Shown here: positions 1 through 32,000 of the stretch, piece by piece
Layout: every line of letters begins with the position of its first letter
Position numbering within the stretch: position 1 is the first letter of the stretch
The notes under the pieces: generated by a model
The model's input: only the letters and a program-made list of their open reading frames with translations
Told to the model about the DNA's origin: nothing
Database searches by the model: none
Source: Candidatus Bathyarchaeota archaeon
GTDB lineage: Archaea > Thermoproteota > CALKCG01 > B24
DNA: 32,000 nucleotides
Assembly (NCBI GenBank): GCA_021161255.1
Contig: JAGHAZ010000044.1
Span: 1-32,000, forward strand
Reading direction: 5' to 3'
Program-made: the position numbers and the translations under genes

Positions 1-527
1 ATGGGATATAGCCGACCACGACTATCTTACCGGCTTTCATGAAAGCCCCGACCCCTCTGCCGCATTCCCCCCTAACACCTATCGTCCCACCGGTCATGTG
101 GGTTCCTAGAAAACCCCCTGGCGTTTCCTTCGACTATTATCAATCCTTCCCGCATCTTGTACCCTACGCTCCACCCAGCGTCTCCGTGGACGATTATAGT
201 ACTGCCACGCATACCCTCTCCAAAGCCTATACCGGCCACGCCTTTAACCCTGACGACCCCCTTAGTCATCCCCTTACCCACTCTACGAACCTTGGAAAAG
301 TCACCGATGAGTTCCAAGGTCGTCTCCTCGGACTCTCCGGTCTCTTCGACCTTGAACAGCTCGCCTAGGAGACGTTTTCTCCTACCCTCGTATACCTCTA
401 TGCTGAGGATTTCTTCGAGAGGATTCTCCTCGAACAGCTCAGGCTTCAATACATCGGCTTGAACGGGATATTTGAACTCGTAAGCAGGGGTTATCCTGTA
501 AACCTTCAACCTACACACCCCCCTCAA
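1..527 (-). pseudogene. fwdC: Formylmethanofuran dehydrogenase subunit C-like (GXGXG beta-helix repeat) protein; frame-disrupted and running off the window
   Basis: ORF 72..527 (TTG start) shows the FwdC/glutamate-synthase-domain-3 repeat pattern (GDFSKVRRVGKGMTKGVVRVKG, GEGMRGSTIIVHGDAG, MREGLIIVEGNA). After GNA the repeat continues in another frame (GGFLGTHMTGGTIGVRGECGRGVGAFMKAGKIVVVGYIP, positions 113..1). This implies a 1-nt frame change in or next to the G5 run at about 112-118. Confidence 0.55.
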
Positions 528-899
528 CCTCTATGGCCACTAAACGGGGTAGATACTTCTCTCTAACCCCTTCCACGTTGCGGCCCCAGCTCCAAGCCTC
601 CAACCCACCAGGGTCTATCTTGAGGGCGTATCCCTTAATCGCCTTAAGCAGCCAAGCTATATACGCTGCACACTCCTTGAGTTTACCTTCTTCGAGGTAC
701 TCTAGGACGAACCAGTAGTCCCCGACCAGAGGGAAGGAGACCTTATCTTAACGCTACCGCCTTCCGAGACCCCAAGCTCCTCCATATCCTCCGGATCTAG
801 CTGACACGTGGCCGTCGCATCCATGTAGCGGCTTGAGAACTTACCAGCCTCCTTTCCCAAACCCTGCTCGAGAGACCTACCAGAGACCAGCATCATCAC
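528..899 (-). pseudogene. fwdD: FwdD-like molybdopterin-dinucleotide-binding barrel protein, truncated or frame-disrupted
   Basis: ORF 702..899 (LVSGRSLEQGLGKEAGKFSSRYMDATATCQLDPEDMEELGVSEGGSVKIRSP) resembles the N-terminal half of FwdD, then stops early. A protein-like reading (GDYWFVLEYLEEGKLKECAAYIAWLLKAIKGYALKIDPGGLEAWSWGRNVEGV...) continues in a different frame with no start codon, down to the fwdC start. Confidence 0.4.
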
Positions 900-974
900 T
901 ATAGTTAAGAATTACCTTTCTCGCGTGGATCGTTAGTAAGCCTTATCCCCTTATACAGTGTATTTAGAATCTAG

Positions 975-2255
975 GTGTGGTGTTTGGCGAAGTCGTCTCG
1001 GATTCCGGGTTTCTACAAGCTCAGTCCTGAGGAAAGGCTACGTGTAGTAGCCGATTTCGCGGGTCTGACCGACGAGGAGATTGCTCTACTTAAGAATACA
1101 GGAAGCTTAGAGCTTAGTCTCGCGGATAGGATGATAGAGAACGTTATAGGGGTTATGCATATACCGCTGGGTGTAGCCGTGAACTTTCTGATAAACGGTA
1201 AAGATTATATGGTGCCTATGGCGATAGAGGAGCCGAGCGTCGTAGCGGCTGCGAGTAACGCGGCTAGAATAGCTAGGGTTAAGGGAGGATTCCAAGCATC
1301 GACGACCAAGCCGATTATGATAGGGCAGATCCAGCTCGTCAAGGTTCCAGACCCCTATGGAGCGAGATACACTATACTAGCCCACAAGGATGAGATACTC
1401 GAGAAGGCTAACGAGCAGGACCCGATACTTGTCAAACTAGGCGGAGGTGCTAAAGACCTGGAGGTCAGGGTTATAGATACGGATGTAGGGCCGATGGTGA
1501 TAACCCATCTTCTAGTCGATGTCAAGGACGCCATGGGAGCCAATGCGGTCAACACGATGGCCGAGGCCGTAGCGCCTATGATCGAGAAGCTTACGGGCGG
1601 CAGGGTGTATCTCCGTATAGTTTCTAACTTAGCCGTCTATAGGCTTGCGAGAGCTAGGGCCGTATTCGATAAAGATGCCTTGGGCGGCGAAGAAGCTGTC
1701 GAGGGGATAATCTACGCGTACAACTTCGCGAAATCAGACCCCTTCAGATGCGCAACCCATAACAAGGGAATAATGAACGGTATAATAGCCGTCGCCTTAG
1801 CCACCGGGAACGACACAAGGGCTTTAGAGTCTGGGGCCCACGCCTACGCCGCCAGGACAGGGAGATACCAGCCCCTAACCACTTGGGAGGTTAACGAAGA
1901 CGGTGACCTAGTGGGCACGATAGAAATACCCTTAGCCGTCGGGATCATAGGCGGCGCGACTAAGTCTAATCCACTCGCGCGGGTATGTCTTAAGATATTG
2001 GGCGTTAAGACAGCTTCTGAACTCGCGGAGGTTATGGCTTCGGTCGGGTTAGCCCAGAACCTAGCGGCCTTAAGGGCTTTAGCCACAGAAGGTATCCAGA
2101 GAGGACATATGAAGTTGCACGCCAGGAACATAGCTATAATGGCGGGAGCGACCGGCCGATTGATAGATGAGGTCGCTCGAAGAATGGTGGAAGAACGTAA
2201 GATAAGGATAGATAGGGCCAAGGAAATACTCGAAGAGCTTTTGAAGAAGGAGTAA
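975..2255 (+). CDS. hmgA: HMG-CoA reductase, class II-type
   Basis: Contains [49 protein letters not shown] and [18 protein letters not shown], matching the NAD(P)H-dependent class II (Pseudomonas mevalonii-type) enzyme. The likely true start is TTG at 984 ([10 protein letters not shown]). Confidence 0.9.
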
Positions 2256-2261
2256 ACTCAA

Positions 2262-2271
2262 TTTTTCTTTT
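2262..2271 (+). terminator. Oligo-T tract downstream of hmgA
   Basis: TTTTTCTTTT lies 7 nt after the stop codon. Oligo-T tracts are the usual archaeal termination signal. Confidence 0.4.
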
Positions 2272-2534
2272 AAGACGCCATACTTATTAACACATCCCCC
2301 ATTTTATTGATGGATTATAGACCCATATCGCGGCGGGTTCTTCTGTGAACGATACTTCCACAGACGCATGGCCTGGAAGCGTAGACACGAATCGATCTCG
2401 GTAAGTAGCGACTTATGGAGACTCCGTAGAAAAAGGAGAAACCCCTAACAACGGATATGTTTCTCGAAAACCAAAATTCTCAACCTAAACGGGAAAGCAC
2501 AAAGTCTGTCTACTTTAGACAATTCTTAACCAAA

Positions 2535-3077
2535 CTACTCAGAGGACCTGTTTTCCGAAGACTCCTTTTTTAATGCGTTTAGCATAGAGGCTAGCATGTT
2601 TAGAAATAGTAGAGCCGCTACGCCTACTACCGTAGCTGCGTATTTCCCCCGCTCTTTCTCTTGCCTGATCATGTTCATTTTCCGAAGCACACTTAGATGG
2701 TGGTAAAGTGCTCCATATTTATCTGAGAACATCTTTTCAAGCTCAGATGCGTACTTTGAGGTTCTCAATTCTTTTAGAAGAACTATTCTAGCAGGATGGG
2801 CTAAGGCTAAAGATAGGTTGGCTAAGTCTTCAGGAGGGAGATTATGGGGAATACCTGCGGTACTGAAGCATCCCGTACTCACATAAGGGGAACCTTTTTC
2901 TTTGGCTATTATTACAGACCATATGTCGTATCCCTCTACTGTAGGAACCTCCTTCTGCATACGGAAAATCCTATCGAGTATTTCATTCTTAGACCCTCCT
3001 TCAAGCTTCTCCACACGTCTCCTCAGCTCAGCTACCTCTTCTTCGATTTTCCTAAGTTTTTCTAAAATTTGGTTCAT
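2535..3077 (-). CDS. Winged-helix (ArsR-like) transcription regulator with N-terminal coiled coil and C-terminal hydrophobic helix
   Basis: The segment LAHPARIVLLKELRTSKYASELEKMFSDKYGALYHHLSVLRKMNMIRQE fits an ArsR/SmtB-type wHTH. The N-terminus (KLRKIEEEVAELRRRVEKLE) is coiled-coil-like, and AATVVGVAALLFLNMLASML looks like a TM helix. Confidence 0.5.
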   Translation of the reverse strand: MNQILEKLRKIEEEVAELRRRVEKLEGGSKNEILDRIFRMQKEVPTVEGYDIWSVIIAKEKGSPYVSTGCFSTAGIPHNLPPEDLANLSLALAHPARIVLLKELRTSKYASELEKMFSDKYGALYHHLSVLRKMNMIRQEKERGKYAATVVGVAALLFLNMLASMLNALKKESSENRSSE

Positions 3078-3222
3078 CTAAAGTGATATACGGGTAAGTA
3101 ATATTTAGGCTTTGAAGTCTCTAGAAGACGAGACTGGTTGAAAAATATAGAGCCGCGTTTTTTTCTAAAAGTTTAATAAGGCTGGTGGTTATTAGGTTTC
3201 ACGCTCGGAAGGGGATGGGGAA

Positions 3223-5445
3223 ATGCCTAGGTATAGGACGACGGCTGAGATACTTAAGATAGTTAAGGATAAGGAGTTTATCCGAAAGACCTGAGGCTCG
3301 ACCTCGGGTCCGGAAGATATAGGAATTATAGCTCATGTAGACCACGGTAAGACTACTATGAGCGATTCTCTTCTAGCTGCCTGCGGCCTGTTATCGCCCT
3401 CGATGGCTGGGCAGGCCTTGGCGTTAGACTATATGGAGGAGGAGCAGAAGAGACAGATGACGATAAAGGCGGCTAACATAAGCCTCTACTACGAGTACGA
3501 GAACAAGCCGTATGTGATCAACCTGATCGATACTCCTGGTCACATAGACTTCACAGGTAAGGTTACCCGGTCTCTCAGAGCGATAGACGGGGCCATAGTT
3601 GTGGTGGACGCAGTCGAAGGTGTTATGACCCAGACGGAGACCGTTACCAGACAGGCATTAGAAGAGAGAGTCAGACCGGTTCTATACATAAATAAGATCG
3701 ACCGGTTGATCAACGAGCTTAAGCTGAGCCCCCAAGGCGTCCAAGAAGTCATAGTCAGGATAATCAAGGACTTCAACCGTCTTATCGAGATGTACGCCGA
3801 GCCTGAATACAGGAAGATCTGGAAGGTAAGCTTCTCAAACAACAACGTAGCCCTCGGTTCGGCTAAACATAGGTGGGGTTTCACCCTCAGGGTGGCTCAG
3901 GAGAAGGGTGTAAAGTTCTCAGATGTCGTGGCGGCTTATAAGGAGGGAAACGTGGAGGAGCTTAGGAAAGCCGTTCCGCTTCACGAAGCTATACTCGACA
4001 TGGTCGTGGAGCATCTACCGTCTCCACCCGTAGCCCAGAAGTATAGGATACCTAAGATCTGGCACGGAGACCTATCTTCAGAGGTGGGTAAGGCGATGCT
4101 TGAATGCGACGACGATGGGCCTGTCGTCATGTGTATCTCGAACGTAACCGTCGACCCTCAAGCCGGTGTCGTAGCGACGGGAAGACTATTCTCAGGGGTT
4201 ATAAACGCCGGAGATACCGTTCACCTCATAGGAGCTAGGGCGACCGGTAGGGTTCAGCAGGTATGCATCTATATGGGGCCATACAGGGAGATCGTCGGTA
4301 GCCTGCCGGCAGGGAACATACCGGCTTTACTGGGGCTCGATAAGGCTAGGGCTGGTGAAACGATAGCCTCTATCCCCGATGTGGTGCCCTTTGAAGCCGT
4401 TAGATATGTTACAGAGCCTGTCGTGACCATAGCTATAGAGCCGAAGTATAGTAGAGACCTGCCTAAGCTTGTCGACGTGCTGAACAAGCTGACTATAGAG
4501 GATCCCAACTTGGTGGCTAGGATAGACCAGGAAAGCGGTGAGTATCTCCTCTCGGGTATAGGTCAGGTTCACCTCGAGATCGCGTTAACGCTCATACAGA
4601 AAACGGGTCTAGAGATCATAACCTCGCCGCCGACCGTTATATACAGGGAGAGCATCAGAAAACCCGCAGGGCCTTTCATGGCTAAATCGCCGAACAGACA
4701 CAACAGGGTTTACATAAGCGTTGAGCCCCTAGACCCGCAGATTGTGGAGCTTATAACCTCGGGTAAACTCAACGATACTATGGATAGGAGGAGCATAGCT
4801 AAACTCCTCAGAAGCTACGGGTGGCCTGCGGAGGAGGCTAGGAACGTCTATGGGATAGACCCTCACGGATGCATCTTCGTAGACCGTTCTAAGGGCGTCC
4901 AATATCTCAACGAGGTCCGAGATTACATGGTCTCAGGCTTCATATCAGCCATGGATGATGGCCCGCTTACGAGGGAATACGTCAGAGGCGTCAAAGTCAA
5001 CTTAGAAAACGCTGAGCTACACTCAGACCCGGCTCATAGAGGCCCGGCTCAGATAATACCTATGGTTCGTAGAGCCATCTACGCGGGTCTACTCTCAGCG
5101 GATCCGATACTCCTAGAGCCGATAATGAAGCTTGTAGCCAGAGCCCCAGCCGAGATGGTCGGTGTCCTAACTAAGATACTGACAAGCAGAAGGGGACGCG
5201 TATTATCTATAGAGCAGAGAGAATATGTGGTTCACGTCGAGGGAGAGATACCGGCCGCGGAGACGTTCGACTTGGCCGACGTAATAAGGTCTTCTACATC
5301 GGGTAAGGCCTTCTGGAGCCTACCGTTCTCCAGATGGGCGCCGGTGCCATCGTCGCTAATGCCTAAGCTCATACGTGAGATAAGGCAGCGTAAAGGACTA
5401 TCGCCAGAGCCGCCTAGACCAGAAGACTTCATGGATAGAGAGTAG
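3223..5445 (+). CDS. fusA: Translation elongation factor aEF-2, interrupted by a 30-nt BHB-type intron (exons 3223..3286 and 3317..5445)
   Basis: The ATG at 3223 encodes MPRYRTTAEILKIVKDKEFIR, the canonical crenarchaeal aEF-2 N-terminus. An in-frame TGA lies at 3292. The G1/P-loop ([13 protein letters not shown]) resumes at 3319 in the same frame. The rest matches aEF-2 throughout (DTPGHIDF, NKIDR, diphthamide site HSDPAHRGPAQI). The ORF-track start at 3358 would lack the P-loop. Confidence 0.9.
3287..3316 (+). other. Putative bulge-helix-bulge (BHB) intron within the aEF-2 mRNA
   Basis: The RNA reads UCCG(3281-84) AAA(3285-87) GACCUGAGG(3288-96) CUCGA(3297-3301) CCUCGGGUC(3302-10) CGGA(3311-14) AGA(3315-17). 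This gives a 4-bp helix (UCCG/CGGA) flanked by two 3-nt bulges on opposite strands, plus a 9-bp closing hairpin. Cutting after the second nucleotide of each bulge removes 30 nt and yields CGA AAU AUA GGA, which encodes R-N-I-G. Confidence 0.7.
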
Positions 5446-5456
5446 AGAAAAGTTAA

Positions 5457-5471
5457 TTTTTAGACATTTTT
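5457..5471 (+). terminator. Oligo-T tracts downstream of aEF-2
   Basis: Two T5 runs (5457-5461 and 5467-5471) lie within 30 nt of the stop codon. Confidence 0.4.
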
Positions 5472-5564
5472 CAAATATTTAACCAAAGGATAAGTTTAAA
5501 TCGTTCGTTTGTGACTTCCTAAAGCTCGTCAGCGACGTTAAAAGGTGTTGCCAGCGTCGGCGGG

Positions 5565-7319
5565 GTGAGATCAATGGATCTTATACGGTATTTAAGGAGG
5601 AGGTGTCAGTTTCCTGAACGCTGTGAGAAATGGCTAGTTTTAGACCTTTTAGGAGCCGTCGCTGGAATAGCCGGAGGACTAGGAGCTATAGTGTTTAGGA
5701 AGATGATAGCGTTTAATAAATGGTTGTTCTTTGACCTTCTATTGCCTAATATTTCCACTAAGGTTTTTGGATTCAATTATGCCCTCATAGTCATTCCGGC
5801 CTTAGGAGGTCTTATAGTAGGCCCTATCATAATGAAATTTGCTCCGGAGACTAAGGGACATGGTGTTCCCGAGGTCATGGAGGCTGTTGCGTTAAAGGGA
5901 GGAAGAATAAGGAAACGTGTGGCTCTCTTAAAGATTCTCGTGTCGTCTGTCACCATCGGTTCCGGTGGAAGTGCTGGAAGAGAGGGGCCCATAGCTCAGA
6001 TAGGGGCCTCGATCGGCTCGCTTTTAGGAGAGGTTTTTAAACTCGATTCCCGTGACATACGTCTTCTTGTCGTCTGCGGTCTGTCGGCTGGAATAGCGGG
6101 AACCTTTAACGCACCTCTTGGAGGCGCGTTATTTGGCATGGAGATACTCTATCGTGGGATAGGATTGTTTAATGCTGTGCCCGTTGTCCTCGCCTCCGTT
6201 ATAGGCGCTGCAGTAGCTTCAGCCTATCTAGGCGCTAAGCCGTCGTTCAACGCATCTAACCTTACGTTTACGAACCCATCGGAACTCATATACTATTTCG
6301 TTCTCGGAGTAGTCTTCGGCGTGCTAGCAGTCATCTGGGTGAAGCTATTCTACCTAATCGAAGACGGATTTGCTAAGCTCAGAGTCCCTGACCATTACAA
6401 ACCTGCTTTGGGCGGGCTTATGACAGGCTTTCTGGGCATGCTTATGCCGACCTATGGTATTATGGGTGTAGGCTACGAAGGGGTTAACCAAGTACTCGCT
6501 GGGAAAATCCCACTACTTTTACTATTGATATTGGGATTTTCTAAGATGGTTGCGACAGCGTTTACCATAGGCTCCGGAGGAAGCGGCGGCATCTTTGCAC
6601 CGAGCCTTTATATAGGCTCTATGTTCGGTGGGGCATTAGGTCTAATTTTCCATCAGATCTCACCCGAGGTCGTCACCCAACCGTTTACCTATTCTTTAGC
6701 CGGTATGGCTGCTCTCTTCGCAGGTGCGGCTCAAGCACCGTTAAACGTTATGATAATGATTCCAGAGATGTCTGACGACTACTCCTTATTACCACCGCTT
6801 ATGGTATCTTCAACCACGAGTTTCATAGTGGCTTGGCTGTTCCTGAGAGGCTCCTCCATTTACACGCTTAAACTCGAGCATAGAGGTGTTAAGCTTAGAA
6901 TGGGTAGAGCGTTTATCCTTGAAAGTATTAAGGTGGAGGAGGTAATGAGTAGGGAGGTAACTCCTGTTAGAGCTGAAATGCCCCTCTCGGCATTAGAGCT
7001 CCTCATGGAGGAAACACGGTATCATGGCTTTCCGGTAGTCGAGCGGAACAGGCTTATCGGTATAGTGACTTTCAGAGATATCGTGAAAGTCCCTCGCGAG
7101 GAGAGAGATAAAGTCAAGGTTAAAGACATTTTAACTAAAAAACTAGTAGTGACCTATCCGGATGAAACGGTGCAAGAGGCTCTAGATAAGATGTATAGGG
7201 AGAATGTCGGTAGACTTCCGGTCGTTGACAGGTCAAACCCACATCGTCTCGTCGGAATAATCACCCGTTCAGACATCATAAGGGCGTATGAAATAGCTAT
7301 AACGAGGATACAAGAGTAA
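5565..7319 (+). CDS. ClC-family voltage-gated chloride channel/antiporter with C-terminal tandem CBS domains
   Basis: ClC selectivity motifs are present (GHGVPEV, GREGPIAQIG, GGIFAPSLYIG) with multiple TM helices. The C-terminal roughly 130 aa have two CBS-like repeats (HGFPVVERNRLIGIVTFRDI; GRLPVVDRSNPHRLVGIITRSDI). Confidence 0.85.
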   Translation: MRSMDLIRYLRRRCQFPERCEKWLVLDLLGAVAGIAGGLGAIVFRKMIAFNKWLFFDLLLPNISTKVFGFNYALIVIPALGGLIVGPIIMKFAPETKGHGVPEVMEAVALKGGRIRKRVALLKILVSSVTIGSGGSAGREGPIAQIGASIGSLLGEVFKLDSRDIRLLVVCGLSAGIAGTFNAPLGGALFGMEILYRGIGLFNAVPVVLASVIGAAVASAYLGAKPSFNASNLTFTNPSELIYYFVLGVVFGVLAVIWVKLFYLIEDGFAKLRVPDHYKPALGGLMTGFLGMLMPTYGIMGVGYEGVNQVLAGKIPLLLLLILGFSKMVATAFTIGSGGSGGIFAPSLYIGSMFGGALGLIFHQISPEVVTQPFTYSLAGMAALFAGAAQAPLNVMIMIPEMSDDYSLLPPLMVSSTTSFIVAWLFLRGSSIYTLKLEHRGVKLRMGRAFILESIKVEEVMSREVTPVRAEMPLSALELLMEETRYHGFPVVERNRLIGIVTFRDIVKVPREERDKVKVKDILTKKLVVTYPDETVQEALDKMYRENVGRLPVVDRSNPHRLVGIITRSDIIRAYEIAITRIQE

Positions 7320-7335
7320 AAATTCTGAAAATCTT

Positions 7336-8460
7336 TTATGTAAAATCTGAGTGCTTTGTTACCATATCATACTCTGTTATCCCTTCTTTTCTCGCTAAGA
7401 GATATATGAAACTTTCTAGGAAGAAGAGTGTTCTAAGTTCGAAAATCGACTCTATGGGATTTTTAGGTAGGTAACTACTCCTAAGCCCTTTAAGTTTATA
7501 TATTACTCTGCCTGGGACAACGATCACAGCGTCGCTACTTTCAGCTAGAGGACTATCGGGATAGGATGTTATCGCAACTACTCTTGAACCTTTAGCTTTG
7601 GCCTTTCTAGCCATGAGAGCCGGCATATACCTACCAGAGCCAGATATTATTAGAACCATATCTTTGTATCCTACGGCTACACTACCTTTATCCCTCCAGA
7701 AGTAGCATTCACGGTCCTCACCGGGTTTACAACAGTGTCTCAGCCTCGTCACGAAGAAAGACCCTACTACACCTGAAAACCCTTCACCCACGACAACAGT
7801 TTTACCCGTCCACGGGTTTAGACGGCTTCTAGGCTTAGGTAGTGCATGGTAAAGAGTCTGGAAGTCTCTCTGAGACGGCTTATAATCCTTTAACCCAGCC
7901 AGGATCTTTTGAAACCAGCCTTCGACAGATCCTCCGAGGAAAGAGCCTATGAAGCTCAGCGAGAAGAGAAGCGTCCTGAGCTCGTATAGAGTACCCATCG
8001 GGGTCAAGGGGGCATACACTATACCTGCTAACTGTCTAGCATAATAGTCTTCAGCATGGTAGTCTAGCCTCTTTTTCCCAGGTATCTCTATTACTAAGTC
8101 TGAGATCCTCGCTAAGGGACTTTCAGGGTCTGACGTTAAGGCGACGACTTTGGCGTTTGCCTCATGGGCGATCTTAGCAGTCTCTAGGGTGTAAGTCGTC
8201 ACACCGCTCCCTGAAAAAGCCACGAGCACATCGGATTCCCTTATCACATAGGGGGTCTCTTCAGGTCCGTAGACCTGCTCAAACCCAAGGTTTCTAAGGA
8301 ATCTCGAGAAAACCTCGGCGTTTTCACCAGACCTGCCTACACCTACGCATAGGATTCTCCTCGAGCTTTCGAGAAAGCCTTTAAGAAGCTCAACCTTCTC
8401 AGAGCTTGGAAGCTTAAACTCTTCCACCAGCGAAACCAGTCTTTCATATGTATACGGCAT
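7336..8460 (-). CDS. Tandem SIS-domain sugar-phosphate isomerase-like protein
   Basis: There are two SIS-like modules (VGVGRSGENAEVFSRFL...VLVAFSGSGVT...VVALTS and GEGFSGVVGSFF...VLIISGSGRY...VVAITS). Confidence 0.65.
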   Translation of the reverse strand: MPYTYERLVSLVEEFKLPSSEKVELLKGFLESSRRILCVGVGRSGENAEVFSRFLRNLGFEQVYGPEETPYVIRESDVLVAFSGSGVTTYTLETAKIAHEANAKVVALTSDPESPLARISDLVIEIPGKKRLDYHAEDYYARQLAGIVYAPLTPMGTLYELRTLLFSLSFIGSFLGGSVEGWFQKILAGLKDYKPSQRDFQTLYHALPKPRSRLNPWTGKTVVVGEGFSGVVGSFFVTRLRHCCKPGEDRECYFWRDKGSVAVGYKDMVLIISGSGRYMPALMARKAKAKGSRVVAITSYPDSPLAESSDAVIVVPGRVIYKLKGLRSSYLPKNPIESIFELRTLFFLESFIYLLARKEGITEYDMVTKHSDFT

Positions 8461-8755
8461 ACGGTCGCGCTCTTCAGTATCTATCTAAGGCACCTCCTCT
8501 CTATCTTAAGTTATAGAGCATGTCGTTTAAGAACTTTCCACAACTATCAGACTACTCATTTAAGCAACGGCTCCTCGGATTATATGTTTACGGATAGATA
8601 CTCGATGCTTCTTCCCTACTTAAATGAAGTGTTGTCTACCGCCACATGCATCTGTTCTATTTTAGAGAACAGGTTGGAAAAGGAAAACGTATAACAGCTT
8701 CATTAAGTTTTAGAAACATTTACTTAGGTTATACGCAGGTTTACTTTAGGTTGCT

Positions 8756-9793
8756 ATGAACTATGGACGTAGGGTTGAGAAGGTTAAAGAGAAGTTATCG
8801 GAGGAGAACGTGGATGTCTTCATGCTGACAGACCCTAAAAACGTGAGGTATCTCACGGGCTTCGAGGGAGGGGCTCTCTTCGTATTTTCTGATTCTAAGC
8901 CTACACTTCTAGTTCCTATGTTAAGCCTCGAAGAAGCGGAGGATGAGGCCCGGGGAGTTTACATCGAGCCGCTACAGGTGGGCGAACCCTTCAGAAAGGG
9001 TATGGTGAAGGTTTTGAGAGACGTCGGGGCGTCGACCGTATTCTACGATGGGCTTTCCATATCGGATTACAAAAGCCTAGAATCAGAAGGATTTAAGCTT
9101 CGAGACGGCTCCGGCTACTTGTCGGAGCTTAGGAGAGTTAAAGACCCTGAGGAGATAAAGCTCATAAGGGAGGCTTCAAGGCTTACCAGAGAGCTTATGG
9201 AGCTGCTGATCGAGCATGCTAAGCCCGGTGTGACAGAGTGCGACCTGGCTAGGATGGCGGATGCCTTTCTCAGAAATAGGGGGTTAGAGCATGCGTTCCC
9301 GATCATAGTGGTCTCGGGGTCTAGGACCTCTAGACCTCACGGTAAACCGTCGCTTAAGAAGATTCTAGAGGGGGAGCCGGTGACCATAGACGCAGGGGTA
9401 TACTACATGGGCTATTGCGCCGATATGACTAGGAGCTTCGCGGTTGGTGAAAACCCCGAGTATGAAAAGGTTGTGGAAGACGTACAGGAGGCTCAAGAGA
9501 GGGCTTTGGAGCTAGTCAGAGCGGATGTACCATGTAGACATGTCGATGAGGCGGCTAGGGAATTTCTCGACGCTAAAGGATACAGAGGGCTTTTCATCCA
9601 CAGTCTTGGCCATGGCGTAGGCTTAGAGATACATGAGCCTCCGAGGCTGAACCCGTCGAGTGACGAGAAGCTTGTAGAGGGAGACGTAATCACTATAGAG
9701 CCCGGAGTCTACATCAAAAGAAAATACGGATGCAGAATAGAGGATACAGTCCTAGTCCTTAAAGATAGGTTTGAACTGCTCACGCGGGTTTAA
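8756..9793 (+). CDS. pepQ: M24B Xaa-Pro aminopeptidase/dipeptidase
   Basis: The creatinase-like N-domain is followed by a pita-bread domain with the metal-ligand pattern (DAGVYYMGYCADMTR, HSLGHGVGLEIHE, EPGVY, RIED). Confidence 0.85.
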   Translation: MNYGRRVEKVKEKLSEENVDVFMLTDPKNVRYLTGFEGGALFVFSDSKPTLLVPMLSLEEAEDEARGVYIEPLQVGEPFRKGMVKVLRDVGASTVFYDGLSISDYKSLESEGFKLRDGSGYLSELRRVKDPEEIKLIREASRLTRELMELLIEHAKPGVTECDLARMADAFLRNRGLEHAFPIIVVSGSRTSRPHGKPSLKKILEGEPVTIDAGVYYMGYCADMTRSFAVGENPEYEKVVEDVQEAQERALELVRADVPCRHVDEAAREFLDAKGYRGLFIHSLGHGVGLEIHEPPRLNPSSDEKLVEGDVITIEPGVYIKRKYGCRIEDTVLVLKDRFELLTRV

Positions 9794-9815
9794 TCGAAAA
9801 AGTCGACGACTTCGG

Positions 9816-10598
9816 TTAAACTTTGAATTCAGCGCCTTTATGTATACCGCATCCGCAGTTTCGATCTCTGGACATGCGTTTCAACGCGTCTTTCAACACC
9901 TCAAGGATTACTTTCCTCTTTTTTGACGCGATCTTCGCGACTTCTTCCGAGGTTACGCGGCTCTGTAGTCCGGCGGCCATGTTAGATATGAGACATAGAG
10001 ATGCATAGCACAGACCTAGCTCTCTAGCTAGAGAAGCCTCAGGGCAACCTGTCATACCGACTAGGTCGCCTCCTAGGATCCTGAACATCCTGACCTCCGC
10101 AGGGGTTTCAAACCGAGGTCCCTCAGTGCACACATATACGGCTCTGTCCCAGACCTTTCCGGCGAGTTTACGCGCAGACTCCACAAGAAGCATCCTAAGC
10201 TCCCTACAGTATGGTTCCGTGAAGTCTATATGAACGACCGGCGCGGAATCGTAGAACGTGTAGGCTCGGCTCTTCGTGAAGTCTATGAGGTCGTGGGGAA
10301 CCGCTAGGTCTCCTGGTTTCATGATAGGGTTTATGGCTCCGACTGTGTTGACTGCCAGTATCCTCTCGGCTCCAAGCTTCTTCAAAGACCATAGGTTGGC
10401 TCTGTAATCGACCTTGTGGGGAGGGCTCTCGTGTCTAGGACCATGCCTAGGAAGCACCAAAACATCGAGCTTCTCCAGAGAAACTCGGTAGACCGTCGTC
10501 GCAGAGCCGAAAGGCGTATCGACACGATAGACCTCTAAGGGCTCTAAAGCCTCTTCAAATCCTGAGCCTAATATGAGAGCCCTCCATAGGCCCACCAT
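9816..10598 (-). CDS. mtnP: S-methyl-5'-thioadenosine phosphorylase (PNP/MTAP family)
   Basis: Contains LPRHG, VNTVGA, EGPRFETPAE and GMTGCPEASLARELGLCYA, which are typical of MTAP. Confidence 0.85.
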   Translation of the reverse strand: MVGLWRALILGSGFEEALEPLEVYRVDTPFGSATTVYRVSLEKLDVLVLPRHGPRHESPPHKVDYRANLWSLKKLGAERILAVNTVGAINPIMKPGDLAVPHDLIDFTKSRAYTFYDSAPVVHIDFTEPYCRELRMLLVESARKLAGKVWDRAVYVCTEGPRFETPAEVRMFRILGGDLVGMTGCPEASLARELGLCYASLCLISNMAAGLQSRVTSEEVAKIASKKRKVILEVLKDALKRMSRDRNCGCGIHKGAEFKV

Positions 10599-10599
10599 A

Positions 10600-11772
10600 T
10601 CAATCCTCCCATGTCTTAGCTAGCTTCTCCCTTAGTCTATGAGCTATGAGGGTGGAAACCGCTATCATGGTTATCGCAAGCATTATCCATAGTAAGAAAG
10701 CCATGACCTCCGGACTTGTTATGGATTGGGGAGGCTCTCTGAGTAGAGGCGTAGATTGTATGATCGTCTCTATGATCATGAAAACAGATATCAGTCCTAC
10801 TATATCTATCAGAAGCCTCAGGTTTCTATGTATATAATCGAACAGTGCTCTCCCGGCTAACATGACCGAGAACCCCATGAGGAGGAAGCTTGAAACTCCC
10901 TCTATGAAACTCGCGATTATTACGTTGAAGTATTTCATGAACATCTGAATATCCGTCAGGCTTTCTAGAGGTACGTTCTCCGCCACCGAGGAGAAGCCTT
11001 GCGAGACACCTAGACCGCATATTATTATGCCGGCTACATAGCCGAAGACCCTTATCAAAATCGACGGTCTAGAGGCTACTTCTGAGAAAACGTAGCTTAT
11101 GGATTTGTCGATCTCGAAACCCTTGATAAATAGTGTTAACCCGACGATTATCAAAACCGCCGCGGTGGTGTATGGGAGTAACGGGATCTCAGGATAGAAA
11201 AGCGTCAACACGTAGAGTATCGAGAGAAACAGGACTATTATACCGGGCAATCCAAGCGTCCATTTGGTATATCTCGGATCCTGAAGAAGCATGCTCAGGT
11301 ATCTTGTGATTATATACCAGCTGGTTTCAAGGGATTGACTGTGTTTAACTGCGAAACGTCTTACAGAGATTATCGGGACTTGCGACTGTATTATCGGAAA
11401 GACCTGCTGGTCTGTGTAGCCGTCTGAAACGAGTATAACAGCATCTGCCGGGTAAACCTCTAAAATCTGCCTCAGTCCCTCGGAGATCCTTCTGTCGGCT
11501 TCGATGTCGTCTTCCCTAGAGCCTGTCAAAACCGCGACTTCGTAGACGTTTTCCTTATCTTTAGCTTGTAGGTTCTCCATTATACGCACAGCTTCGAACA
11601 TCGTATTAGCGTCGGCTTCCTCAGGATCGGTCATTATCAGCTTCAAGCCTGCTTCGAGAACATTCTCCTTACCGATGACAGGGGACTTTATCCCGGTTTT
11701 AACCCCTAGGTCGTCGTCTCTATCGACGCATATCACGAGAAACCTCATAGGCCGTTCGTCAGACTTAGACAT
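10600..11772 (-). CDS. DUF373-family archaeal integral membrane protein
   Basis: The N-terminal soluble domain (MRFLVICVDRDDDLGVKTGIKSPVIGKENVLEAGLKLIMTDPEEADANTMFEA) is followed by about 6 TM helices. Family assignment is from memory of DUF373/COG2237. Confidence 0.55.
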   Translation of the reverse strand: MSKSDERPMRFLVICVDRDDDLGVKTGIKSPVIGKENVLEAGLKLIMTDPEEADANTMFEAVRIMENLQAKDKENVYEVAVLTGSREDDIEADRRISEGLRQILEVYPADAVILVSDGYTDQQVFPIIQSQVPIISVRRFAVKHSQSLETSWYIITRYLSMLLQDPRYTKWTLGLPGIIVLFLSILYVLTLFYPEIPLLPYTTAAVLIIVGLTLFIKGFEIDKSISYVFSEVASRPSILIRVFGYVAGIIICGLGVSQGFSSVAENVPLESLTDIQMFMKYFNVIIASFIEGVSSFLLMGFSVMLAGRALFDYIHRNLRLLIDIVGLISVFMIIETIIQSTPLLREPPQSITSPEVMAFLLWIMLAITMIAVSTLIAHRLREKLAKTWED

Positions 11773-12624
11773 CTAGATCACCCCCATATCCTCAGCCTCA
11801 GCTATGGCCCTGAGTTCCTCGACCGTAACCTTACCACCATTCTTCAGCTTGTCTAAGGCTCTCCTAGCCACCTCAGCTAAAGCCGCTTTAGCTTTTTCCT
11901 CAGCCATCTTCCGCTCCTCAAACTCCATCTGCTTAAGCTCGTCGATTATAGCCCTCTCCTCGGCTCTAAGAACTTTGGCTTCGTTGATCTTCTCGACGAA
12001 CGCGTGATGAAAATCATCGGCTCTTTCCCTAACCGCCTTATACCGTTCCTCGAGCTCAGTTATGGCCTGTCTAACCCGATCCCTTTCACCCTTTAACTCG
12101 TCGATCTTACTTTTAACCGAGTTTATCCTGAGCTTAACAGCTTCTCGAACCGCCCGGAGACGCATCAGGTCCTGTTTGAGTTCCCTGATCTTCTCATGGG
12201 CTTTAACCTCGACCTGGAGTTTAGCTATCTCACTCGCTATTCTACGTTCCATCTCTAGATCCGTAGGCGATGTCTGGAGCATCCATTCAAGCTCCTCCAT
12301 ACGGTCCTTAAGCTTCTTAAGCGGTATTTTCGGCTTAGTGCTCTCCTCCATCTTGAGATGAACTTGTTGAATGAGTTCTCTAACCTCCATAAGCCTGGTA
12401 AATTCTTCTTTAAGCTTATCTCTTAGACCAGATATTTCCGAGCGTAGACGCCTATAACCTGCTCTTAAAGCCTTGAGCTCCTTGACTATCCGTTTAGCCT
12501 CCTCGTTAAGCTCATCACGTTTCTCCCTGAGTTTCCTAGCCTCTTCCAGTAGATTCTTACGCCTAGTAGATGCCTCTCTAAGCTTCGATACTAAGACGCT
12601 ACGTCGGTCTTCCAATTTAGACAT
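11773..12624 (-). CDS. Archaeal coiled-coil protein (COG1340-like)
   Basis: 283 aa of almost continuous heptad-like K/E/R/L-rich sequence. Its stop abuts the start of the DUF373 gene (11772/11773). Confidence 0.6.
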   Translation of the reverse strand: MSKLEDRRSVLVSKLREASTRRKNLLEEARKLREKRDELNEEAKRIVKELKALRAGYRRLRSEISGLRDKLKEEFTRLMEVRELIQQVHLKMEESTKPKIPLKKLKDRMEELEWMLQTSPTDLEMERRIASEIAKLQVEVKAHEKIRELKQDLMRLRAVREAVKLRINSVKSKIDELKGERDRVRQAITELEERYKAVRERADDFHHAFVEKINEAKVLRAEERAIIDELKQMEFEERKMAEEKAKAALAEVARRALDKLKNGGKVTVEELRAIAEAEDMGVI

Positions 12625-12672
12625 CTATCTAATGAAAAATTGTGGTGGAGGATAGGACTTAAACCTTCGGGT

Positions 12673-13293
12673 CTAATGCCCAGGTGTCGGCGTAGATGTG
12701 TCTGGAGCAGGGATCGTAGGAAGCTCTGGAAGCTTCTCCTTGAGCCTCTGCTCGGCTACCGCAGAGGCCTCTTCGAGTATCTTTTTGGCCTCCTCGCTGG
12801 CGGCTTCCATGTCGACGACCATACCGGTCGCCTCACCGACCTCGACGACCATTTTACCGATCTCGTCGCTTATGACACCGATTTCATAGCTGACTTCAGG
12901 TATAACCCCAGCCAGGTCTTTCTGAACTGCTTTAAGGATACGTGCCACGGGGATGATCGCAGCGGCCGTTTCACCCAACTGATGAACCGTTTCAAGCCTG
13001 AGTATAGCTTTCTCCAGGGCAAGCTGAGCTCCTAAAACTATCTTAGACATCTTACGCGCCTCGGCGCACTCGTTCGCGTAGAGAGCCGCTCTAGCAGAGT
13101 CCCCCTTCATCTGAGCGTTCACACATTTCTCGAAAAGTTCCTTCTCATGCCTACTCATCCGCATAGCTGCTCCTTCGACCCTGGAATACTGCACCTTAAG
13201 CCTATGTATAGCCATGGTAAGCCTCTTCTTCAGAGGGGTTCTTTGAAATATCCTCCCACCTTTCTCCCATTTTTTCATGGACGTAGGAAACAC
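12673..13293 (-). CDS. cdvB: ESCRT-III (Snf7/CdvB family) cell-division protein
   Basis: Snf7-like helical hairpin (LTMAIHRLKVQYSRVEGAAMRMSRHEKELFEKCVNAQMKGDSARAALYANECAEARKMSKIVLGAQLALEKAILRLETV). The acidic C-terminus ends in a proline-rich MIM2-like tail (KLPELPTIPAPD). The more likely start is ATG at 13278 (MKKWEKGG). Confidence 0.8.
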   Translation of the reverse strand: MFPTSMKKWEKGGRIFQRTPLKKRLTMAIHRLKVQYSRVEGAAMRMSRHEKELFEKCVNAQMKGDSARAALYANECAEARKMSKIVLGAQLALEKAILRLETVHQLGETAAAIIPVARILKAVQKDLAGVIPEVSYEIGVISDEIGKMVVEVGEATGMVVDMEAASEEAKKILEEASAVAEQRLKEKLPELPTIPAPDTSTPTPGH

Positions 13294-13418
13294 CTCATGA
13301 ACTAGGAGGGTTGAAACATCTTTAATGGATTGTTTAAAGGAAGCTGTGGAATAACCGCCTTAGAGGATAGGGAGTTTAACGGTCTAAGGGTATTTTTAGA
13401 CAAAAACTCTGGTAAAAG

Positions 13419-13447
13419 ATGATACCTATGTATCATTTTATGTATCA
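13419..13447. promoter_or_regulatory. Candidate operator: palindrome ATGATAC-CTAT-GTATCAT plus a direct repeat of TATGTATCA
   Basis: A 7-bp inverted repeat spans 13419-13436. TATGTATCA occurs at 13427-13435 and again at 13439-13447, 12 nt apart. The site lies immediately upstream of a T/A-rich TATA-like element (13454-13465) in the divergent cdvB/DUF62 intergenic region. Confidence 0.4.
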
Positions 13448-13498
13448 CTAGGATTTATTTTTTAAGAAGCCTTACCGTCTAAAAATCCTGGTGGATAC

Positions 13499-14296
13499 AT
13501 GAGAAACCTGATAACCCTGCTTACAGACTTCGGCTTATCAGACCCATACCCGGCCGCTATGAAGGCTGTGATCCTGAGGATAAACCCTAGAGCCGTGATA
13601 GTAGACATAACCCATTCCATAGATAAATTCAACGTCAGAATGGGAGCTTTCATACTAGCCCACCTCGTGGAGTATTTCCCAGAGGGAAGTATACACGTAG
13701 GAGTGGTGGACCCGGGTGTCGGAACTGCTAGAAGACCGCTGATAGTGGAGTGCGATAGAGGCATTCTCGTGGGACCAGACAACGGTCTCCTGATACCCGC
13801 AGCGAAGAGGCTGGGGCTGAAACGTGTCTATGAAATCTTAGAGGATAAGGTGCGTATAGGACGGATTTCGCATACTTTTCACGGAAGAGACCTGTTCGCT
13901 CCTGCCGCGGCTAGGCTCTCCATAGGTGAGAGACCTGAGCACCTCGGAGAACTATCTCGAGATTACGTCGACCTTAAAATCCCCAGGCCCACGCTTAACG
14001 GAGAATGTATCCACGGAGAAGTCCTCTACGTCGACGGGTTTGGAAACGTAGTCACAAATATAGATGAGGAAATGCTTAAAAAGCTGAGTATCGGTAGGGG
14101 TAGCCAGCTTCTTACAGAGACGGATTCGCGGAAGTTCAAAATCAAATTAGTGAAGGCATATGGAGAAGTTGGTCCAGGCACTCCATTGGCTATAATCGAT
14201 AGCTTCAGAATGCTTGAGCTAGCCGTCAACATGGGTAACGGTGGCAGATTTTTCGGACTTAAACCCGGCGACAAGCTTGTCGTCAGGGCGGTTTAG
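13499..14296 (+). CDS. SAM hydroxide adenosyltransferase (DUF62, SAM hydrolase family)
   Basis: The N-terminus ITLLTDFGLSDPYPAAMKAVILRINPRAVIVDITHSI, together with GVVDPGVGT and DGFGN, is characteristic of the DUF62/chlorinase-fluorinase-like family. Confidence 0.8.
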   Translation: MRNLITLLTDFGLSDPYPAAMKAVILRINPRAVIVDITHSIDKFNVRMGAFILAHLVEYFPEGSIHVGVVDPGVGTARRPLIVECDRGILVGPDNGLLIPAAKRLGLKRVYEILEDKVRIGRISHTFHGRDLFAPAAARLSIGERPEHLGELSRDYVDLKIPRPTLNGECIHGEVLYVDGFGNVVTNIDEEMLKKLSIGRGSQLLTETDSRKFKIKLVKAYGEVGPGTPLAIIDSFRMLELAVNMGNGGRFFGLKPGDKLVVRAV

Positions 14297-15425
14297 CTGA
14301 TAAAACCCAGCAAGGTAAGTCTCCGTGTTTAACAGGCTTCTCGAATTCTATCTCGAAACCGTTTGATAAGAGGGCTTCACGTATAATCCCGACCCTATGA
14401 GTTATCGTTACAAGCCGTTTCTCCAAGAGCTTAGCCATGGACGATGCTAAACCGTTATAAAGTCTCGTCAAAGCCCTGGGTGACGAAGACCTCAACCCAT
14501 AAGGAGGGTTTACTACAGAGAAGTCGAAGCCTCTATCGAATATCTTCTTAAGTCTCGCGACGTCACCGACTAGAAACTTGATCGCCTTATCGACACCGGC
14601 GGCTTTAGAATTTTGAACGGCACCGGCTACGTGTTTAGGGCTTATGTCTAGACCCCATATATCGAGCATGGGACCATCCGGACAGAACTCCTCGGCCGAA
14701 AAAGCTTCGAGATACGTCTGAAAGACTTTAAGTTTCGATAGGGCTAAGGGTTTTCGCCTGAATCTAGCCGGTGGGATATTCAAGCCCTTTAGAGCCGCCT
14801 CTATCGGGATCGTGCCTCCTCCGCACATGGGGTCTATCAAACTATAGCTGGGTTTCCAGTTCGAGGCTATTATCATGGCTGAGGCTATGCAAGGGTTTAA
14901 CGCAGCGGGGTGGTCGTAGACCCGGTAGCCGCGCTTATGTAGAGCCCAGTCTCCCGTCGTATCTATGCCCACTATCAGCTCGTTTTTGACCTGGTAAACC
15001 CTCACGATCACGTCAGGCTCATCCAAGTCGACCCTTAACCTGACACCTTTAGAAGATAGGTAGCTGTCTATGACAGCTCTCCCGGCTTCGCGGGCTATGT
15101 CCATAGACGTATATGGATGGGAGCCTATTCTAGAAGCCCTTATCGCAAAGCTCTGTTTGCTATCTATCCAACGGCTAAACTCCACGCCTCTGACGCGCCT
15201 ATATATCTCTTCTAGACTTTCAACTTCGCATCTGAGAAGTAAAACAACGATCCTCTCGAGGCATCTAGACCAGTAGTTTAACCTAACGACCTCCGACTCA
15301 TGGCATTCGAAGAATATCCTACCTCGAAGCCTCCGAACCTCCTGGATTTTGACGTTAAACCTTCTAAGCTCTTTACATGCTTCCTCTTCAAGCCCAGGCG
15401 GTAGGGTAGCCATGACGTTAAGCAT
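14283..15425 (-). CDS. THUMP-domain N2-guanine RNA methyltransferase (Trm14/RlmL-like)
   Basis: An N-terminal THUMP-like region is followed by a class I methyltransferase with DPMCGGGTIPIEAA (SAM motif I) and VVNPPYG (motif IV). Confidence 0.8.
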   Translation of the reverse strand: MLNVMATLPPGLEEEACKELRRFNVKIQEVRRLRGRIFFECHESEVVRLNYWSRCLERIVVLLLRCEVESLEEIYRRVRGVEFSRWIDSKQSFAIRASRIGSHPYTSMDIAREAGRAVIDSYLSSKGVRLRVDLDEPDVIVRVYQVKNELIVGIDTTGDWALHKRGYRVYDHPAALNPCIASAMIIASNWKPSYSLIDPMCGGGTIPIEAALKGLNIPPARFRRKPLALSKLKVFQTYLEAFSAEEFCPDGPMLDIWGLDISPKHVAGAVQNSKAAGVDKAIKFLVGDVARLKKIFDRGFDFSVVNPPYGLRSSSPRALTRLYNGLASSMAKLLEKRLVTITHRVGIIREALLSNGFEIEFEKPVKHGDLPCWVLSAKPP

Positions 15426-15531
15426 CGTTTACATCGAAGGAAATAGAAGTAGGCTACGGGCTAATATCCTTTTCACGACTGGCTGTCACAAACTATAAAT
15501 CTGCCGATACAAAGGTATTCTCCTAGCCCCT

Positions 15532-16320
15532 ATGGATTGGGTTAGAGGCTTCCTTAAGGTCATAGGAGTTTACAGGGTCTATAAATGGTGGCTTAGACGG
15601 GAGGTCAAGAAAGGTGCTATACCGGGCCACGTCGGGATAATACTTGACGGGAACAGAAGATGGGCTTCTAAACGCGGGTATCCCCCATGGCTTGGGCATA
15701 GGTTTGGAGCTGAAAAAGTCGAGGACGTTTTAAAATGGTGTCTGAAACTCGGCGTTAAGACGATAACCTTATACGCGTTTTCGACTGAAAACTTTAGAAG
15801 ACCTAGACGAGAGGTCGAGGAGCTTTTCAGGCTTTTCGAGGAAAAGCTTAAACAACTTCTCAACAACCCAGATATTCATGAGTATCGTGTCAAGATTAAG
15901 ATTCTCGGGGCTTTAGAGCTTCTGCCTGAAAGCGTCAGGAAAACCGCTGAGGAAGTTGAGGCCAAGACTTCGCATTATGAGGGGAGGTGGCTTAATATAG
16001 CCTTAGCCTACGGCGGTAGGAGGGAAATAATCGACGCCGTTAGGAGCATAGCCAAGCTCATAGCCGATAGACATCTTAAACCTGAGGATATAAACGAGGA
16101 GCTCTTTCAGAAACACCTCTACACGGCTCATCTCCCGAATCCTGAGCCGGACCTGATAATAAGGACGAGCGGTGAGGAGAGGCTTAGCGGATTCCTACTA
16201 TGGCAAAGCGCCTACAGTGAACTGTGCTTTTTAGACGTTTATTGGCCTGAATTCCGTGAGATAGACCTCCTCAGGGCTATAAGAACGTACCAAAGAAGGC
16301 AGAGAAGGTTCGGAGGCTGA
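15532..16320 (+). CDS. uppS: cis-Prenyltransferase (undecaprenyl diphosphate synthase family)
   Basis: Contains HVGIILDGNRRWA, TLYAFSTENFRRP and IRTSGEERLSGFLLWQSAYSEL. Confidence 0.9.
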   Translation: MDWVRGFLKVIGVYRVYKWWLRREVKKGAIPGHVGIILDGNRRWASKRGYPPWLGHRFGAEKVEDVLKWCLKLGVKTITLYAFSTENFRRPRREVEELFRLFEEKLKQLLNNPDIHEYRVKIKILGALELLPESVRKTAEEVEAKTSHYEGRWLNIALAYGGRREIIDAVRSIAKLIADRHLKPEDINEELFQKHLYTAHLPNPEPDLIIRTSGEERLSGFLLWQSAYSELCFLDVYWPEFREIDLLRAIRTYQRRQRRFGG

Positions 16321-16376
16321 CGAAGAAGCGAACATTTAAACTCTATGCTTGAGACTATCTTTAGCGGTGTATCTGA

Positions 16377-17072
16377 TTGGTTAGACTCCATAGTGAACTT
16401 CTAAAACTGATAAACATGATCGAGGATAAGAAACTTAGACAGCTCGTTAAAGATTTTATGGAAAACCCCGAGTTTGAGCTTTCAGGAATCAAGGTTAAGC
16501 CTCCTCCATTTGAAGAGGGATGGGGCTCTAGAGGTTACCACCACTCCTACAAGGGAGGTCTTTTAGACCATACTGTTGCATGCGCTAGGCTAGGTCTGGC
16601 GTTATGCCGTATAGTCGAGGAGGTTTACGGCTGCAAAGTCGACAAGGACGTTGTTTTAGCATCTACGCTGGTCCATGATATTTATAAAACCGTCGTCTAT
16701 GATGAAGATTCCCCGTCAGGGTTTAGCGAAATAGGTGAGAGAATAGACCATCACACGTTGGTCATCTCAGAGCTTATCAGAAGAGAGTTTCCGACAGATG
16801 TCATCCACGGTGTTTTAGCCATCCATGGACGCTACGGACCCTTTAGCCCCAAGACCTTAGAGGCTCTCATAGCTCACCTCGCAGATAAAATGGACTCAAC
16901 CCTTTGCGACGAGGTTTTGAGGGCTGCTAAAAGCCTCGTTAAAGCAGCCACCGGGGCAGAGCCTGAGACCTTAACCGCTAAGCAAGCGTTCGACATCGTG
17001 CTTATCAAGCAGAAGGGAGGATGGGAGGCTCTTAAAAACAGCATGTTGTGGAAAACAAAGAATAGTAAGTAA
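16377..17072 (+). CDS. HD-domain metal-dependent phosphohydrolase
   Basis: Shows the HHSYKGGLLDHT ... LVHDIYK ... HLADKMD pattern of the HD superfamily (YhaM-like HD module). Confidence 0.7.
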   Translation: MVRLHSELLKLINMIEDKKLRQLVKDFMENPEFELSGIKVKPPPFEEGWGSRGYHHSYKGGLLDHTVACARLGLALCRIVEEVYGCKVDKDVVLASTLVHDIYKTVVYDEDSPSGFSEIGERIDHHTLVISELIRREFPTDVIHGVLAIHGRYGPFSPKTLEALIAHLADKMDSTLCDEVLRAAKSLVKAATGAEPETLTAKQAFDIVLIKQKGGWEALKNSMLWKTKNSK

Positions 17073-17078
17073 TTTTTT
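17073..17078 (+). terminator. T6 tract immediately after the HD-gene stop codon
   Basis: TTTTTT at 17073-17078. Confidence 0.4.
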
Positions 17079-17129
17079 GGAAAATATAAGATCAGCCAAC
17101 CCGATATTTTGGTAAAAACAAGAAAACCC

Positions 17130-17159
17130 TTATAAAATAGATGATAAATGTTATCATCT
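17130..17159 (+). promoter_or_regulatory. TATA box (TTATAAAATA) abutting a perfect 9-3-9 palindrome AGATGATAA-ATG-TTATCATCT
   Basis: The TATA box is at 17130-17139 and the palindrome at 17139-17159. A transcription start about 25 nt downstream of the TATA box would fall just past the palindrome. That favours 17172 or 17181 as the pilin start codon and places the palindrome where archaeal repressors typically bind. Confidence 0.5.
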
Positions 17160-17588
17160 TGGATTATAACTATGGTGATTATGAAGTTTAAAAATCATAG
17201 GAAAGCGTTAAGCCCGGTAGTTGCAACATTGCTACTCATCGTTCTAGCCGTAGCAGCCACAGCGGTCCTATGGACTTGGGTGTCGAATATGATAAGCGGA
17301 GCTACTGGGTCTGAAGAGCTGATGGTGGAAAAGGCTGTACTAGCTACGAGCACGAAGATAAAGATTCAGATAAGGAACATCGGCACCGTGACGGCGGAGA
17401 TAACTGAGATAACGGTGGAGAAGACCGGTGGCTCATGCTCCTGGACAGGTTCAAAGTCTATAAAAGCCGGTGAAGTCGTAGTCATAGATGTGACATCAGG
17501 GGGCGAGTTTTCAAGAGGAGACATCGTCACGATAACCGTAATAACAGAGGCCGGTAACGAGTTTGTAGCGAAGCTGTCGCTACAGTAG
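17148..17588 (+). CDS. Archaeal type IV pilin-like protein (class III signal peptide, DUF1628-like)
   Basis: MKFKNHRKALSPVVATLLLIVLAVAATAVLWTWV matches the PibD/FlaK-processed signal (basic residues, then a small residue, then a hydrophobic helix). The real start is probably 17172 or 17181, both in frame. Confidence 0.65.
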   Translation: MLSSWIITMVIMKFKNHRKALSPVVATLLLIVLAVAATAVLWTWVSNMISGATGSEELMVEKAVLATSTKIKIQIRNIGTVTAEITEITVEKTGGSCSWTGSKSIKAGEVVVIDVTSGGEFSRGDIVTITVITEAGNEFVAKLSLQ

Positions 17589-17623
17589 AGTCGAATACTC
17601 ATTCCACAGAAGGATGTTTAACG

Positions 17624-17632
17624 TTTATATAA
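17624..17632 (+). promoter_or_regulatory. TATA box for the 5S rRNA gene
   Basis: TTTATATAA is centred about 27 nt upstream of the 5S 5' end. Confidence 0.5.
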
Positions 17633-17654
17633 CTCTACACTTCCCATATTTCCT

Positions 17655-17776
17655 GGTTGCCGGTCATAGGGCGTGGGTTCGACCCGTACCCATTTCGAAC
17701 ACGGAAGTCAAACCACGCCACGTTCCCCTCTCCCCCTAGTGGGAGACCCTAGGAGGGGTGGGGGATGCCGGCAACC
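17655..17776 (+). rRNA. rrf: 5S ribosomal RNA (stand-alone gene)
   Basis: 122 nt. The terminal helix GGUUGCCGG/CCGGCAACC closes the molecule. It has the conserved loop region CCCAUUUCGAACACGGAAGUCAAAC and GC-rich helices IV/V. Confidence 0.9.
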
Positions 17777-17839
17777 ATATTGTTCTCTGAAGATTTATAT
17801 CTGAAAGGGTTCCACATGTTTAGTTTAGGGCTGGGTTAG

Positions 17840-18979
17840 GTGTTTAGATCCATGCATTTAATGGATATGCTACAGCAGGTCTCAGGCGCCGGTACGCAAG
17901 GAGACTTACTTGGATTAGTCTTTCAAGCTATATTCATAGCTCTGTTCCTCTTCAGCATACTTTATGGTCAAAAGTTTCAGATCTGGGTTATGCTTAGGAA
18001 CGTCGAGATAGGTTTACGTAAGATCAAGAGGATGAGGGATGAGGCTAGGCAGACGATCCTCGAGACCATTAAGGTGCTTTCCAACAAGCCTGGTCTCGAG
18101 TCTGAGGTCGACAGATTACTCGAATACTTCTGGATAGAGCCTACGTCTTTAGACCCGTTCGGTATAGTGGGTAAGATCGAGCACATCCTCGACACGAGGG
18201 AGGAGAGGCTTAGATGGGAGATCAAGAGCCTTATACCGGGCGTAGATGATGCTCGACTTAGAAACCTTGAAGGGCTTCTCGAGGCCGGTAGCTCTCTAGA
18301 CCGGATGTATAGGGAAATCAGGCACTACTACTTGTTAGGTAAGAAGACTATGAGCCTCTTCGTGATATATCAGGCTGACGCCATCCTGCCTATGGTTCTT
18401 CAAGAGGCAAAAGCCCTGTTGGCCGCTGTTAAAGCGTTCAGGGACGGGCAACCGATAGGCGACGGAGCAGGAAGCCTCGTCGCGGCTAGGTTCATGTATG
18501 GTGCTGAGAAGAAGGTTATAGCCGAAGACACAGTTATGGCCGAAGTCGAAGTGGATAATAGGAGGCTCATAGTCATCAAAGCACTCGGGCCTGGTGGTAA
18601 TATAGGTAAACCAGGGGAGGCGGTTGAGAAGATCTTGAGTAATAGGGGTGATGTGGTGGCTATTATAATGGTTGATGCCGCGTTGAAGCTTGAAGGTGAA
18701 AAGGTAGGTGAAGTCGCTGAGGGCGTAGGTGCAGCTATAGGCGGTATAGGTGTCGAAAAATTCAAGATCGAGGAGGCTGCCAAAAAGTTCCGTGTTCCTC
18801 TCTACGCAGTCGCTATCAAGGAGTCTGTGTACGATGCGATATCTCCCATGAGACGTGAGATTTACGCAGGTGTCGAAAGGGCAGTCGAGAGGGTTAGACG
18901 TCTTATAAGAGAGAAGACGAAAATAGGCGACACCGTTTTACTGGCGGGGATAGGTAACACCTTAGGGATCGGGCAGTAG
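17840..18979 (+). CDS. DUF1512-family archaeal protein (N-terminal TM helix, unknown function)
   Basis: 379 aa with one N-terminal TM helix (LLGLVFQAIFIALFLFSILYG) and a soluble body. Family assignment is from memory and not verified. Confidence 0.5.
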   Translation: MFRSMHLMDMLQQVSGAGTQGDLLGLVFQAIFIALFLFSILYGQKFQIWVMLRNVEIGLRKIKRMRDEARQTILETIKVLSNKPGLESEVDRLLEYFWIEPTSLDPFGIVGKIEHILDTREERLRWEIKSLIPGVDDARLRNLEGLLEAGSSLDRMYREIRHYYLLGKKTMSLFVIYQADAILPMVLQEAKALLAAVKAFRDGQPIGDGAGSLVAARFMYGAEKKVIAEDTVMAEVEVDNRRLIVIKALGPGGNIGKPGEAVEKILSNRGDVVAIIMVDAALKLEGEKVGEVAEGVGAAIGGIGVEKFKIEEAAKKFRVPLYAVAIKESVYDAISPMRREIYAGVERAVERVRRLIREKTKIGDTVLLAGIGNTLGIGQ

Positions 18980-18988
18980 GGGGGATGG

Positions 18989-19372
18989 GTGAGCATGCCT
19001 ACTAGACGGAGCCTTGCGATATTGGCTGCTGTGGCGCTTATAACAGTGCTCATGGTCTTAAGCATAGGCTTCCTCGTTCAGGCTTATAGCGCATACATCG
19101 GTGGTTATAGGGAAATTGCCCTGTACTATTTTATGACGGGTTTGATGGGGCTTGCACTATCCGTATATACACTGGCTCAGACCGTTCTCAGGAGACCGAG
19201 AATACCCACATCCAAAGAATACAAGGTTCACACGATTATGCACTGCCTTAGATGCGGTTTTAGAGACCTCAGGCCTTTCAGGAGAGGGGACTACGTACTA
19301 GGTCCCGGAGACAACTGCCCTAGGTGTCTGACACCGATGGTGATACTCGCTATATACAGAGAGGGAGAATAG
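18989..19372 (+). CDS. Small membrane protein with C-terminal zinc ribbon
   Basis: Two predicted TM helices are followed by CLRCG ... CPRC (four Cys). It starts 10 nt after the DUF1512 gene. Confidence 0.5.
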   Translation: MSMPTRRSLAILAAVALITVLMVLSIGFLVQAYSAYIGGYREIALYYFMTGLMGLALSVYTLAQTVLRRPRIPTSKEYKVHTIMHCLRCGFRDLRPFRRGDYVLGPGDNCPRCLTPMVILAIYREGE

Positions 19373-19373
19373 G

Positions 19374-20183
19374 CTATTCCAAGAAGCCCGTGAGTTCTAT
19401 GCACCCATCCTCTGTTATGAGGATGGATTCCTCGGCTTGAGACACCAAGCCTCCCGCGGCCTCTCTTAAGATCCTATAGCCTCTTACAATCCTAAGCCTC
19501 TTCACGGTCTCCCATGCTCTTACAAGCTCTGGCTTTAAACCCATTTTTTTAAACCACCGTTCTGTGAAGGGTAGGCCTCTGAACTTAAGCCACAGATTCT
19601 TCAGAAGCATATCCGCGTATCGGTCTCGGACTCTCTTATAGGATATGCAACGGTAGATCGTCGGAGCGCCAACTTCCACTACGAGACCCCTAGCCTCCGG
19701 CGTCGTCATGAACGGTTCGACCGCGTACACCCTATAAGGCTTAAACTTTCCGCCGTAAGACGGGACGTTAGGTATCGAAAGCCCTGCGTGCAGGTTGTAT
19801 CTAGCTATTTCGTGACCCGACAGGTTTCTTATAGGTTTCAGGCCATAAGATTTGGCTGTTTCAAACACAACCCTTCCGACCTCCGAGACGTTAACTCCGG
19901 GTCCAGCAGCCTTCAAAGCCCTTCTCAAAGCCTCCTCGGCGGCTTCCTTGAGAAACGTAAGCCTATCGTCCAAGACAACCGTCACAGCCGTGTCGACCGG
20001 GTATCCATCGACCTGAACCCCCAGGTCCACCTTAACAACCGAGTCCTCAGGGATCTCAAGCGTATCACCGGGTTTAGCCGTGTAATGCGCAGCCACATCG
20101 TTAATGCACACGTTGCAGGGGAAGGCGGGTTCACCACCCATACGTCTTATGTAATCCTCCACCCGTTCACAGAGCTCTAACAC
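19374..20183 (-). CDS. map: Methionine aminopeptidase, type 2 (archaeal)
   Basis: Contains GGEPAFPCNVCINDVAAHYT, VKVDLGVQVDGYPVDTAVTV, NLSGHEI, YAVEPF and the C-terminal EESILITEDG. The conserved N-terminal helix (ALKRFEGFFKAGEIARGARRFAASLVESGVS) is encoded in frame upstream (to about 20262) but has no ATG/GTG/TTG. Confidence 0.85.
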   Translation of the reverse strand: MLELCERVEDYIRRMGGEPAFPCNVCINDVAAHYTAKPGDTLEIPEDSVVKVDLGVQVDGYPVDTAVTVVLDDRLTFLKEAAEEALRRALKAAGPGVNVSEVGRVVFETAKSYGLKPIRNLSGHEIARYNLHAGLSIPNVPSYGGKFKPYRVYAVEPFMTTPEARGLVVEVGAPTIYRCISYKRVRDRYADMLLKNLWLKFRGLPFTERWFKKMGLKPELVRAWETVKRLRIVRGYRILREAAGGLVSQAEESILITEDGCIELTGFLE

Positions 20184-20663
20184 ACTGACACCGCTCTCTA
20201 CGAGGCTGGCTGCGAACCTCCTTGCTCCACGGGCTATCTCACCGGCTTTGAAAAACCCTTCGAACCTCTTTAAGGCCAGGGCGCATCTACCTCGCTTTAA
20301 TCAAGAGAGGCAGGGTTAATAAAACCTTGCTGGAGAGAAGCCAGGTTTTTAGATACCTCTTCCATGGAGCCGGCGTCGGTTAAGGTTTTATGTCTCAACT
20401 GGGTGTCTGGTATCAGGCTGGTTCGCCGAGTTGGACCTGAAAACCCTGGAACGACTTAGAGAGTTGCTGGAGTAAATTAGGTTTAAGCCGTTGTTCCTTC
20501 CTCTAGTCTCCGAGAGGCTCTCAGATCTATTGAAGCTAGACATCGTCGAAGAAGAGTAGTGAGGGAGCCCTATAGCCAACGTTTCTTCCTCTGGACTTTC
20601 TTGCAGAGCCGTCAGTTCGAGGAAACATGCTGTTCTCGTGTATAGGTGCTGAAAATAAGGAAG

Positions 20664-20878
20664 TCACGTTTCTCTAAGTATGTCTGCGGAATCGCTGTCT
20701 GCTCGTACTCTGTTTAAGTCTTTGTCATACTCCATGAGGTCTATTCGCACGAAAGAGTCTACAAGCTTAAGTAATAGAGTCTCAGAGACGTTTAAGGCTT
20801 TACAGAGCTCACGTAGACTATGCCATTCGCCGTCAGAGAGAAATTTAAGGAATTTATACGCTTATCTCTCTCGTGCAT
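20664..20878 (-). pseudogene. Possible small winged-helix protein remnant (frame-disrupted)
   Basis: The ATG at 20878 opens MHERDKR.., which stops after 27 codons. The adjacent frame reads YKFLKFLSDGEWHSLRELCKALNVSETLLLKLVDSFVRIDLMEYDKDLNRVRADSDSADILRET with no start codon. The frame switch would fall near the A3 run at about 20853-20857. Confidence 0.3.
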
Positions 20879-20954
20879 AGATATCACGTAAATCCCCCTA
20901 AAATTGTTGCATTTCCATTTAAACAGGGAAAATTTAAAAAGAAGGGGAGGGGAG

Positions 20955-21512
20955 TTAAAGCACTTCAAATACGGTTCTCGAACCGTTTTCGGTGAAGTAT
21001 GTAAGTCGACTTGTAGGTCTTACATAGTCGAAGAGAGGTCTATCAGGTTTCCATCCTTTCTCTAACGCCAAAGCCACCATACCTATCATAGCTAGAGGAT
21101 CTAAGTCGCCGGAATGTCTACGATGTAGATTGAGAGCACTATATATTCTAGACGCCAGCTTATATCCTTCGATAACAAAGTCAACCTCACCGGATGCAAC
21201 GCTTCGGTATACTTGAAGCACATGTGTAGGAGCAAATACGCTTCCGGTTAACCCTTCGAAACGGCAGTGCTCTACTAGGCGGCTATTCCTCAATATCGAC
21301 ACACAGTCATCTACACCATTAAGGTTTAACAGCTTAGTCTGCTCTAGCAGATAGGTCAGAGTTCTCGCATAATTACCTAGAAGCCGTGTCTGGGCCATGC
21401 CTAATGCTTGTGTTAAAACCCTTGCCATAGTATGACTGTGCAGTATGAAAAGCTTCAGGGCGTTTATATTTAGACCATGAAAGGAATCTTGGGAAACCAG
21501 ACTATGGACCAA
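20955..21512 (-). CDS. Hypothetical 185-aa protein; second gene of a two-gene cassette with an RHH protein; weak HEPN-like R-x-H motif
   Basis: Intact ORF whose start overlaps the upstream RHH gene by 11 nt. Codon usage is AT-richer than the surrounding genes. The N-terminal half looks helical and contains LRNSRLVEH, reminiscent of the RNxLVH (Rx4-6H) motif of DUF86/HEPN RNases. I recognise no family with confidence. Confidence 0.55.
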   Translation of the reverse strand: MVHSLVSQDSFHGLNINALKLFILHSHTMARVLTQALGMAQTRLLGNYARTLTYLLEQTKLLNLNGVDDCVSILRNSRLVEHCRFEGLTGSVFAPTHVLQVYRSVASGEVDFVIEGYKLASRIYSALNLHRRHSGDLDPLAMIGMVALALEKGWKPDRPLFDYVRPTSRLTYFTENGSRTVFEVL

Positions 21513-21789
21513 GAATCCAACCTCCTTTAAGCCGAGAGCCGTAGGAATTCGAGACGACTCTTTGTCTCAATTCCTCCTCCCCTTCTACCCTAGAACCGTC
21601 TGAATTTAATGGAATTTCCACGTTGAAGTCAAAGCTCAGATTACCCGTTTTCCATGCCACTATAAGTATTCTCAAAAAAGTCTGGATACAGCCTTTTCCC
21701 TCCAAGCCTAGGCTCTTACAAAGTTCTAGAAGATCTCGGTACTCTCTTTCACTAATTTTAATAGTCTTCCAAAAAGACATACCTAACAC
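21502..21789 (-). CDS. Ribbon-helix-helix (CopG/Arc-like) DNA-binding protein, candidate antitoxin or regulator
   Basis: KTIKISEREYRDLLELCKSLGLEGKGCIQTFLRILIVAW fits a strand-helix-helix pattern. The probable start is ATG at 21780 (MSFWKTIKI). Confidence 0.55.
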   Translation of the reverse strand: MLGMSFWKTIKISEREYRDLLELCKSLGLEGKGCIQTFLRILIVAWKTGNLSFDFNVEIPLNSDGSRVEGEEELRQRVVSNSYGSRLKGGWILGP

Positions 21790-21994
21790 CTTCCTGAGGA
21801 TCTCTTAAACAGGTACCTCTTCCGAGAAGAAGAAACCTTGAGAGACCCTAGAGGGATTTCTAACGTAATTTTATTTAAGCCTTATGGTTACTTTATGTAT
21901 ACTTACAAGTTATCGAATTTAATTTATTTCCCGTAAAAACATATATACCGGGTTTTTCTTGTTAAACTCGATATGCTTTATATTTGTTTAATAG

Positions 21995-22270
21995 GTGCAT
22001 ATTATGGGTCGCAAACATTTAAGCATTAGATCCGATGTTTGGGAAAGAATACAAGAGTTTTTCACCCAGCATGAGGAGGTTCTCAAGGGGCTTAGAATTT
22101 ATAACCCCACAGGCCTCATAGAGCTGGCTGTCTTAGACTGGATGGCCTTTTTCGACGAATACGTAGAACGGTTCGGTCAAACGCCTAGACTGCTTTCCAT
22201 ATTAACAATAAATGCTATCGCTAGGATGGAAAAATCCACGAAAAGCAAAGAAGAGGACACCTATCAGTAG
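21995..22270 (+). CDS. Second small RHH-like protein, divergently transcribed
   Basis: RKHLSIRSDVWERIQEFFTQHEEVLKGLRIYNPTGLIELAVLDWM fits a strand-helix-helix pattern. A TATA-like element (CTTTATATTT) lies about 25 nt upstream of the start, which suggests a leaderless transcript. Confidence 0.5.
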   Translation: MHIMGRKHLSIRSDVWERIQEFFTQHEEVLKGLRIYNPTGLIELAVLDWMAFFDEYVERFGQTPRLLSILTINAIARMEKSTKSKEEDTYQ

Positions 22271-22291
22271 ATAACTATTTTCTCAACTGAG

Positions 22292-22326
22292 AGCCTCCTC
22301 AAACGGGAGTTGTCTAAGAGGAGGCT
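22292..22326. terminator. Hairpin (9-bp stem AGCCTCCTC/GAGGAGGCT) followed by a T-rich tract, between convergent genes
   Basis: The stem arms are at 22292-22300 and 22318-22326. They are followed by TTTGGGTATTTT. Confidence 0.35.
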
Positions 22327-22336
22327 TTTGGGTATT

Positions 22337-23181
22337 TTAAGCAACCCCTCCTACTAGGCCGTGAATAGGAATAGAGTTTAAAGCCAGAAGAGACCTTACC
22401 ATTTCCCTTTCGACAGTGCTGTACTCCCACGGCGACTTGCTGAAAGAGTAGTATCTAACAGGCTTGTATCCATGATCGTCGAGCCTATCGACCGCTGAGT
22501 AGTACATCTGCTTAAACTCCCTCATACTCGGCTACTCTGGAATCCTTCCCCGCCGCATGAGGCTATACATCGGCCTGTACGGGACTCCCAAATCCTCAAC
22601 CCAGCTTTCAACAGTCTGCCTAGGTATCATAAACATCCTGTCTAGGTTAACGTTCTCAAAACCCGCCTTCTCGACGTTCTCGATCGCGTCTATAGAGTCT
22701 TCCACGCTATGTCTTCTACCAAGCGTACGGAGGTCTTCTCTGAAGAAGGACTGGACACCTATGCTAAGCTCGTTAACACCCGCCTTTCAGGATTAGCCTC
22801 GATCCCGAACGATAAGCCTTTACAAAGGTCGAACCACTCGCCTAAAGCTTCTAAAACCCTCTTATAGAACACGGGGTCTGGAAGGCTTGGTGTACCTCCC
22901 CCTACATGGATATCTGTGATCCTTAGCTCAAGATCCTTGAGAAGCCTCCCATACATCCCTACCTCCTCGATAAGGGAGTTGCAGTAACTTTCCATTAGAC
23001 TGGGCTTCTGAATATACCTCACATATGGGCAGGCGGGGCAGAGTTCGGTACAGAAGGGGAAATGTATGTAGACGCTAATATCCCTACCGACGAAACCGCT
23101 TCTTACCAGGTCTCTAGTAGCCTCTTCCCCCTCCTTCCTAAACGTCGCTTTGAAAGCTCTCAGCAAAGAAGCCTCGAACAC
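22337..23181 (-). pseudogene. HemW/HemN-like radical SAM protein, decayed
   Basis: Fragment 1 (22759..23181) has the CxxxCxxC cluster motif (FCTELCPACPY), GGGTPS and IEANPE. The sequence then jumps frame, with about 12 expected residues missing, into AGVNELSIGVQSFFREDLRTLGRRHSVEDSIDAIENVEKAGFENVNLDRMFMIPRQT. A third frame (22337..22525) carries the C-terminal HemN-like part (YYSAVDRLDDHGYKPVRYYSFSK). Confidence 0.75.
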
Positions 23182-23280
23182 CGAAAGCGTTCTTATCGAG
23201 TATCATAGTAACACTAATTTAATTAATAAAGCCATAGAACGAGAGATATAGATGCATCGAAGGGGCAGGTAGAGGATGAA

Positions 23281-24363
23281 ATGTTGAAGAACGATAAGCT
23301 CCCCAGCTTATCGTACAGGGAAAACTTTCTTAGAGCTGTTGAGTTTAGGAACCCGGAGTTTATACCGTGTAGAATCTACGTGTCATGGCCGATATGGAAT
23401 ATTTATAGAGATGAGCTTGAGGAACTTGCTTCAAATCACCCGCTAATTTTCAGAGGCTTCAAACCCGGCTCTATCACGTACAAGGGCGAGCCTAGGGTTC
23501 TAAGGTCGGATAAAACCCTCATAGATCCCTTCGGATGCGTCTGGGCTTTTCCGATAGAAGGATTGCAGGGGCAGGTCGTTAAACATCCGTTGGAGAATTG
23601 GAGCAGGTTAAAGGAGTTCAAGCTACCGGACCCTGAGAAAGGCGTTCCGGTCGAAGGTGGCAACCTCACTCCTTGGAGCCGAGTCTACGAGGAATTAGAG
23701 AGAGCTAAGGACGCCGGCGAACCTGTGATAGGCAGTATGCCCCATGGATTCTTCTTCCAGAGACTATACTACCTCAGGGGGTTCACCAATCTTATGAGGG
23801 ACTTTATACGTAAACCTGCTCAGATATATGAGCTAGTGGATATGCTAACCGAGTACAACTTAGCCCTGGTCGAGAGGTTTCTACGGTTTAAAGGCTTAGA
23901 TATCCTATCGTTCGGCGACGACCTAGGTTTACAGGATAGAATGCCTATAAGCCCCCTAGCGTTTAGGGAGTTCATATACCCGGGCTACCGGAGGATATTC
24001 CAGAGGGTTAGGTCGGCTGGAGTCCACGTATACCTTCACAGCGACGGTCATGTGATGGAGGTCGCGGAGCAGCTTATGGAAGCCGGCGTGGATATTCTGA
24101 ACATCCAGGATCTGGTTAACGGCGTCGAATCTATAGCCGATGTTTGCAAAGGTAGAGTTTGCATAGACTTGGACATCGATAGGCAGCGTATAATGCCTTT
24201 CGGAACTCCTAACGAGGTGAGAGGTCACATAGAGCGCGTGGTTAAGACCTTGAGCCTGAGAAAGGGAGGCCTCATGCTTATAGCAGGCATATACCCGCCG
24301 ACACCCTTCGATAACATAAAGGCGCTGGTCGAAGCGATGGAAAACAATATGTGGCTTCGCTAG
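23281..24363 (+). CDS. Uroporphyrinogen decarboxylase (URO-D) family protein of uncertain function
   Basis: The TIM-barrel URO-D-like core is present (FGDDLGLQDRMPISPLAFREFIYPGYRRIF, VYLHSDGHVMEV, GVDILNIQD). It lacks the HemE N-terminal RQAGR motif and the HxCG zinc motif of MtaA/MtbA. Confidence 0.75.
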   Translation: MLKNDKLPSLSYRENFLRAVEFRNPEFIPCRIYVSWPIWNIYRDELEELASNHPLIFRGFKPGSITYKGEPRVLRSDKTLIDPFGCVWAFPIEGLQGQVVKHPLENWSRLKEFKLPDPEKGVPVEGGNLTPWSRVYEELERAKDAGEPVIGSMPHGFFFQRLYYLRGFTNLMRDFIRKPAQIYELVDMLTEYNLALVERFLRFKGLDILSFGDDLGLQDRMPISPLAFREFIYPGYRRIFQRVRSAGVHVYLHSDGHVMEVAEQLMEAGVDILNIQDLVNGVESIADVCKGRVCIDLDIDRQRIMPFGTPNEVRGHIERVVKTLSLRKGGLMLIAGIYPPTPFDNIKALVEAMENNMWLR

Positions 24364-24507
24364 GCGCTTAAAGAGACTGATAAAGCTCCCCCTTTAACGG
24401 TCGCAGCTGTTTAAATACTTTCACTTGGGTCTCTCTTCTATGGAGTGCATAAGCGTAAAATAGAGCCATGGAAAACCCCCTGGAAATAGGCTTATTTCAG
24501 AGAAAGA

Positions 24508-24581
24508 TGGGCCCGCCGGGATTCGAACCCGGGACCTCCGGCTCCGCAGGCCGACGCGCTATCCAGCTACGCCACGGGCCC
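24508..24581 (-). tRNA. tRNA-Arg (anticodon GCG), no intron, CCA not encoded
   Basis: The reverse complement folds as a cloverleaf: GGGCCCG TG GCGT AGCTGGATA GCGC G TCGGC CTGCGGA GCCGG AGGTC CCGGG TTCGAAT CCCGG CGGGCCC A. Confidence 0.95.
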
Positions 24582-24673
24582 TGCTACTATTTGGAGCCGA
24601 ACCCTCTATTAACGGTTTCCGGCTTTATGCCTTGAGGCTTAACCCCCCAGAGAATATAGATGTCAGATGGAGG

Positions 24674-25024
24674 TTAGGAGTATTCTCTCCACACGTATCC
24701 GCATCTTTTACACTTGAAGAACTGGGTGGGGGCTTCGTCTGCGCTTCTGGTCTGGATTATCCACCAGTATGCCTCCCCGTATCCGCATTTTGGACACTCG
24801 ACCTGTGTGGTGGGTAGCGTGGATATCTCACTCTCCTCACCCGTCAGAACCGTTAATACTTCCCTACGGGTTTCAGGAGAGACCTCGTATTTGGCTTGTA
24901 GAACCTTGGTCTTCTTAAACTCCTCATGACCACACTTCGGGCAGATAAGCTTTACACCGCCCTCAACCCGCTTAACCCTCATTCTAGTTCCGCATTTAGG
25001 ACAGAAGTCCAAAAGACCCCTCAT
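24674..25024 (-). CDS. tfs: Transcription factor S (TFS / RNA polymerase subunit M)
   Basis: Has an N-terminal zinc ribbon (CPKCG...CPKCG) and a C-terminal TFIIS-type ribbon with the acidic loop QTRSADEAPT and CKRCG. Confidence 0.9.
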   Translation of the reverse strand: MRGLLDFCPKCGTRMRVKRVEGGVKLICPKCGHEEFKKTKVLQAKYEVSPETRREVLTVLTGEESEISTLPTTQVECPKCGYGEAYWWIIQTRSADEAPTQFFKCKRCGYVWREYS

Positions 25025-25036
25025 CTAAGATGAATA

Positions 25037-25468
25037 TCACCTAAACTTAAACATTTCTTCTAAAGCATTCCTGAGTTTTAAGGCCACTTTCAGGGCTTCA
25101 GGCTCCGGAAAAGTCTTAGAAGTCACCTTTAAAACCCTAAAAGCAATCTTCTCCTCTATGCCGTAGACCTTAAAGCTCCTATCCGGGTTTAAGAGGATGA
25201 CGGGTATACCTGTCTCATTCCAGATCCTTCTGCAGTCAAACCCGTCCTCGGCTCCACAGACGATCACCCTGAGCTGGGGATAATGCTTACTCTCCATTAT
25301 CAACTTAGGGAGACCATAGGCCTCGACGTCGTCTCGTCTGAAGTAGAGGACGCCATCCATGAAAAGCCCTCCCCTGTAGACTACGCCTAGAACGTCCTGT
25401 CTCCGTCTGACATGAACCTTTGTTAAGCCGAGAACCCGGATCTCTCTTTTAACAGTCCTCACCTTCAT
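25037..25468 (-). CDS. DUF99 (UPF0215) family protein
   Basis: IRVLGLTKV...VLGVVYRGGLFMDGVL...QLRVIVCGAEDGFDC...TGIPVILL fits the DUF99 pattern as I remember it. Confidence 0.65.
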   Translation of the reverse strand: MKVRTVKREIRVLGLTKVHVRRRQDVLGVVYRGGLFMDGVLYFRRDDVEAYGLPKLIMESKHYPQLRVIVCGAEDGFDCRRIWNETGIPVILLNPDRSFKVYGIEEKIAFRVLKVTSKTFPEPEALKVALKLRNALEEMFKFR

Positions 25469-25820
25469 AGCCCTTCAACGCCTCCATAACGGTCTTCAGG
25501 AGGTTTGTAAACGCATCGATTGGATTATCAACATCTCCAGCGAGAATCTCGACGCAAGAGTCGGTCGTTACAAATCCCCTAAGCCATGCATAAGCTATTA
25601 GGGCTTCTGCGTAGTCTCCCATGGTCTTCCTATCAACCCTTCGAGGTAGAAGTTCGCGGAGCTTAGACCTTCTAACGGCCTCGGCTAAGGCCTTATTTCC
25701 TACCTTTAAACCCATAGGCCTGCCATATCTTCTCGTAGCAGCAAGGCTATAGAGGAAGTTCACGAGGGAATCTCCGAACCCGGCTAACCCCCTGTCTCTG
25801 AGAAGCTCTTCAACTTTCAA
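25449..25820 (-). CDS. Small RNase III-like domain protein (archaeal, uncharacterised)
   Basis: LAGFGDSLVNFLYS resembles the RNase III / Mini-III signature (LAxxGDxxxxxxxx), and AEALIAYAWL resembles the second conserved helix. The assignment is tentative. Confidence 0.4.
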   Translation of the reverse strand: MKVEELLRDRGLAGFGDSLVNFLYSLAATRRYGRPMGLKVGNKALAEAVRRSKLRELLPRRVDRKTMGDYAEALIAYAWLRGFVTTDSCVEILAGDVDNPIDAFTNLLKTVMEALKGYEGEDC

Positions 25821-25832
25821 CGGTAACCATTC

Positions 25833-26138
25833 TTAAGATTTGTTTTCCCACCGTTTAAGGGCTTCGAGGAACATGGTCTCAAGTTCCCCTAACCGATTCT
25901 TCAACGCTTCGACGCCTGTTTTTAGAACGTCTCTCAGTTCGTTTCCAGGCGTGACCCTGAGGGTAAACGTCGCTTTAGATATCAAGGGATGTGGAACGTT
26001 ATAGCCTACGAACTCGACCCTCGGGTCGTCCACAAAGATGTCCTGTAAAGCACTTAGAAATGTGTATCCTTCTCCCTCGACCTCAAGCTTGACCTCTCTA
26101 TCCGTAAATCTCAAAACGCGAAGCTTCAAATCAACCAC
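25833..26138 (-). CDS. rpoL: DNA-directed RNA polymerase subunit L (Rpo11)
   Basis: Size fits, and the pattern VKLEVEGEGYTFLSALQDIFVDDPRVEFVGYNVPHPL matches Rpb11/RpoL. It sits in the conserved position next to csl4. Confidence 0.8.
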   Translation of the reverse strand: MVDLKLRVLRFTDREVKLEVEGEGYTFLSALQDIFVDDPRVEFVGYNVPHPLISKATFTLRVTPGNELRDVLKTGVEALKNRLGELETMFLEALKRWENKS

Positions 26139-26704
26139 CTCAACCTAACCGAGCCGTAATCCCTCGTGGTCTTACGTCTCTCGGTATTACCGCATACCGG
26201 GCATTTAAGTCCTCTCCTAGCCCTGACCAGAGGGGTTCCGCATAGGGAGCATACCGCGTAGATGACGCCGAAACCTGGACCCTGCGTCCTTAAATGGTAT
26301 ACACCGTTCTTAAACGTCAAGACCTCACATCTGACTATATCGCCTGGTTTGAAAAGCTCTCTGAGCGTCCGAACCCTACTCGTAGATGAGGACCTAATAT
26401 GTATCAGCCCGGTCAAATAGTCGCTTAGAAGCCTATTCCCGACGGATACTATCATCACGGACGCAAGCTTATCCGACAGCGACGACACGACCGCGTAGAC
26501 GACGTCTTTAGGCCTCGGAAGAAGAGGCTCCTTAACGGGCTTCACCACGGCTAAGTGGTTCTTCACGTCTCTCTCCACCATACCGGCTAGGGAAGACCTC
26601 ACCACACCATCGGACGCGTAGGTTCCAAACCCAGGCTCATACTCCTCTATGACACCTATCTTATCGCCCGGGGTCACAAAATCCCCGTCTTTAGACCCGC
26701 ACAA
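26126..26704 (-). CDS. csl4: Exosome RNA-binding subunit Csl4
   Basis: Has an N-terminal domain (VTPGDKIGVIEEYEPG), an S1 domain and a C-terminal zinc ribbon (CSLCGTPL...CPVCGN). Confidence 0.85.
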   Translation of the reverse strand: MCGSKDGDFVTPGDKIGVIEEYEPGFGTYASDGVVRSSLAGMVERDVKNHLAVVKPVKEPLLPRPKDVVYAVVSSLSDKLASVMIVSVGNRLLSDYLTGLIHIRSSSTSRVRTLRELFKPGDIVRCEVLTFKNGVYHLRTQGPGFGVIYAVCSLCGTPLVRARRGLKCPVCGNTERRKTTRDYGSVRLRWLI

Positions 26705-26706
26705 GT

Positions 26707-27324
26707 TTAAACCACCTCGATCCTATAGATGTAAACCTCAAACTTGTAAACCCTCTTTTCATGGAACGGGAAAATCCTAGGTATCGTCATCAAAGCCTTA
26801 AACACGGCCGATATTGAACCACCATGATCCTCTACAAACCTCCTAATAAACCCATCAGTCTCGCTCTTGTGGATCGTATAGACGACGCTACCTAGCTCCA
26901 TAGCCTTTTTCAGGAAAACCCTATCCGCTCCTCTCAATCCAGTTCCAAACGGAGGGTTCTGTAGAACGGTGTGACATGAACCTTGGAACACGGCGATGTC
27001 GCACAGAACCCAGTCGACTCTATTCGAGACCTCGGTCTCATATGCGTTTAACTTTGCTACGTTCAAGGCGATCCTGTCGATGTCTAAACCTATCACGTAG
27101 TCGGCTCCGAGAAGAGCCGCTCCTATGGCCAGCCTACCGGTTCCACATCCCAAGTCGAAGACCACTTTACCTACTATATCGTCATATCGATAGGCGGCTA
27201 GGGTCAGAATCTTCGCAGCTAGGTCAGCCGGTATGGTATATTGCTCCAAAAGCCGACTGGGTGAGGGGTGGCCACGGAGTTTACTCAATACGATTTCAAG
27301 GTGTTTACGTTTGAGACGACTCAC
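26707..27324 (-). CDS. COG2263-type N6-adenine RNA methyltransferase (METTL5-like)
   Basis: Contains VFDLGCGTGRLAIGAALLGA (SAM motif I) and LQNPPFG (motif IV). Its position in the superoperon is conserved. Confidence 0.75.
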   Translation of the reverse strand: MSRLKRKHLEIVLSKLRGHPSPSRLLEQYTIPADLAAKILTLAAYRYDDIVGKVVFDLGCGTGRLAIGAALLGADYVIGLDIDRIALNVAKLNAYETEVSNRVDWVLCDIAVFQGSCHTVLQNPPFGTGLRGADRVFLKKAMELGSVVYTIHKSETDGFIRRFVEDHGGSISAVFKALMTIPRIFPFHEKRVYKFEVYIYRIEVV

Positions 27325-28306
27325 CGATATACTCCTCCCAGCGTATCAGTCCCAAAGCCACCAGCAACTCGGCAGGGCTTAGTATAGGCTTACTCAGTCT
27401 TTCAGAATCCTCAAGCGAGAGTCTCGGACACGCCGTGTTTACGAACACGTCTATCCAGGTGTAAGCCTCCAGCATAGACGCATCCAGGTAGTTGAAACCC
27501 AGTAGATAGGCCTCTCTACCCAAGCTCTCTATGAGGCTCTTCAACCCCTCAGCCTGTCCAAGTCTGAACTGTCCAGGCTCTAGGCCGACCAGTATGCCGA
27601 ACACCTCACCATCTCTAGCCTCGACTATCGACGCGTATCTACGTCGTAAGTACCTACGCTTTAAATCTCTCATATCTCTCAGAGAACAGGTTAGCGGGTT
27701 TAAAGCCATCACAGGCTTACTGGTCAGCAGGGATAAACCGAGGGGGTGGAATAGACCCCCGCCTATGAAGAGAAAACCCTCCACCCGGTTTTCGACCTCT
27801 AGGGGGGAGGTATAGTTGCATCCTAAGACTTGACCAGGATACTTTACGCCGCTGCCACGTCCTATAAACACCTTCAAGCCCCATTCTTCCAGAGTCTTAC
27901 GAGCCTCCTCTAGATATCCGATAAACTGGAGGCTAGAGAATAGGCCTAAGCTACGGAACCTTAAGAGGGTTTCCTTGAACCTTTCGAGACACCCATTCTC
28001 TCGAACGATATATTGCGCATCCAAGTATACGACAGGTATACGGCTTGAGGAAACCATGGGGCTATGACCCACGTGGACGATCAGGTCTACGTTCAACATC
28101 TCAGCTTCTCGTAGGGCTAAGTTACACGCTCCATAGCATGGATTACCTGAAAGAAGAACCGTGACGCCTAACTCCCTAAGCTTATCGACCATCGGTTTAA
28201 GATAAGGCCTTAAACCCTCCGGAGCTTGAACGAGAACACGTTTAGAACCTCTGGATGAAACCTCGTTTAGAACCTTATCCTCATCAAGCCTGAAGATCCT
28301 GAACAC
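27305..28306 (-). CDS. dph2: Diphthamide biosynthesis radical-SAM enzyme Dph2 (2-(3-amino-3-carboxypropyl)histidine synthase)
   Basis: Has a three-domain Dph2 layout (VLVQAPEGLRPY...CYGACN...VHVGHS...FVNTACPR) with conserved Cys residues. Confidence 0.85.
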   Translation of the reverse strand: MFRIFRLDEDKVLNEVSSRGSKRVLVQAPEGLRPYLKPMVDKLRELGVTVLLSGNPCYGACNLALREAEMLNVDLIVHVGHSPMVSSSRIPVVYLDAQYIVRENGCLERFKETLLRFRSLGLFSSLQFIGYLEEARKTLEEWGLKVFIGRGSGVKYPGQVLGCNYTSPLEVENRVEGFLFIGGGLFHPLGLSLLTSKPVMALNPLTCSLRDMRDLKRRYLRRRYASIVEARDGEVFGILVGLEPGQFRLGQAEGLKSLIESLGREAYLLGFNYLDASMLEAYTWIDVFVNTACPRLSLEDSERLSKPILSPAELLVALGLIRWEEYIGESSQT

Positions 28307-28336
28307 ACCTCCAAAACCCTGAAAGAGGAGGAGACG

Positions 28337-28843
28337 CTAAGCCTCCTTAGCGACCGGGAGTATCATTATCCTAGTCGGCGTCGGTATCTTACTCGCACCT
28401 CTCCTTAAAGCCTCCTTAGCAAGCTCCAAGTTCTCCTTGTTCACCCGGACGAATAGGATGTTCTGGCCCTTTCTGACCCTAGCGGCCAGACCTACGGGTC
28501 TACCGAAGGCCATCTTCATACCCTTTGAAAGCCTGTCTGCACCGGCACCTGTCATCATCTTATGCTCCCTGAGAATATGATGCGGGTACACGTTTATCTT
28601 GAAGAAATAGCCCTGCCTACCCAATCTCCTCTCGAGAAGCTTGTTAACCGCCAACCTAGCGGCCTCTAAGGCGTTATGCCTTATCTGAGCATCTTCGAGG
28701 GCTATGAGCCTAGCCTCGTATTCGAACTCGCCCTTAGGATTCCCCATCTGGAAGAGCACTATCCTGGGATGCGGAGAACCGCCGATATACTCTTTCCTAG
28801 TATAAGCCATGCCTGAGATTCTCCGGTAGTTCCTAGCCCTCAA
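28337..28843 (-). CDS. rpl10e: Ribosomal protein uL16 (L10e)
   Basis: RARNYRRISGMAYTRKEYIGGSPHPRIVLFQMGN ... RMKMAFGRPVGLAARV. TTG start. Confidence 0.9.
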   Translation of the reverse strand: MRARNYRRISGMAYTRKEYIGGSPHPRIVLFQMGNPKGEFEYEARLIALEDAQIRHNALEAARLAVNKLLERRLGRQGYFFKINVYPHHILREHKMMTGAGADRLSKGMKMAFGRPVGLAARVRKGQNILFVRVNKENLELAKEALRRGASKIPTPTRIMILPVAKEA

Positions 28844-28886
28844 AGCCTTTCACCACCACACCTAACATTCGAGCCATATTTAAACG

Positions 28887-29708
28887 TTAAACTTCTCCTC
28901 TCAGAAGGACGGCATCTGCTATCTCTAGAAACACCTCAGGAGGAGTACGGTAAACTCTAAGCCCTAGATCGTATTGTAGTGAAAAACCGGGTAAAATTCT
29001 CTTAACGAGGTTTCTCAGGGTTTTATTTCTAAGGCTGAAGGCTTGGTCGACCACAGACCTTAAAGCCTTAAATCTCCGGGGTTCTAGTGCATCAGGTCTA
29101 CGCGTAAGCCGGACGATTACGCTTCTCACCCTGCTCTCTGGATAGAAGACGCTGGGAGAGAGGTGTTCGAGAATTTCGACGTGGTAGTTTAGAGCCGTTA
29201 GAACCGTTAGACGGCCATAGCTTGGGCTACCTGGCTCGGCACATAGTTTACGTGAAAACTCGTCTTGAAGCGTTAGAACCATGACCTTGGGAGAAAGCTC
29301 GATGAGCTTAAGCATCATAGGGGTCGATATGGCATATGGAGGGTTCGAAACGACCTTGTCGAAGTCTTCAACCCTAAGCTTCAGGAAATCACCCTCTAAG
29401 ACCCTCACGTTCGAGCCTTCTGGAAACCTAGACCTCAGATACTCGGCAAGCCTACGGTCTAGCTCGACCGCATACACAAGCTTAGCCCTCTCCGCCAATA
29501 GCTTAGTTAGAAAACCTAAGCCAGCGCCTATCTCTAACACCACGTCGTCGCTCGAGAGCTCAGCATAGCCGACCATCCTAGACAGAACACGCTCATCGAC
29601 CATGAAGTGTTGGCCTAGAAGCCTCTTAGGTGTCAAAATCCCGGTCCTTATCAGATTCTTCACGGCGTCTTTAAGCGACATACTTAACCGTTCCAAGAAA
29701 CCTAACAT
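28887..29708 (-). CDS. rsmA: 16S rRNA (adenine1518/1519-N6)-dimethyltransferase KsgA/Dim1
   Basis: Contains LGQHFMVD, VLEIGAGLGFLT and VSNPPYAIS. Confidence 0.9.
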   Translation of the reverse strand: MLGFLERLSMSLKDAVKNLIRTGILTPKRLLGQHFMVDERVLSRMVGYAELSSDDVVLEIGAGLGFLTKLLAERAKLVYAVELDRRLAEYLRSRFPEGSNVRVLEGDFLKLRVEDFDKVVSNPPYAISTPMMLKLIELSPKVMVLTLQDEFSRKLCAEPGSPSYGRLTVLTALNYHVEILEHLSPSVFYPESRVRSVIVRLTRRPDALEPRRFKALRSVVDQAFSLRNKTLRNLVKRILPGFSLQYDLGLRVYRTPPEVFLEIADAVLLRGEV

Positions 29709-29803
29709 TAATCGATCTTTTTAACCCGACGCTTGTGCACAGCCAGCAGCATATGTTAAGAATTTGATAACGCTTCTCGCTTCATTTTCAGACATGAAGG
29801 GCA

Positions 29804-30368
29804 TCAACCCTTAACGAAGAGCCTGTATTTCGGCCTCTCCTCCATAAGCTCCTCCAGGACTCTCTTGGCTATGAGCTTCACAGGGTCGGGGATGCCGGCT
29901 CTAGATTTTATATCCTTGAACGATTCGAACGGTCTGATGCTACGCTCCCTGAGGATCGCGAACATATACTTCTTACCTATGCCGGGTATAAGCTCCAGAG
30001 CATGCATCCTAGGACTTACAGGCTGAGACTTATTGAAGAAATCGACGAACCTCTCCTCGTTGGCCACTATTATTCTCTCGATTATATCCGGAAGCTCAGC
30101 CTGAGCAGGACCAGTCAGCTCATAATAGTTCAGACGGCCGACTATGAAAGCCACCTTACTCTCAGGGCTTCTACCCAGGAAAAGCCTCTCACCTATCGAT
30201 ACGGATACACCTCGCTTGAGAACAGCCTCCAGAAGCGTGAAATACTTATCGCCTAAGCTCCACAGCCCTACCGGCTAGTTGAGCCGGTCTAGGAACCCTC
30301 CTAGTCGGCCTAGGGAGAATATCTAGGACATAGCCGTACTCTTCGTAAAACCTATGATAGCCTCTCAA
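29804..30368 (-). CDS. DUF655 (COG1491) OB-fold + HhH RNA/nucleotide-binding protein, reading frame interrupted near 30250-30290
   Basis: TTG at 30368 opens (M)RGYHRFYEEYGYVLDILPRPTRRVPRPAQLAGRAVELRR*. The next frame continues LGDKYFTLLEAVLKRGVSVSIGERLFLG...VAFIVGRLNYYELT... into the ORF-track ORF 29804..30154 (NEERFVDFFNKSQPVSPRMHALELIPGIGKK). Both halves are conserved DUF655 sequence. Confidence 0.8.
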
Positions 30369-30406
30369 CAGTCTACACCTCTAGAACTCAGACCGGTTTA
30401 AACAGG

Positions 30407-30760
30407 TTAGGATTCTACGTTTTCAACCCTATACTCGTCGAGCAGTTTCAGTATGTCTTTAAGCTGAGCAGTTGTTATAAGCCTACCCTTCAACCCCACG
30501 AAGAAGACCCTGAGCTCCTCGATGCTCCCAGGCATAGTGTTAACAATCTGAACAGCCCTATCGCGTTCTAGACCAAACTTCTCGATGAGTTTATCCACAA
30601 GCTCAGCGGCCTTAGACGGGTCTATCTTGGCCACTTTACGCGCATAATCTAGAACCCTAGATTGAAGAGGGTTAGGCTCCTCTAAACCTTTAAGCAACTT
30701 ATACGCTTCAGCTATCGTTATATCCGTCTCTCTAATCTTCTTGATAGACGTGTATATCAC
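30407..30760 (-). CDS. rpoF: DNA-directed RNA polymerase subunit F (Rpo4)
   Basis: Size and Rpb4/RpoF-like helical pattern fit (ITIAEAYKLLK...LIEKFGLERDRAVQIVNTMP...ELRVFF). It sits in the conserved position between eL21 and DUF655. Confidence 0.8.
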   Translation of the reverse strand: MIYTSIKKIRETDITIAEAYKLLKGLEEPNPLQSRVLDYARKVAKIDPSKAAELVDKLIEKFGLERDRAVQIVNTMPGSIEELRVFFVGLKGRLITTAQLKDILKLLDEYRVENVES

Positions 30761-30786
30761 CTCTCAAGAAGGGGGGAGAACCTCTT

Positions 30787-31077
30787 TCACTGGGCGAGGG
30801 GTTTAAGGTGTTCAGGCCTGGCGATAACGATCTTATCTTTACCCCCTACACCGACCTTCAAGACATATGCTCTACCTCTTTTCTCTACGACGACTCCCAC
30901 TTTACCGTGAAACCTCTTATGGGGCATACCTTTATGGATAGATGGGTTTATGTCTATAACGACTCTTTCACCCACTTGGTAAGTCCTAAGTATAGGGGTT
31001 ACCTTAAGTGGATTCTCTCCTCTCCTCAAACGCAGCAACTTCCTAGTCCTACTTCTATAACCCTTTGAATGCGGCGT
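30787..31077 (-). CDS. rpl21e: Ribosomal protein eL21 (L21e), apparently lacking a canonical start codon
   Basis: INPSIHKGMPHKRFHGKVGVVVEKRGRAYVLKV...IVIARPEHLKP matches eL21. The conserved N-terminus PHSKGYRSRTRKLL is encoded in frame upstream of the first canonical start (TTG 31038). The codon at the expected Met position is ACG (31077-31075). Confidence 0.85.
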   Translation of the reverse strand, partial: TPHSKGYRSRTRKLLRLRRGENPLKVTPILRTYQVGERVVIDINPSIHKGMPHKRFHGKVGVVVEKRGRAYVLKVGVGGKDKIVIARPEHLKPLAQ

Positions 31078-31078
31078 T

Positions 31079-32000
31079 TCAGAACGCCCCCCTAACGTTT
31101 ATCTCAACTATTTCCAAAAAATTCATCTCACTTTTAAGGATTTCCTTGAGAGAAGGCCTAACTCTAGGTCTCCCGGATAGAAAATCCTTGACTAGAAAGC
31201 CCACCCGGTATCTAAGCCTAAGCCGGTAGACATCTTCACCAACCTTTTCGATGTCTAGAAGCTCGACCGTCTCCTCTCTGAATACGTTTGAGGATTTATC
31301 GAGCTGCATGACCGTTAGACGCTTAGGCTCCGTAAACCTCAAGGCCCTATCGGCTTTAACTAGGACTTTAGCCTCCTCGACGCCTTTGAAAGACCGTAGC
31401 TTAGCGACGTCAGACCTTGAAGCCCAGCTTAAACGTCTGACCTCCATCAACCCCGACGCCCTACTGTTTATCTCAGAGGCCAGCTCGTCGAGGTCCACGA
31501 ACCGCTTCCTGGGATGTTTAAACCTGACTACGAAGGGCCTACCATCGCCGAGAATCAAGGTCCTCTTAGAGTCCCTGAAGGGAATTATGAAACGGTAATC
31601 CACCGCCTCGAAAGCCTTCATCAATGGTCTAACTATGAGGGTTTCGACTGTTTCGCCTCCCACCCTCTCAAGGTCCTTGGATACCACCGGCACCTCAGGG
31701 CTGAGCTTCAAGAAGAAGCCCTTCACGTATATAGGCGCGGGGTTTACTTCAACCACCATTCTATAGGGGTCTACGACAACCGTGACATCAGGCTTTCTCA
31801 TGTCAACCTTGACCTTGAGAATCGATGAAAGTCTCTTACCTAAGACCCTACTGAGTTCTTCTCTAAGGCTTTCACCATAAGGTAGGGCTATTACGCTCCT
31901 AACCTCGTCCTCCTTCTCGCAGACCTCCGGCGGTAACGTCACACCTACGAGTATGCTTCTAAACTCGTAGCCCGTGAGCGCGTCTAGAACCATATCCACT
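31079..32000 (-). CDS. pus10: Pus10-like (COG1258) tRNA pseudouridine synthase homolog; 5' end beyond the window; divergent catalytic motifs
   Basis: Sits at the Pus10 position of the superoperon and retains ILGDGRPFVVRFKHPRKR (compare MLGTGRPF). The ORF is open to the window edge, and the N-terminal zinc/THUMP part is missing from the window. Confidence 0.65.
   Translation of the reverse strand, partial: VDMVLDALTGYEFRSILVGVTLPPEVCEKEDEVRSVIALPYGESLREELSRVLGKRLSSILKVKVDMRKPDVTVVVDPYRMVVEVNPAPIYVKGFFLKLSPEVPVVSKDLERVGGETVETLIVRPLMKAFEAVDYRFIIPFRDSKRTLILGDGRPFVVRFKHPRKRFVDLDELASEINSRASGLMEVRRLSWASRSDVAKLRSFKGVEEAKVLVKADRALRFTEPKRLTVMQLDKSSNVFREETVELLDIEKVGEDVYRLRLRYRVGFLVKDFLSGRPRVRPSLKEILKSEMNFLEIVEINVRGAF

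What the first reader, a model, noticed from the sequence alone, without database searches (positions are those of the whole stretch)
3223..3360. 30-nt bulge-helix-bulge intron splitting the aEF-2 coding sequence just before the P-loop
Seen directly: ATG 3223 encodes MPRYRTTAEILKIVKDKEFIR, followed by ...AAG ACC TGA..., and the P-loop [13 protein letters not shown] resumes in the same frame at 3319. Crenarchaeal aEF-2 N-termini, as I remember them (for example Sulfolobus [35 protein letters not shown]), are exactly colinear if 30 nt are removed, giving [12 protein letters not shown]. The inserted RNA folds as 5'-UCCG AAA GACCUGAGG CUCGA CCUCGGGUC CGGA AGA-3' (3281-3317). That is a 4-bp central helix (UCCG/CGGA), two 3-nt bulges on opposite strands, and a 9-bp hairpin with one G-U pair. 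This is the canonical substrate of the archaeal tRNA splicing endonuclease. Cleavage after the second nucleotide of each bulge excises 3287-3316 and joins CGA A|A UAU A to restore Asn-Ile. Without splicing, translation stops after 23 codons, and the next ATG (3358) would give an EF-2 without its GTP-binding loop. To my knowledge, BHB introns in archaeal protein-coding genes are documented essentially only for cbf5. An obligatorily spliced essential translation GTPase would therefore be a notable addition and a possible regulatory point.
Basis: partly seen in the sequence, partly recalled or inferred. Interest (0 to 1): 0.9.

Follow-up and report, generated by a model that had tools for sequence, protein, structure and literature searches.

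The report
Spliced mini-intron in archaeal elongation factor 2
The gene for the essential translation factor aEF-2 in this Bathyarchaeia genome is interrupted just before its GTP-binding loop by a 30-base intron of the kind normally removed from archaeal tRNAs, and the same intron is conserved with compensating mutations in dozens of related genomes, where public annotation has missed it and reports a truncated protein.

Summary
ATG 3223 opens a 21-codon exon and TGA 3292-3294 closes the frame. The P-loop resumes at 3319. [quoted passage not shown]

A BHB-shaped fold alone is not rare: about 7 per shuffled window. The case rests on comparison:
- 45 Bathyarchaeia loci carry an insert at this codon (25-44 nt; 34 not multiples of 3; all with an in-frame stop).
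- The canonical cut rule restores ...IR-N-[IM][12 protein letters not shown] in 44 and Asp for Asn in one.
- The 4-bp central helix pairs in 44/44 distinct sequences, with compensatory changes. All nine hairpin pairs covary.
- Exon-side splice-site bases are fixed; intron-side bases vary.

In one SRA run series, contigs otherwise identical over about 15.8 kb, bar single-contig base differences, occur with and without exactly the predicted 31 nt.

Two further BHB introns sit at other aEF-2 sites in single contigs. No paper in the searchable library reports this, and databases list these proteins as about 695-aa truncations.

Most likely this is an obligatory intron cut by EndA and ligated by RtcB, a new member of the kind known from cbf5. 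Confirmed RNA evidence is missing.

The parts
3172..3179 (+). TATA-like box TTTAATAA about 47 nt upstream of the ATG, followed by a G-rich stretch (GGAAGGGGATGGGG) just before the start codon. Candidate promoter and ribosome-binding region of exon 1.
   Evidence: Read by eye. Similar AT-rich boxes sit upstream of exon 1 in relatives. Not tested with an archaeal promoter model, so this is inference.
3223..3286 (+). Exon 1 of aEF-2: 21 codons (MPRYRTTAEILKIVKDKEFIR) plus the first base of the Asn codon.
   Evidence: Conserved as protein in 45 loci, with variation concentrated at third codon positions (116/66/297 by position).
3279..3280 (+). 5' strand of the outer (exon-side) helix h: U3279 and A3280 pair with A3319 and U3318.
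   Evidence: Sequence. The innermost pair covaries across loci: A-U 38, G-C 4, other 2. The second pair forms in only 6 of 44.
3281..3284 (+). Central 4-bp helix, exon-side strand UCCG (last base of the Ile codon plus CG of the Arg codon).
   Evidence: paired in 44/44 distinct sequences; the second pair is C-G 34, U-A 9, G-C 1.
3285..3287 (+). 5' bulge AAA. The predicted cut is between 3286 and 3287.
   Evidence: Bulge is AAA 39, AAU 3, UAA 2, AGA 1. The 2nd base (last exon base) is A in 44/45.
3287..3316 (+). The 30-nt intron.
   Evidence: Removing it gives a 730-aa protein matching TIGR00490 positions 5-720 in one stretch, 870 bits.
3288..3310 (+). Intron-side helix h': 9 bp (3288-3296 with 3302-3310, one G-U pair) and loop CUCGA (3297-3301).
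   Evidence: All 9 pairs show changes on both sides across loci. RNAalifold recovers it independently.
3292..3294 (+). In-frame stop codon TGA inside h'; it terminates translation of unspliced RNA after 23 codons.
   Evidence: In 43 of 44 distinct introns the first in-frame stop is this same third codon after Arg (UAG 35, UAA 5, UGA 3).
3311..3314 (+). Central 4-bp helix, intron-side strand CGGA.
3315..3317 (+). 3' bulge AGA. The predicted cut is between 3316 and 3317.
   Evidence: The 2nd base (last intron base) takes all four values (U16, G14, A11, C4). The 3rd base (first exon-2 base, Asn codon position 2) is A in 45/45.
3318..3319 (+). 3' strand of the outer helix h: U3318 and A3319.
3317..5445 (+). 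Exon 2 of aEF-2: the last two bases of the Asn codon, the P-loop [13 protein letters not shown], and the rest of the protein through the stop codon.

Best explanation
The aEF-2 gene of this Bathyarchaeia archaeon (98% protein identity to the aEF-2 of 'Ca. Bathyarchaeota archaeon B24') is split by an obligatory 30-nt bulge-helix-bulge intron. The intron lies in phase 1 of the conserved Asn codon just before the P-loop.

Proposed mechanism:
1. In the pre-mRNA, the last exon-1 bases (UCCG) pair with CGGA near the intron's 3' end.
2. This sets up two 3-nt bulges on opposite strands, 4 bp apart, closed by a 9-bp intron hairpin and a minimal 2-bp exon helix.
3. The archaeal RNA-splicing endonuclease EndA cuts after the second base of each bulge (3286|3287 and 3316|3317).
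4. An RtcB-type ligase joins the exons (and probably circularises the intron).
5. The product reads ...[18 protein letters not shown]... and encodes a full 730-aa aEF-2.

Unspliced RNA is translated only into a 23-residue peptide, because a positionally conserved stop codon sits inside the hairpin.

Shown: the anatomy, the frame restoration, conservation and covariation, selection on exon 1, and a natural sequence lacking exactly the predicted intron.

Inferred: that EndA and RtcB are the enzymes, and that splicing occurs in vivo.
For: 1. Anatomy and frame restoration in the window. The spliced product matches TIGR00490 aEF-2 at positions 5-720 in one stretch (870 bits). The unspliced ORF matches only 35-720.

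2. Forty-five loci from independent assemblies carry an insert at the same codon.
- They hold 44 distinct introns of 25-44 nt. Thirty-four of 45 are not multiples of 3, and all have an in-frame stop.
- Applying one fixed rule (4-bp helix, cut after bulge base 2) restores ...[IVL]R-N-[IM]G[IV]... in 44 of 45. L042 gives Asp.

3. Covariation.
- The central helix pairs in 100% of 44 sequences, with C-G to U-A in 9 and to G-C in 1.
- All 9 hairpin pairs change on both sides.
- 78 double-change cells were seen against 24.7 in shuffles (0/500 shuffles reach it).
- Versions with partners slid by one or more columns pair at most 52% of cells, against 82% for the real structure.
- RNAalifold finds the same helices unaided.
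- A covariance model scores an untrained locus (L038) at 59 bits and hits nothing else in 617 kb.

4. Splice-site signature. Exon-side bulge bases are fixed (A in 44/45 and A in 45/45). The adjacent last intron base takes all four values, so the unspliced in-frame residue would be D, N, Y or H where aEF-2 has an invariant Asn.

5. The structure constrains exon codons. The Arg codon is CGA in 43 and CGU in 2 intron-bearing genes. In intron-less genes it is AGG 14, CGA 5, CGG 3, CGU 3, AGA 3, CGC 2.

6. Exon 1 varies mainly at third codon positions (116/66/297), so it is translated.

7. Contigs from runs SRR28530378 and SRR28530379 lack exactly the predicted 31 nt.
- They match contigs from SRR28530381 and SRR28530383 over about 15.8 kb. 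The only other differences are three single-base differences, each private to one contig.
- The junction is AUU CGA A|AU AUA GG.
- No SNP is linked to intron status.

8. The cut rule and a phase-1 position inside a codon for a key conserved residue are the same as described for the cbf5 intron (PMC2738675).
Against: - No RNA data of confirmed library type. The intron-less contigs could be a DNA allele with precise intron loss rather than cDNA. The library type of SRR28530378/79 is unknown, and those contigs span genes on both strands.
- A search of JGI metagenome contigs for the spliced junction found only an intron-less genomic lineage.
- Exact look-up of 9 conceptual spliced proteins found none in the protein collection.
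- The exon-side helix h is weak: 2 A-U pairs here and 1 bp in most relatives. Most family members therefore fail the strict hBHBh' definition and would need a broad-specificity endonuclease.
- Neither the presence nor the type of EndA and RtcB in this genome was checked.
- The BHB shape alone is expected by chance several times per window.
Confidence: 0.88

Rival explanations
1. Translational recoding: ribosomes bypass (hop over) the roughly 30 nt, or shift frame, as in phage T4 gene 60, so that no RNA splicing is needed.
For: A stop codon shortly after the break and a stable hairpin in the gap resemble the gene 60 bypass signals (own knowledge).
Against: - There are no matched take-off and landing codons in the correct frame. 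Landing in the P-loop frame would leave the variable D/N/Y/H codon instead of the invariant Asn.
- Gap lengths vary from 25 to 44 nt.
- The conserved and covarying element is the 4-bp helix with two 3-nt bulges, which has no role in bypassing.
- Contigs lacking exactly the BHB-defined 31 nt exist.
Confidence: 0.03
2. The 30 nt are excised from RNA, but not by EndA and RtcB: some other nuclease and ligase, or self-cleavage, does it.
For: The enzymes were not examined here. The outer helix is sub-canonical.
Against: - The conserved geometry is exactly the EndA substrate: a 4-bp helix, 3-nt bulges on opposite strands, and cuts after bulge base 2. The cbf5 precedent with relaxed BHB motifs is cut by the hetero-oligomeric EndA (PMC2738675; PMC7714728).
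- An intron of 25-44 nt is far too small for a group I or group II ribozyme (own knowledge).
Confidence: 0.04
3. There is no splicing. The gene is a pseudogene, an assembly artefact, or is expressed as a P-loop-less protein from ATG 3358 (possibly together with a separate 23-aa peptide).
For: - Databases annotate the protein as 695 aa starting at MSDSLL, or 680 aa for B24.
- A few Bathyarchaeota carry EF-2 paralogues (PMC6143161).
Against: - The same interruption occurs in 45 independent assemblies. Exon 1 and the untranslatable P-loop segment are both conserved as protein.
- No ATG, GTG or TTG lies in frame between the stop and the P-loop.
- The spliced protein scores above the equivalog cut-off, and a Dph2 gene for diphthamide synthesis on EF-2 lies in the same window. 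The His-Arg-Gly motif (SDPAHRGPAQ) that holds the modified histidine, by my own knowledge of EF-2, is present in the translation.
- A GTPase without its P-loop cannot bind GTP (established knowledge).
Confidence: 0.02

Closest known systems
BHB intron in the cbf5 (pseudouridine synthase) pre-mRNA of Desulfurococcales and Sulfolobales (Watanabe 2002; Yoshinari 2006; Yokobori 2009, PMC2738675)
   Same: - A short intron in an archaeal protein-coding gene.
- It lies in phase 1 inside the codon of a key conserved residue.
- It is defined by a (often relaxed) bulge-helix-bulge motif with cuts between bulge bases 2 and 3.
- Its phylogenetic pattern shows gain and loss.
- It occurs in a TACK lineage, where the broad-specificity (alpha-beta)2 endonuclease is mainly found.
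   Different: - The host gene differs: the essential translocase aEF-2.
- The lineage differs: Bathyarchaeia.
- At least three distinct insertion sites occur in the same gene.
- An in-frame stop codon is positionally conserved inside the intron hairpin.
- There is no experimental cDNA or in vitro cleavage evidence yet, whereas cbf5 splicing was shown experimentally.
Archaeal pre-tRNA and pre-rRNA BHB motifs (hBHBh') processed by EndA and RtcB
   Same: The same 3-4-3 geometry and strand topology as an intron at tRNA position 37/38. The predicted cut positions and the hairpin-closed intron side are also the same (definition in PMC7714728).
   Different: The substrate is an mRNA. The exon-side helix is only 1-2 bp and is built from codon bases. 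The central helix uses coding sequence, which constrains the Ile and Arg codons.
BHB intron in the 5'UTR of Haloferax volcanii HVO_1309 mRNA (PMC7714728)
   Same: An mRNA substrate of the splicing endonuclease outside tRNA and rRNA. Removal appears needed for efficient expression.
   Different: That intron is in the untranslated leader. Here the intron interrupts the coding sequence, and splicing is required to make the protein at all.
Unconventional cytoplasmic splicing of HAC1/XBP1 mRNA (Ire1 plus tRNA ligase or RtcB) in eukaryotes
   Same: Non-spliceosomal, structure-defined excision of a short intron from an mRNA, followed by tRNA-type ligation. Unspliced and spliced RNAs give different translation products (PMC13149111; own knowledge).
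   Different: A different nuclease (Ire1, which recognises stem-loops), a different domain of life, and a demonstrated regulatory role. No regulation has been shown here.

Membership tests
Archaeal BHB intron (EndA-cut, RtcB-ligated) | A 4-bp central helix flanked by two 3-nt bulges on opposite strands | tested here: met
   Window: UCCG/CGGA with bulges AAA and AGA. The helix is paired in 44/44 distinct relatives with compensatory changes. Bulges are 3 nt in all 45.
Archaeal BHB intron (EndA-cut, RtcB-ligated) | Cutting between bulge bases 2 and 3 gives a functional mature RNA | tested here: met
   The rule restores a colinear aEF-2 in 45/45 loci (Asn in 44, Asp in 1). The spliced window protein matches TIGR00490 positions 5-720 in one stretch. 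The intron-less contigs L090/L094 have exactly this junction.
Archaeal BHB intron (EndA-cut, RtcB-ligated) | The structure is maintained by selection (covariation) | tested here: met
   11 of 15 pairs have changes on both sides; 0/500 shuffles reach the observed score; slid controls pair far less.
Archaeal BHB intron (EndA-cut, RtcB-ligated) | The intron is actually excised and the exons ligated in vivo or in vitro | tested here: inconclusive
   Contigs that match apart from three single-contig base differences occur with and without exactly 31 nt in runs SRR28530378-83. The library type (RNA or DNA) is unknown. No other spliced sequence was found.
Archaeal BHB intron (EndA-cut, RtcB-ligated) | The organism encodes EndA (of a type that tolerates the motif) and RtcB | not tested
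The literature places the broad-specificity (alpha-beta)2 enzyme mainly in TACK, which includes Bathyarchaeota (PMC7714728).
Strict canonical hBHBh' motif (both outer helices at least 2 Watson-Crick pairs; PMC7714728 footnote) | Intron-side helix h' of at least 2 bp | tested here: met
   9 bp in the window. Folding the intron interior alone gives a hairpin in nearly all 45; in L026 and L061 it is weak (about -2 kcal/mol).
Strict canonical hBHBh' motif (both outer helices at least 2 Watson-Crick pairs; PMC7714728 footnote) | Exon-side helix h of at least 2 Watson-Crick pairs | tested here: inconclusive
   The window just meets it (A3280-U3318, U3279-A3319). Only 6 of 44 relatives form the second pair. 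The first pair is kept in 42 of 44 and covaries (A-U 38, G-C 4). As a family the motif is relaxed on the exon side.
Programmed translational bypass (T4 gene 60 type) | Matched take-off and landing codons that keep the product in frame | tested here: not met
   No matching in-frame codon pair exists. Landing in the P-loop frame would retain the variable D/N/Y/H codon.
aEF-2 (TIGR00490 equivalog) | A full-length match above the curated cut-off, including the G1 P-loop | tested here: met
   Spliced protein: 870.5 bits against a cut-off of 738, profile positions 5-720. Unspliced ORF: profile positions 35-720 only.

The most novel reading that the evidence does not exclude
Bathyarchaeia may carry a population of BHB mini-introns that have colonised protein-coding genes. 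At least three separate sites exist, all in the most conserved G-domain motifs of aEF-2.

The site-1 intron may also work as a kinetic gate on aEF-2 synthesis. The BHB is built partly from exon-1 codons only about 58 nt past the start codon, and it carries a conserved fail-safe stop. The first translating ribosome and the splicing endonuclease would therefore compete for the same RNA. Slow translocation (low aEF-2) would favour splicing, and fast translocation would unfold the motif. That would be an autoregulatory loop that also ties production of the translocase to tRNA-splicing capacity.
Probability: 0.15. Interest if true: 0.9.

Novelty: new member of a known kind. Interest (0 to 1): 0.72.

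Why it matters
- For more than twenty years cbf5 has been quoted as the only archaeal protein-coding gene with a BHB intron (PMC7714728). An obligatorily spliced, essential, highly expressed translation GTPase would show that endonuclease-dependent mRNA splicing is neither a crenarchaeal curiosity nor tied to one gene. This one is conserved across a major uncultivated class and has extra intron sites in the same gene.
- It gives a clean natural substrate for testing EndA and RtcB action on mRNA, and for asking how splicing coexists with coupled transcription and translation.
- It raises the question of how such introns reach the most conserved motifs. Inteins sit in the same P-loop in some relatives.
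- In practice, every public aEF-2 of the intron-bearing relatives that I examined (top hits, clusters) is truncated or mis-started: about 695 aa, or 680 aa for KYH37041.1 from B24. Most lack the P-loop entirely. This affects annotation, marker-gene alignments and any EF-2 phylogeny of this group.

Tried and rejected
- **Search for spliced cDNA.** A degenerate spliced-junction pattern matched 37 of 45 conceptual spliced sequences and none of the genomic loci fetched up to then. Scanned over JGI metagenome contigs, it gave 4 hits. All belong to one intron-less lineage, one of them on an 89-kb contig, so they are not cDNA.
- **Profile search with spliced N-termini.** It returned only short proteins. 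None was more than 90% identical to an intron-bearing lineage while also spanning an intron-free junction. P0013 looked like read-through of the intron, but its contig has AA where relatives have AAA in the 5' bulge, which I take to be a 1-nt indel error.
- **Exact look-up of 9 conceptual spliced proteins.** None is in the collection.
- **More introns in the window.**
  - A BHB-plus-ORF-rescue scan singled out only the aEF-2 site: 72 hits on both strands against 13-26 per single-strand shuffle.
  - The covariance model found no other copy.
  - A 9-bp BHB-like motif at 26155-26119(-) is just the overlap of the complete Csl4 and RpoL-like genes.
  - The DUF655 gene is frame-split near 30250-30300(-), but no canonical BHB fits.
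- **More site-3 introns.** P0016, P0030 and P0053 break near DTPG. They turned out to be an adapter read-through, an unrelated insertion or chimera, and a chimeric end.
- **L078.** The apparent lack of an N-terminal half is a run of N in the scaffold.
- **RNA or DNA origin of the intron-less contigs.** No tRNA lies in the 15.8 kb to use as an internal control. No paper mentions the run accessions.
- **EndA and RtcB** of this organism were not located.
Full report
**What is in the window**

On the + strand, ATG 3223 opens 21 sense codons (MPRYRTTAEILKIVKDKEFIR). Then come AAG ACC TGA (stop at 3292-3294). The same frame later reads [13 protein letters not shown] from 3319.

The only long ORF starts at ATG 3358. 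It matches the NCBIfam aEF-2 equivalog TIGR00490 from profile position 35 onward, so it lacks the P-loop.

RNAfold's centroid for 3265-3335 has three elements:
- helix UCCG(3281-84)/CGGA(3311-14);
- a 3-nt 5' bulge, AAA;
- a 9-bp hairpin, 3288-96 with 3302-10.

The three bases after CGGA (AGA, 3315-17) form the second bulge. It is closed by A3280-U3318 and U3279-A3319.

The order along the strand is the one found in pre-tRNA: exon-side central strand, bulge, hairpin, intron-side central strand, bulge.

Cutting after the second base of each bulge is the rule stated for cbf5 and tRNA introns (PMC2738675). It removes 3287-3316 (30 nt) and joins A|AU into an Asn codon. The 730-aa product matches TIGR00490 positions 5-720 in a single stretch at 870 bits, against a cut-off of 738.

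**Is it more than chance?**

Not on shape alone.
- The local fold is only z = -2.0 against shuffles.
- With G-U pairs allowed, BHB-shaped motifs with a hairpin of at least 9 bp occur 6 times in the window against 7.35 in shuffles.

What is special is that this one sits at the exact base that repairs a universally conserved protein, and what relatives show.

**Comparative evidence**

A scan of one-genome-per-species archaeal and bacterial contigs returned 79 aEF-2 loci. The window's nearest relative is 'Ca. Bathyarchaeota archaeon B24' (98% protein identity).

Counting the window, 45 loci carry an insert at the same codon. All come from Bathyarchaeia-type aEF-2 genes in many independent projects. 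L038 carries it as well, which makes 46 with the window.

I fixed the 3' cut at the second base of the Asn codon and asked only for a complementary 4-mer upstream. One and the same rule then restored ...[IVL]R-N-[IM]G[IV][IV]AHVDHGKTT in 44 loci and R-D-VG in one, L042.

Properties of the introns:
- There are 44 distinct sequences of 25-44 nt.
- 34 of 45 are not multiples of three, so exon 1 and exon 2 are usually in different genomic frames.
- All carry an in-frame stop.

Structure support on a 44-sequence MAFFT alignment:
- The central helix is paired in every sequence. Its second pair is C-G in 34, U-A in 9 and G-C in 1.
- All nine hairpin pairs show changes on both sides.
- 0 of 500 shuffles reach the observed covariation.
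- Sliding the partners by one column drops pairing from 82% to about 50%.
- RNAalifold predicts the same helices and the 3-nt bulge without guidance.
- A covariance model built from the alignment scores the untrained L038 at 59 bits. It finds nothing else in 617 kb of window plus loci.

Signs that the cuts are where predicted, and that the RNA structure constrains the coding sequence:
- The last exon-1 base is A in 44/45 and the first exon-2 base is A in 45/45.
- The base immediately before the first exon-2 base, which is the last intron base, is U, G, A or C.
- Read without splicing, the position of the invariant Asn would therefore be D, N, Y or H.
- The Arg codon that forms half of the central helix is CGA (43) or CGU (2) in intron-bearing genes. 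In intron-less ones it is AGG 14, CGA 5, CGG 3, CGU 3, AGA 3, CGC 2.
- The single closing pair of the exon-side helix joins the first base of the Ile/Val codon to the third base of the Asn codon. It covaries: A-U 38, G-C 4.
- Exon 1 varies mostly at third codon positions (116/66/297), so it is translated.

**A conserved stop codon**

In 43 of 44 distinct introns the first in-frame stop is the third codon after Arg. It lies inside the hairpin and is UAG in 35, UAA in 5 and UGA in 3, with the partner strand changing to match. The stop itself appears to be selected. The likely role is to release ribosomes that enter unspliced RNA.

**Distribution**

On a neighbour-joining tree of the protein, the intron is present in most Bathyarchaeia branches sampled.

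It is absent from:
- Aigarchaeota (Caldarchaeales) and Wolframiiraptor;
- Hecatellales;
- a few Bathyarchaeia loci (L012, L028, L064, L074).

L012 is nested among intron-bearing lineages. A soil lineage found with the spliced-junction pattern is intron-less but keeps AUC CGA AAU. The pattern fits an old gain with several precise losses. The tree is only a distance tree, so I do not lean on its deep branches.

**Other sites in the same gene**

L010 (Bathyarchaeia bin DRTY-6_201803_bins_58) has no intron at R|N. It has a 42-nt insert between IIAH and VDHGK with a textbook motif:
- GCCC / AUA / 9-bp hairpin / GGGC / AGG;
- z = -4.6;
- canonical cuts give a complete 728-aa ORF.

L080 (JGI 3300022551) has a 31-nt insert at DTPG|H:
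- CGCC / AGA / 7-bp hairpin / GGCG / AAG;
- z = -4.05;
- canonical cuts restore DTPGHIDFTG and an open frame to the contig end.

Each of these rests on one contig, so they are leads, not established families. All three sites lie in the most conserved G-domain motifs. Inteins occupy the P-loop (GK|C) in L038 and L053.

**The same sequence with and without the intron**

The 90% cluster of one hot-spring lineage (85% identical to the window protein) holds many 695-aa members and one 730-aa member, P0254.

- P0254's contigs come from Logan assemblies of SRR28530379 and SRR28530378 (15.8 and 15.5 kb).
- They carry the same neighbouring genes, on both strands, as contigs from SRR28530381 and SRR28530383. 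Those encode P0125, which by eye is identical to P0254 residues 36-730.
- At the DNA level the two kinds match over 6,844 + 8,977 nt, apart from exactly 31 nt and a few single-base differences. The 31 nt are the BHB-defined intron. The junction is AUU CGA A|AU AUA GG.
- Three single-base differences were found, each private to one contig. None is shared by both intron-less contigs.
- Slippage between the longest flanking repeat (CGAAA) would remove 29 nt, by my own count on the sequence, not the 31 observed.

Either runs 78 and 79 are RNA libraries, in which case this is the spliced mRNA, or they hold a very recent precise intron-loss allele. I could not find out the library type. Both readings confirm the predicted boundaries. 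Only the first proves splicing.

**State of knowledge**

- In the protein database, every relative at 72% identity or more is listed as 673-695 aa, covering 92-95% of the query. Those I fetched begin at the Met that follows the P-loop. They are named 'elongation factor EF-2'.
- Full-length proteins appear only at 67% identity or less, from intron-less lineages.
- The B24 entry KYH37041.1 is 680 aa.
- PMC7714728 (2020) says the cbf5 intron is the only additional BHB intron reported in archaea, and adds a 5'UTR intron in Haloferax.
- The EF-2 evolution paper that covers Bathyarchaeota does not mention an intron in the gene.
- No paper in the searchable library combines 'bulge-helix-bulge', 'EF-2' and 'archaea'. 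The only paper pairing Bathyarchaeia with BHB concerns rRNA circularisation.
- Subscription-only papers are not covered, so I call this unreported as far as I can see.

**Mechanism and rivals**

The best explanation is EndA cleavage at the two bulges followed by RtcB ligation, as for tRNA, rRNA and cbf5. I give it 0.88.

Because the exon-side helix is only 1-2 bp, most family members are relaxed motifs. Such motifs are handled by the (alpha-beta)2 endonuclease that the literature places mainly in TACK archaea, a group that includes Bathyarchaeota. I did not locate the enzyme genes.

- Ribosomal bypassing is disfavoured. There are no matched codons, the gaps vary in length, and the conserved element is the BHB.
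- Pseudogene, artefact and P-loop-less expression are excluded for practical purposes by conservation across 45 assemblies and by selection on exon 1 and on the P-loop segment.
- A different nuclease cannot be excluded, but nothing supports it.

**Limits**

- There is no RNA evidence of confirmed library type.
- The enzymes are inferred.
- Sites 2 and 3 are single observations.
- The regulatory idea (competition between the first ribosome and the endonuclease, which would make splicing sensitive to translocation rate) is speculation. It is prompted by the position about 58 nt into the ORF and by the conserved stop.

Noticed in passing
L010:246-294 (JAVZFM010000049.1): A second BHB intron site in aEF-2: a 42-nt insert (252-293) between IIAH and VDHGK, inside the P-loop. 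Motif GCCC/AUA/9-bp hairpin/GGGC/AGG. Canonical cuts give a complete 728-aa ORF. This locus has no intron at the R|N site.
   Followed up: partly
L080:487-525 (JGI 3300022551, Ga0212089_10116754): A third BHB intron site: a 31-nt insert (494-524) at DTPG|H in switch II. Motif CGCC/AGA/7-bp hairpin/GGCG/AAG. Canonical cuts restore DTPGHIDFTG. There is no intron at the R|N site.
   Followed up: partly
L094/L095 (SRR28530379, SRR28530378) versus L096/L097 (SRR28530381, SRR28530383): Contigs of one strain from one SRA series differ by exactly the predicted 31-nt intron. Otherwise three single-base differences were found in the sequence compared, each private to one contig. This is either spliced RNA or a very recent precise intron loss. 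The run type is unknown.
   Followed up: partly
window 3292-3294, and columns 18-20 of alignment A1: An in-frame stop codon at the same third codon after Arg in 43 of 44 distinct introns (UAG 35, UAA 5, UGA 3). It lies inside the covarying hairpin, which suggests selection for rapid termination on unspliced RNA.
   Followed up: yes
L038 about 1189-3208; L053 about 1171-3208: A large insert beginning with Cys directly after AHVDHGK, with DTPGH found about 2 kb downstream. This looks like an intein in the P-loop. L038 (Bathyarchaeia) has both the BHB intron and this insert; L053 (Ca. Calditenuis) has only the insert. Two Logan proteins of about 1,300 aa in a related cluster may be the same thing.
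   Followed up: no
window 30368-29804 (- strand): The DUF655 gene is split between two frames. An N-terminal ORF ends at 30246, and the C-terminal part continues in another frame from about 30270. A 7-bp hairpin (ACCGGCU/AGCCGGU) sits at the switch. No canonical BHB fits, so it could be a frameshift, an assembly error or a non-canonical element.
   Followed up: partly
window 27305-28306 (- strand): A Dph2-type diphthamide synthesis gene lies 22 kb from aEF-2, in a cluster with L10e, KsgA, Csl4, an RpoL-like ORF and Pus10. By my own knowledge of EF-2, the His-Arg-Gly motif that holds the modified histidine is present in the aEF-2 translation (SDPAHRGPAQ).
   Followed up: no
public protein records, e.g. 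KYH37041.1, MEM1569289.1, MEM3546554.1: aEF-2 of intron-bearing Bathyarchaeia is annotated as truncated or mis-started. Some records are 680-695 aa and start after the P-loop. Others are 702-718 aa and start inside the intron or inside the P-loop segment.
   Followed up: yes
L018 (DATKOK010000147.1), L020 (DATIYC010000210.1), P0224: Contigs or proteins carrying archaeal, Bathyarchaeia-type aEF-2 (L018 and L020 with the intron) are filed under bacterial names: Methylomirabilota, Acidiferrales and [Eubacterium] cellulosolvens. These are probably binning or contamination errors.
   Followed up: no
L012; L081-L084 (e.g. Ga0209058_1000041): These are intron-less Bathyarchaeia aEF-2 genes. L012 is nested among intron-bearing lineages on the tree. 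The L081-84 lineage keeps the AUC CGA AAU codons typical of intron-bearing genes, which fits precise intron loss.
   Followed up: partly
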